Source: Nitrososphaeraceae archaeon | GTDB taxonomy: Archaea > Thermoproteota > Nitrososphaeria > Nitrososphaerales > Nitrososphaeraceae | DNA: 64,000 nt | Assembly (NCBI GenBank): GCA_044870745.1 | Contig: JBIOZE010000131.1 | Location: 430-64,429 of the forward strand | Direction of reading: 5' to 3' | Shown here: piece after piece, positions 1-64,000 of the stretch | Position numbering within the stretch: the stretch's first letter is position 1 | How the letters are laid out: every line of letters begins with the position of its first letter | Notes under the pieces: generated by a model | Seen by the model: only the letters and a program-made list of their open reading frames with translations | Databases searched by the model: none | What the model was told of the DNA's origin: nothing | Made by a program: the position numbers and the translations under genes

Positions 1-270
1 GGATTCAGTTAACAATGGAGAAGAAACCAAAGGCCCTACGGTTGAATGCCATTTAGTTACTCTTCCATATATATCGAAGCAATAGACCTGTCCATTTAAA
101 GTTGAAATGTACAAATTCCCTTTATCAAAAACTGGTGATGAAACGACTGGTCCTACTTCAGTTACCCATTGAAGTGATGGTCTAGAGATCGGCTTGGAAT
201 TAGATAAACCTGTTCTTCTCGCATTCCCCTTGAACATCCTCCATGAATTAACAGAGTTGGAATATTTCAT
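1..270 (-). CDS. PQQ-binding-like beta-propeller repeat protein (N-terminal part, runs off window)
   Basis: Not in ORF track. Manual translation from ATG at 270: MKYSNSVNSWRMFKGNARRTGLS...SLQWVTEVGPVVSSPVFDKGNLYISTLNGQVYCFD...KWHSTVGPLVSSPLL. Shows the W-x-F-x-G-N-x-x-R-T-G start and repeated SSP/W blade motifs. Confidence 0.8.
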   Translation of the reverse strand, partial: MKYSNSVNSWRMFKGNARRTGLSNSKPISRPSLQWVTEVGPVVSSPVFDKGNLYISTLNGQVYCFDIYGRVTKWHSTVGPLVSSPLLTES

Positions 271-388
271 GACTTAAGATACTACCATAAAGATCTTCGT
301 AACATTTTAGTAAACTCAGTTCTTTGGAAAAGATAGTTCCCTTGATATGGTAATAAGTTGTAATCGAGTGTCCAATTAATTCCTAATG

Positions 389-871
389 CTATTTCCTGCA
401 GCAATTGCCTTTTGGAATGTCAAAACCGTGAGGACATTTAATGGGGTGCTTAAGCAATGTGCATAATGCATCAGTGAAGATCTCTTTCATATGATGCTCA
501 ATCCCACATACCATCTCTTCATCTATTTCGATTTTCAATGACTCTTTCATCATTACTTCTAACAACCTCGTATTTCTTATCATTCGTTCTCCGATTTTTT
601 CTCCTTCTGGAGTCAATTCCATTATTAAACTACCAGTCTTATATTGAACTAGCTTTGAATCGTTCAATTTGTGAAGCATCTGAACTACTGAAGGTTGCCT
701 AACATTTAGGATTTTGGCTATGGAGCTCACTTTTACTTGCTGCTTCTTTTCACGTATATGCCAAATTGCCTTTAGATACATCTCGATATGCTCGGATTCT
801 GCAGTACCAATATAAAGCTCCTCATCTTGGCTCGGATTAACAGTCTGTGGCTGAAACTTCGTAAAAATCAT
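389..871 (-). CDS. DtxR/MntR-family metal-dependent transcriptional regulator
   Basis: EMYLKAIW, wHTH (SSIAKILNVRQPSVVQMLHKL), LTPEG, metal-site EH and C-terminal CPHGxxIP. Confidence 0.9.
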   Translation of the reverse strand: MIFTKFQPQTVNPSQDEELYIGTAESEHIEMYLKAIWHIREKKQQVKVSSIAKILNVRQPSVVQMLHKLNDSKLVQYKTGSLIMELTPEGEKIGERMIRNTRLLEVMMKESLKIEIDEEMVCGIEHHMKEIFTDALCTLLKHPIKCPHGFDIPKGNCCRK

Positions 872-1036
872 AAGTCCTATTGGAATTATTAACTTTGCGT
901 ATGTTGTTTCGCCCTAAATAATGAAGATTTGTTAAACTGTTCTATACATGATACGACAATTTACACTAAAAAGTGTGGATTCAGTTCTATATCTCGCAGC
1001 TCAAGTTACATTTCTACAAAAATATCGATTAGAAGC

Positions 1037-3412
1037 TCATGAACTCAACCTAAGTGTATTCACGATAAAGGATTTTAATTTATGAACGCCAGGAATTGAA
1101 AAGTGGCGGGCAACTATCACTGGACATTTGAATTGATAAAGTAGATTTACAAATTGTGTATCAGCGAGAAAGCTAAATTTTGATATTGTGGCACCCACAA
1201 TAAGAAGATCAGGTTGAGCACTGTTTAAAGCTGATTCAATGATATCAGAAGACTTTATAGTATCATTCAAAGTATCATCTGGGATTATAATCTCGTTAAA
1301 TTCAACACCTGATTGTTGGAGATATTCTTTCTGCTTAATAACATCCTGTAGAATTTCAGGCTTTTTATTTTCCTCTCCTTTAGTATTGACATACAGTACA
1401 TTTATTTTGAATAGACCAGAATGCTCTAACCAACTAGTGGTTTTCAGGACAATATCTGAATGATCCCCCCCATCATATAGTACGACTAAATTCTTTTTTG
1501 AAAGTTGATCTTGTTCGTTGACAGATCTTGACTCTGATTCGAATTCATTACTAGTAGTAGAGTTGAATAAGAAATCATCTCCACCACCGGCTAAAATCCC
1601 CAGTACATCACAAGTTAATATTGTCTGGAGCTTCTTGCTACTTCTGAATGCTTCGAAATCGGTGATCAACAAATCAATTTTCTGTTCTTCAACTGTTGCT
1701 AAAATTGCTTCGCTTGCATCATGTGAAATTCTGACTAAATAATGATTAAGAATGTTATCTCGTTCTAACAACCTTTCTAGGGGTTGGAATGACTTTTTTG
1801 CTGCCTCGGCATATGCTATTCCAGCTGATAATGGCGTTTGTTTAGGAACTGTAATTACTCTCAGAATATTAAGTTCTCCGTCATTTTCCTTCGCAATCCA
1901 TAATGCATATTTCAGAAGCCTATCGGGGTTCTCAGGAGTGTATGGAATTAGAATTCTGAAATCTCGTCTTGACAAGTCACCCATACTAGTGATGATGGGA
2001 GCGTAGTGATCTATTTCCTTTCTAAAAGTGTAAACTCGATAAATTATGAAACCTACTATTACCCATGCGATAGTTATCACCCAGCTTATGGGTTCAATAA
2101 TCAGCAAGTAAATTGCTAGTCCTAAGTTGAGAAAAATACCAATTATAGGTATAAAAGGAAAAAGGGGTGTTTTAAATCCGTAATGTAATTTATCACCGTA
2201 TATCCTTCTAATGGTAATAACCGCTATATTGACTTGTGTGAATAACAGCAGAAAGATTACACCAGCTGCAATTGCTATCTGAGCTAGCGGAAGAGCAAAG
2301 GCCATTACAGACATTATGATACCAGAAATTAGTATAGCTATATGAGGTGTCTTGTTCTTTTGATGTATTGTACTGAGCTGATAAGGTAGATTATAATTTC
2401 TTCCCATCGCGAATGCAACCCTAGCTGAAGAAAATGTGGTAGCATTTAGTGCTGCTAGAGTTGAAATCAATCCTCCCGCAAGAACTATGAATGCACCATA
2501 AGGAAGGAACAATTCTGCTGCTTTCATAATCCCAAGTTCTCCATTTTCACCAATGTACTTCCATGACGGGATTCCGTTAGGGTGAATGGATCCTATAGCA
2601 ACAAATGCAACTAAGCAGTATAAGACGACTACTGCTGTCAAGGAAATAAAGATAGCACGTGGGATATTTCTTCTTGGATTCTTGACTTCTTCGCCTGTTT
2701 GTACTATTACTTCATAACCTTCGAAGGCGATGAATGTGAGGCCCATGGCAGCCACAATCCCGCCAATACCCATAGGCATAAAATCAGAAAAATTCGTCTG
2801 CCAATTCGGAAAAGTGAATATCGCCCCTAAGCCTGCAATAATGAGAATGAGGATTAGACCAAGCTGAAATATGGTGACGATACTTCCCGCTTTGCCTGTC
2901 TCAGAGGTTCCTTTAATGTTGACATATATGACAATCCCGATTGAAATCACTGCTATTATTTTATCAAACGGCAGGAACCCAATGAGTGTATCATTCTGCA
3001 CAACATTGGTCATCTCCAGCAGCCCTGTTAGAAATGAAGCAAAGCTCACTGCATACAAGCTGCCTGCTATTATGTGCGCAAGCCAAGCCATCCATCCACT
3101 AATGAATGCATTCGGACGAGGAAGTCCTTCTCTTATCCAAAGATAACCCCCACCCGCTTCAGGAATTGCAGAGCCCAGTTCGGCATACGCCATAGCAGTA
3201 AAAAGTGTAATTATTGCGTTAAGAATGAATGCAATAATGACGGCGCTTCCAGCAAGGCCTATCGCTGGCCCAGTTAATACAAATATGGATCCTCCTATCA
3301 TTGCTGCGATACCGACCATTACGATATCCAGGAGACCAAGGGATCTGACTAATTGATTATGAGTGACATATCCAGACGGTTCTCGCGACTCCCCGTCTCC
3401 AGAGGCGGACAA
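1037..3412 (-). CDS. APC-family amino acid permease with C-terminal USP-like domains
   Basis: GAMIGGSIF-like TM1, ELGSAIPEAGGGY, FIAFEGYE, EEVKNPRRNIPRAI, about 12 TM helices. Soluble tail has ILIP...DLLI and PVIVAR USP-type motifs. TTG start. Confidence 0.9.
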   Translation of the reverse strand: MSASGDGESREPSGYVTHNQLVRSLGLLDIVMVGIAAMIGGSIFVLTGPAIGLAGSAVIIAFILNAIITLFTAMAYAELGSAIPEAGGGYLWIREGLPRPNAFISGWMAWLAHIIAGSLYAVSFASFLTGLLEMTNVVQNDTLIGFLPFDKIIAVISIGIVIYVNIKGTSETGKAGSIVTIFQLGLILILIIAGLGAIFTFPNWQTNFSDFMPMGIGGIVAAMGLTFIAFEGYEVIVQTGEEVKNPRRNIPRAIFISLTAVVVLYCLVAFVAIGSIHPNGIPSWKYIGENGELGIMKAAELFLPYGAFIVLAGGLISTLAALNATTFSSARVAFAMGRNYNLPYQLSTIHQKNKTPHIAILISGIIMSVMAFALPLAQIAIAAGVIFLLLFTQVNIAVITIRRIYGDKLHYGFKTPLFPFIPIIGIFLNLGLAIYLLIIEPISWVITIAWVIVGFIIYRVYTFRKEIDHYAPIITSMGDLSRRDFRILIPYTPENPDRLLKYALWIAKENDGELNILRVITVPKQTPLSAGIAYAEAAKKSFQPLERLLERDNILNHYLVRISHDASEAILATVEEQKIDLLITDFEAFRSSKKLQTILTCDVLGILAGGGDDFLFNSTTSNEFESESRSVNEQDQLSKKNLVVLYDGGDHSDIVLKTTSWLEHSGLFKINVLYVNTKGEENKKPEILQDVIKQKEYLQQSGVEFNEIIIPDDTLNDTIKSSDIIESALNSAQPDLLIVGATISKFSFLADTQFVNLLYQFKCPVIVARHFSIPGVHKLKSFIVNTLRLSS

Positions 3413-3641
3413 TTAATAATCGTGCTAATTCTGGTGACCAATTAAAAGCTTTACTGTCAAGATAAAATGGATGTTAACTTAGATACAAGCTATCTATTTC
3501 TAAAGAATCATTACGAACTGATTTGAATTGCACAGCAGTTTTAGTCGTGTTCGTGTTAGTACTAATGCCGCTTTGACCAACGCTTGTCATTTCATTTAGT
3601 GTTATTTAAGTAGTTCAGATTGCAAATATTCATAAAAGATT

Positions 3642-4484
3642 TTGCATGAAAAAGTAGCAGTAGTAACTGGAAGTTCAACTGGAATAGGTTATGAAACTTC
3701 ATTACTACTTGCTAGAAGTGGATTTCATGCTTGTGCGACTACTAGAAATCTAGAAAGAGCCCGATCCTTAATCAAAGTTAAGGAAAAAGAAGGACTTCCC
3801 ATTAGCATATTTCAGCTTGACGTAAATGATGATGAGTCCATACAAAATACTTTTTCAGAGATTGAAAGTAACATTGGGAAAATCGACATTTTGGTTAATA
3901 ATGCGGGGTATGGTCTCCTTGGTAGCCTTGAAGATCTTTCTTTTGTGGAGATCAAGAAACAATTTGAGGCCAATTTTTTTGGTGCAATAAAACTGATACA
4001 GAGAGTCGTCCCGATTATGCGTCTTCAAAAAGGCGGAATGATTGTGAATATAAGCTCTGGCGCAGGTATTGTAGGTTTTCCATGTATGTCAGCATACGCA
4101 TGTACTAAATTTGCACTAGAAGGTCTTAGTGAATCTATTGCGTACGAGCTACACCCATTCGGCATTAGAGTTATCATAGTCGAACCAGGGGTAATTAGAA
4201 CGGATTTCATAAAGCATTCTATTACTGCAGAAAGGGCTGCAAATAAAAATTCGCCTTATCATGATATTTTTCAAAAAATCAACAAGAATATTAATTTTAT
4301 GCAGCAGCATGCGACCCCCCCAGCCGATGTTGCCAGGGTGATACTTCATGCAATAATTGATACCAAACCTAATCTTCGATATTTAGTTGGTAACGATGTT
4401 GCTGTCGTAGCTGAAGCCAAGAAGAGCTTGTCTGAGGTCGATTTTCGTAGGATGATGATCCAACAAATTTTTCAGGAGTTATGA
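3642..4484 (+). CDS. Short-chain dehydrogenase/reductase (SDR)
   Basis: TGSSTGIG, NNAG, catalytic YACTK, VEPG. Confidence 0.95.
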   Translation: MHEKVAVVTGSSTGIGYETSLLLARSGFHACATTRNLERARSLIKVKEKEGLPISIFQLDVNDDESIQNTFSEIESNIGKIDILVNNAGYGLLGSLEDLSFVEIKKQFEANFFGAIKLIQRVVPIMRLQKGGMIVNISSGAGIVGFPCMSAYACTKFALEGLSESIAYELHPFGIRVIIVEPGVIRTDFIKHSITAERAANKNSPYHDIFQKINKNINFMQQHATPPADVARVILHAIIDTKPNLRYLVGNDVAVVAEAKKSLSEVDFRRMMIQQIFQEL

Positions 4485-4642
4485 CAGCATAATACGATCT
4501 TGAATTAATTTTGGTCAGTTAATACCATCCTGTGTACTCAAAGATTTAGATTGGGTGCTCTAGCTATCTGATATTATAGAATTGGCAATAAATATGGATC
4601 GAATTTGCTATTACAATAGTATAACTAATGTTAAAAACGTTC

Positions 4643-5593
4643 CTAATTGGTAGAATTCATCGCATTTATCCAACCTACGATTGAGTTTGTGATTGGTAAC
4701 CTATCAACTTCGGAATAACGGTTATCATCCTGGTTAAAGAAAATGGCATGGTTAAACCAATGATCGCAATCCAACAATTGGATAGTCTTTTTATCGCTTT
4801 TTAGCATTTTGTAAAAACTTTCAGATATTTGAGGATTTACATTGGTATCATTCTTTCCATGCAATATGAGAATTGGGGTTCTTAGTGAAGATAGTTTGCT
4901 TACTTTTGTGTTCCTAAATCCTATTACGTCTACAATATACCGGTATGAATAGCAATTTATAATATCCGGATCATTTATCATAATCTCAACCTCCTTGGTT
5001 TGCAGAATTGAATTGCTAACTACTTTCTTTGCTGAAACTAAGTTCGACGGAGTAAAGATCCGTCTTAACAATAAATTATAAAAAGTAGTTGAGGCAGGGA
5101 CTGCTTCTCCCTTATTTTTGATTTCTTTAATCCAAACATAAGGAGCCAGAAGTATTAGTCCAGAAATCTTTCTAGTGTATGCTGTTAAATACCACATTGC
5201 ATATGTACAGCCCAAACTATGGGCCAAAATATATACATTCGATTGCTTGCTTTGCCTCTTATCCACTCCATGCGGGCTTTCGGACAAAATTTGAGATAAG
5301 ACCTCATCAATAGCTCTTAGAGTATTTTTGAAATCAGGGTCTCCGCGCTTACCGTCCGATTTTCCATGACCTAATAAATCAATTGCATATGTTTCTATCC
5401 CAGATTTTGTCAACGCTCGACCGAGGTACTGGAATATTCTCGCATCGCAGCAAAATCCATGAAGACAGAGAACCTTGCATTCTATAGAGTTTTTATTATC
5501 AGCAGAAGGATAGAATGTTGCATTAATCTTACCCTGACTAGTAAGGAAAGAAATACTGCTATTTTCGTCTTGCACATTTTCAGTCTTTTCCAT
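4643..5593 (-). CDS. Alpha/beta hydrolase (lysophospholipase/monoacylglycerol lipase-like)
   Basis: LHGF oxyanion motif, DLLGHGKS, AHSLG nucleophile elbow, HGKND, C-terminal His. Confidence 0.85.
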   Translation of the reverse strand: MEKTENVQDENSSISFLTSQGKINATFYPSADNKNSIECKVLCLHGFCCDARIFQYLGRALTKSGIETYAIDLLGHGKSDGKRGDPDFKNTLRAIDEVLSQILSESPHGVDKRQSKQSNVYILAHSLGCTYAMWYLTAYTRKISGLILLAPYVWIKEIKNKGEAVPASTTFYNLLLRRIFTPSNLVSAKKVVSNSILQTKEVEIMINDPDIINCYSYRYIVDVIGFRNTKVSKLSSLRTPILILHGKNDTNVNPQISESFYKMLKSDKKTIQLLDCDHWFNHAIFFNQDDNRYSEVDRLPITNSIVGWINAMNSTN

Positions 5594-5783
5594 TGTCTGC
5601 GAATATTAGATTAGTTGCCAATCCTTAGATAAAAGCTTATTTTGAGTCAGCAGTGTGAGGACCTAATGGAGCACTGCCTTGATAATACTTCTCAAATAAT
5701 TCAATCATGACACGATAAAACACATCTAGGTTTTATAAGAAAATCCTTATTAGAACATTAAATAAAGATCATCCTGGTTCCAG

Positions 5784-6242
5784 ATGTCCGATACTAGTCA
5801 ACTTATTGTTCGACGAATTAAGAACGGGACAGTAATTGATCATATCGAAGCGGGAAAGGCTCTTTTTGTATTGCGAGTTTTGAACATAACTGGACAAGAA
5901 GGCGAGGTTATAACTGTCGCGCTCAACGTCCCCAGCAACAAACACACCAAAAAGGACATCATAAAGGTAGAGAACAAGTATTTGCGTGAAGAGGACACAA
6001 ATAAGCTTGCATTAGTCGCCCCTCGTGCTACAATCAATATTGTCAAAGAGTACAAGTTAGTAGAAAAAAGAAAGATTCAGTTGCCCAACGCCATTAAAGG
6101 CATTTTCAAATGTCCAAACTTGAGATGCGTTACAAATGGCGAGAATGTAAGGTCAGAAATAGAAGTATTGGACAGGGACACAATCCTTCTGTGTTGCAAA
6201 TACTGCTCCCAGACCTTGACTACCAATGACCTCATCTTTTGA
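5784..6242 (+). CDS. pyrI: Aspartate carbamoyltransferase regulatory subunit
   Basis: IKNGTVIDHI, KKDIIKVE, Zn ligands CPNLRC and CKYC. Confidence 0.97.
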   Translation: MSDTSQLIVRRIKNGTVIDHIEAGKALFVLRVLNITGQEGEVITVALNVPSNKHTKKDIIKVENKYLREEDTNKLALVAPRATINIVKEYKLVEKRKIQLPNAIKGIFKCPNLRCVTNGENVRSEIEVLDRDTILLCCKYCSQTLTTNDLIF

Positions 6243-6326
6243 GTGATCTGAAATTAGTGATTAGGTTTCTACAACTGCTGAGGAATAGCTTGAATGCTTT
6301 TTATATCAAAATCGTTTTCAATAAAT

Positions 6327-6557
6327 ATGGACGAAGAACGTAAATCTGGTGATGGGTCTAGACTCTCTATATCAAGAGTGTTCTTATCTGGAACATTACT
6401 TGCAGTAGTAATTGCTATCCCTGCTGTAGTTGTAACATTCATCACGCATTACGTACTCCACACCGAATTTCTGATTACTTTAGCGTCCGGTATTCTGACT
6501 CTTTTCGGAGCTATGGGATTTAGTTATAAGATTGCAAAGAAATTATCAATAAACTGA
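6327..6557 (+). CDS. Small two-TM membrane protein
   Basis: ATG 6327 is 22 nt after TATA-like TTTTATAT (6298-6305) and preferred to the track start 6294. Two hydrophobic helices. Confidence 0.7.
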   Translation: MDEERKSGDGSRLSISRVFLSGTLLAVVIAIPAVVVTFITHYVLHTEFLITLASGILTLFGAMGFSYKIAKKLSIN

Positions 6558-6660
6558 GTTTACTGATTCCTGAGGTCGCCCGGAACACCTTCAGAAATGC
6601 CCAATTAGTTCCAATTTATGCCAAACATGTTGCAAGCATTTCAATATGATGTAACATCTA

Positions 6661-7134
6661 TTAGCATTCTTGGCAATTCTTCCAGCCGATTTGTTCTTGA
6701 TAGTAATTCGCTAACTTCATGTGTCGTAATCGTTCGCCAACAGTCTTAGCCTTTTCCATTCGACGCAAATGTGATCGTAACTGACTTAAATCACACATGC
6801 AAACACCTGTGACCGGTTTGTATTTGGATATTGATATAACGTGTTTCCTGTGATCAACTAATAGCATTCCGACCTTGGTTATACCGGTTATAGCGAAAAT
6901 CGCACCTACGATCCAGATCAAGATCCCCTCTGACACCAAGACAGAAAAAACGTTGCCATGGGAGCTGTAGGAGATAATTGGAATAGGAATCAAAATTGAT
7001 AATATTACTCCTACCGGTGTAAGGAGAACCAAAATGGACAACAATCTATCGTACGGTTCAACTTCTTTTTCAAAACGATCAAGCAAGGTCTCCAATCGTG
7101 AATCGATTTTGTCCTGCGTTTGCATTGGGCTCAT
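6661..7134 (-). CDS. Hypothetical two-TM membrane protein with cytoplasmic CxC tail
   Basis: 157-aa ORF, two hydrophobic segments, GVCMCDL motif, no competing long ORF. Confidence 0.7.
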   Translation of the reverse strand: MSPMQTQDKIDSRLETLLDRFEKEVEPYDRLLSILVLLTPVGVILSILIPIPIISYSSHGNVFSVLVSEGILIWIVGAIFAITGITKVGMLLVDHRKHVISISKYKPVTGVCMCDLSQLRSHLRRMEKAKTVGERLRHMKLANYYQEQIGWKNCQEC

Positions 7135-7442
7135 CCTGATTGAGCTATATTAAGTCACAATTTATTAACATTGTCGAAATATTTGCACATATCTCTGAAA
7201 TTTATACTTCCAGGTAATTAATATGATTTGATGATTATCATAAACCCGAATAATCTTATCAACCGGTGTACTTTCTCATTAAAATATGATTAATGACTGG
7301 CTGTATAAGCCAAGATGGCAAACAATCTTCGTAACGACCTAAATAGCGATATATTTTTTATATCTTTTTGGTATAATTGCTATTATATTTGATACACTAA
7401 TGTATAAATTTCTCATCAATCGGCTATTGATATTGATAAGAT

Positions 7443-7691
7443 ATGATTGGTCGTCCGATTTTAAAAAGTCAAGCCTTTAATGTCACTTCTGATGTATTTG
7501 CAAAATCAATTTGGGTCAGCTCGTGTCTTGCAATAGTTTTTACCTTACCCCCTTTAGCACTGTTGATAGGAATATATTGGAATACTGGCAATTTGCTTGC
7601 CGGTGCAATTGTCGGTTTTGCAGTTCACTTTGCAATATTGGCTATTTCGCCAAAACTATCTGTTGGATTGTCGTCATTTATGGATCCCTAG
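7443..7691 (+). CDS. Small two-TM membrane protein
   Basis: Helical hairpin LAIVFTLPPLALLIGIY...GAIVGFAVHFAILAIS, resembling the 6327-6557 protein. Confidence 0.7.
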   Translation: MIGRPILKSQAFNVTSDVFAKSIWVSSCLAIVFTLPPLALLIGIYWNTGNLLAGAIVGFAVHFAILAISPKLSVGLSSFMDP

Positions 7692-7864
7692 TCATTGCAA
7701 GTTAAATACAATCCAGTATTGATCCTTGACATTCATTAAGTCTAACCTAATAATTAATAAGAACTCTTTCTAATGGGCTTTAGGCAGAACCAAATGATCT
7801 GGAATAATTGTAAAAATTAAAATTGATGCTGTTCTAATAACTTGCAATCTAGGATGTGTAAATT

Positions 7865-8920
7865 ATGAGCAAAACTAGTATGCCAAGTAAGATTTTCGGT
7901 ACTGTCTTGTCTCACGGCATACGAGGACGAATGCTTTCGAAGACAGAATTGCAGACGTTGGCAGAAGCTAGAGATATGGATGAACTAGTTACTAGGATAA
8001 AGAACACAGTATACCTTGATGCCCTAGCAAAGATTACAAAACCATACACAGCAGAAAAGATTGAAGGGGCTTTGAGAGAGTATTTGGTTAATATTCATGC
8101 AAAAATGGTGAGTGTGACTGGAGGATCCTCAATTCTCAGTGCCTATTTTTTGAAGTACATTATTTGGAACTTGAAAATCGTTTTGAAAGGCAAAGCGTTA
8201 GGCAAGTCATATGACGAACTTGCACCTAAGGTTAACCTAAGAGCTGAAGAGCTACTTGGCAGACGAGATATAATAGTCAAGGCGCTTGTGTCAAAAAATT
8301 TAGATGAAGCCATCAGTGCCCTAGCAGGCAGCGAAGTTGCAGAAGATGCTGCTAAGGCTGCCGCCGTCTACAAGGATAAAGGTGATCTTCGAGTATTTGA
8401 TACATATTTGGACAGGACCTTGTACGTTCATCTAGGAAGAGCAATGAATGCTGAATCTCAATCAATGGACGTCAAAAATATAGTCTCCACTGATATAGAC
8501 TCGTACAACGTCCTCGCTGTATTGCGTGGAAAATTTTGGAATTTGAGCCCTAGCGATATTAGCGATTTGATAGTTACGACGACATCAAAAGTTACAAAAG
8601 ATACTATTCAAAAAATGATAAACACAGAAAAAATATCAGAAGCTATCGGAGAACTTGCGACCACAGTTTACAAAGATATTATTCCCCAAAGTGCTACTAG
8701 TGATATTGATGCCATATTGCAACTTGAAAGTGGGTTTGAATCTATCGAATTAAAAAGGGTAATCAGCGCCTTTAGAACAATGTTCAGTGTTGGTATTATG
8801 GTTGCCGCACTAAAATTATTGATGATTGAAGTTAGGAACCTGTCAGCTATAGCTTCAGGAATCGAACAAAAAGTAGGTACAGAGGCAATTGTCTCTAGGC
8901 TCATTATACCTGTGCAATAA
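7865..8920 (+). CDS. atpC: A/V-type ATP synthase subunit C
   Basis: 351 aa, RGRMLS near N-terminus, DSYNVLAVLRGK, EVRNL near C-terminus, convergent with atpI. Confidence 0.9.
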   Translation: MSKTSMPSKIFGTVLSHGIRGRMLSKTELQTLAEARDMDELVTRIKNTVYLDALAKITKPYTAEKIEGALREYLVNIHAKMVSVTGGSSILSAYFLKYIIWNLKIVLKGKALGKSYDELAPKVNLRAEELLGRRDIIVKALVSKNLDEAISALAGSEVAEDAAKAAAVYKDKGDLRVFDTYLDRTLYVHLGRAMNAESQSMDVKNIVSTDIDSYNVLAVLRGKFWNLSPSDISDLIVTTTSKVTKDTIQKMINTEKISEAIGELATTVYKDIIPQSATSDIDAILQLESGFESIELKRVISAFRTMFSVGIMVAALKLLMIEVRNLSAIASGIEQKVGTEAIVSRLIIPVQ

Positions 8921-9013
8921 ATTGAAGTAATGCAAAATATGCTCCTTTTTAATTGATCTAGTTAACGCCAAGCACGTACAAGTGTCTCTATTTTCAAGCT
9001 ATATGAAATTTCA

Positions 9014-11107
9014 TTAATTGCTTTTATCTTTCCAGGTAATGTTAGAATATAGCATTTTAGGAACAAGCTTCTTAAATTCTGTCCCGTCTCCTACATACCA
9101 TTTTGGAAACCATTCGTATAGGTGCAGTCTTATTGTCTGGATATACACTATTAGTCCTTCAATTAGCATTATACCAATGTTTCCGCCGATTAAGACCGCA
9201 AGACCTCCACCTCCTATGTACGATTCATTTACTGTAACCAGCAATGCTGCATGAACAAGGAGCATAATTCCGAGCCTCGTATAGCTAATTACATTTGAAA
9301 GAACTTCTATAATTCGAACAAGAATTACTTCGATAATAATTCCCATTAGGCCACCGCCCTCATCTTGACCATGTTTGGCAGCCTCCTCTTGTTCTTTCTT
9401 TGCTCCGTATATCATGACGGCTACGGTAGCAATGATTACAGGAGGTGCAGCTTTAGCCACCAAGTCTACAGTGACCCAATCACCAAATACGTAGGAAAGC
9501 CAAGGTACAGGTTCATTATGAATTTCGCCGGTGACTCCAAACATCCCAATAATATCATATCCCGAACCTATGGCAGCCAAAATAAGAGCGACTACAGCAT
9601 AGAATTGTACAATTGTAGGTATGTCATGAGTCAAAACAAACTGCTTTTTACCATCCTTAATATCTTTACTGAGCCTAAGAAACATGGCCATAGATAAGTG
9701 AACAATACCAATAGCTACTGATACTTTTAGGATTTTTACAACTTGATCAAATGTTAATTCTGAAACATTCAAAACCCCGACTACGTTACTTAACGGAACG
9801 TACACCCATTGCACGATGGCTATCTCTTGTATGTGAAATCCAAATACTTCTCCTGTCAACAATCCTGCTATAGCGGACGCGACACCACTAGCAGCTATCA
9901 ATGTCCCCCAAGTTCTTATTGATCCATTTCCCCTTATTCTCAGAAGCATTCCAAGTCCGAACAGAAGTAGTCCATGACCCAAATCCCCAAACATTATTCC
10001 AAAGAATACTGGCCAAACAAAAGCTATGATCGGAGTCGGATCAGTCTCACCGAATCCAGGGAAGCCTTGAGTCTGGGTTATGACCTCGAAAGTCTTGATA
10101 TATTTCTTGTTAGTAAGAAGGGTAGGAAGGGCTTCATTCTCCTTTTCCGGAACCCTAGCTTCTTCCAATACTGTTACGTAATCCTTCGTCAGGTTCTTGA
10201 ATTTTTTTTCATCAGCATCAGGAATGTACCCTTGGATCATTGCAAAATTTTTGGTGCCTGCCGGCTTTCTGGTCGTTTCTAATACGTCTTTAGCAAGCTT
10301 TGCAGATTCATGCAATGATAGAATCTTAGGTATGACTGCCGATTTCTTTAAAGCCTCAATTTTTTTCGAGAGTTCTTTGGACTTTGCTTCAAGTTCCTTT
10401 ATTTTTTTCTGACTCTGAGCATAGGCAGCACTTGGATTCTGTGGAAGATTAGGAGGAATTTGGATTGGGTGTACATTGAAACTACGAAGTACCTTAATTA
10501 TTCTCTCAGCGTCTTCTTTCGATCCCAAAAGCACTAATGATGATTTTTCATCATTTAGTTTAGTTGTATATATGGTTAGATCGCTCAAACTTCTTTGAAT
10601 TTCTTGAACATCTTTTGAATCAACTACGAAAATCTCGGCAAAAAATCTCTTGAGGTTTTTAAAGGAACTAAAGTCCAAATTCAGACTTGAAGCAGCCTTA
10701 AGGGCAGAGGTTATATTATAATATTCTTCTAATTCTTTCGTAATGCTGTTTTGCGTTGAAATTAGAGACTTTGGTTCCTCAAGGATCGCATTACTCTTAT
10801 GCTCCAATTCCTCTATGAAGCCTCTGATATCCTGGATTGAGTAATCAGTCTTTTCTTTTGGGGCCCCGCTAAACATGGTTGACATTACCCCTGTTTCCAG
10901 TGGGATGCCCAACGCCCTTATGACTTCATCGATATCCTGATACAACTTTTGCGACCTTAGTAACAAGTCATCCATGAATGGATGTGAATACTCGGATGTG
11001 TTCTGAAGCGAGTGAAAAGATTCAAGAGCTGCCAACTTACTTACTGCTTCCTGAGTTTCTATTCGTGGCAAGATTACTGTCGCCTTTAGTAATTTAGCTA
11101 GCCCCAT
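9014..11107 (-). CDS. atpI: A/V-type ATP synthase subunit I (a)
   Basis: ETDPT, FFGIMFGDLGHG, conserved Arg in SYTRL, RLHLYEWF. Start moved to ATG 11107 (MGLAKL), 29 nt from TATA at 11137-11144. Confidence 0.95.
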   Translation of the reverse strand: MGLAKLLKATVILPRIETQEAVSKLAALESFHSLQNTSEYSHPFMDDLLLRSQKLYQDIDEVIRALGIPLETGVMSTMFSGAPKEKTDYSIQDIRGFIEELEHKSNAILEEPKSLISTQNSITKELEEYYNITSALKAASSLNLDFSSFKNLKRFFAEIFVVDSKDVQEIQRSLSDLTIYTTKLNDEKSSLVLLGSKEDAERIIKVLRSFNVHPIQIPPNLPQNPSAAYAQSQKKIKELEAKSKELSKKIEALKKSAVIPKILSLHESAKLAKDVLETTRKPAGTKNFAMIQGYIPDADEKKFKNLTKDYVTVLEEARVPEKENEALPTLLTNKKYIKTFEVITQTQGFPGFGETDPTPIIAFVWPVFFGIMFGDLGHGLLLFGLGMLLRIRGNGSIRTWGTLIAASGVASAIAGLLTGEVFGFHIQEIAIVQWVYVPLSNVVGVLNVSELTFDQVVKILKVSVAIGIVHLSMAMFLRLSKDIKDGKKQFVLTHDIPTIVQFYAVVALILAAIGSGYDIIGMFGVTGEIHNEPVPWLSYVFGDWVTVDLVAKAAPPVIIATVAVMIYGAKKEQEEAAKHGQDEGGGLMGIIIEVILVRIIEVLSNVISYTRLGIMLLVHAALLVTVNESYIGGGGLAVLIGGNIGIMLIEGLIVYIQTIRLHLYEWFPKWYVGDGTEFKKLVPKMLYSNITWKDKSN

Positions 11108-11544
11108 CTCTTTGCGTTTTTTGATAGGGTGTACACTTTTAATCTTTCCCTTTTGAGCATAAAGTGCACGAAAGAGAAAGCAGACTCCTAAAATAATCAT
11201 TATAGTGGCTACTCAAGAAAAAATGGTAGGATAACTAGAGTTCTTTCAGTTATTGAGCTATTTCACAGGATATGTGAGTCACAGATACTCAAGTTCGGTT
11301 CAAATCATGTTTTATGAACTGCAAAATTGAGTTCTTTCAGTAAGCCAGGTCCATGAATTCTTAATCAAATCATGAACAAGATTCTAGATTCCAGTTAGCC
11401 TTTACAAATGATTAGACTGGTTCAAATGGAGGTTGTCAAATCAAGTAAAACGTACTTATAAATGGTAACTTCTTACAATTTCTTTCAAAGGTCGTGATTA
11501 ATCTCTAGATAGCAGTATTGATGGGTTGAAAGATGGGATTCTTC

Positions 11545-11886
11545 CTACTGGCCCAATATGATGAACATCATTACTATACCGTAAATTGCAATTGATTCGA
11601 CCATGCCTACGAAGATAAACACTCTTGATTGCATCTTTGGGTTGTCACTAATAGCTGCTAGTCCTGCAGCACCTACGAATCCAAGACCTATACCCGCACC
11701 GGCTGCTGCCAGCCCAAATGCCATTCCTGCACCTATCAACTTTGAACCGCTGTCTGAAGCGGTAGATTCTGTACCTGATTCCTGTGCAAAGGCTTGAAAA
11801 TCTATTGCTAAGCAGCCGCAGAGAATGCTCATGGAGATAGCTAATATACTGAGTATGCGCTTTTGCCCAAACACATGACAGTTCAT
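11545..11886 (-). CDS. atpK: A-type ATP synthase proteolipid subunit K (c), single hairpin with N-terminal leader
   Basis: GLAAAGAGIGLG helix, ion-binding Glu in MVESIAIYG. ATG 11886 lies 22 nt from TATA (11909-11916). Confidence 0.93.
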   Translation of the reverse strand: MNCHVFGQKRILSILAISMSILCGCLAIDFQAFAQESGTESTASDSGSKLIGAGMAFGLAAAGAGIGLGFVGAAGLAAISDNPKMQSRVFIFVGMVESIAIYGIVMMFIILGQ

Positions 11887-11908
11887 ATTGGTTCGACATT
11901 TGATGCCA

Positions 11909-11916
11909 TATTTAAC
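11909..11916 (-). promoter_or_regulatory. TATA box of stand-alone atpK promoter
   Basis: GTTAAATA on minus strand, 22 nt upstream of ATG 11886. Confidence 0.55.
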
Positions 11917-12223
11917 TATAACTGCACAACATTGCTTAAACCACTTAATTTGTACTGTCATAACTCTTTAGAAGCTTTGTTCGCGTAGGGAGTGTCACCA
12001 CCGCCAACAAGCTCCTCTACTTCAATTTGCCTATTCTTTGGCGAATTGCGTAGACGAAATGATTAGGGCTTGGACTTATAAAATAGGCGGAGTATCTCTA
12101 CCGGTACTTGAAAAATCAAAACATTGACATCATGAGAGAAAATATCAATACCATCTACTTAACCTAACCTAGAAGACTCAGGACTATATTTTTTGAATTT
12201 ACTCAATCCGCAGTTAAGAAATT

Positions 12224-12358
12224 TTAATGCAATTTTGATAATGCTTTTTTCTTTATAGATTGAATTTCTTCTTTTATTTCAGCTATCTTGGCATCATGAC
12301 CTTTCTTCAGTTGTTCGCCGGATTGTTCGAACAGTCCTGTTATCTGATCAACACCCAT
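12224..12358 (-). CDS. Small helical protein in atp operon (44 aa), candidate minimal peripheral-stalk subunit
   Basis: Not in track. MGVDQITGLFEQSGEQLKKGHDAKIAEIKEEIQSIKKKALSKLH*, starts 29 nt after the atpD stop on the same strand, charged heptad pattern. Confidence 0.7.
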   Translation of the reverse strand: MGVDQITGLFEQSGEQLKKGHDAKIAEIKEEIQSIKKKALSKLH

Positions 12359-12387
12359 TACAATGCACATCTCTTTTCATATTTCAT

Positions 12388-13032
12388 TCAACTTAACGCT
12401 TTTTTACGATCAAGGACTACTTTAACCTTTTTAAGTCTCACAAATTCTTCGCGTTCACGTTCTTCCAATGTGGCCTTAATAAAGTAAATAGCCTCTTCAT
12501 AATGTGGTATTATTACAAATTCTAATGCATTTATCAGTTTTTGAGTACGCTCCAATTCTTTTGCCAGACTAAAAATGGCATTTTCATACTCTGCTGCTTT
12601 ACAGATATTTGGGAGCATATTCTTGATTAGTCTTGCTGCCTTGTCTACGGAAGCATTAGTTTCTGAGAATCCGTAAGTTAAATCCTGACCCCCTTGTCTT
12701 GTTTTGACATTCAATGTAGGGATCTTTACGTCGACTATTCTTCTAACATTTACATCAACTTCCATGATACTTGGAGTTGATTCAGCAATCGATTCAAGAG
12801 TAGAAGTCCCAAGGGTCATGTAAGCATCGTACACCGCCTGATATATGTTTGCAAGAGGCGACCAGATATCTCCACGTGCTTTATTCGCTTCCTCGATAAT
12901 TTCGTCGATCTTCTTTAAGAGAACTTCTCTTTTGTCGTCTAAAATTTTGTGCACCATTTTACCTACTTGAAGTGAACGCCGAATCTTGATTAATTCGATT
13001 TTTGTAGCAGTAACGCGTTTACCGAAGGACAA
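12388..13032 (-). CDS. atpD: A/V-type ATP synthase subunit D
   Basis: TKIELIKIRR, LDDKREVL, TQKLINALE, LEEREREEFVRLKKVK. TTG start. Confidence 0.95.
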   Translation of the reverse strand: MSFGKRVTATKIELIKIRRSLQVGKMVHKILDDKREVLLKKIDEIIEEANKARGDIWSPLANIYQAVYDAYMTLGTSTLESIAESTPSIMEVDVNVRRIVDVKIPTLNVKTRQGGQDLTYGFSETNASVDKAARLIKNMLPNICKAAEYENAIFSLAKELERTQKLINALEFVIIPHYEEAIYFIKATLEEREREEFVRLKKVKVVLDRKKALS

Positions 13033-13052
13033 TTTGATTTATTCTAATTCCG

Positions 13053-14444
13053 TCATTTTGTAGATTTCTTATAGTACTGACCAACGTGCTTATCTTTAAT
13101 TTTGGTTAGTTCGCCTTCGGGTAAGCTCGATAATATTTCCCAGGCTCTTCCTAAAGTTTCTTCTAACGTGCGGTTCTCATCTTGATTTTGCTTCAGGAAA
13201 TAATCCTCAAACATATCTCCGGCATCAAGATATTTTAGATCAACCCCGGTTAGACCTGCCCTTCCGACGATTTCAGAAAGGGCCCTCACCTCCTGAGCCC
13301 TGGAGTACAAATCGTAAAGTTGGTTTCCAACTTCCATATGATCAGATCTTGTCTTTCCTTCACCAACTCCATCTTTCATTAATCTAGATAGCGACATCAA
13401 GACGTTTACTGGCGGATATATCCCCTTTCTGAACAAGTCACGTCCTAGGACAATTTGTCCTTCGGTAATATAGCCTGTCAGATCAGGTATTGGATGAGTA
13501 ATATCATCTGCTGGCATCGAAAGAATAGGAACTTGGGTCACACTTCCATTCTTGCCCTTTACCCTGCCAGCGCGTTCATAGTTATTTGCCAAGTCAGTGT
13601 AAAGGTAACCAGGATAGCCTTTTCTTCCTGGAACTTCCTCCCTTGCAGCACTTATCTCTCTCAATGCCTCAGCATAATTTGTCATATCAGTTAAAATCGC
13701 CAACACATGCATCTCAAGTTCAAAGGCCAAATACTCTGCAACAGTTAATGCCACTCTAGGAGTGATAATTCTTTCAATTGCAGGATCGTCAGCAAGATTC
13801 AAAAATAATACACTTCTCCGAAGAGCTCCTGATTCCTCAAGACTTCTCTTGAAATATTGGGCCTCAGAGTATTGTACTCCTATTGCTGCAAAGACGACAG
13901 CAAAGTCCTCTTTTGTACCCACGACTGCGGCTTGACGTGCTATCTGGGCAGCCAGTATATTATGAGGCATGCCAGAGCCAGAGAATATCGGAAGCTTCTG
14001 ACCTCGCACGAGAGTTAACATTCCATCGATTACAGATACGCCAGTCTGGATGAAAGAAGTAGGATATTCCCTGCTTTCTGGGTTCATGGGCTCGCCGTTT
14101 ACGTCAAGAAATTTGTCAGCCACTGGTTCCGGAAGACCATCGTTAGGTCTACCTAATCCATCGAAAACCCTCCCTAGCAGTTCGTGCGAAACAGGCATTG
14201 TCATAGTTTTGCCGAGGAATTTGGCCTTTGTTCCAGTAATTGCAAGTCCAGTGGTGCCTTCAAAAACTTGGATTATAGCTTTACCATTACCAACTTCAAG
14301 GACTTTACCTAATCTCCTATCTCCTTCATTAGTTTCAATTTCAACCAGTTCGTCGAATGACACCTTAGTTACCCCATCTATGACCATCAACGGACCTTTT
14401 ATTTCTGCTACTTTGGTATATTCTACGCCGACTGATTCAGACAG
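13053..14444 (-). CDS. atpB: A/V-type ATP synthase subunit B (probable CTG start)
   Basis: [46 protein letters not shown]. Frame extends upstream of the track ATG (14390) through the conserved [12 protein letters not shown] to CTG at 14444. Confidence 0.95.
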
Positions 14445-16227
14445 AGACTTTCACCTCCCGAGCCACTGTACCCTTGAATTCTTCAGACATTCGTCTATCT
14501 AATTCATCCAATCTGGAGATCTGATCATCTGGAATTTCAAATTTAGCCTTCAGCAACGATGTTATGATTGGCATTGCACGAATATCTGCAAGCGACTTCC
14601 CTTCCTTCAAGGCTTTTTGGGCTTCCTTATAGAACTTTACCATCAATCTTACTAATTTCAATTGCTTTTGAGGGCTACAGTAAGTATCGATTTTATCGAA
14701 TGAATTTTGTTGCAAGATTCCTATCTTAATCATTCTAGCTACCTCCAGAACCAATTTTTCTTCATCTGGTAATGCTTCTGGACCTAAAAGTCTAACGATC
14801 TCCTTTAGAGTATCTTCTTTTTGCAATATTTGATAAGATTCTGATCTTAGATCATACCAATCAGCGCTAACATTTTCTTTCCACCACTTTGAGACATCAT
14901 CCAGATATCCTGAATAGGATTGCATCCAATTTATTGATGGATAATGCCTAGAATACGCTAGCCTTGTATCAAGAGCCCAAAATGTCTTTATAAATCTGAT
15001 TGTATGCGTGGTAACTGGTTCTGTAAAGTCTGCGCCTGAAGGTGAGACTGCTCCCACAATAGTGACAGAACCTGCTCGTTCCGGAGATCCAAGAGCTCTA
15101 ACTCGTCCGGCTCTTTCATAGAATTCTGCCAGTCGAGATGCAAGGTATGAGGGATATCCCTCTTCAGCTGGCATTTCTTCCAGTCTACCGGACATCTCTC
15201 TCAATGCTTCGGCCCATCTACTAGTTGAATCCGCCACCAGCACGACATCGTATCCCATATCTCTATAATATTCTGCGATTGTTACACCCGTATAGATAGA
15301 AGCTTCTCGTGCAGCCACAGGCATGTTACTCGTATTAGCAACAAGGACAGTTCTTTCCATCAATGGACTACCTGATCGAGGATCTATTAAATGGGGAAAT
15401 TCGACGAGAACTTCAGTCATTTCATTTCCTCTTTCACCACAGCCTATGTAAACGACACCCTTTGAATCTGCCCACTTGGCTATTTGGTGCAAAGTTACTG
15501 TTTTGCCAGTACCGAAGCCGCCGGGAATCGCTCCGGTACCTCCTTTCGCTATAGGAAAATATGTATCAATTATACGTTGACCTGTAATCAGAGGTACTGT
15601 AGGATCATACCTTTGGGCATAGGGCCTTGGACGTCGTACTGGCCATTTATGGTACATCTTAAAATCCGTCTTTGCTCCACTTTTACTTTTAGAGTATAAG
15701 AGAGGGTGTTCAAGATCATATTCTCCCTCCCCAACTACTTCGGTAATTACTCCACCTTCATAGTTGGGAGGGATCAAGATACTGTGTGTAACCAATGGAG
15801 TCTCCTCTACGGTACCGATAATAGATCCCCCTTCAATGGAGTCCCCTTTCTTTAACGAAGGAATAAAGTTGTATTTCTTTTTCATATCAACAGGCGTAGT
15901 TGCTATCCCTCTGCCGATGAAGGCACCTGATTTTTGAGCAATATCATCAAGAGGTCTCTGAATTCCGTCATAAATCTTACCTATAATACCTGGACCTAGA
16001 AAAACAGACAAGGGTTGTCCAGTTCCAACCACAGGTTCTCCTGGTCTTAAGCCTGATGTTGATTCATAAACTTGAACAAAAGCAATGTCGCCTGTAAGCC
16101 TAATGACCTCGCCTATAAGCTTGGTATCTCCTACCTCGACTGTTTCATACATCTTAGCAGAGGACATTCCGTCAGCCTTTACTGCTGGTCCGCTTACCCA
16201 AACTATTTTTCCTTTAGCTACAGCCAT
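14437..16227 (-). CDS. atpA: A/V-type ATP synthase subunit A
   Basis: P-loop [36 protein letters not shown]. 596 aa, so no intein. Confidence 0.98.
14451..14458 (-). promoter_or_regulatory. Shine-Dalgarno GGAGGTGA for atpB, inside the atpA 3' end
   Basis: Perfect archaeal SD 6 nt before CTG 14444. Confidence 0.8.
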
Positions 16228-16233
16228 CTCTCC

Positions 16234-16848
16234 TCATTCGCTCCTGAGCAGTTGGACTATCTCTTTCCTTATTAAAGGTTTGAGCCTTTCAATCCTAGAC
16301 TCCATGGAATTGTCAAGTGTCATTGTCCCGTCATCGGACCTAGCTCTAATTCCGCCTGCTATATCTATTGGTTTCTTGGAGAGAGTTAGTTTTCTTTTGT
16401 TATTCTTATTGCCAGAGAGGTCTAGTATAACCTTCCTCACCAGTTCATAATCATTCTTATTACATTCAATATTAATTTCCGTGGACTCCAGTTTTGAAAG
16501 ACTATCTTCAATCATTTTCCTTATTAGCTCCTTGTATGACTTTTCGTCAGGCCTTGATTGAAGTCTTTCTTTCGCTTTCTCAAAAATTTCATTAATTGCT
16601 GATTCTATAAGAAGGAGTTCTTTGTTCCTAGCATTGAGGCGACTTGAGCCTATTATTTGACGTTTTAAATTTTCTGCCTGCTTTTTAGCAGATTCGATTA
16701 TGGCTTCGTACTCGCCCTGAAGTTTTGTACGCGAGGCTTGGAGGTCATTTTTTGCCTGTTCAAAAGCCGAGTCAATTTGGGAGACAAATTCGGATTCAGC
16801 TTGTGATAATACTTTGTCAATAGTTCTCTCTAGAGAAGTTGAACTCAT
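16234..16848 (-). CDS. atpE: A/V-type ATP synthase subunit E
   Basis: Coiled-coil N-half, GGIRARSDDG...LDNSMESRIE C-domain, first gene of E-A-B-D. Confidence 0.92.
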   Translation of the reverse strand: MSSTSLERTIDKVLSQAESEFVSQIDSAFEQAKNDLQASRTKLQGEYEAIIESAKKQAENLKRQIIGSSRLNARNKELLLIESAINEIFEKAKERLQSRPDEKSYKELIRKMIEDSLSKLESTEINIECNKNDYELVRKVILDLSGNKNNKRKLTLSKKPIDIAGGIRARSDDGTMTLDNSMESRIERLKPLIRKEIVQLLRSE

Positions 16849-16874
16849 CTAAAACTTGGAAAAAGATTGAGTGA

Positions 16875-16888
16875 TTTTAACCTTTTGA
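16875..16888 (-). promoter_or_regulatory. BRE/TATA of the atpE-A-B-D operon
   Basis: Minus strand CAAAAGGTTAAAA ending 26 nt before ATG 16848. Confidence 0.6.
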
Positions 16889-16959
16889 TAGAATATGGAT
16901 TTCTGAACAGTGACATGACTGATCTAAGGTTCTCTGTGCTATTGTCTTGGACAGGCGTG

Positions 16960-17469
16960 CTATTTGAAATTTGATGAAATTATGTCATTCAATTTTTCAA
17001 TCCAACACTCTATTTCAGCGACATGAGTGCCCATCCAATACACATTAGAACACTCCTTGCATTCGTAAAAAATTTCATAATTGTTGAACACTTTATCTTT
17101 AACCTTTTCTTTGATTTTTTCCTTTGGACTTCTTGTGATTGCGCCGTTACAATTTGGACACCTAGCCAAACTTTGGTTAAACTTAAGCATCTTTGAATGA
17201 CTTTTCAGAATATTGCCTATGTTTTGCAAATCGTTTCCCGAATGTAAGAGAACTGCTGGAATTTTCTTGTTTACCGATCTAAAGAACAACTCCCTGTCTG
17301 CAGTAATTACTGTTCTTCTTTGTTCAAGCCCCATCCGAATTACATCACCGTCTCGTATACGTGAAGAATAATAGGTATCAAAACCAAGAATCCTTAATTT
17401 TCTTGCCACACTCCCAAACATCGAATCAACAATATATCTTGGTTGATTTGGATTATTGAGTGGTGTCAC
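16960..17469 (-). CDS. Mut7-C RNase domain (PIN-like, DUF82) protein
   Basis: VDSMFGSVARKLRILGFDT, ITADREL, CPNC...CKEC then YWMGTH. GTG 17469 overlaps the end of the CBS gene. Confidence 0.88.
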   Translation of the reverse strand: MTPLNNPNQPRYIVDSMFGSVARKLRILGFDTYYSSRIRDGDVIRMGLEQRRTVITADRELFFRSVNKKIPAVLLHSGNDLQNIGNILKSHSKMLKFNQSLARCPNCNGAITRSPKEKIKEKVKDKVFNNYEIFYECKECSNVYWMGTHVAEIECWIEKLNDIISSNFK

Positions 17470-17998
17470 CTCTACACCCTTCACAAGTAAATGTTCCCTC
17501 GCTGTACATCAGCATGTCAGACCATTCTCCACATTCGTCGCAATATCCCGAAATATTTGAAGCTGGACGCCCGATTTCTCCTCTGACAATCCCTGCCTTC
17601 TCCGAGACAACATCCACCAATTCCGGAGTGACGGCTATTACATCAGAGGCTGAAATTATGCCGACTAGTCTTCCTTTATATACTACGCCTAAACGCTTTA
17701 TGTTATTCTTTCTTAAAACCCGCGCGGCTTCGGTAATACTTTCTTCTGATTCAATCGTATGTATCGGCTGCATTATTTCTGACGCCTTCAGCAACCCAGG
17801 CTTGATGTCCTTGACCACGCCTCCTGAAACGATATCCCAATCAGTGACAATGCCAGCAGGAACTTTATTGTTGGTTATGACTATACTTCCTACTCTATGT
17901 TCGCTCATTTTCAGCGCGATGTCTTTTATCGAATCCTCTGGCTCTGCAGAAATTACTGGGCTGTTCATAACATCTCTAACGAGTACTCGTGTTGTCAT
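17453..17998 (-). CDS. CBS-pair protein with C-terminal Zn ribbon
   Basis: VRDVMNSPVI, GIVTDWDI, GIISASDV, CDEC...CEGC tail. ATG 17998 preferred over GTG 18037. Confidence 0.9.
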   Translation of the reverse strand: MTTRVLVRDVMNSPVISAEPEDSIKDIALKMSEHRVGSIVITNNKVPAGIVTDWDIVSGGVVKDIKPGLLKASEIMQPIHTIESEESITEAARVLRKNNIKRLGVVYKGRLVGIISASDVIAVTPELVDVVSEKAGIVRGEIGRPASNISGYCDECGEWSDMLMYSEGTFTCEGCRGDTTQ

Positions 17999-18126
17999 GT
18001 TAGCATCGATGTGTTCCCTTACTTGTTTCCGTGCCACGAAGTTAATTGAATATATCGCTTTAATTGCTTTACGGATAATAAATCATGTATTCTAATAATT
18101 GTGGCAATATTCTGACCGTAAATGAC

Positions 18127-20127
18127 CTAGACTCGAGATTCTTTTTGAATCTCTGGAAAAGAGTCTACTTTCTTTACTGCCATAATTTTAAACGAACCAG
18201 AAGGTAAAATCCTAATCACATCGTCCACAGGATATTGTTTGATGTAGGAAATTAAACTTCCTTGTACTGTAGAAAGTAGTCTTACAAATTCTGATTTTAT
18301 TTTTTTTGCTGTAGCGACTATGTCCAAATTGCCAGGCATTAAAGTAATATAGGCGTAACTTTTCGAAAGAATTGCTGCATCCGGCCCACAAATCATACCA
18401 TATTTATCATTGCCTTGGACCGTTATTCCTATTGCAAGTTTAAGTTCGACATTTCTGACAAAATTCCTTTTTCCCTCTAAAACAAATGCTCCTTTTGGTA
18501 GGTATTGTCCAGTAGGAGCCCCTTTCTTTACTTGACTAGGTAATACCCAGTATGCATCTGCAACAGATAATCCTTCCTTCCATGCTCTACTGAAAGAGAC
18601 AGTAGCCTGAGCAGATTGATTAATGCTATCGGTGATGTTTAATTTATCTCGGGCATCTTTCAAGACAAAAAAAGGAGAGCCATGAATTTCTGCATGGAAT
18701 ACAATATCAGATTCAGTCATGTGTTTTCGAATTATCGCAGAGTTCGATGAAGCATCTTTTCCCCCAACTAAAAGCAAGCTATCTGATGTATAGCACCAGT
18801 GGTACCGTTCGTACCAATCCTTCGACTGTTGCTTCCGAAATTCAACTTTATTTTCTGCTTTTAGTGATTTGTTTCGCAGCTCTACTAGGCGAGCTCTAAT
18901 TTTCTGACCTGCTTCTTCTATAGTCCTTGTGCCGTGTTCAAGCTCTTTTGCTCTAGTAAAGATGTACGAAGCTAGCTTTGGTAAGTTACGATCTGCTGGA
19001 ATAAATTGGTCTGCAATCATGATATACTCTTTGCCTTTTTCATTTGCTAGCTTGGCGTTATGCTTTTGTAGCACGTTATGAAATTGGGTATCTATATTAT
19101 CAGAAGTCTCTTGTTGCAGTATACCCATTATATCCTTTGCCAGATTTCTCAGGGAATTCCCCTTAATTATTACTTCTTTCTTTGCCTTTTCCTGCTGATC
19201 CAGATCATGCTCTAATACTGCTAATTGCTGTTCTAAGGTGCTAATTTTCCGAGTTTTGGCTAACCCAAAAATTTGAGTGCCGAGAACTTCATCAATCGCT
19301 TGCATAAAAGTAGGAACTTTCTTGATATTGTGATTATCACTGATGTATATTTGAATTGGAAAAGCATCGACTGGTTTTCCTGCCGCATCGAGCAGTATTG
19401 CTGGAGCATGATTCAATCCAGTAGTTACTTCGGTTACAATATTCATAATGTTAGTGTATATGGACTGCACCTCAGCATTTTCCAATTGCGAGACCAATCC
19501 TTCGGGATTAACTTTGGCCCTCCTCAATGCTTCCTCGACAAATCTTTTTGGCATGGAGGTCAAATTCCCTATCCATCGTGCAACGCTTACGCTATGGTAT
19601 TCGATTGTATCTTTACTTGATATCAAATGCTCAAGTGTAATATTGAAGACGTCCCCTCCACGTTGAGGAGGAAAAACATATTTCGATCCAACTCTCAAAA
19701 TCCTATGCCTTACCTCTATAGACTTTAGGATACCTAAGATTGACATTTCGTTATCGCAGAGAATCATGTTGCCGCCTCCAAATATTTCCACGATAAGTGT
19801 TATCACTACCTTGTCATTTCTTTTGAATTTCAAAATGAATATCCTTTCACTTCCAATTTGCTCTAAACTAAGAAACCTAGTCCGTTCAAGTTCACGCTTT
19901 AGTACAGCGACCATCTTATTCTGTTCGACTATTTTGAATTTGGTAGATGTTATCCACAGGCCTTGAGTCGAGATCATTAGCAGAATATCGGGCTCTACTG
20001 AGTGATGAAATCTGAGCAATACGGCGGCCTGTGTCACACCAATAACATCACTGACATAATATCCTCGGCCTAGTTTGATGCTCGATTCGTTTACAAGATA
20101 TCTAAGTTCTAAGCCGGATAGTTCCAT
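18127..20127 (-). CDS. rqcH: NFACT-family ribosome quality-control protein (Rqc2/RqcH/NEMF homolog)
   Basis: NFACT-N (SERI, EIFGGGNMILCD, Y.FPP), coiled coil, NFACT-R (WYERYHW, GGKDASSN, FHAEIHGSP, GQYLPKGAF). Confidence 0.9.
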   Translation of the reverse strand: MELSGLELRYLVNESSIKLGRGYYVSDVIGVTQAAVLLRFHHSVEPDILLMISTQGLWITSTKFKIVEQNKMVAVLKRELERTRFLSLEQIGSERIFILKFKRNDKVVITLIVEIFGGGNMILCDNEMSILGILKSIEVRHRILRVGSKYVFPPQRGGDVFNITLEHLISSKDTIEYHSVSVARWIGNLTSMPKRFVEEALRRAKVNPEGLVSQLENAEVQSIYTNIMNIVTEVTTGLNHAPAILLDAAGKPVDAFPIQIYISDNHNIKKVPTFMQAIDEVLGTQIFGLAKTRKISTLEQQLAVLEHDLDQQEKAKKEVIIKGNSLRNLAKDIMGILQQETSDNIDTQFHNVLQKHNAKLANEKGKEYIMIADQFIPADRNLPKLASYIFTRAKELEHGTRTIEEAGQKIRARLVELRNKSLKAENKVEFRKQQSKDWYERYHWCYTSDSLLLVGGKDASSNSAIIRKHMTESDIVFHAEIHGSPFFVLKDARDKLNITDSINQSAQATVSFSRAWKEGLSVADAYWVLPSQVKKGAPTGQYLPKGAFVLEGKRNFVRNVELKLAIGITVQGNDKYGMICGPDAAILSKSYAYITLMPGNLDIVATAKKIKSEFVRLLSTVQGSLISYIKQYPVDDVIRILPSGSFKIMAVKKVDSFPEIQKESRV

Positions 20128-20216
20128 GCTCTAAGTTGCCCTGCAGATTAATATTAATTAATGAAGACAATATAGACCGGAAAGAATTAAACCTGCATAT
20201 AAGTAGCATAGACGTT

Positions 20217-20504
20217 TTGGATCAGCTGGATAAACTATACTATGTGCGAGCATTTCTTGGCGCGCTATGTGGCGTTATTTTAGGATTTATTCTTAATCCT
20301 GATAACTCGAGTGGGGCCATAGGGGCAATCCTTATGGTTGGATTGGTCTTTTATATAATATCGTACGTCGCTGGCAAGAAAATCGTAACACAGATAAAGA
20401 AGGAAGAGAGACGGAAGCTCGCAACAAATGGTATATTTCCGTTCATTTTCTTATTACTTATGTTCATGATAGTCGTATATACCGGCTTATACGGCAACAT
20501 GTAG
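20217..20504 (+). CDS. EMC6/Rab5ip-like three-TM membrane protein
   Basis: LYYVRAFLGALCGVILG / GLVFYIISY / RRKLATNGIFPFIFLLLMFMIVVYT. TTG 20217 is about 25 nt after GGAAAG-AATTAAAC (BRE/TATA 20179-20192). Confidence 0.7.
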   Translation: MDQLDKLYYVRAFLGALCGVILGFILNPDNSSGAIGAILMVGLVFYIISYVAGKKIVTQIKKEERRKLATNGIFPFIFLLLMFMIVVYTGLYGNM

Positions 20505-20543
20505 CGGTCACTCTATCCACAAGACAAATTATCTAGGTCTGAT

Positions 20544-21146
20544 ATGAACTATATTTGCATGAAATGGGAATTCACTACACCGGGCATTCCTGACGATTTG
20601 TTTGAAAGAAGTGACAACGTACCTATAACAAAAGAAGATGTACGAGCACTGGCAGTTAGCAAGTTAAGGCTTAAGGAAGGATATGACGTCATTGAAGTTG
20701 GCACTGGCAGTGGAAGTCTAACGGTCGAAATTTGTTTACAAGTAAAAAGTGGAAAGGTATATTCAATAGATCTTAATCCCGAGGCTATAGAACTAGCGCG
20801 TCGAAATTTGGAAAGATTTGGAACAAATGCTCAGTTAATACTTTCGCACGCGCAGAATGTAATATCCTCACTTCCAATGGTTGATGCGATTGCTATCGGA
20901 GGTACTCTTGGAGAAACTGAGGAAATAATTAAGCTAAGTCTTCAAAGGCTTAAAAGTGGAGGAAGAATTGTTATTGATACGATCCTAATTGAAACCTTAT
21001 TCAAGACACTTGCAGCATTGAAGCAGCATGAGTTAATTGACATGGAGATCACTCAAGCTATCATTTGCAAATCAAGGAGCGTAAGTACGGGGACGATGCT
21101 TCTTGCGAGAAATCCGGTAACAATAATTTCTGCAACAAAAACCTAA
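20544..21146 (+). CDS. cbiT: Precorrin-6B/cobalt-precorrin-6B C15-methyltransferase (decarboxylating)
   Basis: GIPDDLF, PITKEDVRA, EVGTGSGS SAM motif, ARNPVTII. Confidence 0.93.
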   Translation: MNYICMKWEFTTPGIPDDLFERSDNVPITKEDVRALAVSKLRLKEGYDVIEVGTGSGSLTVEICLQVKSGKVYSIDLNPEAIELARRNLERFGTNAQLILSHAQNVISSLPMVDAIAIGGTLGETEEIIKLSLQRLKSGGRIVIDTILIETLFKTLAALKQHELIDMEITQAIICKSRSVSTGTMLLARNPVTIISATKT

Positions 21147-21323
21147 CTCATCAACAGTAATATACGTAAAAAACATCACAAAATGTTTAACTAGCGTGAT
21201 CATTTAAGCGATCAATCTTAACTGATTTTACGAATGAAATTAGATTTGTTTATCGTGTTATGCATTTGGAAATATAATAATTATCCTGGGATTTAAATAA
21301 CGCAAATTTTATGAATTTCATCA

Positions 21324-22055
21324 ATGAAACTATCTTGCATTGGTTGTGGTCCTGGGGATCCCGACCTCCTTACGATAAAGGCAATTGATCGAATAAGACA
21401 AGCAGAAATTATTTTTGCCCCTACGTCCAAACATGGCAAACCTAGCATTGCACTTTCCATCGTCCGCAAATATATAAATGAACTCACTACTTTAACAGTT
21501 GACCTGGTATTTCCTATGACAAAGGACAAAGATCTGCTGAAAAAGCAATGGAAGGACAATGCCGATCAGTTGGCAGGGGCAGTATTGAAAGGAAGAAAAA
21601 CTGTCTATTTGACTGTTGGAGACCCTTCGCTATACAGTACTTGGATATATATGCATAAAGAGATGATAAAAAATCATGGAAATATTGAAATTGAGATCAT
21701 TCCAGGCATCCCTTCCATGTTTGCCTTTGCCGCTGGTGCTAAAATGAGTCTCGCAGAGGGGGACGAGACACTAGGAATTGTTCCTGCTTGCTATGATCTT
21801 GAAAGAGTAAAACGTACTGCTTCTTCTTGTGACACAGTTATTTTTCTTAAGGATGGACGGTATTTTGACAGTGTAATTCAAGTACTCTCTGAAGCAGGCT
21901 TTGACGATGAATCGATTATAACAATAGCACAAGACGTATCTTCGGAGGGTGAAATAATGAAGGTAGCTAGATTAGGGGATTTAAAGACATTGAAAATTCA
22001 ATCCGGCAAGTATTTTTCGATAATGGTCGCAAAGCGAAATGACAAAAGCCAATAA
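21324..22055 (+). CDS. cbiL: Precorrin-2/cobalt-factor II C20-methyltransferase
   Basis: GCGPGDPDLLT, LVFPMTKD, TVGDPSLYST, IPGIPS. Confidence 0.93.
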   Translation: MKLSCIGCGPGDPDLLTIKAIDRIRQAEIIFAPTSKHGKPSIALSIVRKYINELTTLTVDLVFPMTKDKDLLKKQWKDNADQLAGAVLKGRKTVYLTVGDPSLYSTWIYMHKEMIKNHGNIEIEIIPGIPSMFAFAAGAKMSLAEGDETLGIVPACYDLERVKRTASSCDTVIFLKDGRYFDSVIQVLSEAGFDDESIITIAQDVSSEGEIMKVARLGDLKTLKIQSGKYFSIMVAKRNDKSQ

Positions 22056-22815
22056 TACTGTATACTTCGTTGGATCAGGTCCTGGCGATCCGGACCTCAT
22101 TACTCTAAAAGCATTGAAGCTCCTTCAGAACGCTGATGTAGTTGTTTACTCAGGATCGTTGCTCAATCCGAAACTTCTTGATCATGTTAAAAATGATGCC
22201 CAAATTCATGATGCAGCGTTACTAGATAGAGAACTTATTTTCGAAATATTGGAAAAGACTGCTAAGTCTGGTAAGCTGGCAGTTCGTTTCCATGATGGCG
22301 ACCCTTCATTATTTAGTGCTATAAGAGAACAAATTGATAAACTCGAGAAAGATGGCATAAATTGTAAAGTTGTTCCGGGAATAACAGCCGTATTAGGTGC
22401 GGCAGCCTCATTAAATTTAGAACTAACCCTACCAGGTGTTACTCAGACGTTGATAATCACAAGAGTAGAATCTAGAACTCCTGTACCAGAAAGGGAAAGA
22501 CTTGTGGAACTTGCCAAGCATGGTGCAACCCTAACATTATACCTAAGTGTTCACTTGATTGATAATATTGTAAGAGACTTACTGTCAGGTGGCGCTTACA
22601 CTAAGGACACACCTGTTGCAGTTGTATACAGGGCAACCTGGGATAATGAAAAGACTCTGATAGGTACACTTGGAAATATCGTAAAAATGGTCAAAGATTC
22701 TAAGATAACAAAGACTGCAGTAATCATTGTAGGTTCAGTTCTGAGACCTGCAAACTATCAATTTTCAAAGGTATACGACCCTAAATTTACTCACGGTTAC
22801 AGAAAAGCAAAGTAG
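22039..22815 (+). CDS. cbiF: Precorrin-4/cobalt-precorrin-4 C11-methyltransferase
   Basis: GSGPGDPDLIT, RFHDGDPSLFSAIREQ, ELTLPGVTQTLIITR, SKVYDPKFTHGYR. Confidence 0.95.
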   Translation: MTKANNTVYFVGSGPGDPDLITLKALKLLQNADVVVYSGSLLNPKLLDHVKNDAQIHDAALLDRELIFEILEKTAKSGKLAVRFHDGDPSLFSAIREQIDKLEKDGINCKVVPGITAVLGAAASLNLELTLPGVTQTLIITRVESRTPVPERERLVELAKHGATLTLYLSVHLIDNIVRDLLSGGAYTKDTPVAVVYRATWDNEKTLIGTLGNIVKMVKDSKITKTAVIIVGSVLRPANYQFSKVYDPKFTHGYRKAK

Positions 22816-22868
22816 TGTTTCACATTCGCCTCTCCTCACAATGAAAATGAAATGGTATGCCTAATTCC

Positions 22869-23054
22869 TCAAAATATTTCCTCGTCTTTCCTCATGCCTG
22901 CCAGGCCTGTTCTTACATTCGAAGCACATTCTGTACATAGGTCTTCTGAGAATGGAAAGCTTTTCATGCATTGTTTACAAGTGGGTCTATCACATTTTGG
23001 ACAAGCTACTGTTGATGTTTGGTTATTACAAAGATAACAAAAATTTTTCTCCAT
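22869..23054 (-). CDS. Small Cys-rich protein (four CxxC pairs, two Zn sites)
   Basis: CYLC, CPKC, CKQC, CTEC in 61 aa. Confidence 0.75.
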   Translation of the reverse strand: MEKNFCYLCNNQTSTVACPKCDRPTCKQCMKSFPFSEDLCTECASNVRTGLAGMRKDEEIF

Positions 23055-23143
23055 ACTATATTATGGGTTCATCGGTCGTAAAAGTATATCGTCTACAGTA
23101 GGTGTGAGGATGAGACCGCTGGCCTATAAAGTCCCTCCTAAAG

Positions 23144-23443
23144 TCAGAGTTGAAATCTGGAGATTTCCTTCTGCTCTACTTTTGCCCAGTCTCCCATCCC
23201 GGGACCTGGTTCTGAATCTTTCCTTCTTCCAACAATTTCGCTTATTATGATTTGTTTTGCAGCCATTGGAGGCCACACCATCGCAACATACTCACCCGTA
23301 CCTCCGGCAGTATCTAAGGAAGCTTCGAGAAGATTCTTATCTGAAAAGCCAAGAGCAATTAATTTCTGCCGTACAGCACCAACCAAATCCGTCTGACCAT
23401 GAACGATGATGTGAACATTCTTGCTGAAATCTAAGGAAGACAT
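23144..23443 (-). CDS. Hypothetical protein
   Basis: 99-aa ORF with alpha/beta-like composition, ATG start, no competing ORF. Confidence 0.7.
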   Translation of the reverse strand: MSSLDFSKNVHIIVHGQTDLVGAVRQKLIALGFSDKNLLEASLDTAGGTGEYVAMVWPPMAAKQIIISEIVGRRKDSEPGPGMGDWAKVEQKEISRFQL

Positions 23444-23628
23444 TATGTATTCTGATTCAATTATTCACAGGTATAAACGTGATGGCGTGAATTTCACTAA
23501 GTGTTTTGACCTATCAATGTTTCAAAATCCCCTACGCACCAAACATTATACTGGAATGATCTATCAGACAGCCTATCCCAGAATAATGATATTCAATTAT
23601 ATAGTTTAAGACACAAAAATAAAGTGAT

Positions 23629-24288
23629 CTAGCCAAGTCTTACTGACAGTTCTTCCCCATTTCCTATTGGAACGGTAACAGATCGCATATTTTTCATCCC
23701 ACGAACGTGCTCCAAATATTTTGTCATAAGTAATCTATATTCCTCAGGATATAGAACATTGTCAGCAGCTATTATGCCACCTATCCGTACAAGTGGTAAC
23801 ACAAGGTCGAAATACTCTATTAGATGTTCTTTGTCAGCATCTAGGAAAACTATGTCAAATTTTTTCTTATCGCCAGTGTCATTTCCTTGATAATTATTTA
23901 TTAACTTTTTTAGTTTACTGAGAGCATTTCCTTCAAGAACCTTTATCATGTTTTCGACTCCTGCCTTTATGAAGTTCTTCTTCGCCGCGACAACCTTCAA
24001 AGGATTCGATTCCACAGTTATGATAGCATCGACTGTTCCTTTAGCACCATAATTATATTTGAGCGCAGCAGCAAACCATAGGGTTGAATACCCAGCAGAT
24101 GTTCCTATTTCTAGTACCTTCCGTGCTTTAGTGGAAATTGTTAACACATTGTAAAACAGTCCGGTATCATGAGTAATCGGTTGCATCATCTGTTCTCTGC
24201 GTAGTTCGATTTCCCCGGCATTTTCTGCTAATGCTTGTTTCTCAAGAGCAGTTAATACGGAGGCTATTTTCGTATCCACAATGTCCAA
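23629..24288 (-). CDS. Class I SAM-dependent O-methyltransferase (COMT/CCoAOMT-like)
   Basis: LEIGTSAGYS, FDIVFLDADKE, GGIIAADNV. Confidence 0.92.
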   Translation of the reverse strand: MDIVDTKIASVLTALEKQALAENAGEIELRREQMMQPITHDTGLFYNVLTISTKARKVLEIGTSAGYSTLWFAAALKYNYGAKGTVDAIITVESNPLKVVAAKKNFIKAGVENMIKVLEGNALSKLKKLINNYQGNDTGDKKKFDIVFLDADKEHLIEYFDLVLPLVRIGGIIAADNVLYPEEYRLLMTKYLEHVRGMKNMRSVTVPIGNGEELSVRLG

Positions 24289-24356
24289 TAATAGATGCTG
24301 GCATTTAGATATTTATTATTCAATACAATGAATGTGACCTGTTCAGGAATCTTTCA

Positions 24357-24698
24357 TTAAGGGAACGGGAGCTGGAAGAGACTAGAACCTGATAGTGAGA
24401 ATGGATCTATTTGTGGAGTTCGTGTGCTGGAAGGAGTGTCATTATTTTCGGATTCAATTGGGGACCATTTAAAATGCATAAATGGGAATATTCGAATAAT
24501 CGGGTCAATACACGAGTCGAAAATTCCACAATTGTCAAGTCCCAACGCCTCAGCACGCAATGTGCGTCTATCATCGGTTAAATCAGCAAATGAGTTGTGT
24601 GAATACGTAGCGAAAGTCAAGACAGAAATTACTAGTGTAATTCCGAGTCTGCTGCAGATCCGTATTCTGTTATTCGTATTTATCGTAATTGGATGCAT
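24357..24698 (-). CDS. Hypothetical secreted protein ending in LPFP
   Basis: Signal-peptide-like LGITLVISVLTFATYSHNSFA, S/T-rich linker, terminal LFQLPFP. Confidence 0.55.
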   Translation of the reverse strand: MHPITINTNNRIRICSRLGITLVISVLTFATYSHNSFADLTDDRRTLRAEALGLDNCGIFDSCIDPIIRIFPFMHFKWSPIESENNDTPSSTRTPQIDPFSLSGSSLFQLPFP

Positions 24699-25059
24699 GA
24701 TAAAGTATATGTGGAATGCTCAACTGCCAATTGTAAGATAGTTGAATAATTCGCTGCTCTAATCTAATTCTGAAAGCCTTCATAGAGTAAAATAAGTCAA
24801 GAATTTCTTAATGAATTCGTATCCTAATTTTCGATGATAAATTCTCCCAGACTCATAGCCTTCACGAATAGTGATTTTATTGCAATTTTTAGGCTTGTTA
24901 GTTTAGATTGTTCCTATCCTCCTTATAGTAAATTGGAACGCAGATTTTTTCACGGTTTGATCTGACGGTACAATCTTATTTATTTCAGCTATTTACTCTC
25001 ACTCAAGAACATGGATAAGAACGTTTAATTTTAGTCTAGTGCTGAGGACGTAGCAATCT

Positions 25060-25371
25060 ATGGAAAAAATTTTTGAAATGGAAAAGCTAATTTCAAAACT
25101 CGAGGGCAATGAAAATTACTTTCTAACATTCATAAACTCGCATGGAATTCAAGCTGGAATATTACGGCTACTACCAGAGGAAGAAGATGTGCAGGAACCT
25201 CATTCTTCAGATGAAATATACTTCATCATAAGGGGTGATGGTTTTATCAACATGAATGGTAGAAAATATAAGTTGATGCCCAATTCATTCATTTATGTCC
25301 CAGCAAACCTTGAACACAAATTCTATGGAAATAGAGAGGAACTTTTAGTAGCTTATTTCTTGGCCAATTAG
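25060..25371 (+). CDS. Cupin domain protein
   Basis: QEPHSSDEIYFIIRGDG and YVPANLEHKF cupin motifs. Confidence 0.9.
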   Translation: MEKIFEMEKLISKLEGNENYFLTFINSHGIQAGILRLLPEEEDVQEPHSSDEIYFIIRGDGFINMNGRKYKLMPNSFIYVPANLEHKFYGNREELLVAYFLAN

Positions 25372-25456
25372 AAATGAGGCTGCAGCAGAATTGGTGTACT
25401 ATTACTTACTCGTCAATCTGAAACCCAATGACAATCTTGACCTAAATATTTCCGAA

Positions 25457-25780
25457 TCAAAAAATTGGCTTCTTCATGCTAGATCCACATCTTTTGCATC
25501 GAATGTCTTTCACTTCTGCACCACAGCTTAAGCAAGAATATCTCAATTGAGTACGGCCCGAAAAGAATCCTTTACCTACTCTTTCATCGCTGAAACCAAA
25601 AGATTTTAGAGCTCTCATCTGCCTTGATCTTATGTAAAACATTATCCCTATGAAGAAAGCTAGATTCAAAATGAAGCCTACTATAAATCCAAACAAGTAT
25701 GTAAATAGCAGACTTAGTCCGAGACTAGCCCCGATGAATAAAATTTGGCGTTTCAAATCAGATTTTAAATTATTGCCCAT
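25457..25780 (-). CDS. Membrane protein with C-terminal Zn ribbon
   Basis: N-terminal TM hairpin, CLSCG...CKRCGS. Confidence 0.8.
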   Translation of the reverse strand: MGNNLKSDLKRQILFIGASLGLSLLFTYLFGFIVGFILNLAFFIGIMFYIRSRQMRALKSFGFSDERVGKGFFSGRTQLRYSCLSCGAEVKDIRCKRCGSSMKKPIF

Positions 25781-25956
25781 CTCCGACGCTTATACTATGT
25801 ACCTCTGGGTTTATCAATTTATTCCCAAATTGAAGCCATCTTGTAGAATAAGGGCTGATTTGCTAGCTGTCTGATATTAGGATTATTGCGGTCAGATCAG
25901 GCATTCAAGTTTAATTTGATAGACCCTTGTAATATGAATAGAGGAACTACAGAGTT

Positions 25957-26515
25957 TCAAAAATATGAACTTAATATATTTATCACATTTTCAATTCCAT
26001 TCATCTCCTCTGCAACCACTTTGATTTTGTTAGTATTTTGCAGATAGTAGTCATTATTCAAAACCTCTTTTATGGCGGAATTTATGGATCTCAGGTTCAT
26101 TATCTCTTGTTGCTTCGAGAATTGTAGAAATAAGAAAAAGTCGAGTTAAAGAAGGACCAGTGATATGCACAAAAACCAGAGGCTTAGATCTGTTAATACC
26201 AAGTGTCTTCACAACAGTATTCAATACTTGCGGAGCACGATCAGGTATTGAAATAGTAAACCATACGTAATCCACTTTTTTCCTTATAGAATCACAATCC
26301 CAGATGTTATGCTCGCAAATAGTGTAAGGTGGGGGGCAGATTGGGTATAAGCAGCCTTTCGGACAAATTCCAAGTCCTCCAAGAAATTCTCCATCATTTT
26401 TTCAAAAATCCGAGCAATAGTCAATTTCCTAGTCATTGAGACGATTAGCAATAGTTACTAGACGACCAGCATGGCCTAGACCTATACCATATGGAGCAAA
26501 ATAGGCCCGAGCCAT
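25957..26515 (-). pseudogene. Decayed GT-B glycosyltransferase (MurG/GT28-like archaeal family)
   Basis: Begins MARAYFAPYGIGLGHAGRL, then in-frame TAG and TGA. Remnants IPNLPP/PPYTICEHN (frameshift in a C-run), VFVHITGP and a C-terminal EEMNGIENVINILSSYF. Only about 560 bp remain. Confidence 0.75.
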
Positions 26516-26714
26516 ACATATAATCACAAATTGCCAAAATCATGGCTTATAAATTGTAAAGCTAAGATGCGTAATCTCAAAATAAACAATGGCAGTTAGG
26601 GTTTGACAAGTCAGGCGTCATTCTTTTCATGTCTTAAGCGTTGCCAATACGCAGACAACTAAATTACCTAGTAACTTATGAAAATAAGGTGTGGGCTTAG
26701 TCGTATCTTGATTT

Positions 26715-27104
26715 CTAATTGGAATGGGATGCAGTTGGCTCGTCCATTGTATCAAAAACAAGCTCATTTATTTTTTCCAGATGTTTGGCTAAAGATACCA
26801 TTACCTCTATTTTTCTTTTTGGATAATTTGCAAATTGAATGACACTATCTATGAAAGTGGGTATTGGTATAACATCCTCTCCTAATACTTCTATTCCTCT
26901 TCTTGTCATCAAGTACGATTTTGCAATGTGAGCAGCTTGAATACCGTTTAGAAAGTAATTTTGAGAATCCGGCATAGAATTGCTAGCTTTAAGATACTCT
27001 TGTTTAAGTAATTCCGCTTCCTTTTCAATATCATCCTCCATCAATTTCATCCTCTCAACCAAGCGATTTATTCCCTCCATAATATCTACTGCCATCGACG
27101 CCAC
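26715..27104 (-). CDS. Hypothetical helical protein
   Basis: 129-aa ORF directly downstream of the PadR gene, same strand. Confidence 0.75.
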   Translation of the reverse strand: MASMAVDIMEGINRLVERMKLMEDDIEKEAELLKQEYLKASNSMPDSQNYFLNGIQAAHIAKSYLMTRRGIEVLGEDVIPIPTFIDSVIQFANYPKRKIEVMVSLAKHLEKINELVFDTMDEPTASHSN

Positions 27105-27133
27105 CCACTTTGAAGATTACAAATTATGCTTTC

Positions 27134-27637
27134 TTACTCTGATCTTACTCGCTCTTTTTTTATTTCTTGTTCTTGAAGTTTTCTGAGTTCACTCAAAAGA
27201 AATTTTTTATACTTATCGCGTTCTTGTTCTGTCATCTTATCCAAGTTAGAGCTTAAGGTAGATCCTATGGTAGACATTCGATCTATCAGATCTATTGCCA
27301 TAAATTTCCCGACATTTCCTACCCTGAGCATGACATCAAGTTGCTTCTGTACTATGTTATGGACAGAATCAGCATCTTCTGCTATTTCTACCCCTTTCGG
27401 TGTAATGCGATATTTCCCACTATCAGTTTCACTAATTAGTCCCTCTTCCAGTAACCTACCGAGCATTGGATAAATCAAACCAGGCGAAGGTTTCCACCGT
27501 CCTTCACTTTGTAAGATTGCTTTGTCTATAATTTCCTTACCTGTCATAGGCTGAATCTTTAATAAAGCCAAAACATAGTGGCGCGAGAATCCTCGTGGAA
27601 TTGCACTTCCAACTCTTGCAAGCCAATTTGAAATCAT
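27134..27637 (-). CDS. PadR-family transcriptional regulator
   Basis: RHYVLALL, MTGKEI, WKPSPGLIYPML, YRITPKG. Confidence 0.92.
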   Translation of the reverse strand: MISNWLARVGSAIPRGFSRHYVLALLKIQPMTGKEIIDKAILQSEGRWKPSPGLIYPMLGRLLEEGLISETDSGKYRITPKGVEIAEDADSVHNIVQKQLDVMLRVGNVGKFMAIDLIDRMSTIGSTLSSNLDKMTEQERDKYKKFLLSELRKLQEQEIKKERVRSE

Positions 27638-27751
27638 ATCACTAGTGATATTACTAGCGATATTTTAGTCTTTCTGGTTTGAACGCTCAACCACACATAG
27701 ATGTGCTTGTTCTAATGCGATCTAGATCATTAACTTCCAAATTAAAAATTC

Positions 27752-27877
27752 TCAGGGTACGAAATATACGAGGAAGCTCGCACCTACTATTGCCGCAACA
27801 AGGAGTATAGTAATCAATATCCCTTTTTTTGTGGTTCGTTTCTTCCTGCCTTCTCTTTCGAGATCTTCTTTTACCAA
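27752..27877 (-). CDS. Small tail-anchored-type membrane protein (41-46 aa)
   Basis: Not in track. (ISDSE)LVKEDLEREGRKKRTTKKGILITILLVAAIVGASFLVYFVP*. Start is TTG 27877 or ATA 27892. Confidence 0.55.
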   Translation of the reverse strand: MVKEDLEREGRKKRTTKKGILITILLVAAIVGASFLVYFVP

Positions 27878-28761
27878 CTCGCTATCCGATATGTATGCAA
27901 TGTTAATGGTTAATATTTTTATTCATTTGAATATGATTTTACCATAACCTTACCTTGGCCTAATACTAGTAATGACATTATGAGTAAGATAGATTATTGA
28001 CCATAATGGTGGTTGATATTATTGCTCCTAAAAATAGGACCAAACGTCCTGATATAATTTTATGTCCCTTCTCCCCGTAAGCATAGAAGGAAATTGTTTG
28101 GAAATTATCTATGTGCTTATGCAGAATAGGAGATTTGCTTAGCGTCATTTATTCTCAGCAGTTTGCGAGGTATCAATTTCTATCATTAACTGACAACGAT
28201 GATAATTATTCTTCAGAGATTCGCAATTCTCATCTATCTATCATGGCCTGTTGTTCTTGGGTAAAAATCTTCGGACTTGTAGTTTTTTCGTACAAGGATT
28301 TATAACCTAGTGTTCCATTGGCAATAGAATATTCGATCCCCTTTTTTAGATTAGTAACCTCGTTAGATGGAACTATTTCAGTCATGTAATAAAAAATCTT
28401 GTCTCCAGACTTCACGCATTTTCTATCGGTCGGGATTGGAAAAATCAATCACTCATGTTGGCAGCACTCCCCTAGAAAATTCAGTGGGGCCAAATCCGAT
28501 CTCTGCCAATAGATGTCCTATCTGATTACTAAGATTGCCACGCATTGAAATATCAGAAGTTGCCATCCATTATGATCTGAGTTGAGTAATCCTCACCAAC
28601 GTTTCACGTCCAAATTGTAGATAACCTTTATCGGCATGTACATGATAGTTTGTTTCCTTTCGTATTTTGATATCATTCAAATCACTTTCCAGTTCTTTGT
28701 CGGGACCCGATGGGATACCTAATATATGGATTGCATTATGCAAATTTTAAGGATTGATGCA

Positions 28762-30177
28762 TTGAAGCGTGTCACAGTGATGAAATTTGGAGGAAGCGCT
28801 CTGGGGGTTGATGGTTCAGGAGTCGCAAGTGTAATTGAAAGAATAATCCAAAAAATGTCTGAATCCAAGATAGTTGCGGTATTCTCTGCACCTTTGACAC
28901 TTTATAATGGAAGAACAATATCCATGACTGACGTTGCGATCCATGTGGGCAAGAGTTATTCCAATTCAAACCCTGTAGAGATAGATATTTTGAAGGAGGT
29001 TTATGAAAATATTTCTACTGGCCAAATTTCAGAGGAGCTTTGTAAACCACTATTTGATGATCTGAGCAATTTCCACAAGCAGGTAATTATCTCTCTCAAA
29101 CAGGCCGCTGAAAATCGGAGGTTTGTAGATGTTACCAGAGCACGAACTTTGGCATATAGTGGGGAAATAGCAATGTCATATTTGATGGACTATATACTAA
29201 GAAGTAAGGGCCTGGTCTCGACTCATGTAAGAATAGAAAACTGGCCCATAATAACAGATGACAACTTTGAGGCTGCTACTTTTTTGTTTGAAGAATCAAT
29301 GAAAAGAAGTGCCTACCTTAAAGATTTGATTGAAAAGCATGACATTGTTACCATAGGAGGATTTGTAGGTAAAACTATAGATGGATTGGAAACAACTTAT
29401 GAGAGGGGAGGCTCGGACAGGACGGCTGCTGATGTAGCACTGCTGCTGACCGAAGAATATGAGACGGAATTAGATTTTGAGAAAGATAATGTTGTTTTCA
29501 GCGCAGATCCAAAGATAGTGAAGCAGAACCTTGAATATGTCAAAGAGTTATCATATAACGAAGCAAAGTTAGCTGGAATGTTTGGTATGAAAATTCTTGA
29601 TCCTGTTGCGATAAAAGAAATCGACGACAATGGTGTGGATATTCCCATCACCATAAGTGATATGAAGAATCCTACAAAAGTTACTAGGATAATGAAACAC
29701 GCAATTGAGGGGTCTAAAAATTATTTGAAGATAGTTACTGGAAAGAAAAATTGTGCAATTGTAAGAATCGAGAGCATTGCAGCGTCACACTTAGTAGCAA
29801 TGTTAGAAAGTGATAAACAATATCATGACTTTGTAAAACTGTCGCCTTATAAGAAGGACGGGATTGAGATTACAAGGTTACTGTTCTTGGACGGAGACTA
29901 TGTCAGACGACAAGAGCGTCACTTCAAGGCATTCTATCCAAAACTCGAGATCATGTACGGAAGAGGAGTTGTAACATTAATTGGGGATAACATGTGGAAA
30001 ATTCCTGGAATTGCTTCCACTACAAGCAGTACGGTGGGAGAACATAAAATAAACATTCTAAACATGGATGCGCAGGAAGAAACCTCCCGAATATTGATTG
30101 TTGTTGATGAATCCAATGTATCTGATGCTGTTAGGGCAGTACATGCGAAGAGAAACGAAATTCATGGAATGAAGTAA
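28762..30177 (+). CDS. lysC: Aspartate kinase
   Basis: VMKFGGS, SGE, ERGGSDRTA, SADPKIV, LSYNEA, C-terminal ACT domain. TTG 28762 preferred to track start 28726. Confidence 0.9.
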   Translation: MKRVTVMKFGGSALGVDGSGVASVIERIIQKMSESKIVAVFSAPLTLYNGRTISMTDVAIHVGKSYSNSNPVEIDILKEVYENISTGQISEELCKPLFDDLSNFHKQVIISLKQAAENRRFVDVTRARTLAYSGEIAMSYLMDYILRSKGLVSTHVRIENWPIITDDNFEAATFLFEESMKRSAYLKDLIEKHDIVTIGGFVGKTIDGLETTYERGGSDRTAADVALLLTEEYETELDFEKDNVVFSADPKIVKQNLEYVKELSYNEAKLAGMFGMKILDPVAIKEIDDNGVDIPITISDMKNPTKVTRIMKHAIEGSKNYLKIVTGKKNCAIVRIESIAASHLVAMLESDKQYHDFVKLSPYKKDGIEITRLLFLDGDYVRRQERHFKAFYPKLEIMYGRGVVTLIGDNMWKIPGIASTTSSTVGEHKINILNMDAQEETSRILIVVDESNVSDAVRAVHAKRNEIHGMK

Positions 30178-30180
30178 ACC

Positions 30181-31098
30181 ATGAATGGAAGAAAGATTTG
30201 GATCGATGGAGATTTCTACAATTGGGATGAAGCGAAAATCCATGTTTTAACTCACGCTCTTCATTATGGAACTGGTGTTTTCGAGGGGATACGATGTTAC
30301 AAGTCAGCTAAGGGATATGCAATATTTAGGTTACGTGATCATATAAGTAGATTAATTGAAAGTGGCAAAATGTATTATATGAATTTTCAGCAAACTAATG
30401 TAGAAATTGAGCGCGCTGTTTTGGAAATAATTCGGGCAAATGGTTTGGATGAATGGTATATTCGTCCAATTGCATATTATGGATATGGTAAAATGGGGGT
30501 CAATCCCTTACCAAATAAAGTATCGATATCAATTGCTCTCTGGAAGTGGGATGAGTATTTCAAGTCCAATTCTAAGGATGGAGGAATAAGGGTTATGACT
30601 TCGTCTTGGCTACGTATAGATAATAGGTCTATGCCAATGCGTGCCAAGGCCACTGCCAATTATGCAAACTCGGCATTAGCTAGAGTTGAAGCAATTAAAG
30701 CAGGATATGATGAAGCGATCATGCTGAATCTACAAGGCAAGGTCGTTGAAGGATCGGCCGAAAATATTTTTGCAGTAAAAGACAAAGTTATCATTACCCC
30801 TCCCATTAGTTCAGGAGCACTAGATGGTATTACACGGAATAGTATCTTAACTATTTGCAATGACCACGACATTAAAGTTGAAATACGTGACCTTGCAAGA
30901 GACGAACTATACTCAGCGGATGAAGTTTTTTTGAGTGGTACAGCTTCTCAAATTAAGTCTATTACAGAGATCGACAGCAGGGTGGTAGGCTCTGGTAAAG
31001 TGGGAACAATTACTAAAAAGCTCCAAGGATATTATGAAAAAATAGTTCGAGGAAAAGGAGGTAAATTGAGCAAGATTTGGCTTACATACGTGAATTAG
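30181..31098 (+). CDS. ilvE: Branched-chain amino acid aminotransferase
   Basis: HALHYGTGVFEGIR, PLP-Lys in AKATANY, EGSAENIF, LDGITR. Confidence 0.95.
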   Translation: MNGRKIWIDGDFYNWDEAKIHVLTHALHYGTGVFEGIRCYKSAKGYAIFRLRDHISRLIESGKMYYMNFQQTNVEIERAVLEIIRANGLDEWYIRPIAYYGYGKMGVNPLPNKVSISIALWKWDEYFKSNSKDGGIRVMTSSWLRIDNRSMPMRAKATANYANSALARVEAIKAGYDEAIMLNLQGKVVEGSAENIFAVKDKVIITPPISSGALDGITRNSILTICNDHDIKVEIRDLARDELYSADEVFLSGTASQIKSITEIDSRVVGSGKVGTITKKLQGYYEKIVRGKGGKLSKIWLTYVN

Positions 31099-31265
31099 AG
31101 TAAAGGTCATTGGACGTCTGATCCTCCGCAGATAAATTAATTCCGGCACGTATACTGTTAGCAATTAACAATTTAGCTGTAAGGGGCCCGATAGGTCAAT
31201 GCATACGACATTTTCATGTTCTTTCAGCATGAGCGACATGAGTATTATTAGAATGATCGTAGCTT

Positions 31266-32204
31266 TTAGATACCAGTTTCGTTTAGGACAAGAGCAAGTA
31301 ATGCAGCTCTCAGTTCCTTTCCGTACGCGGCCTGTCTGAAGTAGACTGCGCTATCAGTTGAATCGATTTCCTTAGAGATTTCATCAACTCTAGGCATAGG
31401 ATGCATGATAGACGCTCCTGATTTTAGCTTATTTTGGACGTTACTATCTACTACATAAGTACCCTTAACCTTTTCATATTCTTGTATGTCTGGAAATCGT
31501 TCCCGCTGAATTCGCGTAACATATAATATATCTATTTTTTCCAAAATGGAATCATCTAGTTCTGTAAGTTCAATTATTCTTAATTTTTCCTTTAGTCCAT
31601 ATATGGACTCTTGCCTGAGGCGTAAAGATGGAGGTGAAACAAGATAGATTTCAACATTGTAATGGATGAGTCCATATAATAGTGAGTATATGGTCCTCCC
31701 GTATTTCAGGTCACCTAGAATACAAATTTTTAGCCCGTCTATATTCTTCTTTTCCTTCTTCATCGTATAGAGATCAAGCATTGCCTGAGTCGGGTGTTCT
31801 TCGCTGCCACTCCCCCCGTTAAATATTGGGTGACCAGAAATTTCAGCAGCGTATCTGCTCGATCCGTCCATCTGGTGTCTGAGTACTAACACATCAGCAT
31901 AGAGGTCCATGGTCTTAATAGTATCGTATAATGTTTCACCCTTTTCGATTGAAGAATAATGAGGATCAAATATTCCTAATGAGCTTCCACCAATTGATGC
32001 CATTGCAGCTTCAAAGCTCATTCTAGTTCTGGTGCTGGGCTCGTAGAATACATATCCTAAGATTCTAGCAGAGCCAAGTTGACTTCTCTCTTTTGCCTTA
32101 AGGGTTCTTATTTTGTCTGTTGCATCAAAGACAAATTCCAAGTCATCTTTGGAAAAATCTTTGATTGACACGATATCACGGTTAAAGAAGTGGTTAGTCT
32201 TCAT
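31266..32204 (-). CDS. pyrB: Aspartate carbamoyltransferase catalytic subunit
   Basis: FYEPSTRTRMSFE, EHPTQAMLD, GDLKYGRT, HPMPR. Confidence 0.98.
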   Translation of the reverse strand: MKTNHFFNRDIVSIKDFSKDDLEFVFDATDKIRTLKAKERSQLGSARILGYVFYEPSTRTRMSFEAAMASIGGSSLGIFDPHYSSIEKGETLYDTIKTMDLYADVLVLRHQMDGSSRYAAEISGHPIFNGGSGSEEHPTQAMLDLYTMKKEKKNIDGLKICILGDLKYGRTIYSLLYGLIHYNVEIYLVSPPSLRLRQESIYGLKEKLRIIELTELDDSILEKIDILYVTRIQRERFPDIQEYEKVKGTYVVDSNVQNKLKSGASIMHPMPRVDEISKEIDSTDSAVYFRQAAYGKELRAALLALVLNETGI

Positions 32205-32298
32205 ATCACTCAGCTTTTAAAAATATTGTTAACGCATCCTAATAAAAGATTGTCAGCGTTGTAAGCATTATCAGTTATATTATAGAATTTTCCAGATA

Positions 32299-33447
32299 AT
32301 GATGATCCCCCGAATGAAAAACTATCTTCTTGAGTTTGTGATTTTTACACTTTTTTCCTTGTTTTTGATTTTTACAATTGTCCATAGTAGCATAGGCATT
32401 AGCCAGGGGTCAATGGATATGCCGCTTACTATTTCATCTACTATTAAGACATTAGGTACAAGTATTTCTTCGATGATTTCAAGTGCATATTCAGATAGAA
32501 ATAACTACGCATTTGCCAGTAATTCCACGAATGGTTCACTCGCTGAAAATTACATTGGTAATTTCAGTGGATTTAAGACCGATGGGTCAACAAACGCTGA
32601 TTTCGACAATTTCACAAATATGACGAATATGGGAAACGTGAGTTTAGGTAATAGGGATTTTCTCAAAGAAGAGATCAATAGGTCATCATCAACAGACTTG
32701 TCAAATGCCCTGAGTTCCGCTCCAACCATTAATACGATAACTTATACTCCCAAGTTTGTTTGTGGAGCTATCTCTTCTTCAGAAGGTCCCTTAAGACCTG
32801 GCTACTATGATACAGACATAAGTATTTTCAATAAGCAAGACTATGCAATTAACTTTCTTTGGAACATGGTAATTACAGATGGGCACAGTTCAAATGCAAT
32901 TATTAAAAAATTGCCGGCTGAAACTTCAACCAAAATATCATGTTCTGATCTATTTGTCCTTCTTCCTGATAATGTTAAATTTCTTGAAGGTTTCGTAGTT
33001 ATTACGCTTCCTGTTAGTGGTAATATGATTGGCGCATTTCAAGACACTAGAAATAGTGGAATCTCCATTTTGAAACCAACCAATCGTGAAAATGCGAATT
33101 TGATTGACGTGCAGGTATTTTATACTGCAAATGCTTTACCCAACTTGCCTGAGGCTATAATTATTGAGAAGATTTTGTTTAGGGTACTGAACGATTCTTC
33201 TGGAAAGATTCCTAAGAAATTCTTGGATTCGGACTTAGAAGTAGCCTTTCCGGTACAGCATGAGGAAATTTACGATCCTATAGAGCGTGTTAAGGCGACA
33301 TTTGTTCGACAATACGGTTTGTCTTCTTTAGAAGCAAGTAATTTGAACGTGAAAATAAATCAAACTGATTTGAGTGCATCTTTTCAGCAAGACGATCATG
33401 CGATATCCTCTTCAAGAATTCTTCCTGACATAGAGTACGATAAGTAG
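32299..33447 (+). CDS. Secreted or membrane-anchored protein with uncharacterised KFVCG domain
   Basis: N-terminal hydrophobic segment, N/S/T-rich linker, YTPKFVCG...PGYYDTDISIFN...ISCSDL...EGFVVI...IDVQVFYTA. Confidence 0.8.
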   Translation: MMIPRMKNYLLEFVIFTLFSLFLIFTIVHSSIGISQGSMDMPLTISSTIKTLGTSISSMISSAYSDRNNYAFASNSTNGSLAENYIGNFSGFKTDGSTNADFDNFTNMTNMGNVSLGNRDFLKEEINRSSSTDLSNALSSAPTINTITYTPKFVCGAISSSEGPLRPGYYDTDISIFNKQDYAINFLWNMVITDGHSSNAIIKKLPAETSTKISCSDLFVLLPDNVKFLEGFVVITLPVSGNMIGAFQDTRNSGISILKPTNRENANLIDVQVFYTANALPNLPEAIIIEKILFRVLNDSSGKIPKKFLDSDLEVAFPVQHEEIYDPIERVKATFVRQYGLSSLEASNLNVKINQTDLSASFQQDDHAISSSRILPDIEYDK

Positions 33448-33509
33448 CAACCTACATGCACTATTAGATTATGATAGTGGTTATAGATGGTAACTGACCA
33501 GAACGAACT

Positions 33510-34178
33510 TCAAATATTGAATGCGCGGCTTAAGATGATCAATTCAGGACCCGTCGTAAGACCTCCTACTACTATGGATTTTGAGTTGGCTACGATACCT
33601 GAAGATAAATATGGGATACCTCCATTTACTGTTGCCGGTTCAACGTCAACCTCCAAAATTTCTGATATTGCTTGAATTTCCTGGTCGGTAGCGCTAGGAT
33701 GAACTCCAGCTCCTTGATTTGTAGAAACTATCATTGATCCTGTTTGAGTAAAGCCTGCAATTGATACGGCTTCGACTTGGACTCCTAACACATCCCTTAT
33801 TTGATTATGGGTTTCGGCGTTAATCAAGCTTGATACCACTGCACCTTTATCATTAGCAGAGATCAAATTTCCAATTGCTGTTAATTTAGAGTCCAATCTC
33901 TCAACATTCAATTTACTAGCATTTTTAAAAATCTTTAATTCTTCATCAGAAGCAGTTGATGGCAGGAGTATGCCATTATTGGTCATTACGGTTAATGGGC
34001 CGACTAATCTTGTTCCTGCTACCGAAACATAAATCATTTTTTCAACCCCAAGATATTCTACAAGTTTCTTGACCTTGGTTTCCGCAAAGCCAAAAGGAAC
34101 ACATAATAGCGTATTATTTGATTTTACAAATAAGCCAATATTCGGACTTCGATATACATCGTATTTGTAAATCCCCAA
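33510..34178 (-). CDS. eif6: Translation initiation factor 6 (aIF-6)
   Basis: SPNIGLF, AIGNLISANDKGAVV, GVHP, TVNGG...SG, TTGPEL. Confidence 0.95.
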   Translation of the reverse strand: MGIYKYDVYRSPNIGLFVKSNNTLLCVPFGFAETKVKKLVEYLGVEKMIYVSVAGTRLVGPLTVMTNNGILLPSTASDEELKIFKNASKLNVERLDSKLTAIGNLISANDKGAVVSSLINAETHNQIRDVLGVQVEAVSIAGFTQTGSMIVSTNQGAGVHPSATDQEIQAISEILEVDVEPATVNGGIPYLSSGIVANSKSIVVGGLTTGPELIILSRAFNI

Positions 34179-34330
34179 CTACTAAGGCTAGTAACAGAGT
34201 TCATATGAACCTATGGGAACCCAAAGTTTTGGAGAGTAGAGAATACTGCGGCTGAAACTATGCTTTGCTACATCAATCAGATTTGTTTTATGTTTCTACA
34301 TGAAAGACTGAATAAGCTATTACCTGTTTC

Positions 34331-37042
34331 CTATCCAGAGGCGCAGCTACTAAAGCCACACTCAATACACATATTACAACCTTCAGTAATGATCAGTCTT
34401 GAACTGCATGATGGACAAGCCTCACTTTCGGTATATTCGGTTGTTGACATTGGTGGAAGCGTCTTCTTGGCCTCAGCCAGAGTATGGACAAAAAGATCCT
34501 CTTTTGCTTCTGACTCTTTGAAAACTTTTTCAAGTTGTTCTTTGACATAATTCTCTTTGATGTTATTACGAATGTAATCTACAACGAAGGAGCTAGGTTT
34601 GACAACAAAATTCTTCTCTTTCTTGTCATTTCCAGTTATGTGAAGTACTTGTTCGTGTCTAGAACCGTCTCTATAGACCGTGACTCCTTTTAGTCCCAAT
34701 TCGTGTGATAAGAGATATGAAACTTTAACGTCATCCACGTTGACATCTCCTGGCATATTAATTGTCTTTGCAATTGCATTGCTAATCCATTTTTGCCATA
34801 CGGCTTGCGCCATCAGATGATCTGTCCAATGTATGTCGATTGCCGTAACAAATGATTCTTGAATCCATTCTGGGATTTCGCTGAGGCCTCTAACGGAACC
34901 ATAATTATTTGCAACTTTTGTCAATATCTCGTCACTATAAAGGCCCATTTCTTTCAACATGTTCTCAAACACTCTATTTGTGTAAAAGAATCTCCCGACT
35001 GTTACACGTTTTTCAAAGACAAGCGCAAAAACCGGTTCTACTCCATTTGATGTGTCAGCTATCATTGATAATGTTCCTGTTGGCGCTATGGTTGAGGTCC
35101 ATGAATTTCGGATTCCATGTCGCTTTATCTTTTCGATTAGAGAATCCCAATCGTATGAATGTAATTCTTTGGGAATTTCATAATAGCCAGCTACAGGAAT
35201 TATCTTTCCGTTTTCGAACCCTGTTTTATTAAATAATGGGAATGCTCCTCTTGCCTTGGCGATTGCAACGCTTTCCTCCATGCTAAAATAAGAAATGGCT
35301 TCAGCCAATTTGTTCATGAATTCATAGCCTTCTTTAGAATTGTATGGAATCCGTAGCATAAATAACAGGTCAGCAATGCCCATAATTCCCAGTCCAATCC
35401 TTCGGGTTAGTTTAGTATTGTAATCAATTTCCTCGACCGGATACTTGTTCATATCTATGACGTTATCGAGAAATCTAGTAGACAGGCGGACTGCCTGTTC
35501 ATATCTTTGCCAATCAAATTCAAACATACCATCTGCTTTCCTTTTAACAAAGTTTGCCAAATTAATTGACCCTAGATTGCATGATTCGTAGGGATATAGG
35601 GATTGTTCACCGCACGGATTTGTTGCACGCAACGGCCCATTTTTCGCTACAAGGCACGGATTGTATTTGTTGATGTTATCAAAAAATATCACGCCTGGTT
35701 CAGCACTTTTCCAAGCACTAAATGCAATAAGGTCCAATAATTGATGTGAATCAACTTGACTTAAGGGCTCCTGTGTTCTTGGATTCTTCAGAGTGTACCT
35801 GTGGTTGTCCTTATTCACTAGTGATTGCCAGAAATCATCCCAAATTCCGACACTCACATTAAAGTTTTCGAAAACGCCAGGCTTTGTCTTTGCGGTTACA
35901 AATTTTTCGATATCAGGATGCCATGCTTCTAAAATTCCCATGTTTGCTCCGCGTCGTTTTCCACCTTGTTTTACTACATCGGTTATTGTATCTATAATTC
36001 GCATAAACGAAGTTGGTCCTGAAGCTACCCCGGATGTTGAAGCAACTATATCACCTTCTGGACGCAAATCAGAGTAGTTTATTCCGACGCCGCCACCTGA
36101 CTTGAATATCATAGCAGCATCAGTGGATGACTTCATTATTTTTGACATATCATCTGGTATGTCAAGAACGAAACATGCAGATAGCTGTCCCAACTTTGCT
36201 CCAGCATTCATAAGAGTTGGGGTATTTGGCAGAAAATCTCTAGAAACCATGAGATTGTAGTATTCTGATATTCTTTCGGAGTATGACGACATACTGCCAT
36301 CAGCTATCATGCGAAGGAGTTCTTTGAAGCTTACTTTCATGTGTCCAAGCTCGGCCAGATAAATGAAATGACGGATCATGGCTTCGAAATGATATCTACT
36401 AAGGTAATAATCTCCAAGTTTTAGCTTCATATCAAAATCGTCAATTTTTGAATAGTATTTTCGTGCCTCTTCTATATTCTGGGAAACACCCCCTGCAGAA
36501 GAAAATACTCTTGTGTCATGTAACATGTCGGGAATTGACACTAGGACCGCAACCCGTTCAAACATTAATTTGGGTCCTTCAATTATTTCATTATTGTTAT
36601 CCCTAAGTAGATAACGAGCCGCGAGTACTCGTAACGAATTTAGGTCAAAAGCCTTGTCAACTTCGTCCAGATCTCTCTTGTTTAAAATTTTCATCTTTTC
36701 ATCTCTAATTTTGCGTCTCTCGTGCCTGTATAAAATATACGCCTTGGTCGTTTCAGACAGTCCCTCTTCGATCAGAATTGATTCGACGATATCTTGAACG
36801 TCCTCTACACTTGGAATCATAGCAGCACTATCAATTCCGTATCGTTGCTGAACCATCTTTTGAAAGACTTTTTCTGAAAGCTTCTCAGCAAGTAGATAGT
36901 CCTGCTTACCTACTGCTATCAATGCTTTGTAAATAGCATTAGATATTTTATTCTGATTAAATTCAACTATCCTTCCATCCCGCTTTCGTATTTGCATTAT
37001 AGTTTTTTCACTTGAATTATTTACCTCAGTAACCCCAGCCAT
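34331..37042 (-). CDS. nrdJ: Class II adenosylcobalamin-dependent ribonucleotide reductase with N-terminal ATP cone
   Basis: IRKRDGRIVEF ATP cone, PNTPTLMNAG, SACFV, TNPCGEQ, ESCNLGS, TIAPTG, C-terminal CPSC...CIECG. No intein. Confidence 0.97.
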   Translation of the reverse strand: MAGVTEVNNSSEKTIMQIRKRDGRIVEFNQNKISNAIYKALIAVGKQDYLLAEKLSEKVFQKMVQQRYGIDSAAMIPSVEDVQDIVESILIEEGLSETTKAYILYRHERRKIRDEKMKILNKRDLDEVDKAFDLNSLRVLAARYLLRDNNNEIIEGPKLMFERVAVLVSIPDMLHDTRVFSSAGGVSQNIEEARKYYSKIDDFDMKLKLGDYYLSRYHFEAMIRHFIYLAELGHMKVSFKELLRMIADGSMSSYSERISEYYNLMVSRDFLPNTPTLMNAGAKLGQLSACFVLDIPDDMSKIMKSSTDAAMIFKSGGGVGINYSDLRPEGDIVASTSGVASGPTSFMRIIDTITDVVKQGGKRRGANMGILEAWHPDIEKFVTAKTKPGVFENFNVSVGIWDDFWQSLVNKDNHRYTLKNPRTQEPLSQVDSHQLLDLIAFSAWKSAEPGVIFFDNINKYNPCLVAKNGPLRATNPCGEQSLYPYESCNLGSINLANFVKRKADGMFEFDWQRYEQAVRLSTRFLDNVIDMNKYPVEEIDYNTKLTRRIGLGIMGIADLLFMLRIPYNSKEGYEFMNKLAEAISYFSMEESVAIAKARGAFPLFNKTGFENGKIIPVAGYYEIPKELHSYDWDSLIEKIKRHGIRNSWTSTIAPTGTLSMIADTSNGVEPVFALVFEKRVTVGRFFYTNRVFENMLKEMGLYSDEILTKVANNYGSVRGLSEIPEWIQESFVTAIDIHWTDHLMAQAVWQKWISNAIAKTINMPGDVNVDDVKVSYLLSHELGLKGVTVYRDGSRHEQVLHITGNDKKEKNFVVKPSSFVVDYIRNNIKENYVKEQLEKVFKESEAKEDLFVHTLAEAKKTLPPMSTTEYTESEACPSCSSRLIITEGCNMCIECGFSSCASG

Positions 37043-37067
37043 CCCGACCTATACAAAAAGAGCTTAG

Positions 37068-37075
37068 CTTAAAAG
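37068..37075 (-). promoter_or_regulatory. TATA box of nrdJ
   Basis: CTTTTAAG on minus strand, 25 nt before ATG 37042. Confidence 0.55.
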
Positions 37076-37128
37076 GGTTATCTTACTAAAAAATATTATA
37101 GTAAAGGTGTAAACTAATTGATTTTACA

Positions 37129-39234
37129 TTAATAAATCACTGATAGATAAGTCGATTTGCAGTTTTGACATCTTTCTTGAGAAATTAAACATCTTATCCC
37201 ACATGAGGAACATACTTTATGTTTGTATAACAGTCTGTAGAAATGTAGATCATCGGCAGCTTTCAATGTGGCACTTGCATCATTACTAGGTACGTCAGTG
37301 AGATCAAGGTTTACTGAGAAACCGCCATTGAGTAAGCTATCAATTGTATTGCAAGATGAGCTTACGAGTTTCTTGTCTTCTAAAAGATCTTTACCCAGGA
37401 TAGTCATTCCTTGGGAATAACCCGCTAGCATTGCATCACTAGTTTGTTGTATCTTGCCATATTTTTCTGCATCTAGGGAAGCTAATCGATTTGCACTTTC
37501 ATCGACTACCATTGCTATTCCTATTGAATCCTCTCCTTGTTGCCTGCCATTATCGGCCACAACATCGGCAGCTGTTCGCAAAACCTTCAGCAAAATCTCT
37601 TCTCCATCTGTATCATGTCCTAAAATGTTATAAACTGATTCTCTTGTTCCTGTTAGATTTACAATGAGATTCGTCTTCCCAAGTTGCATAGATTGACTTG
37701 CCTGAGCAAGAGTCGGAAGTATTCCTTTTCTCATTATGTCAGAAATAACTTTCTTTCGAATTGCAAGAGCGGTCACAGCTGGTTTTAACATTAGTGCCAG
37801 CCTAGCTCTAAAATAGGTTTCATCTTTGTTCGATTGGTACGCGAGTCGTGGGAGATTTACTGCAAGAGACTGTAAGCTTATTGTCGAGCCTGAAGCGTCA
37901 TTAATTGTGTTTCTAAGAACTCCAGTATGAGTTCGTATCGCTCCTCTAGACACAGAAATCATGCCCCCGGCAAAGACTATGGATCCGATTATCGCAGAAT
38001 GTGAGAGAACTGAGTCGTGATCTTGGCAAATCAACTCAAGCCCAATGCTTGGTACTGGAGTATGCTCCACGTACCTAAGATAGCCTCTCAATAATCCTCC
38101 CACTATGTTGGAATCAATCTGACTTACTGGTACAGTGATTGTAACTGTAGGAGACCCAGTCGGCATATAGGATCTAGAAATAGATGAGGCAAGCAAGGTG
38201 GCTGCAAATGTTGATTCTATATTATCAGTGTTGAATTCAACTTTGTTGAAAATTGTGCTAATAAAATTATCAAATACTATTTCCGCATATGCCTCTCTGG
38301 ATAGAACTGATACCATCCTTGGAAATATTGTTAAGAGATCTTCCAATTTTGTGGGTGGTAGAATTCGGGAGACGTTCAGATATTTTCCTTTTGGATTGAA
38401 TCCATTTTCGATTAGGTCTTTCGAATCGTAGAATACTGTGTCTGGAACAAATCCCCAAAGACCGCTATTGGATATGTTCAGTTCACCAGAAAGGTGCATA
38501 TCAGTAATGTCCTTGGGCAGCGTATTGAACAGAAGATTCTCAGAAAAAACAGCGTGAGAAGCCTCTGCAAGTATATTATCAACTTCGCTTCGTCCACTAG
38601 AATTGCCGCTAAAGAGCTCGACTACGTCGGAAGTGGGTAACCCCAGCCTTGCTAGTTTGCTTCTGTACTCTTCAAAGCCATGTTCAATCAGAACCGAATT
38701 TACTGTTTCTCTTATTAATGATGAGGTAAGGTATGCTGTTTGGAATTTGTAGACTTTATTTTCTACTTCTTCGGTAATTTTATGCGCCTGTTCTAGAGGC
38801 ATATTGGCCTCCCTAACCAATGATTGTATTATCCTGTTTGAATTAAATTCTTCAATCGAATGTCTCGAAGTTCTCACATACATTTTGCCGCTCTCGATGA
38901 TTGATCTCTCTTCTATTTGCCTAGCGAGACTGAGGACCAGTTTTCCTAAATTAGTTATGGTGTACCTCCTTTCTGCCTTATTCAAGGCAACCAAAGACTG
39001 TCTTAGCAACTTTCGTAGATGATAGGCAAATTTCCCTGACTCCTTCTTAGATTTAAATCCAGCAAGGGATTTTAGCTCAGAATAAGTTAGGGGCCCTTTG
39101 GAATTTAGAATACGAAGAATATCAATTCTGTTTGGACTTGCCATAACAGAAAAAATCATCCTTACTCTTCTCGATGCGGTTTGAAGAACGCCACCTGGTC
39201 TAATTTCAGATTGAGATATAGAATCCTGACTCAA
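37129..39234 (-). CDS. wHTH + ATP-cone + degenerate class III RNR (NrdD)-like protein
   Basis: ArsR-type wHTH (SPNRIDILRIL...YHLRKL...YTITNLG), ATP-cone-like MYVRTSRHSIEEFNSNRI, NrdD-like LPKDITDMHLSGEL and AVNLPRLAY, CSSC...CQNC, no glycyl-radical RxxGY tail. Confidence 0.85.
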   Translation of the reverse strand: MSQDSISQSEIRPGGVLQTASRRVRMIFSVMASPNRIDILRILNSKGPLTYSELKSLAGFKSKKESGKFAYHLRKLLRQSLVALNKAERRYTITNLGKLVLSLARQIEERSIIESGKMYVRTSRHSIEEFNSNRIIQSLVREANMPLEQAHKITEEVENKVYKFQTAYLTSSLIRETVNSVLIEHGFEEYRSKLARLGLPTSDVVELFSGNSSGRSEVDNILAEASHAVFSENLLFNTLPKDITDMHLSGELNISNSGLWGFVPDTVFYDSKDLIENGFNPKGKYLNVSRILPPTKLEDLLTIFPRMVSVLSREAYAEIVFDNFISTIFNKVEFNTDNIESTFAATLLASSISRSYMPTGSPTVTITVPVSQIDSNIVGGLLRGYLRYVEHTPVPSIGLELICQDHDSVLSHSAIIGSIVFAGGMISVSRGAIRTHTGVLRNTINDASGSTISLQSLAVNLPRLAYQSNKDETYFRARLALMLKPAVTALAIRKKVISDIMRKGILPTLAQASQSMQLGKTNLIVNLTGTRESVYNILGHDTDGEEILLKVLRTAADVVADNGRQQGEDSIGIAMVVDESANRLASLDAEKYGKIQQTSDAMLAGYSQGMTILGKDLLEDKKLVSSSCNTIDSLLNGGFSVNLDLTDVPSNDASATLKAADDLHFYRLLYKHKVCSSCGIRCLISQERCQNCKSTYLSVIY

Positions 39235-39341
39235 ATGATCCCCGCTGCCGTTATCCTAATAACTAATTAAAACTACTTTGTAAATATTTCTTTACTAATA
39301 GTATAAACGAACGTATCTCAGCTGAACTTAGATTTGCTCTC

Positions 39342-39959
39342 TCATGTTTCTACAAGTACCTTGTTCGCTTCAACTAAAACTTCGCTAGTTACTTCCTCTA
39401 GCTTTTTAGCAACCGTAATACCCTGTGGAACCTCCGGTAATTTAGATTTCGTTTCCTGTTCGAGTAGCTCTTCCACTTCGCTGAGAATCTTCAATGAATC
39501 CTCATCCATCGGAGTTGAAATTTTACCCAGATCATCGCTTACACTGCAATTCATAAGGACTTCTGAAGTTGTATTTGTTACATTATTGATAAGCTCATTT
39601 GCAGTAGGAACAACTTTTGAAATGTCCCTTTGAATATCCTTAACCATTTGGACAGTCGGTGTAATAGTATCCATTATGTTCGCAAACTCGTTTATGGTCG
39701 AACATCTTAATACCACTACTTCAAGGGCGATACCCATGTTCTGGGTCGTGTGCTGTACCTTTCGAACGTTTGCCAATTCAGCAGCTAAAACTTTAGCACG
39801 TGCATTATTACCTGCTTTTATGCTTTCAGCTATTTGCTTTCGGAAATCAGAATCCATTGAAGAAAATTTCTTGTTGAGCAGCCTCAGCCGGGTGATTTGA
39901 TTGTTTACAACTTGGGTAGCATTAGTAAGTTCGTTCTGAAATTGCTTGTGCTGCTCCAT
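39342..39959 (-). CDS. cdvB: ESCRT-III / CdvB-family (Snf7) protein
   Basis: Helical hairpin with RAKVLAAELANVRK, LEVVVLR, C-terminal MIM2-like LPEVP. Paralog identity uncertain. Confidence 0.85.
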   Translation of the reverse strand: MEQHKQFQNELTNATQVVNNQITRLRLLNKKFSSMDSDFRKQIAESIKAGNNARAKVLAAELANVRKVQHTTQNMGIALEVVVLRCSTINEFANIMDTITPTVQMVKDIQRDISKVVPTANELINNVTNTTSEVLMNCSVSDDLGKISTPMDEDSLKILSEVEELLEQETKSKLPEVPQGITVAKKLEEVTSEVLVEANKVLVET

Positions 39960-40170
39960 TGAGTAAGAATTATTTCTGTCCGAATGTAAGGGTTATTGTT
40001 AGAGTCTATGGACCAGAGAGTGTCATAAAGCTAATCTATAGAAATTCTAGTAAAAGTGATAATTTTCACTTGTCCTGGTAGGAAGAAATAAGATGCCCAA
40101 GTCAATGGAGGAACAACAAGCGGCCGTATAACCAAACCAAACTTCCAACAAGGTACTTTATCAGATTTTG

Positions 40171-40566
40171 CTAGTGTTCTGGAACCTTTTGAAGCGATAG
40201 ACCATGCTTCTTATCATATCCTATCACCTTCACTTTCGATCCAATAGGCAAATCAGATGGCAATCTAACGCCTGGAAGAAAGCCTGAAGCTCTGATCGGC
40301 CCGTTATCTACCTGGAATACGACCCAGGCATAAGAATCGACATCTTCGAAGCCTTCAGGAGCTACTGCTTGTATTGTATGAGTGACAACACTACCGACTC
40401 CATTTAATTCAAGTAATTCAAAATCAGTTTTTGAACAAGCTGGACAATAATATACTGTTTCCAACATAATTTTACCGCAATTCTTACACTTGTTAGTTAA
40501 TATTTTTCCGTTTAATGCAGATTCTATGAATCTAGTATGAGTATTAGTTGGTGGTTGATCTTGCAT
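40171..40566 (-). CDS. DUF35 Zn-ribbon/OB-fold thiolase partner
   Basis: CKNCG...CPAC, GVGSVVTHT, OB-fold, immediately downstream of the thiolase. Confidence 0.9.
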   Translation of the reverse strand: MQDQPPTNTHTRFIESALNGKILTNKCKNCGKIMLETVYYCPACSKTDFELLELNGVGSVVTHTIQAVAPEGFEDVDSYAWVVFQVDNGPIRASGFLPGVRLPSDLPIGSKVKVIGYDKKHGLSLQKVPEH

Positions 40567-40586
40567 TGCTCTTTACAGTCTCCAGT

Positions 40587-41744
40587 TTAGACTTTTTGAA
40601 ATATGTGAACGGCGGCGCTTGCACCGGTAGCTCCAAAATTATGTGTCAGAGCAATTTGTGCGTCCTTTACCGTTCGATCTCCCGCTCCTCCTGTGAATTG
40701 CTCGAAAACTTCTACGACCTGCCCTATGCCAGTAGCTCCTATGGGATGTCCTTTAGATTTTAATCCGCCCGATGGATTTATCGGGATTCTGCCGTCTCTT
40801 CTTGTTTCTCCCTCCCTTGCTCCCTGTGCACCTGTTCCTTTTTTGAAGAAACCAAGATCCTCTACGTCAATAATCTCTGCAATTGTAAAACAATCATGGA
40901 CTTCTGCAAAATCGATATCTTTTGGCTTCACTCCAGCCATGTCATAAGCTTGCTTCGCAGCTGCAACCGTGCTTGGAATCGTTGCAATATCTTCTCTTCC
41001 TTGGACAGCCGCTGGTGAGGCACCTCTCCCAGACCCAATTACCTTAACGTAAGGTTTCCCGGATTTCTTGGCAAATTCCTCCGAGCATAGTATCACAGCA
41101 GAAGCTCCATCCGAAAATGGGCAGCAGTCAAAAACTTTTAGCGGCGAGGCCACAACTGGAGAATTCAAAACATCATCAACTGTGATCCTTTTTCTAATAT
41201 GCGCCTTCGGATTGAGGATTCCATTCTCATGATTCTTTACTGCAACATGTGCCAAGTCTTCTTCTGTTGCTTTATACTTAGTCATATAGGCGCGAGCAAT
41301 AGAAGCAAATAGCCCTGGGAATGAAGCGCCATTGCCACCTTCGTAGAAAAAATCCGAGCAATACGAGAACAGAGTTGTGCTCTGAGCCGTTCCTGTGTGA
41401 GTAACTTTTTCAACACCCAAGGCGAGGATGCAGTCATAGAATCCAGCTTTGACATTAGCGTAAGCCTCTCTAAACATAACAGAGCCCGACCCGCATGCTG
41501 ATTCAATGGTTAGACCTGGGACCTCGGGGATTCCGAGATTGCTCATTAACACTGGTGCCATGTGAACTTGCTTATCGGCAACTCCAAAGACATTAGAAAT
41601 ATATCCTGATTGTATTTGCTTTGGTGTTATTCCGGCGGAGTCAATAGCTCCTTTAGCGGCATTTAATGCTATTTCGATTATGTCCTCGTTAAGCTTGCCG
41701 TATTTAGTACTGCCCGCACCAAGAACACATACACTATTTGTCAT
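40587..41744 (-). CDS. Acetyl-CoA C-acetyltransferase (archaeal thiolase)
   Basis: ESACGSG active Cys, AEVHDCFT, NPSGGLKSKGHPIGATG, HNFGA. Confidence 0.95.
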   Translation of the reverse strand: MTNSVCVLGAGSTKYGKLNEDIIEIALNAAKGAIDSAGITPKQIQSGYISNVFGVADKQVHMAPVLMSNLGIPEVPGLTIESACGSGSVMFREAYANVKAGFYDCILALGVEKVTHTGTAQSTTLFSYCSDFFYEGGNGASFPGLFASIARAYMTKYKATEEDLAHVAVKNHENGILNPKAHIRKRITVDDVLNSPVVASPLKVFDCCPFSDGASAVILCSEEFAKKSGKPYVKVIGSGRGASPAAVQGREDIATIPSTVAAAKQAYDMAGVKPKDIDFAEVHDCFTIAEIIDVEDLGFFKKGTGAQGAREGETRRDGRIPINPSGGLKSKGHPIGATGIGQVVEVFEQFTGGAGDRTVKDAQIALTHNFGATGASAAVHIFQKV

Positions 41745-42008
41745 TTATTGGAAAATAGTCCAGAGAATATAAAAAGGTTAGACAATATTGATGTGAATTG
41801 TAAAGTCATTGATAGTATTTAGTAATGAATCGTTAATATAAATTCAAGTTTTGAGTTTTAACACCTTCCCATCTTTCACACGCCAAATGTACCCTGAAAA
41901 TTTGCTTAATCGAAATTAATCTGTGGCCTACTACTAGATAGAATCGATGGAAAGCTAAAATTTCCCGTCATGTTTACTTTGTCGTGACGCGGTAATCAAC
42001 TTGGTTAC

Positions 42009-44141
42009 ATGCAAATGAACACCATATCTGGAATCTATAAGCTTGTAATTTGTGAAAAGCCTGCAGCAGCAAGAAGGCTTGCAGCGATTCTAGGTGATAA
42101 AAGCATCCGAGCAATAAATACTCGATCCCGAGTGCCAATTTTTGATACAGAATCAAAGTCTATGGAACACTACGTCATTTGTTCGGCCCTGGGTCATCTG
42201 TATAGTTTGGTTCCTCTGGAAAAGAATCGCAGAACCTATCCTGTATTTGACTTAAAATGGAGCCCAAAGCGTCTTGCTAGTTCTAGGAATTGGACCAGAA
42301 TAGACCTGATCTTAGCAGAAATATCAGAAGTTTCCAAAAGGGCTTCAGGATTCATTCACGCATGTGATTACGATATTGAAGGAGAGCTTATTGGTTACAA
42401 CATATTACAGTATACTTGCAAAAATAAATATTCGGAATCTAGGCGAGCAAGATTCTCAACACTTACTGACGATGAAATCAAGAAAGCCTTTGAAAATCTA
42501 ATTGAACCAGAAGTTCGACTAGCCAATGCAGGAAAAACTAGGCACAATCTTGATTTTGTCTTTGGAATAAATCTATCCCGGGCGCTTTCAAATTGTTTCC
42601 TAAATCACAGAGACTACAAAAGATACACAAACATCACTATAGGGCGAGTGCAAGGTCCAACCTTATTTCTAGTTGTTGGAAGAGAAATTGAAATTAATTC
42701 CCATGTTCCAGAACCCTATTGGAATGTACTTGCAGATCTTAGCATATCCGGTAAGATAATTAGGGCTACTTACTCGCCAAAAATTATTGCAACTCTTACT
42801 GAGGCTACAACTGTAGTAGATGAATGCAATGAACAGGATGGTGTTGTAAAGGATGTTAGCATGAAAAATAAATCTGTCATTGCCCCGCCCCCCTTTGATC
42901 TGGGTGAACTACAGAAGAATGCCTATCGCGCATTTAGAATTACCCCTAGCGTAACCCTGTCTGTAGCAGAATCACTTTATCTTGCTGCATTAATTTCTTA
43001 TCCGAGGACTTCAAGTCAGCGACTACCAAAATCAATAGGCTACAAAGAGATTCTGTCAAAACTATCTAGTAATTATGGCGAATATCGTGAAAGTGCAAAT
43101 TCTTTGATCAATAAAGAGAATCTCTTACCATCAAATGGTCCCAAAGATGATCCGGCCCATCCGGCAATTTACCCGACGGGAGAGAGATCGAAGAAGAAAT
43201 TGAACACTCTTGAATCCAAAATCTACGATTTAATAGTAAAGAGAATCATGGCAACATTTGGATCACCGGCAACTTGGCAAGATTCAACAATAGTATTCGA
43301 TGTGAGAGGTCATTCGTTCATCGCTGAAGGCAGAAAACTAGTCCAGGAAGGGTGGATCAAATTCTATGAGCCATATTTTCATGTGTCAGAATCATTCTTA
43401 CCACAAGCAAGTAATGGGGATGAAGTTAAGGTTCAGAAAATCTGGAGAGTCGAAAAATTTACACAGGGTCCATCTAGATATAATCAGGCTACATTGTTGG
43501 AGGCAATGGAAAGGAATGGACTTGGCACAAAATCTACCAGGGCCGAAATTATCAGTACCTTAATCAAGCGAACTTATGTTAGTCAAGGAAAATCAGGATT
43601 CGAGGCCACAGAACTGGGCTTTGCAGTAATTAAAGTCATGAAAAAGTTCATTCCTTCTGTAATATCCACGGACTTGACAAAGACATTCGAAGAGCAGCTC
43701 GAAAAAATTGAAAGTGGCAAGATGAAGGATAAGGAGGTTATGGATAAAGCTGTCGAAGCTTTGCGGTTGGTGATTGAAAAAATCAGAACTAATGCGTCTA
43801 CAATCGGAAAAGAGCTCACTGACGCTGTTGAGAGAACGAACAGAGAAAATCTAGCTTTGGGGATGTGCCCACTTTGTCACAAGGGCAGCTTGTTAATTAT
43901 TAGATCACCAAAGACAAGAAAAAGATTCATTGTATGTTCCCAAAATAGAGTAAGTGGCTGTAAGGCATCTGCGCCCCTGCCGCAGAGAGGCAAGTTATTG
44001 ATAGACAAAAGACCGTGCCCCAAGTGTGCTTGGCCAACTTTGACCTGCTACTATCGGCGGGAAAAAACGTGGAATTTTTGCGCCAACGCAAAATGTCTAT
44101 CAAGGGTTAAAAGTCGCAAGTCCAAGCCTTTAGAGCCTTAA
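42009..44141 (+). CDS. topA: Type IA DNA topoisomerase (archaeal TopA/Top3) with C-terminal Zn ribbons
   Basis: ICEKP, DYDIEGE Toprim, GRVQGPTL, catalytic Tyr in LISYPRT, GLGTKSTR. Confidence 0.95.
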   Translation: MQMNTISGIYKLVICEKPAAARRLAAILGDKSIRAINTRSRVPIFDTESKSMEHYVICSALGHLYSLVPLEKNRRTYPVFDLKWSPKRLASSRNWTRIDLILAEISEVSKRASGFIHACDYDIEGELIGYNILQYTCKNKYSESRRARFSTLTDDEIKKAFENLIEPEVRLANAGKTRHNLDFVFGINLSRALSNCFLNHRDYKRYTNITIGRVQGPTLFLVVGREIEINSHVPEPYWNVLADLSISGKIIRATYSPKIIATLTEATTVVDECNEQDGVVKDVSMKNKSVIAPPPFDLGELQKNAYRAFRITPSVTLSVAESLYLAALISYPRTSSQRLPKSIGYKEILSKLSSNYGEYRESANSLINKENLLPSNGPKDDPAHPAIYPTGERSKKKLNTLESKIYDLIVKRIMATFGSPATWQDSTIVFDVRGHSFIAEGRKLVQEGWIKFYEPYFHVSESFLPQASNGDEVKVQKIWRVEKFTQGPSRYNQATLLEAMERNGLGTKSTRAEIISTLIKRTYVSQGKSGFEATELGFAVIKVMKKFIPSVISTDLTKTFEEQLEKIESGKMKDKEVMDKAVEALRLVIEKIRTNASTIGKELTDAVERTNRENLALGMCPLCHKGSLLIIRSPKTRKRFIVCSQNRVSGCKASAPLPQRGKLLIDKRPCPKCAWPTLTCYYRREKTWNFCANAKCLSRVKSRKSKPLEP

Positions 44142-44143
44142 TA

Positions 44144-44998
44144 CTAGGCAAGCAAGTTATCGAAATCATGATAGGCATCAATTCGTCTATTACTTAACAA
44201 GGGCAATGATTTTCTTACAGACTTTATGCGATTGAGATCAATTTCGATGATTTCTAGACCCTCCTTGGCCCCCATATCTAATAATGTAATGCCAAAAGGA
44301 TCAATTACCATGCTTCTACCTGAAAATATGTTTCCAACCTGATCTGGAGCAATAACGAAGCATCCATTTTCAATAGCTCTTGCTTTGAGCATTACCTGCC
44401 AATGTTCTTCTTTCATAACTCCCTGCACCCATGCAGACGGAATTGCAAGTATTTCAGCTCCTGCCAATGCCAATATTCTTGACATTTCAGGAAATCGGAT
44501 ATCATAGCAAATCATTAGTCCAATTTTCCCCACGGTACTTCTAAATGGCTGAATTATCTTGTTTCCACTGGCAAGTTTGTCGGACTCTTTGAATCCTAGG
44601 GCATCATAAAGATGGAGCTTTCTGTATACTGATTTAACTTGCCCTTGATTTGTTATCATGACTGCGGTATCTGAAACCCTATCATTATGATACTTGGATT
44701 TATTTTGTTCATGCTTTAGATTCTCATAAATAGTAGCTATAACATTTAGCCTAGAGCGTCTCGCTTCTCTACAGAGGGTAGAGATGAATTCCCCTTTGTG
44801 GACATTCTCCGCAATTGATAAAAGCTCATTGGCTGACTGTTCAATAGGAGAATAGGCCATTTGAAATTCGGGAAAGCATATTAGCTGCGCGTTTTTCTTT
44901 GCGGCTTCTTTAATGTAATCGATGGACTTTTTGAGATTCTCACTCTTGTTTGTTGAGGACTTCATTTGTATTAGTGCGATCTTACAAGTATAGGTCAT
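44144..44998 (-). CDS. Carbon-nitrogen hydrolase (Nit1-like amidase)
   Basis: FPE, YRKLHL, ICYDIRFPE triad, ARAIENG. Confidence 0.93.
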   Translation of the reverse strand: MTYTCKIALIQMKSSTNKSENLKKSIDYIKEAAKKNAQLICFPEFQMAYSPIEQSANELLSIAENVHKGEFISTLCREARRSRLNVIATIYENLKHEQNKSKYHNDRVSDTAVMITNQGQVKSVYRKLHLYDALGFKESDKLASGNKIIQPFRSTVGKIGLMICYDIRFPEMSRILALAGAEILAIPSAWVQGVMKEEHWQVMLKARAIENGCFVIAPDQVGNIFSGRSMVIDPFGITLLDMGAKEGLEIIEIDLNRIKSVRKSLPLLSNRRIDAYHDFDNLLA

Positions 44999-45557
44999 GG
45001 TACTAATTTGCCCAACTCTATTATCGACGTATTTGGAGTCGCTGATTAGAACTATATGTTTACCGATGTCTATGTGATTTTGATTATTACGAACAGTAGT
45101 TCGTGTATGAAGGTTTCAAGAGTTTTACTAGCCCTAGATTGTCTTCTGCCACATATATCAGAGTGAAAATAGAAATTCTAGACCCAAATTTGGCTTGCAA
45201 GGTGACAGGGTTCGTGACTCCATCCACTTGCTTGCATTATTAGAACAAGTCATACCTTTTACGGGCCAATTACCGGGTTCTTGTTCTCTTATTTGCAGTT
45301 GGTAAATATTCACAGTTGCTGTAATAAATGGAAAAAAATTCATCATAATCCAAATTAGAAAAGTGTTCACTCTCCTAAGCGGCTGAAAGGGTAATATACA
45401 TTTCGCCTGTAAGAAGTGTATTTTCCCACAAATTAGAAAGTAGGTAAAGTATCATCCAGGTGGATACAAAGCAGACCCTAAAGGCACACTAACATCCGTT
45501 ATAACTTCTTAAGTTCCTAAAAATAGATCTATGGGTTAACAATATGCAAAGACGAAA

Positions 45558-45926
45558 TTAGTTCTCTCTATCTGCTGCATAAATTTTCTTCTTGACTGAA
45601 TATCCTCTCTCTTCTGAGAAGTACCAATTTTTACTACATATTGTGCAAGTAATCCGATTGTCTTCGCTCACTTGTTCAAGCTCATAGTGGCTACATCGGA
45701 TTTGAAATTCGTGTTTGAATGTTTCCATTTCCCTTATTGCATCTATATTCCGAGTAGAATTTTCAGACAAACCTGATAGAAAGTCGACACTCATGGGTAT
45801 TAACTTTCTTTTGATGAACAGGCTGGCTCTTGCTGAGGGGTTCCAACTGGGGATCACCCTCACATAGCTTACTCTGCAACCTTGATCCAATTGAGCCGGA
45901 GCTAGGAGCTCAGTATGCGAAATCAC
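45558..45926 (-). CDS. Hypothetical protein with Cys/His cluster
   Basis: CSH...CTIC near C-terminus. True start uncertain and may be downstream of 45926. Confidence 0.5.
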   Translation of the reverse strand: MISHTELLAPAQLDQGCRVSYVRVIPSWNPSARASLFIKRKLIPMSVDFLSGLSENSTRNIDAIREMETFKHEFQIRCSHYELEQVSEDNRITCTICSKNWYFSEERGYSVKKKIYAADREN

Positions 45927-45968
45927 TTTTTCTTTAATTTCATATTAGGGGCAGTGTATCTTATAGCA

Positions 45969-46082
45969 TTGAAAAACTGTCCTATATGTGGGTGTTCTGA
46001 ACACAAACTATTCGGTTGTGCAAGACATTGGGCTAGTCACAAGAAAAATAAGGACGGATTATGTGAACCAAAAGCGTCGTAG
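45969..46082 (+). CDS. Zinc-knuckle (CCHC) microprotein, 37 aa
   Basis: Not in track. TTG start, MKNCPICGCSEHKLFGCARHWASHKKNKDGLCEPKAS*, exact C-x2-C-x4-H-x4-C. Confidence 0.6.
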   Translation: MKNCPICGCSEHKLFGCARHWASHKKNKDGLCEPKAS

Positions 46083-46100
46083 CACTCAAGTTCCAAATCC

Positions 46101-46703
46101 TTACTTTATCTCATAAAGGGCGACCGATAGTTTAAAGGCCAAAGTTTCATCAGTTTGCTCTGCAATAGGGACGACATATTTCTGAGTCTCCACTTTGTAA
46201 CGCATTGCTTTCTCCTTTGTAATTATGTTTTTAAAGAATCGCACGTTGTCCAGCCTGTCAGCGAGTTTAATAAGTCGAGAAGTCTTTGAGCTCTTTGAGA
46301 TATTTTCAAAATACGATTCAAGATATTGGTCTCTGTCTTCTTTCGCACTCGTAGGCTCGGTTAAGGTTTGTACTATACGTGAGACATCTTCGCCAAAATT
46401 TTCTTTTAGGTAATCGATTTTGGACCTATCAAGCTCGCCCCCTCTTTCTACTACATCATGAAGAAGCGCCGCACATATGGTATCTACATCGTGGATTTTT
46501 AGCTCATCAGATAAGATAAGGGCAACTTTTAAGGCATGATTGATGTAAGGTTCTTTTGTCCCATTCCTTGACTGGCCAGAGAGTAGCTCTCCTGCGGTAC
46601 TAAATGCGCGGGTTATCTTAACGACATCGTCTGTATTCTCCTCGAATTGTTTAACAAGTCGAGAAAAAGCAATTTTTGTATATTCGTTAAGACTCCAATT
46701 CAT
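46101..46703 (-). CDS. HD-domain protein, Mesh1/small alarmone hydrolase-like
   Basis: PYINHALKV, AALLHDVVE, FGEDV...V..LT, IKLADRLDN. Confidence 0.88.
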   Translation of the reverse strand: MNWSLNEYTKIAFSRLVKQFEENTDDVVKITRAFSTAGELLSGQSRNGTKEPYINHALKVALILSDELKIHDVDTICAALLHDVVERGGELDRSKIDYLKENFGEDVSRIVQTLTEPTSAKEDRDQYLESYFENISKSSKTSRLIKLADRLDNVRFFKNIITKEKAMRYKVETQKYVVPIAEQTDETLAFKLSVALYEIK

Positions 46704-47024
46704 AAATATGTCTCGTGCAAATAAATTAATAATTAGGTCACTTAAAAAAATTATTGATTCGGGTTAAAGAAATTCCTACGATGTCATTTCATTTTTGCTC
46801 AAATAATTCCTTCATTACAAAGAATTTGCCAAATGACGAAATGATTCTTTATTTGTGACTCGGTGAATTAGTTGTCTCTATTGATTCTATAGAGATTTTC
46901 AAGTATCGTTAGGGCAGTGGTTGGTGACGACGTGGCAATAAGATACGAGCGAAAAGTTGCTGTTGTCTAGCCTTTTTTAATCAAAACTAAATAATTTCCA
47001 ACTCGATGCCAGTTATAATGGATA

Positions 47025-47753
47025 TTGACTAGAATGGACGTGACCAAGGGATTTAAACGCACGTTCGAGATTTCATTAATTTACATTTTTGTTAGTATGA
47101 CTTTATTATTGTCGAGTATTGTTGCTTCTTCATACGGGCAAGCACCTTCAGTTACTACTACCACCCCATCCCAAGAATCACTTCCTGAAGTAAAAATCAC
47201 GTCGATAGAGGATGGAGATTCAGTTCCAGTTTTGGGAAATTTAACCATTAGCGGAACATCATCCGACGACGCAAGTAGCGCTTGTCAAGTTTCTGTGATC
47301 GCAAATGATGTCAAGCCATATCAGCCAGTAATTGCAACTGGTAGTGGAGGGCCAGCAGACTATTCTGACTGGGAATTTACAATTACTTCTAATTATACTT
47401 CAATCAAAGCAGGAGAGAATGAAATAACTTCAAAAGTCGTGTGTCCAGGGAACGGCGCGGAACTTACGAAGTGGTATGGAGTCAACGTAACAGGTGTATC
47501 AGGAACATCTTCGGTGAATGCAAATTCCTCTGAACAGAGTGATGAAAGCGGTTCGTCAAATTCCTCTGCACAATCTAGCGGTCCTGTCTATTCTTATTCA
47601 AAGCAGAAGAATGCAAATACTCAAGATTCAATAGACGTTGATTCAGAACAAGAAACTGAGCTTTCTAGCGGCGAATCAACCACAACGACTGGAAATACAT
47701 CAAATAATAGCGGAGGAGTATCTACCAATTTTGTGCCTCCTTTCTCACCCTAA
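47025..47753 (+). CDS. Secreted protein with Ig-like domain and S/T-rich tail
   Basis: Signal peptide ending SYG-Q, VKITS...ISGTSSD...GENEITSK beta-sandwich pattern, ends FVPPFSP. Confidence 0.75.
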   Translation: MTRMDVTKGFKRTFEISLIYIFVSMTLLLSSIVASSYGQAPSVTTTTPSQESLPEVKITSIEDGDSVPVLGNLTISGTSSDDASSACQVSVIANDVKPYQPVIATGSGGPADYSDWEFTITSNYTSIKAGENEITSKVVCPGNGAELTKWYGVNVTGVSGTSSVNANSSEQSDESGSSNSSAQSSGPVYSYSKQKNANTQDSIDVDSEQETELSSGESTTTTGNTSNNSGGVSTNFVPPFSP

Positions 47754-47936
47754 CTTTTCTTCATCTTAATTAATTAATTTTGCTCTCACGTCTAGCAAAT
47801 ACAAGAAGTAATGATTTTTTTAGAGCCTGTGTCCAAAAAGATCATTTACTAGTTCTATCTTTAATCATCATTTTTTGAACAATGGGTTAGCATGTGTATA
47901 GCTACACGGAAATAACTACTCCACTGTCAGCTGAGG

Positions 47937-48809
47937 ATGTTGATAGAATTCACACCGGGTAGATTACTCTTATCGGTTTTTGTCTTACTAGTCTTTGCAT
48001 CGGTCAGTATGTTTTGGCACTATGCCTATGATAACATGAAATTTGTTTTTGGTACTGTTCTTGATCTAGATGAATATATCGACTCGTCAGGTAGTAAGAA
48101 AACGGAGACTATGCAGACAAACTCCACAGTCACAAATGCGAGCGGCGTGGTGACTGGTACAACGATAAACGACGCAACTTCAAACTTCACATCAATATTT
48201 GAATTTCCAGATATCGCTTTGAAAATGAAATACCCGGGTAATTGGGAAAAAGTAGAATACGGTAGGGCTGTAAAGGCTTATGGCGAAGGTATTATTGCAA
48301 GTCTTCTATCGCCACTTGAAGCCTCGTCAGATAAGTTCAGAGAACTCGTATTGATTAAGGTTGAAAATTTAAGTTCCTCTGACGTCAAAGACTTGCCTTC
48401 CGACAATTCAATTGGGGGGAATCCAACCTATCAGGTCGTTTTCGATCGTCCTAACCTAGCCAATAAGTCGGACATTATAATGACGCTTAAGGAATGGACA
48501 CCATTAAATGATAAGGCATTTGCCATAGAATTCAGCGCTGAAAAAAGCAAATTCAAAGACTATTTGCCTCTTGTAACTCAGATAATTGGCTCCATTGAAC
48601 TGAATGGCGTCAGTACATCGTCAGTGTCTGCTAATGAATCCGATCAACCCCAGACTTCCTCAATAGCATCGCAAGATGGAGAAGAGGCAACGATCACTAG
48701 TGGTGATTCAACTACCCAAACTGCTTCTGTAATTGAAAAACTACTCCAACGGGATATAGATATGAACGAAACTAAAACTAATTCAGAAACAGAAAATGTG
48801 ACTAGATAG
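47937..48809 (+). CDS. Membrane-anchored PsbP-like domain protein
   Basis: N-terminal TM, LKMKYPGNW, AFAIEFSA...FKDYLPLVTQIIGSIEL. Confidence 0.7.
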   Translation: MLIEFTPGRLLLSVFVLLVFASVSMFWHYAYDNMKFVFGTVLDLDEYIDSSGSKKTETMQTNSTVTNASGVVTGTTINDATSNFTSIFEFPDIALKMKYPGNWEKVEYGRAVKAYGEGIIASLLSPLEASSDKFRELVLIKVENLSSSDVKDLPSDNSIGGNPTYQVVFDRPNLANKSDIIMTLKEWTPLNDKAFAIEFSAEKSKFKDYLPLVTQIIGSIELNGVSTSSVSANESDQPQTSSIASQDGEEATITSGDSTTQTASVIEKLLQRDIDMNETKTNSETENVTR

Positions 48810-49042
48810 GTTCTAACATAGGAACTAACTATTCTTCAACACCCCTTATTCTTCTTAGAATTGATTTACTGTTGGTTCGATATTCCTTGTGTCTTGCCGA
48901 AAAATAGTGTTACTATAGATAGTAAGTAGGTTTAATCAGCGATTCAGAAAATGCGTGAATATTATTTAATGGGAGACCTTTAATCTACTTAATTTCAAAA
49001 AGAACCTTTTGTTTGTAAAATGTCCGGTTAAAAAAAGGGAAT

Positions 49043-50065
49043 TTAGAGGACAGTTCTTACGTCTTCACAGTTATCGTTTGTCACGTCGCCTTTACTTGGA
49101 TCAAAGTCCACTACGGTATCGAATCCTGATCCGCAGTCAAAGAAGTTAGCGCCTGGACCACCTTCAAGTGTATCGTCCCCGTCTTGTGCATATAGTTCAT
49201 CGTTTCCTTTACCCCCATTAAGATAGTCATCGTTTGGTCCAGCAAATACTGCGTCATCCCCATCATCGCCGTGTATGTTATCGTTACCGAATCCTCCTTG
49301 AATTGAATCGGGGCCGGCTCCTCCATGCATGATATCATCGTCGTCTCTTCCTTGGATTACATCTCCGGCACCCTTGCCAGACATGTCGTCGGCTGAACTA
49401 GTTCCTAAGAGAATGTCGCTTTTCTTAGTTCCATCAATTTCATTAAACTGAAATCCATCTACGATGTTACCTATTGGAAGACCACAGACATTGAATTCCC
49501 GTCTCTCTTTCAATGGAAGGCTTTTTTTGTAATCAAGTGTGTCTTTGATCCTATCATCACTATCAATATCAGTATCTGTCTTTATTAGTTCGTTCAGAGC
49601 CTCAGGATCACCAGTCTCTATGATGGTTTCGTTATCAGGAGGCGGACCTATGGTTATGCTTTCTACTGGGAAGAAGATGTCAGGTACTTCAAAATGATTG
49701 TCATTTTTCTTGAATGCAACATTCGGGTTATCAAGTCCATTTAAGGTGTTGTCAATTATTCCTAATCCTTCACCTGGCCCCTCGAGTTCTACGTCATTAT
49801 CTATTGTAGCGTCCCTGTCGATTTCATCCACTCTTTCCTGTTCAGTATTTGTATCCTCAGTTTCTAAAGATCTAGAACCTGTTAGTGTAATTTGCTTTCC
49901 CTTGTGATCATCCAAACAATTTTCATCCAAATTATATTTTGATTGTTCAGCATTGCCGGTCTTCGCATATACATTGGAAATAAGTACTGATCCCAGTAAC
50001 ATGGAGGCTATCAGTGTAGATGCCACAGCTATCATAAAGCTTGATCTCAGATGTAAGGATTTCAT
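49043..50065 (-). CDS. Secreted RTX/hemolysin-type Ca-binding repeat protein
   Basis: Sec signal (NVYA-K), about 10 nonapeptide repeats (GGAGPD, GGFGND, GGKGND, GGPGAN). Confidence 0.88.
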   Translation of the reverse strand: MKSLHLRSSFMIAVASTLIASMLLGSVLISNVYAKTGNAEQSKYNLDENCLDDHKGKQITLTGSRSLETEDTNTEQERVDEIDRDATIDNDVELEGPGEGLGIIDNTLNGLDNPNVAFKKNDNHFEVPDIFFPVESITIGPPPDNETIIETGDPEALNELIKTDTDIDSDDRIKDTLDYKKSLPLKERREFNVCGLPIGNIVDGFQFNEIDGTKKSDILLGTSSADDMSGKGAGDVIQGRDDDDIMHGGAGPDSIQGGFGNDNIHGDDGDDAVFAGPNDDYLNGGKGNDELYAQDGDDTLEGGPGANFFDCGSGFDTVVDFDPSKGDVTNDNCEDVRTVL

Positions 50066-50344
50066 TTATTTTCAAGAACAACTTAATTCCAAATTATTTA
50101 TAGGGTATGAACCAGTAGCTAAATGAATTGAGTAATAAGTATGAACTTGAAAACACGCGTTAAAGAAACTGTAATTAGATAGCTATTCGTCATTTATGCA
50201 GGCCGTAATGCTGAACTTAGTTATGATCGATTCTCATATCTATATTTACTAAATTGTAGCGTATGATAGTAAATTAGCGCATAGCCCCTCTCACTCTCAC
50301 TATGGTGCCTTATTAGTTATCTATTCGTAATTCAACCATATCAA

Positions 50345-50563
50345 GTGCACGAATATCTTTCAGGCAATAGTAATTCGGTCTACAAAGAATGTAGGAATTG
50401 CAAAAAAAGAACCCCACACGTTTGCAGCAATTGTGACTATTGTTATAGCTGCCACGGTAAAATTGAAAAGTTGGCTAATGTTGATTCAGTTCAGAAATTC
50501 GTATTAGAAGAGCGTAGGAAGAAGCGATACCAACCCGTATTCATAACTTATAGGATAAAGTAG
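50345..50563 (+). CDS. Small Cys-rich Zn-binding protein
   Basis: CRNC...HVCSNCDYCYSCH. Confidence 0.65.
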   Translation: MHEYLSGNSNSVYKECRNCKKRTPHVCSNCDYCYSCHGKIEKLANVDSVQKFVLEERRKKRYQPVFITYRIK

Positions 50564-50706
50564 AACTATTTCATTTCCAGCTATCAATATCTTAAGGTTC
50601 CCTTCATTTGCCTTCCTATTGCCAATGGAATGGTGGACCAGTGACACAGCTGTGTACTAGATTGACCTTTACTAAATGCAGTAATATTAGTATATTACTC
50701 TATTTT

Positions 50707-51054
50707 TTACGTAGAGAAGGTTAGCGAAGTATCATCTAACTCCAACAATGGAATATACAGTGACTGGGTATCTGATCCGAGCGCCTCAACAAAACCGAAT
50801 TTTCCAGTTAGTCTATTGAGTTCGATAAATTTCTTGCTTGGTTTTTCCTTTTCGACAATATAATGAATTGTCACTCCTCCGACAGTACCAGTTTGAATGA
50901 ATAAGATCTGCATTTTTTTAGCTTCTATATGATAAAGCAAGGGGACGAGTCCAAGGGGTGACTGTGCAGAAAACAGTATTACCTTTAACATATCCTCCAA
51001 GTTTTTGTATTTAAGGAAAGTATAGTTTGAAGCATCTTTTTCTTTGGTTACCAT
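50707..51054 (-). CDS. Hypothetical protein
   Basis: 115-aa ORF, ATG start, no competing ORF. Confidence 0.75.
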   Translation of the reverse strand: MVTKEKDASNYTFLKYKNLEDMLKVILFSAQSPLGLVPLLYHIEAKKMQILFIQTGTVGGVTIHYIVEKEKPSKKFIELNRLTGKFGFVEALGSDTQSLYIPLLELDDTSLTFST

Positions 51055-51304
51055 ATAAGCTAGATCACGATACTCTGATTTCTTCTTAACGTTCTAAAAT
51101 TTGTAACCAAGTGAATAGCGGTTGTTTACCTCGCTCTATTTTTGAGTTGCAATAATCAATCAAGATATTATTTGTTCTCAACTTTACTCATGACTTTACA
51201 AAAAATATTTTATTTTTAGCTAATCGATCGAATTAAACTTGAATTTTAGCACATCTTACCAATTGTAACGAGTAATTTATCTGAAACTGATTAAAGGATT
51301 CATA

Positions 51305-52207
51305 TCATTTGACTGATTCCATTAGTAATTCCAAATCATTATGATTAAACGGATCGTGAAAAGCAAGGAAAAATTGCTCTACCCCAGCATTAACGTAATC
51401 TTTAATTTTTTCCCTTATTCTGTCAGGTGTTCCAACTAGCCCATTTCGCATTATCTGATTGAAAACACCAGGACCTCTATCCATCATGAATAATTTTTTC
51501 TTGTACTCCAACTCCGATTCTGATTTGGCAATTATGACATCCAGTTCAATCGATCGTATTATCTTATCCTTACTGTTTCTATTCTCATAATTGGATATTT
51601 CCTTGAATCTTGCCTCTAAACTTTGGAATTTATCAGGGGAAATGTAAGAGGCCTCCCACACATCCGCATGCTTAGCCGCTATTGCCATCGTCTTCTCTCC
51701 TTTTGCGGCCACTGTGATTGGGATTCTTATTTTGGTCTTATTCATGGTACCACCATTTATCTTGAAGTGATCTCCTTCGAAGAAAACTGACTGGCCGTCC
51801 CAGAATTTTTGTAGGACCTGTAGACCTTCATTCAAACTGTCTAAGCGTTCTTTGATTTTTGGATAAGGTATGCCAAATGGGTACCACCACTGGGAAGCAT
51901 ATTGTAGAATCGCGCCAGCACCAGTCCTAAAGTCAAGCCTACCTCGAGACAGATCCTGAAAAGTTATAGCCTGTTTTGCAAGTAGTGCAATACTACGATA
52001 TTCGGGCAAAAGATATGTAATTACGGGGCCCAATCTTATCTTGTCAGTTATGGACGAGAGGTGGGATATTACAGTCCAACAATCCATATCGATGTTGGCC
52101 AATGATTCACCATAATAGAATCCGTAATAGTCGAGCTTTTCAGCTAAAATGCATGTATTTTTAATATCCTCGTAGCAAGTTCCCCATACTTCAAGACAAA
52201 ATCGCAT
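51305..52207 (-). CDS. LLM-class flavin/F420-dependent oxidoreductase
   Basis: AEKLDY, IRLGPVIT, LAKQAITFQDLSRGRLDFRTGAG, LVGTPD. Confidence 0.9.
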   Translation of the reverse strand: MRFCLEVWGTCYEDIKNTCILAEKLDYYGFYYGESLANIDMDCWTVISHLSSITDKIRLGPVITYLLPEYRSIALLAKQAITFQDLSRGRLDFRTGAGAILQYASQWWYPFGIPYPKIKERLDSLNEGLQVLQKFWDGQSVFFEGDHFKINGGTMNKTKIRIPITVAAKGEKTMAIAAKHADVWEASYISPDKFQSLEARFKEISNYENRNSKDKIIRSIELDVIIAKSESELEYKKKLFMMDRGPGVFNQIMRNGLVGTPDRIREKIKDYVNAGVEQFFLAFHDPFNHNDLELLMESVK

Positions 52208-52484
52208 GATTGAGAGTAAATATCTGTCTGATTATTATTGCCTACCATCAATGACAATAGTGAATAGGAATTTCCTGGAAGCAATGTAGGCAAGGAAATA
52301 TTCGAAGCGATGCAAGTCATTAAATTTGTTGAAACTTTCTATGTTAGGATGCATTGTAGTTCATCATAGTGTGGTCTTCAATGAGACATCGCGAAAAATT
52401 CATAATTCAAGCTCATATACACCACACATCTTTCCTCAATTCTGCTATAGTTTTTAATGGTCTGCACAGGAATAAGGCATAACA

Positions 52485-52907
52485 TTGAGTCCCGTACAGG
52501 AAATGGAATTCGAATGGTATTTTCGAGACCATCTGTTCAGATCCATGAACAAGGGTCTTAACCGATTAGAAATAAGCACAATCCCTAAAACGTTGGTAGA
52601 CACGTATCTAAAATTTCGAAATGCCAATGTAGATGAGATCGCTTTTCTTCTGCATTCTGCAATAGAAAACCTTGTACAAAGAAACGTAATTACTCATGAC
52701 GGTACTTTTATTGGATTGAAGGGAAAACTCACACGAAAACAATGTGGCAAATGTTTCTATGTTTGCTATGTGTCAGAGAACGAACCATTGTCGTGCTTTA
52801 GATGCTCTAATGCTGAATTGCGTGATTTTCCAATTAAAAAGACTACCATAAGTGGTTCAAAGTCAGGGGAAGACTTGGGCCTTGGACATTCCAACAAAGC
52901 AAACTAA
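52485..52907 (+). CDS. Hypothetical protein (wHTH-like region plus Zn ribbon)
   Basis: CGKC...CFRC in C-half, TTG start. Confidence 0.7.
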   Translation: MSPVQEMEFEWYFRDHLFRSMNKGLNRLEISTIPKTLVDTYLKFRNANVDEIAFLLHSAIENLVQRNVITHDGTFIGLKGKLTRKQCGKCFYVCYVSENEPLSCFRCSNAELRDFPIKKTTISGSKSGEDLGLGHSNKAN

Positions 52908-53071
52908 TTCAGATGACAAGACTAGTCAAATCTTGAATTACATTTAGAAGCACGAACTCCAATATCTGGAGAAAATAGCTTAGATCATGCCTAGGCTCAT
53001 ACCTGCATTGATTCGTTGCGAATATTGAAACTCATATATATGTAGCCCGAGGGTATCTTCCCTGAAAGAGA

Positions 53072-53485
53072 ATGTCAGCTTTAACTAATCGAAAATTTAA
53101 TGAAGAAATGCTTCAATTTGTTGGGAAAAAAGTTTCTGTAGAGACATCAGACCAAAAAAATTATGATGGTGTTATGGCTGCCATGGATGATAAGCTCAAT
53201 GTTGTTATTGATAATGTCGAAGGAAAAGGAATATTGAAGCTGATAATTAATGGCTCATTCGTAAAGGAAGTAAAATTACTCGAGAAACCTTTCGATCTGA
53301 AAGGATTGGCTGAAAGACTTGGACGAGTCTTTCCTGGTCTTGTAAAGATCAGAGACGATGTTGGGGCAATAATTGTCATGGACAAGATCAAGGTTACTCA
53401 AACAGGAGTTGAAGAAGGCGTTGGACTGGCTGCAAATCGCGTGAAAGCAGTCTATGACGAGTTCATGAGAGATTCAAAGAAGTGA
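53072..53485 (+). CDS. Sm/Lsm-family protein with C-terminal extension (SmAP3-like)
   Basis: VGKKVSVET...YDGVMAAMDDKLNVVIDN...INGSFV Sm1/Sm2 motifs plus about 65-aa C-domain. Confidence 0.8.
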   Translation: MSALTNRKFNEEMLQFVGKKVSVETSDQKNYDGVMAAMDDKLNVVIDNVEGKGILKLIINGSFVKEVKLLEKPFDLKGLAERLGRVFPGLVKIRDDVGAIIVMDKIKVTQTGVEEGVGLAANRVKAVYDEFMRDSKK

Positions 53486-53811
53486 TTCCTGAAAACTAGG
53501 ATGAATATTGTAGTGAGCTTGCGGATATTTTAGGATAGGAATCGTTAAAGTTTGATTCATCTCTGATAGTTGAACTAATTGTGCTACTATATTTGTAAAT
53601 AAGAAGCCCACTGAAATAGAATTTTACTAATTATCATCTGTTCAACCAATTTTATTACCTACATCAATTTGCAGATTAACCTGGAAACGGTATATCTGTT
53701 TCTAGAATGGACGCGATTAAGTATTAACTTAATTAGTGGAATATTTTCTCTACTCTACCGACGGTAGTTTGTTTACAGATACTGGAGCTTATTTGATTGT
53801 AGGAATCAACA

Positions 53812-55368
53812 TTGTCCTTTGAAATCAAGTACTCTGACTTGGCCGGTCGAATAGGAAAATTATCAACTCCAAGCGGCATTATTGAAACGCCTGCCTTTAT
53901 CCCCGTTGTTCACCCTGTAAAGCAGTCCATAAGCCCACACTTCTTGAAAAGTTTAGGTTTCGAAGCAGTAATAACAAATGCATATATCGCGCTAGGACAT
54001 TACGGAGAGGAAGCCATACTAAAAGGCATACACAATATTATTGATTTTGATGGTGTTGTAATGACTGATTCAGGTGGATATCAGGTGCTTGAATATGGTT
54101 CAATTGATCTTGCTCCTTCAACTATTGCGAAATTTGAGCGAGACATTCGAAGTGATATTTGTATACCACTTGACAAGCCTACGGGATACGGTCTCAAGCA
54201 TGATCTTGCGAACAAATACGTGGAAGAGACGCTCTTGAACGCTCAAAACACTCTAAGCATTATTGGTGAATCCAGTAATTCCGCCGGCCCACTCTGGGTT
54301 GGCCCAGTACAGGGCGCAGAACACCTAGATCTAGTGAAAAAATCGGCAGAGGCCCTTGATAAGATGCACTTCCGGATGTTTGCACTAGGTAGCCCTGTTC
54401 AATTGATGGAAGCATATGAATTTGCAATTTTGGCAGATATCATATCTGCACTTAAGCGTGCGATACCAGTCAAGCCCATTCATCTTTTTGGAGCAGGTCA
54501 TCCTCTTACCATCCCACTTGCAGTAGCCTTGGGATGTGACACTTTTGATTCGGCATCCTACATTTTGTATGCAAGGGATAGTAGGTATATGCATCAAAAT
54601 GGCACTTCCAGATTAGAGGATTTGAATTATTTTTCATGTCAATGTCCCGTCTGCTCGAGATTTACTGTGAAAGAGTTACAAAACACTGACGAAGAAACTC
54701 GAGTTAATGAGTTAGCAAAACACAATCTGTATATCCTAAGGGCTGAAGTTTTGGCTGTAAAACAGGCAATTAGAGATGGCAGATTATGGGAATATGTTAC
54801 TCAAAAGTCGAAAGCTCATCCAAAACTCAGAGAAGCGATTATGAACTTTCCAAACTATGAGTTTCTTGAAACAGGAACACCTATGTTCAAGAAAAAGGCA
54901 ATTTATTTTTACGAACCACTAGACCAGTATAGACCAGAGGCTCGTCGATTTAGAAATATGACTTTACGATTTAAGACCCGGAAAAAAGAAAATTTAATAA
55001 TTTTTCCAGAAGGTCAAATTGCCCCTTTCTATACTTCACTGGCATTTCACAAGCTGACAAAGAAATTTCCAAATGATCAGATATGTACATACAATCCATA
55101 TCTTGGAATAATTCCCGCAGAAGTATCTGATATATTTCCTGCAGCTCATAAGGTAGTACCTAAAATCAATACAACCATTTACTCTACTGAAGACTTTTCT
55201 ACATTCGTTGAGTCATTCATTAAGTTTTTTCAATCGAATGATTTCAAAAAAATTACAATAGTAGCAGATCCGTTCATGAAAAGTATTGTTAAGAACTATG
55301 CTCCCAACAACGATGGTGTATCAGTTACAGTTTTAGATTATCATCACGACGTCATCGATACAATATAA
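53812..55368 (+). CDS. tgtA: tRNA-guanine(15) transglycosylase (archaeosine pathway)
   Basis: ETPAFIPV, MTDSGGYQ, GPVQG, HLFGAGHP, GCDTFDSA, Zn CQCPVC...HNL. No clear PUA domain. Confidence 0.95.
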   Translation: MSFEIKYSDLAGRIGKLSTPSGIIETPAFIPVVHPVKQSISPHFLKSLGFEAVITNAYIALGHYGEEAILKGIHNIIDFDGVVMTDSGGYQVLEYGSIDLAPSTIAKFERDIRSDICIPLDKPTGYGLKHDLANKYVEETLLNAQNTLSIIGESSNSAGPLWVGPVQGAEHLDLVKKSAEALDKMHFRMFALGSPVQLMEAYEFAILADIISALKRAIPVKPIHLFGAGHPLTIPLAVALGCDTFDSASYILYARDSRYMHQNGTSRLEDLNYFSCQCPVCSRFTVKELQNTDEETRVNELAKHNLYILRAEVLAVKQAIRDGRLWEYVTQKSKAHPKLREAIMNFPNYEFLETGTPMFKKKAIYFYEPLDQYRPEARRFRNMTLRFKTRKKENLIIFPEGQIAPFYTSLAFHKLTKKFPNDQICTYNPYLGIIPAEVSDIFPAAHKVVPKINTTIYSTEDFSTFVESFIKFFQSNDFKKITIVADPFMKSIVKNYAPNNDGVSVTVLDYHHDVIDTI

Positions 55369-55530
55369 TGGGGTTAACTGTCAAATATTTTATTTCTTTC
55401 CTAGCCTATCCTAGTCTCCCTTCTCAACAAGCGTAATGACATGATAACCTATCTTCAGAATATAAAACAAACAAAGATGCGTAGTGTAAACTAGATATAC
55501 CTAGTACATATCTACTATTATTGGGGGGAA

Positions 55531-55941
55531 TTGTTAATGCCTGTTGATTATGAATTTCTTTACTCCTTTGGAGAACAACTTCTTAATTTCCAGAAATCCC
55601 TAAGATGGGTTGGTATAGCAAATAGATATGGAGTATTGCTCTCGGTGGAGCATCGGGATAATTTGAAGCCATTTATGACTGAAGAGGAAAATGAAGAGTA
55701 TGCTGCCAACGCTGTAAAAAGATATACGACCCGAATCAAATTTCAGACCAAAATCGGAAAGTTAAATTATGCTTTTGGCAGATATGAAAAGATAAGTAGA
55801 GTTACGATTCCAATAAACCATTACTACTATTTACTTTTAACTTTTGATCCAGAAGAAAAAAACTATGATGAACTTATTATGAATAAAATAGTGCCACTGA
55901 TCAGGAAGTATGACGACAAGTTTCAATCCGATGAGGAATAG
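55531..55941 (+). CDS. Thaumarchaeal DUF6659-like (roadblock/profilin-like) protein
   Basis: LRWVGIANRYG, IGKLNYAFGRYEKI..VTIP, LLLTFD pattern. Confidence 0.7.
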   Translation: MLMPVDYEFLYSFGEQLLNFQKSLRWVGIANRYGVLLSVEHRDNLKPFMTEEENEEYAANAVKRYTTRIKFQTKIGKLNYAFGRYEKISRVTIPINHYYYLLLTFDPEEKNYDELIMNKIVPLIRKYDDKFQSDEE

Positions 55942-55958
55942 ATGTGTAATTTTCGGGA

Positions 55959-57311
55959 TTATCCGCTTACAAATTTTTTGTAAATAGATAGGGCATCTTC
56001 TTCACTTTTCGCACCAACTATCGTTGCCGCTCCACTCGTCATAAAGCTCACAGATAACTGTTCTCGTTCGATGGTGTTACTGATTGCGGTTAAACCTAAC
56101 TTCCCCCGGCTCATTACCTTATATCCCAGCTGTTCAGCATTTTTTTCTATTCCCAACAAACTGAGTGGAGAAGTGACGTCTGCAGGAGTAACTGTGTAAG
56201 TTCTCTTACCTCTATCTCTACCACACAATTCCTCGATTATAAGTTCTTGTATCTGATGGGTAGGGATATGATCTGTCAACTTTCTATTCGGGCCACAAGA
56301 CGGACATTGATCATACCTGAACATCTGAACTTTATCAAAGGTAAGTTCATTCAAATCAATGTACATCAGCTTGTTCACCAGCGTTGGCTTTTCCCCAGTG
56401 ATTATCTTTACCACTTCAGAGACTTGAATGCCCGCTACCAGATACAATATTGATGGATGTACCCCTTCTGTGCTACAAGTAGGCATGTCATCTTCTGCCA
56501 ATGCAGGAAACATGCATCTCAAACATGCTGACTCATTTGGCATTATCGTGCAAACAGATCCCAGCATCCCTAGAGCCCCTGCATAGATGAGAGGAATATT
56601 GAGTTTGATACATGCATCATTTAGAGCATACCTAGCATCTATACTATCTAACGCGTCTACCACGATATCGTAGTTTTCAATTATTTTCTCAGCTGTAAAT
56701 TTGGTAACCGAAATGGGTAGCGCTTCTATCTCTACACTAGGATTAATCTGTTCTAGGCGATCTCTTGCTGCCTCAACCTTTACACGTCCAACATCGTTTT
56801 CAGTAAAAATATGCTGACGATGAAGATTGGAAATTTCAATCACGTCCCTGTCAACTATTTTAATTTTTCCAATGCCCATGGCGACGAGCTGCGTGACAAC
56901 AGGATTACCAATTCCACCGACACCAACTACACAAATTTTGGCTTTACGAATCTTTTCCATCCCCATAAAGCCAATTTCTTCAAGCATTATTTGTCTAGAA
57001 TAACGCTGTAAATCTTCAGTCTTGAGATCTGAGCCCCCTGCTACTGCAGGTAAAATGTAAACCGAATCGCCTTCATTCAAGGCTGTTGCCATACCGTCAT
57101 CGCTAAATCGCATATTCTTACCATTAATGTAAATATTGATCAGAGACCGAGGTTTTCCATTCAGATCTAGTACTCTTCGCCTAAAATCCTCACCCATCTG
57201 TTCTGAGAGCTTTGTGAATGCATCCTGAAGGTTTGTGGCGTCTAAGTGAATCTTTTTCTCTCCTTCTCCCTTTGTGAGGACAGAAGGAACTACAAATTCA
57301 ATTTTTGCCAA
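55959..57311 (-). CDS. Ubiquitin-like (MoaD/ThiS/SAMP) and E1-like (ThiF/MoeB) fusion protein
   Basis: N-terminal beta-grasp ending ILPAVAGG (G92-G93), then RYSRQ, GVGGIG, DRDVIEISNLHRQ, CLRC, PTCSTEG, CPSC. Confidence 0.93.
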   Translation of the reverse strand: MAKIEFVVPSVLTKGEGEKKIHLDATNLQDAFTKLSEQMGEDFRRRVLDLNGKPRSLINIYINGKNMRFSDDGMATALNEGDSVYILPAVAGGSDLKTEDLQRYSRQIMLEEIGFMGMEKIRKAKICVVGVGGIGNPVVTQLVAMGIGKIKIVDRDVIEISNLHRQHIFTENDVGRVKVEAARDRLEQINPSVEIEALPISVTKFTAEKIIENYDIVVDALDSIDARYALNDACIKLNIPLIYAGALGMLGSVCTIMPNESACLRCMFPALAEDDMPTCSTEGVHPSILYLVAGIQVSEVVKIITGEKPTLVNKLMYIDLNELTFDKVQMFRYDQCPSCGPNRKLTDHIPTHQIQELIIEELCGRDRGKRTYTVTPADVTSPLSLLGIEKNAEQLGYKVMSRGKLGLTAISNTIEREQLSVSFMTSGAATIVGAKSEEDALSIYKKFVSG

Positions 57312-57345
57312 ATTTTGTAATCACTATGGATCTAGATATGAAGGA

Positions 57346-58572
57346 TTATCTAATCATTGCCGACACAGTCTGAATATCTGGCTTCACTACGTTTAATTTT
57401 GGAAGTGCACCTATTATCGCTTCCGTACTCTTTAATCCGTTACCTGTAATATAGCATACTACCTTTTCATCTCTTTGAATAAGTCCTTTTTCCACTAACT
57501 TCTTGAGCACTGCGACTGACACGCCTCCTGCTGGCTCTGTAAAGATCCCCTCAGTCTTGGCAAGCATCAAAATACCATCAATTATTTCCCCGTCCGTCGC
57601 CTCTTCAGCCAAACCTTTGTACTGCTTGAGTCTTCTCAAAACATACATACCATCTCCTGGGTCACCTATTGCCAAGCTTTTTGCTATAGTCTCAGGTCTT
57701 TCGACAGGCATAATATTCGAATCATTTTTCTTAAAAGCGTTAACTATTGGAGCACATCCGTGGGGCTGTGCAGCCGTAATGCGCAAATTGGATATATCTT
57801 TTAGCAGACCAATTTGTTGTAGTTCCTCAAATCCCTTACAAATAGCGTTCAACATAGCTCCGCTTCCTACTGGGATTATTAAATGATCAGGGACTTGCCA
57901 GTTCAATTGTTCTGCCACCTCATAAGCTAGAGTCTTTGAACCTTCTACATAGTATGGTCTCATATTGATATTTACTACCCCAATGCCTTTGGAATCTCCA
58001 ATTATTGAAGCTACCCTGTTTGCGTCATCATAAGTCCCTTGCACTGCGACGAATTCAGCACCGTAGGATAGAGCTTGTGCTATCTTGGCATTCTCTATAT
58101 CAGAAGGAGCAAAAATATAACAAGGTAGTTGACCCTTAGCAGCATGAGCTGCAGTTGCAGAAGCCAAGTTACCAGTGGACGCACACCCAACGGCCTTCAG
58201 TCTTGTTTCTTTAGCCCTAGAAACAGCAACGCCAGCTGGTCTATCCTTAAAAGAAAATGTTGGATTGACCGAATCGTTCTTAATGAATAGACTCTTCAAT
58301 CCGCCGATCTTGTCCCCAAGTTCATCTGCCTTTTGTAAAGGAGTGAAACCTGCATGAAGATTGATAATATTACTCCTGTTAGAGATGGGCAAGAGCTCGA
58401 AATAGCGCCAATACGTCTTCTCTTGTCTAGATGATAGAGTTGTTTTATTGAAATCAATTGGAAAATCATATTCGACATCTAGCGGTCCAAAACATTCTTC
58501 GCATATATACTTGAATTGCGGCTCGTAGCAAGCAGCACATTCCCTACACTTTAGCGATTTTATTACTCCCAT
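57346..58572 (-). CDS. thrC: Threonine synthase-like PLP enzyme
   Basis: SFKDRPA PLP-Lys, CASTGNLA, NMRPYYVEGSKT, FTEPAGG, TGNGLK, N-terminal CxxC pair. Confidence 0.88.
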   Translation of the reverse strand: MGVIKSLKCRECAACYEPQFKYICEECFGPLDVEYDFPIDFNKTTLSSRQEKTYWRYFELLPISNRSNIINLHAGFTPLQKADELGDKIGGLKSLFIKNDSVNPTFSFKDRPAGVAVSRAKETRLKAVGCASTGNLASATAAHAAKGQLPCYIFAPSDIENAKIAQALSYGAEFVAVQGTYDDANRVASIIGDSKGIGVVNINMRPYYVEGSKTLAYEVAEQLNWQVPDHLIIPVGSGAMLNAICKGFEELQQIGLLKDISNLRITAAQPHGCAPIVNAFKKNDSNIMPVERPETIAKSLAIGDPGDGMYVLRRLKQYKGLAEEATDGEIIDGILMLAKTEGIFTEPAGGVSVAVLKKLVEKGLIQRDEKVVCYITGNGLKSTEAIIGALPKLNVVKPDIQTVSAMIR

Positions 58573-58622
58573 AATTTACAAGCAGCAGTCACTCACCCTA
58601 CTAGATAAGACTCACTAATAGG

Positions 58623-58643
58623 AAGTTAAGTAATACTTAACTT
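58623..58643. promoter_or_regulatory. Perfect 21-bp palindrome overlapping the thrC promoter region
   Basis: AAGTTAAGTA-A-TACTTAACTT, 50 nt upstream of ATG 58572. Confidence 0.65.
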
Positions 58644-58751
58644 TTAGTGGTTAGAAAATTTATGATACTAAATAATAAATGTATGGTAAAAATATTACAT
58701 TAGACTACGAGATTAAAATTATTTAATAATTCGATTTCGAATCATGAAATA

Positions 58752-59090
58752 TTATATCACCAACTTGTTATGAAAGCATGATCGCTCTCCCGTATGACAA
58801 GCTGGCCTTGTGGAGTCAACAAGATAAACCAATGCGTCTGAATCACAATCTACGAGAATCTCCTTGACCGGCTGCACGTTTCCTGATTCCTCTCCTTTCA
58901 TCCACAGTCTGTCGCCTGATGTCCTCCAAAACCATGCGTTACCTGTTTCCATAGTATGCTGAACTGCATCTTTATTTGCATAAGCAAGCATCAAAACATC
59001 TTTTGTCTTTATGTCCTGGACTATTACGGGAATAACTCCTTTGCGCTTCACAAAATCTAGTTCAGTTGATGACTTGGTTCGATTTTTCAT
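58752..59090 (-). CDS. hisI: Phosphoribosyl-AMP cyclohydrolase
   Basis: VLMLAYAN, LWMKGEESGN, VDCDSDAL, ACHTGERSCF. Confidence 0.96.
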   Translation of the reverse strand: MKNRTKSSTELDFVKRKGVIPVIVQDIKTKDVLMLAYANKDAVQHTMETGNAWFWRTSGDRLWMKGEESGNVQPVKEILVDCDSDALVYLVDSTRPACHTGERSCFHNKLVI

Positions 59091-59211
59091 CCACGTTGCA
59101 TTTAATGTCTAATTGACATAATTATAATGTTTATACAATATACGAGAACGTTGCATAATAGGCATAAATAAGGATAGTTTGATATTAGATTAAATCGAGT
59201 GGAACATTGGA

Positions 59212-59679
59212 ATGGCAATTGAATATAATCATGAGAGATTCTATGGAATCGTAGTAGTAGTTTTATTGATCGCTGGTTCATTAATCATTCTAGGAATCCA
59301 ACTATCTGCTTTTGCTCAGCAAGGCCAAGGGGTCGTTATCAAACTTAATTCTGCATATTTTAGCTCTCCATCTGGAAACGGGAATCATCAAGTCAAAGTT
59401 GTTACAGATTACACAATATCAAATACGTCATTGGTAGGACAAAAGATAAATGCCGTTATGAAAGTGTACTCTCAAAACGGAACATTGTTAAAAACTACTT
59501 CGTATCCTGATGGATTTATTCTCAACAATACAGGATCCAGACAACTCCTAACAAACATCCAAAATTCTACTATAAATAATATTACAGCAGTAGCTACATT
59601 TACGAATTTCGCAAAGACAGTGGCTTTATCGAATGCCCTTGAGGTCCCCCTCAATTTGGGTCAATCTAGAACTGGATAA
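59212..59679 (+). CDS. Hypothetical secreted beta-rich protein
   Basis: Signal peptide ending SAFA-Q, N/T-rich beta-strand pattern. Confidence 0.75.
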   Translation: MAIEYNHERFYGIVVVVLLIAGSLIILGIQLSAFAQQGQGVVIKLNSAYFSSPSGNGNHQVKVVTDYTISNTSLVGQKINAVMKVYSQNGTLLKTTSYPDGFILNNTGSRQLLTNIQNSTINNITAVATFTNFAKTVALSNALEVPLNLGQSRTG

Positions 59680-59766
59680 TTGGAATAACTACAAGGTGGC
59701 TTGTAGTTATCTGGTCTTACAGTAAATGCATTTTCCTCTAGTTTAATACTTTTGATTTGGCCGCCG

Positions 59767-59901
59767 CTAATAGTGCAAGCGTGAAAACTCTATGTATAGG
59801 CTTTCACTTTCACTAAGAATCGTTTCTTTATGACATTGCTCACAAAGCATGTACTTTTCGGATTTTAGTTCCATCCTACAAATTCTGCAGTGGCGCTTCA
59901 C
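59767..59901 (-). CDS. C4 Zn-finger microprotein (44 aa)
   Basis: GTG 59901 is 23 nt after CTTAAAAG. MKRHCRICRMELKSEKYMLCEQCHK... Confidence 0.6.
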   Translation of the reverse strand: MKRHCRICRMELKSEKYMLCEQCHKETILSESESLYIEFSRLHY

Positions 59902-60256
59902 ATCCTTTGATTGGACAAAAGCCCCTTTTAAGAATTTGTGAGATATCCAATGACTTTGGAGTGCACCAGAAAACAATACTGAAAGGACAATTTTCCAAAC
60001 CTTCCCAATAATCTAAAAGAAATCCTAGTGTGAAGATGAGGCTTGTGAATAGCACAAATAGTAATGATGAAATCTTAGAGAACTAATCTTAGATTAATTG
60101 TATAAGTTAAAGTGCTTGTGCTCACTAAAAAAACTAACTAAAATAAGTAGCAACGTGTTTTAATAGCCGATTAAGAAGAACAATCTTGTGCAAATAACTA
60201 GCAAGACTAGAAGCAATAGATGTTTTAATGAAATTACATACAATTTTAAAACCAAG

Positions 60257-60394
60257 ATGTTCGAGGATAAAGATACCTCTTACAGGAGCTACAGTCAGGC
60301 GAGTCTAAGCCGATGGAAATGTGACAAATGTAGCAGTATGTTTGCTACATTTAAGGATCTCAAGAATCATAAGACCGATTCCCATTCATATTAG
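60257..60394 (+). CDS. Classical C2H2 zinc-finger microprotein (45 aa)
   Basis: W-K-C-DK-C-SSM-F-ATFKD-L-KN-H-KTDS-H. ATG 60257 about 28 nt after TTTTAAT. Confidence 0.75.
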   Translation: MFEDKDTSYRSYSQASLSRWKCDKCSSMFATFKDLKNHKTDSHSY

Positions 60395-60588
60395 ATAAAG
60401 TAGCTAACTTATTACTTTTATTTTTAGTTTCAAATAGATACCTTACTTTCAATGTTACTAGCTTGCGAAAGCTAGAGACAGAATTAAGCTAATACAGTAT
60501 TAGGGCCAGAAAAATTAGAATCAATCAAAGACTATGATCTTAGCTGTACAGATATTCACTTTGAACTTGATATTAGTAATCTGAGAAA

Positions 60589-62400
60589 TTAATTTGCTTC
60601 AGCCTCTTTTAGCTCCGTCATCTTCCTATTTATGAAATCAAAACCATGCTGCCAAAATGAATCCTTAGTAATATCCATTCCAATACCTTTTAGCAATTCT
60701 TCAGGTTTTTGTGAACCGCCTGCACTTAGTAATTGAAGATATTTCGGAACGAATGATTTACCTTCTTCAATATATTGTTGGTAAAGTGATAGCACAAGTA
60801 GGTTTCCAAACGAGTAGGCATAGCAGTAAAAGGGCGTGTGATAAAAATGTGGAATATAAAGCCATTCCCATTTGAAATCTGGAGACACTATAACCGAAGT
60901 TCCAAATTGATCGGTGACATTGTCCAAATATCTTTCTGCTACCTTGTCAATTGTTTCATTCTCTTTGACAATTGCATCATGAGCTGCGATCTCGAATAAA
61001 GTAAAGTAACCTTGTCTCATGATAGTGGCATACATATCATCGACCTGTTCTGCCAGCAGTATGCGCCTCTCTTGTCTTGAGAGTTTCGTTAAGAGAGTGT
61101 CTGTAAGAAGCATCTCGGCAAATACTGATGCAGTCTCTGCTAATGGGAGTGGTGCGTGGGATACAAGGATGGATTTATCTGAGGCAGCCATGCTGTGAAT
61201 CGCATGTCCAAACTCATGTGCCATGGTTGAAACGTCCCTTGTTTTAGAATCGTAATTTAAAAGCACATATGGTGTTCTTTTTGGTGAAATGGTATAACAA
61301 AATGCTCCACTCAGTTTACCTTTCCGAATTTTTGAATCTACGTGATCTTCTAAAAAGAGTCTGCGTGCAAATTCAAAAAACCTAGGATCAAATTTCCTGA
61401 ATGTTTCCAGAACTAATTCTGCTGCCTTGCTATACCGATATTTTCTTATGCTTGACGCTTTCTTTGAAATCGGTGCGTAAAGATCATATCTTCTTAGATT
61501 CTTTACACCTAGAATCTTTGCCTTCTCTACAAAAAATTCCTGAAATATACCTGAATTTTTTTTGCACATCTTAAGGAGTGTGTCAACAGTGGTATCATCT
61601 ATATTATTATACAGGTTCCTCACTGATATCGGGGAGTTGAACCCTCTAATTGATAAGTTCTCATCGTGCCATCCTAATACTACGTTACTATAAATCTCGC
61701 CTAGTATGCCTGCATTCTTCTCATACACTTTCCATAAGGCCTTGTATGCGTTCTCTCTTTCCTTTGGAAGATGACTTCTTACCATAGACAGGAGCTTTTC
61801 CTTATTGAGGATTTTTTTCATTGCAGTCTTTTTTCTCTCCTTCATTGGAATTGCAAACTCGAAACCGGTTGTCATACGGTCATAGATCTTTACTAATGCG
61901 CTCGTTCCACTCACCTCAAGTGTACTAATTATTTTTTCCTCAGATTCGGCCAGAGAATACTTGGCAGCCAACCTTTTGTGCTTAAGATATTCTTTGTAAT
62001 CAAACGGAACCTCCGCAATCAACCTTTCAGCGTTTATTTGATCTAACTCTTGCTTGAACCATAGATCAAAAAATACTGTTCTGTTTTCAATTTCAGAACC
62101 AAATTTTTCTATCCTAGTAACGAAGGCAGAGGAATCATTAGACATAGTATTGGCATAATATTGCAAGTTTGCAAAACCTCCTAAGATGGTAAGCTTTTCC
62201 GATATCTCTTCAATAATATGCAGCATGCCCAAAAAGTCTTCAATAGCAATATCGTTTCTGAGGAGGCTCCTCATATTTTCAAGAGAAACTACTTTTGATT
62301 TAATGTCAGAAATAAGCTCTACAACTTGCTTGGCGGTGGAACTTGGGACTAGATCTGTTAGGTTCCATTTTCCAATCTTTAGCGTTTGATAATTGAACAT
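60589..62400 (-). CDS. pepF: M3-family oligoendopeptidase F
   Basis: GKLSGAFC, PYVLLNY, HEFGH zinc motif, AETASVFAE, IPHFYHTPFYCYAY. Confidence 0.95.
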   Translation of the reverse strand: MFNYQTLKIGKWNLTDLVPSSTAKQVVELISDIKSKVVSLENMRSLLRNDIAIEDFLGMLHIIEEISEKLTILGGFANLQYYANTMSNDSSAFVTRIEKFGSEIENRTVFFDLWFKQELDQINAERLIAEVPFDYKEYLKHKRLAAKYSLAESEEKIISTLEVSGTSALVKIYDRMTTGFEFAIPMKERKKTAMKKILNKEKLLSMVRSHLPKERENAYKALWKVYEKNAGILGEIYSNVVLGWHDENLSIRGFNSPISVRNLYNNIDDTTVDTLLKMCKKNSGIFQEFFVEKAKILGVKNLRRYDLYAPISKKASSIRKYRYSKAAELVLETFRKFDPRFFEFARRLFLEDHVDSKIRKGKLSGAFCYTISPKRTPYVLLNYDSKTRDVSTMAHEFGHAIHSMAASDKSILVSHAPLPLAETASVFAEMLLTDTLLTKLSRQERRILLAEQVDDMYATIMRQGYFTLFEIAAHDAIVKENETIDKVAERYLDNVTDQFGTSVIVSPDFKWEWLYIPHFYHTPFYCYAYSFGNLLVLSLYQQYIEEGKSFVPKYLQLLSAGGSQKPEELLKGIGMDITKDSFWQHGFDFINRKMTELKEAEAN

Positions 62401-62913
62401 ATCTATTTTTACTGCTCTTGCCTAGCTTGTTACTTAAGTATTTCGCATTTATGCTGCTCGCATGTTCGGTTTCTGATCTCAAATTTGTTTACTCCATTGC
62501 GAATAACAAGCAGTTTGACTTAGGAAGACTTGATTTGGACCGTCTATTGCAGCAGAACATTAGGGAGTCCAATGCGATTTCGTACCAGACTTTCTGAAAT
62601 GGGCTTATATGAGCACAAGTCGGGTTTTCATCTGTCAAAAAATATTGAGGTATGGGTCTAATACAACTTCAGCTATGATTATATACGAGCTTAACCCATT
62701 ATTTGATCCCTAATTAGGGTTTCAGCATGGAACGTTATGGAATAGGCGAACAATATCCCTTTTCCAAATAGGAATTTCCTATGGAAAGGTGTGCAGATGC
62801 CTTCCTATTCTATGTTGATTTCGAACTGAGTTGATTTCTATATTTCGTGTGTTCGTGACTAACTTAGTAAGTCGATAGTATAGTATTTTTAATGCGAAAA
62901 TTATCATTCACCT

Positions 62914-63987
62914 GTGGATAAAGCCCATAGCTTTACAGGAAAAAGGATAGACCCACCAATCATTTCACCTGATATGTCTATCTCTGATATGATCGAGTTC
63001 TTTGGTAATACAGGATATAATGCACGCCGGTTAGCAGAAGCTGCAGAAACCATGAAGGAAATGATTGAAAATGATACGACAATCTGTTTAACATTGGCTG
63101 GCGCAATGACCCCTATTGGCTTGGGAAGGTCAATATCTACAATGATCGAATATGGTTTTCTAGATTGGATCGTTACTACTGGTGCAAATGTGTATCATGA
63201 TCTTCATTTCGCGTATGATCTCCCTGTCAGACAAGGACATTTTCAAGTCGATGATGACATTTTGTATTCCAAACAAATTGTACGGATTTATGATACTTAT
63301 ATCAAGGAAGTAGGGACACTTCAGGCTCAAGATATCATAGTGCAAAAACATCTTGAAAATCAACAAATAGATTTGCCAGCTAATGCTTCTACTGCTGACA
63401 TTTCTTATGTATTGGGTAAGGCAGCATTAGAAAAGGCACCTTTTCCGGAAAAATCTTTTTTGGTGGCTGCTTACAGGCATAAAGTACCTGTGTATATGCC
63501 TGCAATAGCTGACTCTTCCATAGGATTAAACATGCTGCCATTACTTCTGAAAAATAAAATGAATCATTTACCAAATGTCATTCTTGATGTTGCTGAATCT
63601 GCTGCAATTCTTTGGAAGAGCAAGAAATCAGGCGGATTAGAGTTAGGCGGCGGAGTTCCCAAGAACTTCTTCCAACAGACAGGGCCTGCGCTTTATCAAA
63701 TTCTAAAAATGAAGGAAGGAGGTCAAGACTACATCATTCAGATTACTGATGCTCGATCAGATACAGGTGGTTTGTCTGGAGCGACTCTTCAGGAAGGTAA
63801 AAGCTGGGGCAAAATTAGAACATCTCATAAGGGGAACGTTATAGTTTACGGCGATTCTTCTGTTTATTTCCCGATTCTATGCTCCTTTGCACTGTCAGAG
63901 TGTGATAAGAAACCTAAAAAACAAATCTATGAATTAAAAAATAGTTGGTTTGAAGAAATGAGGAGTGTTTACCACAAAGGTAAGTAG
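62914..63987 (+). CDS. dhs: Deoxyhypusine synthase-family protein
   Basis: LAGAMTP, TTGANVYHD, PAIADSSIG, GGGVPKNF, GGLSGAT, catalytic Lys in SWGKI. GTG start. Confidence 0.88.
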   Translation: MDKAHSFTGKRIDPPIISPDMSISDMIEFFGNTGYNARRLAEAAETMKEMIENDTTICLTLAGAMTPIGLGRSISTMIEYGFLDWIVTTGANVYHDLHFAYDLPVRQGHFQVDDDILYSKQIVRIYDTYIKEVGTLQAQDIIVQKHLENQQIDLPANASTADISYVLGKAALEKAPFPEKSFLVAAYRHKVPVYMPAIADSSIGLNMLPLLLKNKMNHLPNVILDVAESAAILWKSKKSGGLELGGGVPKNFFQQTGPALYQILKMKEGGQDYIIQITDARSDTGGLSGATLQEGKSWGKIRTSHKGNVIVYGDSSVYFPILCSFALSECDKKPKKQIYELKNSWFEEMRSVYHKGK

Positions 63988-64000
63988 GACTAGTCTTTCA

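Follow-up and report, generated by a model that had tools for sequence, protein, structure and literature searches.

A catalytically dead class III ribonucleotide reductase with an ArsR-type head beside nrdJ: a candidate NrdR analogue in ammonia-oxidizing archaea

Locus and gene features

The window (the whole stretch of DNA that was analyzed, 64,000 nucleotides) carries on its reverse strand an open reading frame at 37129-39234 that encodes a protein of 701 aa from a TTG start. The TTG start is kept in five close relatives, and the length of 701 aa is also conserved among close relatives. Downstream lies nrdJ, whose product of 903 aa scored 760 bits with TIGR02504 and 497 bits with PF02867. 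All of the elements that an earlier, sequence-only reading had listed for the 701-aa gene were found in it, and the coordinates agree with the 86 bp that this reading had placed between the gene and the start of nrdJ. An ESCRT-III/Snf7-like gene is the upstream neighbor here and in close relatives; it is not retained in the sister family. The features are as follows.

37129-39234, reverse strand: whole gene, winged helix-turn-helix plus ATP-cone plus dead class III ribonucleotide reductase (NrdD), from the ORF and Pfam domains
39163-39234, reverse strand: N-terminal tail, residues 1-24, disordered and poorly conserved
38893-39162, reverse strand: ArsR/SmtB-type winged helix-turn-helix head, residues 25-114, with a long connecting helix (Pfam, profile, Foldseek)
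38641-38892, reverse strand: ATP-cone, residues 115-198, variant subtype V-R-T-S for canonical x-K-R-D (Pfam, Foldseek)
38410-38640, reverse strand: linker together with the N-terminal section of the NrdD core, residues 199-275 (aligned by profile and by MAFFT with solved and intact NrdDs)
37255-38409, reverse strand: dead alpha/beta barrel, residues 276-660 (profile and MAFFT alignments, Foldseek)
37132-37254, reverse strand: C-terminal Zn-ribbon and 9-residue tail, without a glycyl-radical domain (Cys conservation in the family)
34331-37042, reverse strand: nrdJ, B12-dependent class II ribonucleotide reductase with its own ATP-cone, the presumed target (TIGR02504, PF02867)
37043-37128, reverse strand: 86-bp spacer between the candidate regulator gene and nrdJ, 95% identical among relatives
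39235-39312, reverse strand: conserved promoter block of the candidate regulator gene, TACAAAGTAGTTTTAAT, with a TATA-like part at 39266-39272

Domain structure of the encoded protein

The 701-aa protein has four parts, namely an ArsR-type winged helix, an ATP-cone, a barrel of the class III ribonucleotide reductase (RNR) NrdD, and an NrdD Zn-ribbon. Pfam identified the NRDD domain at residues 447-695 (71.4 bits versus a cut-off of 26.2), and the family profile over the whole body (193-721) aligned to solved NrdDs with E values of 7e-41 to 8e-31, the lowest being for the structure 9d3x. An AlphaFold2 model was obtained with a pLDDT of 89.5 and a pTM of 0.84. When it was compared to the PDB with Foldseek, all 36 of the 36 best matches were class III RNRs (TM 0.54-0.66); by Foldseek and profile, the protein has the ten-stranded alpha/beta barrel of the RNR/glycyl-radical-enzyme type. 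The barrel retains the NLPR motif (460-463), R583, and D588, but is the least conserved and fastest-evolving part of the protein, with 35-48% identity across the class. The Zn-ribbon cysteines 675, 678, 689, and 692 are kept in 190 to 193 of the 193 family members with this region and are the only conserved cysteines of the protein; C403, C628, and C682 vary. The N-terminal tail has a pLDDT of about 48-50 and only 17% identity among homologues that are 55-75% identical over their full length.

The head (residues 27-101) matched DUF7347 at 41.4 bits and HTH_20 at 32.9 bits, both above cut-off (27 bits for HTH_20). Its profile matches were NolR, CadC, HlyU, ArsR, and SmtB, and Foldseek aligned it with ArsR-family structures at TM 0.65-0.72. 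The recognition helix is SGKFAYHLRKLLRQ, in which FAYHLRKL lines up with the DNA-reading helix of the ArsR family, such as ASHHLRTL in CadC. No metal-sensing Cys/His site (alpha3N or alpha5) was found, and residues 1-402 contain no Cys. Head sequences from two archaeal families agree at 99% identity; just 4 positions vary, such that 86 of 90 are invariant in 29 genomes. In the same genomes the identity of NrdJ was 62-68%, and that of the barrel between families was 37%; this disparity is new here. Constraint of this degree exceeds what DNA reading alone usually demands.

The ATP-cone was detected by Pfam at residues 118-190 (PF03477, 46.8 bits versus a cut-off of 25.8) and by Foldseek as resembling the cones of NrdR, NrdD, NrdB, and NrdA at an rmsd of 2-3 A. 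Its identity across the class is 76-94%. The canonical Lys-Arg pair that binds phosphate, corresponding to Lys7/Arg8 of the PcNrdD cone, which contact triphosphates (PMC11226230), is T122-S123 in the 701-aa protein. The VRTS motif is also present in one intact archaeal NrdD, and another intact one has VRKS; VRTS therefore marks a subtype of cone and not decay. The winged helix, the cone, and the NrdD-like body, all of which the sequence-only reading had claimed, are thus borne out by profile scores and fold. Its further claim that the protein keeps the allosteric sites of an RNR holds at most for the cone: loop 2 is lost, retention of the specificity site finds no support, and conservation is lowest in the barrel.

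Catalytic residues and ancestry

Profile alignment of the protein to NrdDs showed that the HxHD motif, which binds the substrate triphosphate in NrdD (PMC11226230), is absent, with N253-I254-S255-N256 in its place. The first-strand cysteine (PcNrdD Cys171) is V267, and the sixth-strand Asn/Cys position (PcNrdD Asn435, the catalytic Asn) is S453. The thiyl cysteine (PcNrdD Cys416) is missing in both alignments made: the HMM places G438-V439-L440 at that column, with V439 at the Cys, whereas MAFFT puts VSRGAIR there. The finger loop (residues 430-441), like the whole of residues 404-627, is free of Cys. Loop 2, which relays the specificity site in NrdD, has lost RGGQ and reads PTGSP. The RxxGY motif is absent because the chain stops 9 residues past the last Zn cysteine, ending in KSTYLSVIY with no Gly after C692, at the point where intact archaeal NrdDs have SR(I/V)TGYY. 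The full catalytic set was found in none of 222 aligned family members, and the NCBIfam NrdD equivalog TIGR02487 scored 54.8 bits versus a cut-off of 326. The 701-aa protein is a catalytically dead class III RNR. The sequence-only reading had called it a pseudo-enzyme lacking the glycyl-radical loop and any Cys in the finger loop. Comparison with NrdD structures by model and alignment, as it had proposed, confirmed the NrdD fold together with the loss of the radical Gly, the thiyl Cys, and the residues for substrate phosphate.

Two distant relatives indicate the origin of the protein. In L056 (where the source gives the protein the name Bathyarchaeota) and L058 (a contig from a metagenome), the gene for the relative immediately precedes an intact nrdD, and the enzyme encoded downstream carries HIHE/D, PFC, QCCR, and R(I/V)TGYY. 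The cone and linker motifs VR(T/K)SK and APLIRE..VN are common to the dead NrdD and these intact NrdDs. We show here that the 701-aa protein descends from this intact archaeal type of NrdD.

The retained barrel could still belong to an enzyme, one that carries out non-radical nucleotide chemistry with the winged helix as an accessory. A few barrel positions are near-invariant in the wide family (N460, P462, R463, E532, R583, D588, Y606, and G637-G638), and an acidic pair, D578-E579, lies at the position of PcNrdD Glu581. However, no known catalytic or triphosphate-binding residue is left, the barrel evolves fastest, NrdD equivalog scores are at least 6-fold below cut-off, and the retained positions are conserved in real NrdDs too, as structural motifs such as NLPR. 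We consider an enzymatic role highly improbable.

Genomic context

The sequence-only reading had noted that the window holds no NrdG activase. This observation extends to the whole 94%-complete genome, in which no NrdG scored over cut-off (best scores 50.1 versus 131 bits for TIGR02495 and 32.8 versus 126 bits for TIGR02491). The 701-aa protein is the only NRDD match in the genome, with no second NrdD found, and nrdJ is its only RNR and its only PF02867 match. NrdR is absent from the genome, since just two ATP-cones exist, those of the 701-aa protein and NrdJ.

Of 201 genomes of the class, 182 encode a member of the dead-NrdD family; among the 161 of high quality the number is 159, so that this is a core gene of the class. 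Linkage to nrdJ, which the earlier reading had suggested following across Nitrososphaerota, is very strong across the class. Among the 135 genomes of the class with both genes listed, 122 have the two in tandem with the candidate regulator gene upstream of nrdJ, 5 have them adjacent on opposite strands, and only 3 have them far apart. The two genes are convergent, yet still adjacent, in four genomes, and therefore are not co-transcribed there. The family occurs in ammonia-oxidizing archaea, and the source names of its members also include Bathyarchaeota and Odinarchaeia (Asgard). Four of 6 sampled distant members have no adjoining RNR gene; one distant member adjoins SSB-like and RFC genes.

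These distributions bear on whether the protein regulates the cell cycle or replication globally, as either a nucleotide sensor for many genes or a factor acting at the origin, with its proximity to nrdJ being incidental. Core-gene status and the extreme conservation of the head would fit many fixed targets, and the location of several distant members away from RNR genes, the one beside SSB-like and RFC genes, and the ESCRT-III/Snf7-like neighbor point the same way. However, nrdJ is the sole association conserved across the class, the Snf7 neighbor is dropped in the sister family, and the upstream regions compared yielded no repeated motif that would define a regulon. A global role with incidental linkage is, in our estimation, unlikely.

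Upstream regions

The 86-bp spacer is 95% identical in relatives whose proteins are 80-90% identical. About 26 nt ahead of the nrdJ ATG it contains the TATA-like sequence TTTTAAG (37068-37074), and it also has a block, TTTTAAGCTA, that is retained in L013 and L014. From its sequence we read the spacer as a putative nrdJ promoter. The block at 39235-39312, ahead of the candidate regulator gene, is conserved in six close relatives and also across genera of the family and in the sister family. A palindrome in this promoter, TACTA-T-TAGTA, is changed to TACCA-T-TGGTA in L043 and L045, a single compensated event that is too little to build upon.

No operator was found at the locus by inspection of the spacer repeat, comparison of the promoter pair, or a dyad search across families. 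The repeat TTACTA-N10-TAGTAA (about 37083-37104) was rejected as an operator; the congener L013 has not preserved it, and with 22 perfect genome copies (spacing 0-14) versus about 12 expected it is not rarer than chance. When the nrdJ spacer of the window was compared with its regulator promoter, the strongest matches of 10 to 16 nt did not exceed those of shuffled controls. Among 22 representative regions upstream of nrdJ or the regulator gene, no dyad was common to both families, although the heads are identical. TCAA-N5-TTGA was present in 7 of the 22 regions, and these seem to come without exception from the sister family. In that family a dyad GTCAA-N5/6-TTGAWC is conserved upstream of nrdJ; no conserved paired boxes or dyad were found upstream of nrd genes in this genus. 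The word (A/G)TCAA was enriched 1.6- to 1.8-fold in both upstream sets (P 0.007 and 0.001 versus shuffles), but is a lead only, because it was chosen after inspection of the data and the sequences are related.

The negative operator searches would favor a protein that regulates or partners NrdJ, or another enzyme of DNA metabolism, at the protein level and without controlling transcription. In that case the dead barrel and cone would bind the enzyme or buffer nucleotides, and the winged helix would be a protein-protein module or a non-specific nucleoid tether. The tandem layout with nrdJ suits co-expressed partners equally well, and the near-total invariance of the head suggests several constrained surfaces, such as a protein-protein interface. 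However, the recognition helix keeps the DNA-reading signature of the ArsR family in a fold that matches DNA-binding repressors, and we know of no mixed dimers of class II and class III RNRs. The genes are convergent yet adjacent in four genomes, and the distant members adjoin nrdD, which encodes another class of enzyme; a link at the promoter level fits this better than specific contact with an enzyme. There is therefore little chance, in our view, that the protein acts solely at the protein level.

Proposed function

The best explanation, and one that we believe to be probably correct, is that the protein is a transcription regulator derived from a duplicated class III RNR, an analogue of NrdR that tunes nrdJ. 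An ancestral NrdD, equipped with an ATP-cone of its own type, would have lost all radical chemistry and acquired an N-terminal ArsR-type winged-helix head, with the glycyl-radical tail presumably lost additionally in this clade. The barrel may hold the protein as a dimer, as it does in NrdD, and the dimer would thereby offer two heads to DNA. ATP or dATP could bind the cone between head and barrel and alter the geometry of the head or the oligomeric state, much as in NrdR. The putative promoter in the 86-bp spacer would in this way drive nrdJ at a level tuned to the dNTP/ATP pool, and other genes of DNA metabolism might be controlled likewise. Several observations weigh against this explanation: the operator searches found none, the cone has no canonical Lys-Arg pair, four of the six sampled distant members adjoin no RNR gene, and the head is under more constraint than DNA reading alone usually demands. 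More tentatively, and with somewhat less than even confidence, we suggest that a whole RNR has been turned into the sensor of a transcription factor and is the archaeal counterpart of NrdR that has been missing, with a near-invariant head that, throughout the ammonia-oxidizing archaea, reads one fixed DNA word or contacts the basal machinery of transcription or replication.

Both in soil and in the ocean, ammonia-oxidizing archaea rank with the most abundant microbes. Databases widely label their core gene "anaerobic ribonucleoside-triphosphate reductase", a label that could make these aerobes seem to own an anaerobic dNTP pathway that is impossible for them. The "enzyme" of the databases is most likely a previously undescribed regulator of DNA-precursor supply. 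Our literature search found no paper describing the dead-NrdD family or a regulator derived from an RNR, and no published account of RNR-gene regulation in archaea without NrdR. If the proposal is true, the protein would be the first transcription factor from a dead RNR, as far as that search reached, and would couple DNA-precursor supply, and perhaps entry into replication, to the ATP/dATP pool. It would also be a natural model for how an ATP-cone passes its signal to a DNA-binding domain. Given the near-invariant head, a binding result from any cultured relative would hold group-wide.

Comparison with known systems

NrdR is the RNR-specific repressor of bacteria and consists of an N-terminal Zn-ribbon and an ATP-cone. 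Like NrdR, the 701-aa protein has a DNA-binding module fused to an ATP-cone and a gene linked to nrd genes, and its cone superposes on 9a6n_B, 7p37_A, and 9fvr at an rmsd of 2.4-3.2 A. In contrast, its predicted DNA-binding module is an ArsR-type winged helix, its Zn-ribbon is C-terminal and inherited from NrdD, a dead RNR barrel of 500 residues follows the cone, the cone is without the canonical Lys-Arg, and no paired operator resembling the NrdR box was found. The two proteins are homologous in the cone only.

Compared to NrdDs (the structures from T4, T. maritima, P. copri, and S. thermophilus, and the intact archaeal NrdDs of L056 and L058), the protein shares the fold of the whole body, the subtype of cone and linker, the NLPR motif, and the C-terminal Zn-ribbon. 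It differs in lacking the glycyl-radical domain, thiyl Cys, second Cys/Asn, HxHD, loop 2, and a genomic activase, and in having the extra N-terminal winged helix. With the ArsR/SmtB repressors (NolR, CadC, CzrA, SmtB, and HlyU) it shares the winged helix and the xxHLxxL recognition helix. However, its helix 3 (PLTYSELK) has no metal-site Cys motif, a 4-residue insertion precedes the recognition helix, and the NCBIfam metalloregulator model scored 23.5 versus a cut-off of 55; those repressors are about 100 aa, whereas the head is one domain of a 701-aa protein. Transcription regulators derived from enzymes are known in the repressors of the ROK family, which derive from sugar kinases. The 701-aa protein would resemble regulators of this type in that a ligand-binding enzyme fold serves as the sensor of a DNA-binding protein, but its enzyme of origin is a radical RNR.

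Genes, domains and neighborhood

The features considered here were located in the window as follows.

34331-37042, minus strand: nrdJ, 903 aa, B12-dependent class II RNR with its own ATP-cone
37129-39234, minus strand: candidate regulator gene, 701 residues, TTG start
39342-39959, minus strand: Snf7/ESCRT-III-like gene, 205 aa (Pfam Snf7, 32.6 bits)
40171-41744, minus strand: thiolase gene adjoining a ChsH2-type Zn-ribbon/OB-fold gene
42009-44141, strand opposite to the thiolase/ChsH2-type pair: type IA topoisomerase gene
32299-33447, plus strand: 382-aa ORF, hydrophobic at the N-terminus and containing a stretch rich in Ser and Asn, no Pfam match

An 86-bp spacer separates the candidate regulator gene from nrdJ, and both the TTG start and the 701-aa length were kept in five close, metagenome-derived relatives. 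Pfam placed DUF7347/HTH_20 at residues 27-101, an ATP-cone at 118-190 and NRDD at 447-695, each above its curated cut-off. The NCBIfam NrdD equivalog models all scored far under theirs (e.g., 54.8 bits vs 326). Every detail observed in the sequence-only reading (winged helix, ATP-cone, NrdD body, Zn site and neighboring nrdJ) was borne out. Public sources name homologues "anaerobic ribonucleoside-triphosphate reductase" or "ArsR family transcriptional regulator," and no published description of the family was found in the literature. The Snf7-like gene immediately upstream was kept in the five close relatives; a sister family has a small Zn-finger gene there instead. The thiolase, ChsH2-type and topoisomerase synteny also occurs in close relatives and appears ordinary.

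Fold and loss of catalysis

An AlphaFold2 model built from an alignment of 57 diverse homologues reached a pLDDT of 89.5 and a pTM of 0.84. The best 36 Foldseek matches in the PDB were class III RNRs without exception (S. thermophilus, T. maritima, P. copri and phage T4; target-normalised TM 0.54-0.66), with class I RNRs far behind. The family profile aligned with solved NrdD sequences over the whole body (E 7e-41 to 8e-31). Residues 20-205, modelled separately (pLDDT 85), matched the ATP-cones of NrdR, NrdD, NrdB and NrdA at an rmsd of 2-3 A and the ArsR/SmtB repressors NolR, ArsR, CzrA, SmtB, CadC and HlyU at a TM of about 0.7 by Foldseek. The recognition helix, FAYHLRKL, aligned onto the helix with which CadC and NolR read DNA.

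Catalytic positions were compared in a profile alignment and by aligning the protein directly with two intact archaeal NrdDs; residue functions were taken from the published account of P. copri NrdD, PcNrdD (PMC11226230).

Catalytic features of active NrdD and their counterparts in the candidate regulator
HxHD triphosphate motif: N253-I-S255-N256
First-strand Cys: V267
Thiyl-Cys finger loop (QCCR in intact enzymes): Cys-free
Catalytic Asn: S453
Loop 2 (RGGQ): PTGSP
Glycyl-radical tail SR(I/V)TGYY: missing; C-terminus 9 residues past the Zn site

The full catalytic set was carried by 0 of 222 aligned family members, and the only conserved cysteines of the family are the four of the Zn-ribbon. 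Single relics (e.g., GCR or RxxGY) in a few deep-branching members are an expected remnant of descent from an active enzyme. Judged from these residues, the protein is not an enzyme but a dead class III RNR.

Distribution and linkage to nrdJ

Of the 201 genomes of the class that were sampled, 182 had a homologue; among the 161 of high quality, the figure was 159. Genomes lacking one belong mainly to one family-level lineage. Coordinates of the two genes were compared within each of 135 genomes with both listed. The candidate regulator preceded nrdJ on one strand in 122 (median gap between matches, 237 bp); the genes were adjacent on opposite strands in 5, on separate contigs in 5 and far apart in 3. 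In the 94%-complete genome, nrdJ is the sole RNR, and neither an NrdG match over cut-off nor a second NRDD match was found. The only two ATP-cones are those of the candidate regulator and NrdJ; therefore, this genome has no NrdR.

Conservation by domain

The head (residues 25-114) differed from that of 22 genomes of another family at one position, A87S, and had four variable positions in total across 29 genomes. This near-invariance is a new observation. In the same comparison, identity was 76-94% for the cone, 35-48% for the barrel and 20-49% for the Zn tail; NrdJ, an essential enzyme, was 62-68% identical between the same genomes. The gradient from head to cone to barrel suggests selection for DNA (or partner) recognition and for nucleotide sensing, the barrel being a probable scaffold. 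It also counts against the earlier proposal of functional allosteric sites retained in the barrel. That interpretation was partly supported: the protein is a dead class III RNR carrying a cone and a predicted DNA-binding head, and its gene is tightly linked to that of the working RNR in a genome that lacks NrdR. The best explanation, and a fairly probable one, is that the protein would act as a nucleotide-sensing regulator of nrdJ.

Search for an operator

No operator was found in the spacer, the regulator promoter or dyads compared across families. Among close relatives, conservation is about 95% in the spacer and likewise in the promoter of the regulator gene, which leaves no resolution for picking out an operator. 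An inverted repeat in the spacer was rejected, being neither conserved nor rarer than chance. The two promoters had no common element beyond shuffled controls, and no dyad was common to both families. The word (A/G)TCAA was modestly enriched upstream of both genes; because it was picked after the fact, this is a lead, not evidence.

In the sister family (L020-L041), a conserved block about 60-130 nt upstream of nrdJ opens with the dyad GTCAA-N5/6-TTGAWC, which precedes the nrdJ TATA-like box by about 50 nt. A second inverted repeat with apparently compensated arms (e.g., TCCAAAG-N5-CTTTGGA or CTGAAATTTCAG) follows, then a T-run. This block could comprise an operator as well as a hairpin that terminates transcription of the regulator gene. 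Words containing GATC (TGATC, GATCA; raw occurrence) recur many times in this family between the genes around the regulator gene, namely in the upstream regions of L033, L036, L039 and L040 and in the L031-L041 spacers.

Wider family and origin

Searched exhaustively, 1.84 billion representatives yielded 981 relatives, with source names including Bathyarchaeota and Odinarchaeia. Two distant members lie immediately upstream of an intact nrdD, and four others have no adjoining RNR gene. RNR linkage, strong in this class, does not extend to the whole family. At one of the nrdD loci, a thioredoxin-like gene (Thioredoxin_3, L058:9765-10040) follows nrdD, which fits a thioredoxin-dependent class III RNR. 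A distant member without an RNR beside it (L061:6065-9067, 32% identical) adjoins an SSB-like OB-fold gene, with a replication factor C gene 1.8 kb downstream.

The candidate regulator and the intact NrdDs encoded at these two loci have in common an unusual cone and linker (VRTSK or VRKSK, APLIRE..VN, TR(V/L)G.PV.DV). Since cone and linker are common to both, duplication of an archaeal NrdD of this type is the most likely source of the regulator. In the cone of PcNrdD, a canonical Lys-Arg pair touches the triphosphates (PMC11226230); T122-S123 occupies that position here, and this odd cone is most likely an inherited subtype rather than a product of decay.

Follow-up and report, generated by a model that had tools for sequence, protein, structure and literature searches.

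A gene pair of an ammonia-oxidising Nitrososphaeraceae archaeon raises the question of why a protein that carries the name of threonine synthase (ThrC) should be encoded directly before a ubiquitin-like protein joined to an E1 adenylyltransferase. The pair lies in a stretch of 64,000 nucleotides (the window), and our analysis suggests that the two genes, P0002 and P0001, probably constitute an operon for de novo synthesis of homocysteine by the MetM/MetO route. If so, the operon fills the homocysteine step of the methionine pathway in the ammonia-oxidising archaea, a group with a major part in nitrification in soil and ocean. The route itself has been known from Streptomyces since 2024; here, by contrast, carrier and E1 form a single protein, and the cell has no other E1. 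With an assembly completeness of 94%, gene absences reported below mean "not found" only.

The features of the two genes are collected in Table 1. Two genes 34 bp apart on one strand, a beta-grasp domain with an internal GG at residues 92-93, and a complete E1 with ATP loop, two zinc-binding CxxC pairs and a PTC cysteine had all been described in the original prediction, and each of these was borne out; both genes are on the minus strand. Co-transcription of P0002 and P0001 is probable, and P0001 starts with TTG. A search of positions 55500-59500 revealed no Rfam element, with no SAM riboswitch detected at this locus up to an E-value of 1. The gene pair is kept in every complete locus of the same genus (a sample of 24 genomes, including the unpublished G020, on which no conclusion rests) and recurs in no fewer than eight further families of the order, which shows that the adjacency is not due to chance.

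Table 1. Features of the P0002/P0001 locus, in positions of the window
Feature	Position	Strand	Basis
P0002, MetM-type (ThrC-family) PLP enzyme, 408 aa	57346..58572	-	PALP 3e-71, TIGR00260 297 bits
P0002 N-terminal Zn-ribbon-like CxxC...CxxC, residues 9-27	58492..58548	-	CREC at 9, CEEC at 24
P0002 clade signature NMRPYYVEGSKT, residues 203-214	57931..57966	-	residue conservation R205, Y208
34-bp spacer between P0002 and P0001	57312..57345	-	sequence read; same strand
P0001, carrier-E1 fusion gene, 450 aa, Ubl-E1-TBP architecture	55959..57311	-	Pfam ThiS and ThiF
P0001 MetO-type ubiquitin-like sulfur-carrier domain, residues 1-93, end ILPAVAGG	57033..57311	-	36% identity to Streptomyces carrier
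P0001 internal Gly92-Gly93 and junction SDLKTEDLQ, predicted processing site	57006..57038	-	junction conservation, low pLDDT
P0001 MoeB/ThiF-type E1 adenylyltransferase core, residues 95-342	56286..57029	-	ThiF 5e-77
P0001 C-terminal alpha/beta domain, residues 343-450, "TBP-like"	55962..56285	-	NF009123 over residues 102-446

Protein thiocarboxylates serve amino-acid synthesis in Mycobacterium tuberculosis (CysO/CysM/Mec) and in Wolinella succinogenes (HcyS/HcyF/HcyD/MetY). In the CysO and HcyS pathways a thiocarboxylated ubiquitin-like carrier gives its sulfur to a PLP enzyme, and a JAMM protease unmasks the carrier's GG and/or frees the amino acid from it. The CysM and MetY types use O-phosphoserine or O-acetylhomoserine, whereas P0002 is of ThrC type and its substrate would be O-phosphohomoserine. 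A route from O-phospho-L-homoserine to homocysteine through MetM and MetO, together with Mec and MoeZ, was described for Streptomyces albulus (Hasebe et al. 2024, as cited in PMC13759103 and PMC12172450). The archaeal locus resembles it in having a PLP enzyme of the ThrC family, marked by an RPYY motif and a Cys4 ribbon at the N-terminus, followed (here after the 34-bp spacer) by a beta-grasp carrier of ~91-93 aa with PAVAGG, in the presence of a separate canonical ThrC in the same genome, and in needing an E1 and a JAMM hydrolase. It differs in that the carrier is not a free protein but a part of the E1 polypeptide, which is encoded adjacently, has no counterpart of MoeZ's rhodanese domain and is the sole E1 of the cell, that there is no SAM riboswitch and the JAMM genes are unlinked, and in its host, an ammonia-oxidising archaeon.

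P0002 shares its fold and its PLP lysine motif (SFKDR, residues 107-111) with canonical threonine synthases (TIGR00260; Thermus 1UIM, Aquifex 2ZSJ, Mycobacterium 2D1F), matching the solved structures at E-values of 1e-53 to 6e-65 (185-223 bits). These solved enzymes of ~350 aa align only from residue 55 of P0002 onward, and are thus without the N-terminal cysteine segment, in which the four cysteines of the CxxC pairs (residues 9-12 and 24-27) show little or no variation among 20 clade members. The motif NMRPYY (within NMRPYYVEGSKT), taken in the original prediction as the mark of a ThrC subtype, is a real clade signature, in which the canonical NPxR has become RPYY with a one-residue insertion in the NPxR loop. 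R205 and Y208 are conserved at 96-100% in the 26-member MetM-type group, and canonical ThrCs have N and R at these positions in 18-20 of 20 sequences. When P0002 is aligned to the Thermus enzyme, Y208 corresponds to Arg160 and L136 to Thr88, two residues that we take to be phosphate ligands; these canonical residues of STGNT and NPxR are absent from P0002, with Leu136 and Tyr208 in their place in 92-100% of the 26 clade sequences.

An IQ-TREE phylogeny places all carrier-linked archaeal enzymes, including P0002, with actinobacterial ThrC paralogues, among them those of Streptomyces, in one fully supported clade with a stem of 0.46; the canonical ThrCs of both lineages, including the genome's own 446-aa paralogue, fall outside this clade. 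A constraint that groups the archaeal proteins together, P0002 with the archaeal canonical ThrCs, costs 273.9 log-likelihood units (AU p 1.5e-5). Along its full length P0002 shares 45% identity with the ThrC paralogue of Streptomyces filamentosus that is under SAM-riboswitch control; "MetM" in our comparisons stands for orthologues from other Streptomyces species chosen by riboswitch and context and not for MetM of S. albulus (A0A059WBP2). A SAM riboswitch (RF00162, 63-84 bits) is found directly upstream of the clade member in 13 of the 13 actinobacterial loci tested, and this control by SAM riboswitches points to methionine as the business of the bacterial clade members. A carrier of ~91 aa ending in IIPAVAGG or AVAGGC is encoded directly downstream in 49 of 80 actinobacterial loci, the remaining 31 clade members being without an adjacent carrier; no E1 or JAB gene adjoins the actinobacterial loci, and a separate canonical ThrC is present in all five of the actinobacterial genomes checked. 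One study of a cyanobacterial clade member reported threonine deaminase and threonine synthase side activities, with no evident in vivo role as MetM (PMC12172450). Candidate fusions of enzyme and carrier among the longer representatives proved to be ThrC-PadR, ThrC-LeuA_dimer and inositol-phosphatase-ThrC proteins instead.

The simplest reading of the locus would be that P0002 is an ordinary threonine synthase, that the adjacent E1 does housekeeping work in molybdenum cofactor synthesis and tRNA thiolation, and that their adjacency is without function. Every database name that we saw agrees with it: the best 120 close homologues of P0002 in a word-indexed search are all called "threonine synthase", and P0001 goes under the name "molybdopterin-synthase adenylyltransferase", the matches listed being near-identical Nitrososphaeraceae proteins that bear default annotation names only. 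P0002 also passes the TIGR00260 equivalog cut-off of 167 bits by a wider margin (297 bits) than the 446-aa paralogue (184 bits), and the sole E1 of a genome must have housekeeping roles as well. The SAM-riboswitch-controlled actinobacterial paralogues pass the TIGR00260 model too (244-280 bits), so it cannot separate canonical ThrC from the MetM type; NCBIfam r20 contains no model naming MetM or MetO. Against a functionless adjacency stand the grouping of P0002 with the riboswitch-controlled paralogues rather than with canonical ThrCs, the persistence of the enzyme-carrier linkage in two relatives (G028 and G031) where the E1 is encoded elsewhere, and the second, canonical-type ThrC found here and in nearly all relatives. 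We therefore regard this reading as highly improbable and both database names as most likely wrong.

The content of the genome leads to the same point. The original prediction had proposed that a second thrC, a JAB protease and genes of methionine and cysteine synthesis be sought there, and had allowed for P0002 being the sole thrC. P0002 is not the only one: the canonical-type paralogue of 446 aa is present and would be the true threonine synthase, an assignment that, because this protein is on a long branch (1.76), rests on its clade placement and its end-to-end match to plant ThrC. Two JAB genes occur, both unlinked to the operon, and homoserine kinase ThrB (208 bits), a split MetH, and IlvA and a CysK/M-type enzyme as separate genes were found as well. 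The assembly yielded no true enzyme of the MetB/C/Y/Z type (Cys_Met_Meta_PP; best match 27 bits, partial), and no HcyBio protein, MetX or MetE. The three relatives without a carrier-linked enzyme (G025, G030, G033) all have strong matches to PF01053 (Cys_Met_Meta_PP), and such matches occur in only 2 of 38 genomes with the carrier-linked enzyme. Clade membership, the second thrC and the failure to find other routes to homocysteine together lend good support to the carrier-dependent sulfhydrylation of O-phosphohomoserine to homocysteine that had been predicted.

Because thiocarboxylate carriers serve several PLP enzymes (CysM with CysO, MetY with HcyS) and O-phosphohomoserine is assigned to P0002 by inference, one may ask whether the pair makes some other sulfur compound, such as cysteine from O-phosphoserine in the manner of CysM/CysO or a thio-amino acid destined for some cofactor or natural product. 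We see very little room for this, as P0002 is not of CysK/CysM type and a gene of that family exists separately, the bacterial clade members are under riboswitches that point to methionine, and a homoserine kinase is present with the homocysteine step otherwise unfilled.

Homocysteine synthesis of the MetM/MetO kind depends on the partner of P0002, which consists of a carrier and an E1. The Pfam ThiS model matches residues 17-93 of P0001 (3.2e-8), with AVAGG at 89-93. With the carrier that follows the MetM-type gene of Streptomyces, this domain shares 36% identity (E 2e-15) and the PAVAGG tail; an HMM of archaeal carriers matches the actinobacterial carriers at 1e-18 to 1e-24, and no similarity was detected between the carrier domain and the genome's own MoaD. 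The E1 part has all motifs of the MoeB/ThiF type, nucleotide loop and Arg finger included: RYSRQ at 103, GVGGIG at 130, NLHRQ at 162, DALD (DxxD) at 219, and the two CxxC zinc pairs CLRC at 263 and CPSC at 336, with the cysteine of PTC (277-279) after the first pair. The ThiF model covers residues 104-337, and residues 95-342 align over their whole length with ThiF and MoeB of E. coli (1zfn, 1zud, 1jw9), including the zinc cysteines and the position of ThiF Cys184; the AlphaFold monomer model gives Foldseek TM scores of 0.90-0.92 to ThiF and MoeB chains (1zud, 1jw9). The C-terminal domain is modelled with pLDDT of 60-91, and the label "TBP-like" applied to it follows the name given to the C-terminus of many prokaryotic E1s in PMC2948915. 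P0001 is the sole E1 in the assembly, being the only PF00899 match above cut-off and the only phmmer E1 match. No rhodanese domain was detected in P0001 by Pfam or NCBIfam, and no rhodanese or other sulfur-loading partner was identified.

A sole E1 accompanied by JAB proteases resembles the haloarchaeal UbaA/HvJAMM1 set, and the carrier could accordingly be mainly a modifier of the SAMP/Urm1 kind that, once released, is conjugated through isopeptide bonds to the ThrC-like enzyme or to other targets and so controls them, sulfur transfer being secondary. The archaeal carrier domain and the Streptomyces carrier do match SAMP1, with 42 and 58.6 bits, but fall short of the model's cut-off of 60, and the match of one archaeal protease (JAB1) to the desampylase model is weak (27.7 bits). 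Moreover, the carrier is kept together with a single kind of PLP enzyme, whose bacterial orthologues are controlled by SAM riboswitches and match a published sulfur-transfer pathway (PMC13759103). We accord the modifier role only a very small probability, and the self-activating SAMP precursor that had been offered as the other option of the original prediction is conceivable but not needed.

The history of the fusion to the E1 can be followed through the relatives. In other families of the order a separate carrier gene ending in GG-stop is located just before the E1 gene, whereas ammonia oxidisers have the fused form; the carrier orthologue is a free protein of 91-94 aa in seven relatives of other families (G028, G029, G031, G034, G035, G038 and G040), has an 8-aa tail in G032, and is fused to the E1 in 24 of 24 genomes of the same genus and in two other families. 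The split, tailed and fused forms make a clear series. In G038 the junction is homologous and in the same frame, reading GG-stop-K-M-S-F-T-D-E-D-L-E-RYSRQ, and the comparison traces the fusion to adjacent, translationally coupled carrier and E1 genes. An architecture of this kind (Ubl-E1-TBP) was listed for Thaumarchaeota by Makarova and Koonin in 2010, without a function and with 0 mentions of ThrC (PMC2948915). P0001 has the same architecture and belongs to the same lineage; what is new is its tie to a MetM-type enzyme and the tracing of its origin. A literature search found no paper linking ammonia oxidisers to the MetM/MetO route.

The Gly-Gly of the carrier is inside the 450-aa reading frame with no stop codon after it, so that there is no free C-terminal Gly-Gly, and as a peptide-bonded Gly93 cannot be adenylated, a cut after AVAGG is required. 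The junction reads AVAGG|S(D/E)(L/F) in all fused loci. AlphaFold assigns pLDDT below 50 to residues 90-96 and 101-111 and 80-95 to the flanking domains, and the junction is thus predicted to be disordered and flexible. The most likely processing agents, as we infer from the gene content, are the two stand-alone JAMM/JAB metalloproteases, the only JAB genes of the genome. They are encoded on contigs C41 and C43; as the original prediction had noted for the window, the contig of the operon has no JAB gene, and none is found beside the enzyme-carrier locus of any archaeal relative examined. All 28 genomes whose carrier is fused or tailed have at least one JAB, and none is detectable in G038 (96% completeness), whose carrier ends in GG-stop, so the pathway itself may not need one. 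Masked ends occur elsewhere in the carrier family, as some Streptomyces carriers end in GGC.

It is conceivable that the carrier domain is never released, acting as a cis docking or regulatory module while the sulfur of homocysteine comes from free sulfide or a separate MoaD. Such a role would fit the lack of a protease linked to the operon, the stability of the fusion throughout the genus and in two or more further families, and the finding that no internal start codon precedes the essential RYSRQ helix. A purely docking domain would nevertheless leave several observations unaccounted for, namely that PAVAGG is invariant among the fused forms and identical to the tail of the free carriers of relatives and Streptomyces, that the carrier domain is at least as strongly conserved as the E1 (80-96% versus 75-92% within the genus), that the genome's MoaD is unlike the MetO-type carriers, that the junction is predicted to be flexible, and that every genome with a fused carrier has JAB proteases. 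On balance we find permanent retention of the carrier unlikely. A more speculative form of release is suggested by Ser94, which directly follows Gly93 in every fused form. The fusion might process itself by an N-to-O acyl shift at Gly93-Ser94, giving an ester that persulfide or sulfide would attack to free the carrier as a thiocarboxylate. Serine-driven shifts of this kind are known from autoprocessing proteins, and a laboratory intein trick makes protein thiocarboxylates. Although we consider self-processing a long shot, it would be a natural counterpart of that trick, and sulfur could then be loaded for the first time without ATP or a JAMM protease.

Under the MetM/MetO reading the pathway would proceed as follows. 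O-phosphohomoserine would be supplied by the homoserine kinase encoded elsewhere in the genome. Threonine synthase adds water after the elimination of phosphate; P0002 would likewise eliminate phosphate, and the C-terminal thiocarboxylate of the carrier, a ubiquitin-like protein of 93 residues, would be added at the gamma carbon instead. Release of the adduct would yield homocysteine, to be converted to methionine by the split cobalamin-dependent MetH. The carrier would be translated as the N-terminal domain of the very MoeB/ThiF-type E1 that adenylates it, and the cut after AVAGG, likeliest by the two metalloproteases, would provide carrier and E1 in a 1:1 ratio. As the sole E1, this enzyme would have to act on the free MoaD of the molybdenum-cofactor operon as well.

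If this is correct, the MetM/MetO pathway described in 2024 reaches an archaeal order, and two tractable questions arise, namely how a ubiquitin-like protein is released from its own E1 and how one E1 serves both methionine and molybdenum cofactor. The exchanges characteristic of the clade, Thr to Leu136, Arg to Tyr208 and Asn to Arg205, would offer concrete engineering targets for turning the enzyme from one chemistry, threonine or homocysteine, to the other.

The assembly that holds the window's contig is archaeal (3.03 Mb, 94% complete), as are the genes neighbouring the operon (Lsm and archaeosine TGT), and the database proteins nearest to the two operon products, the ThrC-like PLP enzyme P0002 and the carrier-E1 fusion P0001, carry Nitrososphaeraceae names. 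The original prediction had described this gene pair correctly in each of its elements, as we found on re-reading the ORFs, their spacing, the domains and the motifs. P0002 belongs to the fold-type II PLP enzymes (PALP 3e-71; TIGR00260 thrC 297 bits), and in the AlphaFold model of P0001 all three domains are confident, with a TM of 0.9 for the E1 core against ThiF and MoeB chains. The hisI gene (phosphoribosyl-AMP cyclohydrolase; window 58752-59090, minus) lies 180 bp upstream of the P0002 gene on the same strand, and the operon promoter is probably located in the AT-rich spacer between the two. Elsewhere in the window, a protein of 340 aa (49043-50065, minus) matches the RTX calcium-binding nonapeptide repeat four times (HemolysinCabind, 1.8e-19), which looks unusual for an archaeon.

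Features of the carrier-linked operon and of the split methionine synthase of the same genome (G000)
Feature	Location	Strand	Description
P0002	window 57346-58572	minus	408-aa ORF
P0002 motifs	residues 107-111; 203-214		N-terminal CxxC...CxxC pair; SFKDR at 107-111; NMRPYYVEGSKT at 203-214
P0001	window 55959-57311	minus	450-aa ORF, TTG start; 34 bp downstream of P0002
P0001 domain 1	residues 1-93		ThiS/MoaD beta-grasp, terminal AVAGG
P0001 domain 2	residues 95-342		complete MoeB/ThiF E1 core
P0001 domain 3	after residue 342		C-terminal, about 105 residues
Split methionine synthase	G000 C66, L158:3961-6507 and 6547-7482	minus	848-aa and 311-aa proteins

The possibility that P0002 is an ordinary threonine synthase next to a housekeeping E1 is contradicted by its phylogenetic placement and by a second ThrC in the genome. 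In an IQ-TREE analysis of 60 sequences, P0002, all carrier-linked archaeal enzymes and the actinobacterial paralogues form one fully supported clade, while the actinobacterial canonical ThrCs and the archaeal paralogues without an adjacent carrier gene fall outside it. A tree in which the archaeal proteins are forced into one group is worse by 273.9 log-likelihood units (AU p 1.5e-5, for a constrained group chosen after the tree was seen). P0002 is 45% identical over its full length to a Streptomyces filamentosus protein, and its phmmer scores are 332-358 bits against SAM-riboswitch paralogues, 156-193 against actinobacterial canonical ThrCs and 134 against its own paralogue. That paralogue, the second thrC for which the original prediction had proposed a search, is a 446-aa protein on contig C111 (184 bits) that can be aligned with plant threonine synthase from one end to the other and is among the sequences outside the clade; a separate threonine ammonia-lyase is also encoded. 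Nearly all of 40 relatives from the same order likewise have two ThrC homologues per genome, one adjoining the carrier and the other of the 446-aa type (ammonia oxidisers) or a 410-aa type, at 340-354 bits.

ThrC-family proteins also occur as fusions with a C-terminal PadR transcription-factor domain (about 495 aa; P0145, P0169, P0178, P0204), a C-terminal LeuA allosteric dimerisation domain (about 615 aa; P0153, P0168, P0183) or an N-terminal inositol monophosphatase (718 aa; P0251). The four PadR fusions place outside the MetM-type clade in a FastTree tree of proteins of 370-520 aa, a range exceeded by the other two types.

When 20 canonical ThrCs were set against 26 clade members, the motif flagged in the original prediction proved to be diagnostic, the canonical N-P-x-R being replaced by R-P-Y-Y, so that R205 (P0002 numbering) stands in place of Asn and Y208 in place of an Arg invariant across the 20 canonical ThrCs. 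In addition, canonical STGNT becomes STGNL, with L136 for Thr. In an alignment to Thermus ThrC, L136 and Y208 are opposite Thr88 and Arg160, which are ligands of the substrate and product phosphate; in ThrC this phosphate guides the addition of water. Loss of these phosphate residues would fit a site that releases phosphate and admits a protein C-terminus.

The bacterial members of the clade point to methionine synthesis. Among 80 actinobacterial loci obtained by using an alignment of clade members to scan named genomes, 49 have a protein of roughly 91 aa directly after the ThrC-like gene, with the tail IIPAVAGG or AVAGGC and matches of 1e-18 to 1e-24 to an HMM built from the archaeal carriers. 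In 13 of 13 tested loci the ThrC-like gene is directly preceded, on its own strand, by a SAM riboswitch (RF00162, 63-84 bits), and all five of these genomes that were examined encode a further, canonical ThrC (about 355 aa) in a separate gene. In L066-L091 (Micromonospora, Actinoplanes, Asanoa, Blastococcus, Jatrophihabitans and others) no carrier gene was found within 5 kb of the MetM-type gene, and the sulfur donor must therefore be encoded elsewhere or be different; the riboswitch is present in all six of these loci tested, which are included in the 13. The combination of ThrC paralogue, riboswitch and carrier matches metM/metO as described in PMC13759103 and PMC12172450, where a SAM riboswitch precedes the gene for a homologue of ThrC and this enzyme makes homocysteine from O-phospho-L-homoserine with the aid of a thiocarboxylated carrier. 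Most carriers end in AVAGG; those with one extra Cys (AVAGGC; L109, L120, L121, L131, L134, L137, L141, L142, L144) probably explain why PMC13759103 lists a "[MetO]-L-cysteine hydrolase (Mec)" step.

The search for methionine and cysteine synthesis genes suggested in the original prediction yielded, in G000, a homoserine kinase (208 bits), a CysK/M-family enzyme as a separate gene, and a cobalamin-dependent methionine synthase (MetH) split into two adjacent genes for the homocysteine S-methyltransferase domain (311 aa) and the pterin-binding, B12-binding and activation domains (848 aa). In the same 94% complete assembly we did not find a genuine Cys_Met_Meta_PP enzyme (best match partial, 27 bits), nor HcyBio/COG1900, MetX or MetE, which is to be read as "not found" rather than "absent". 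Strong PF01053 matches among the relatives are confined to G025, G028, G030, G033 and G040; the carrier-linked enzyme is missing from G025, G030 and G033, all three with such a match, compared with two of the 38 genomes that have the enzyme, a complementarity that is supportive rather than statistical given that the relatives are not independent. A different sulfur product of the gene pair is unlikely, considering that the bacterial orthologues are under SAM riboswitches and cysteine synthase is encoded separately.

The carrier domain of P0001 is 36% identical to the Streptomyces carrier (E 2e-15) and has the same PAVAGG tail. It does not resemble the MoaD of this genome, which is encoded in a moaA-moaD-moaE-moaC operon as a free protein ending in GG. 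Two methods find no E1 homologue in the assembly other than P0001, which therefore must also activate MoaD in trans. A fusion of carrier and E1, joined at AVAGG|S(D/E)(L/F), occurs in all 24 same-genus genomes (a tally that, like those of ThrC homologues, PF01053 matches and JAB proteins, includes the unpublished genome G020, on which no claim depends) and in G027 and G036. Seven genomes of other families (G028, G029, G031, G034, G035, G038, G040) encode a free carrier of 91-94 aa ending GG-stop, followed by the E1 gene in five, in four of which the genes overlap or E1 starts at most 7 nt from the carrier stop. The enzyme and carrier remain linked in G028 and G031 although E1 is encoded elsewhere, which again contradicts an ordinary ThrC beside a housekeeping E1. 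In G038 the two frames are in phase with a single stop between them (GG-stop-K-M-S-F-T-D-E-D-L-E-RYSRQ). The linker of the fused forms is simply the N-terminal tail native to E1. The carrier of G032, a complete genome of 1.58 Mb, has an 8-residue tail past GG (NSKGYGYG-stop) overlapping the E1 ORF start in another frame (L023, G032:C1, about 5371-5408), an arrangement that resembles a fusion split secondarily or a frameshift.

If the domain is a sulfur donor, the carrier must be cut off, because peptide-bonded Gly93 is not adenylatable. Cleavage is supported by the invariant PAVAGG tail, by a carrier domain as conserved within the genus (80-96%) as E1 (75-92%), by a junction predicted to be disordered (AlphaFold pLDDT <50 at residues 90-96 and 101-111), and by masked ends in other members of the family (some Streptomyces carriers end in GGC, and that of G032 has its tail). 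The tail conservation makes it less likely that the domain stays uncut and works in cis. The JAB protease that the original prediction had recommended seeking is represented in G000 by two stand-alone JAMM/JAB proteins (contigs C41 and C43) with intact HxH...S..D motifs, and at least one JAB occurs in all 28 genomes with a fused or tailed carrier. Neither G000 protein is linked to the operon and no JAB was found in G038, where the carrier ends GG-stop; release by JAMM/JAB protease(s) is therefore something we infer. The E1 of P0001 has no rhodanese domain. A SAMP-like conjugation role could coexist with sulfur transfer; the SAMP and desampylase model scores are all below cut-off.

The pathway itself is already published, and Makarova and Koonin listed the Ubl-E1-TBP architecture in Thaumarchaeota in 2010, giving no function and not mentioning ThrC (PMC2948915). 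Three points appear to be unstated in the searchable literature: the assignment of the route to ammonia-oxidising archaea (Hasebe et al. 2024 may already mention archaeal homologues), the reannotation of these organisms' "threonine synthase", and the connection of the carrier-E1 fusion with methionine synthesis.

Relatives that are not ammonia oxidisers contain a second cassette with a JAB gene next to E1 (L035 in G030:C54; G026:C90:5944-7398; G037:C1:107859-109280); none of the three cassettes has a ThrC homologue linked to it. Between JAB and E1, the G030 cassette encodes a carrier that runs 15 aa past GG, and in G026 the adjacent E1 match covers query residues 4-345 within a frame of 478 aa, suggestive of a second Ubl-E1 fusion.
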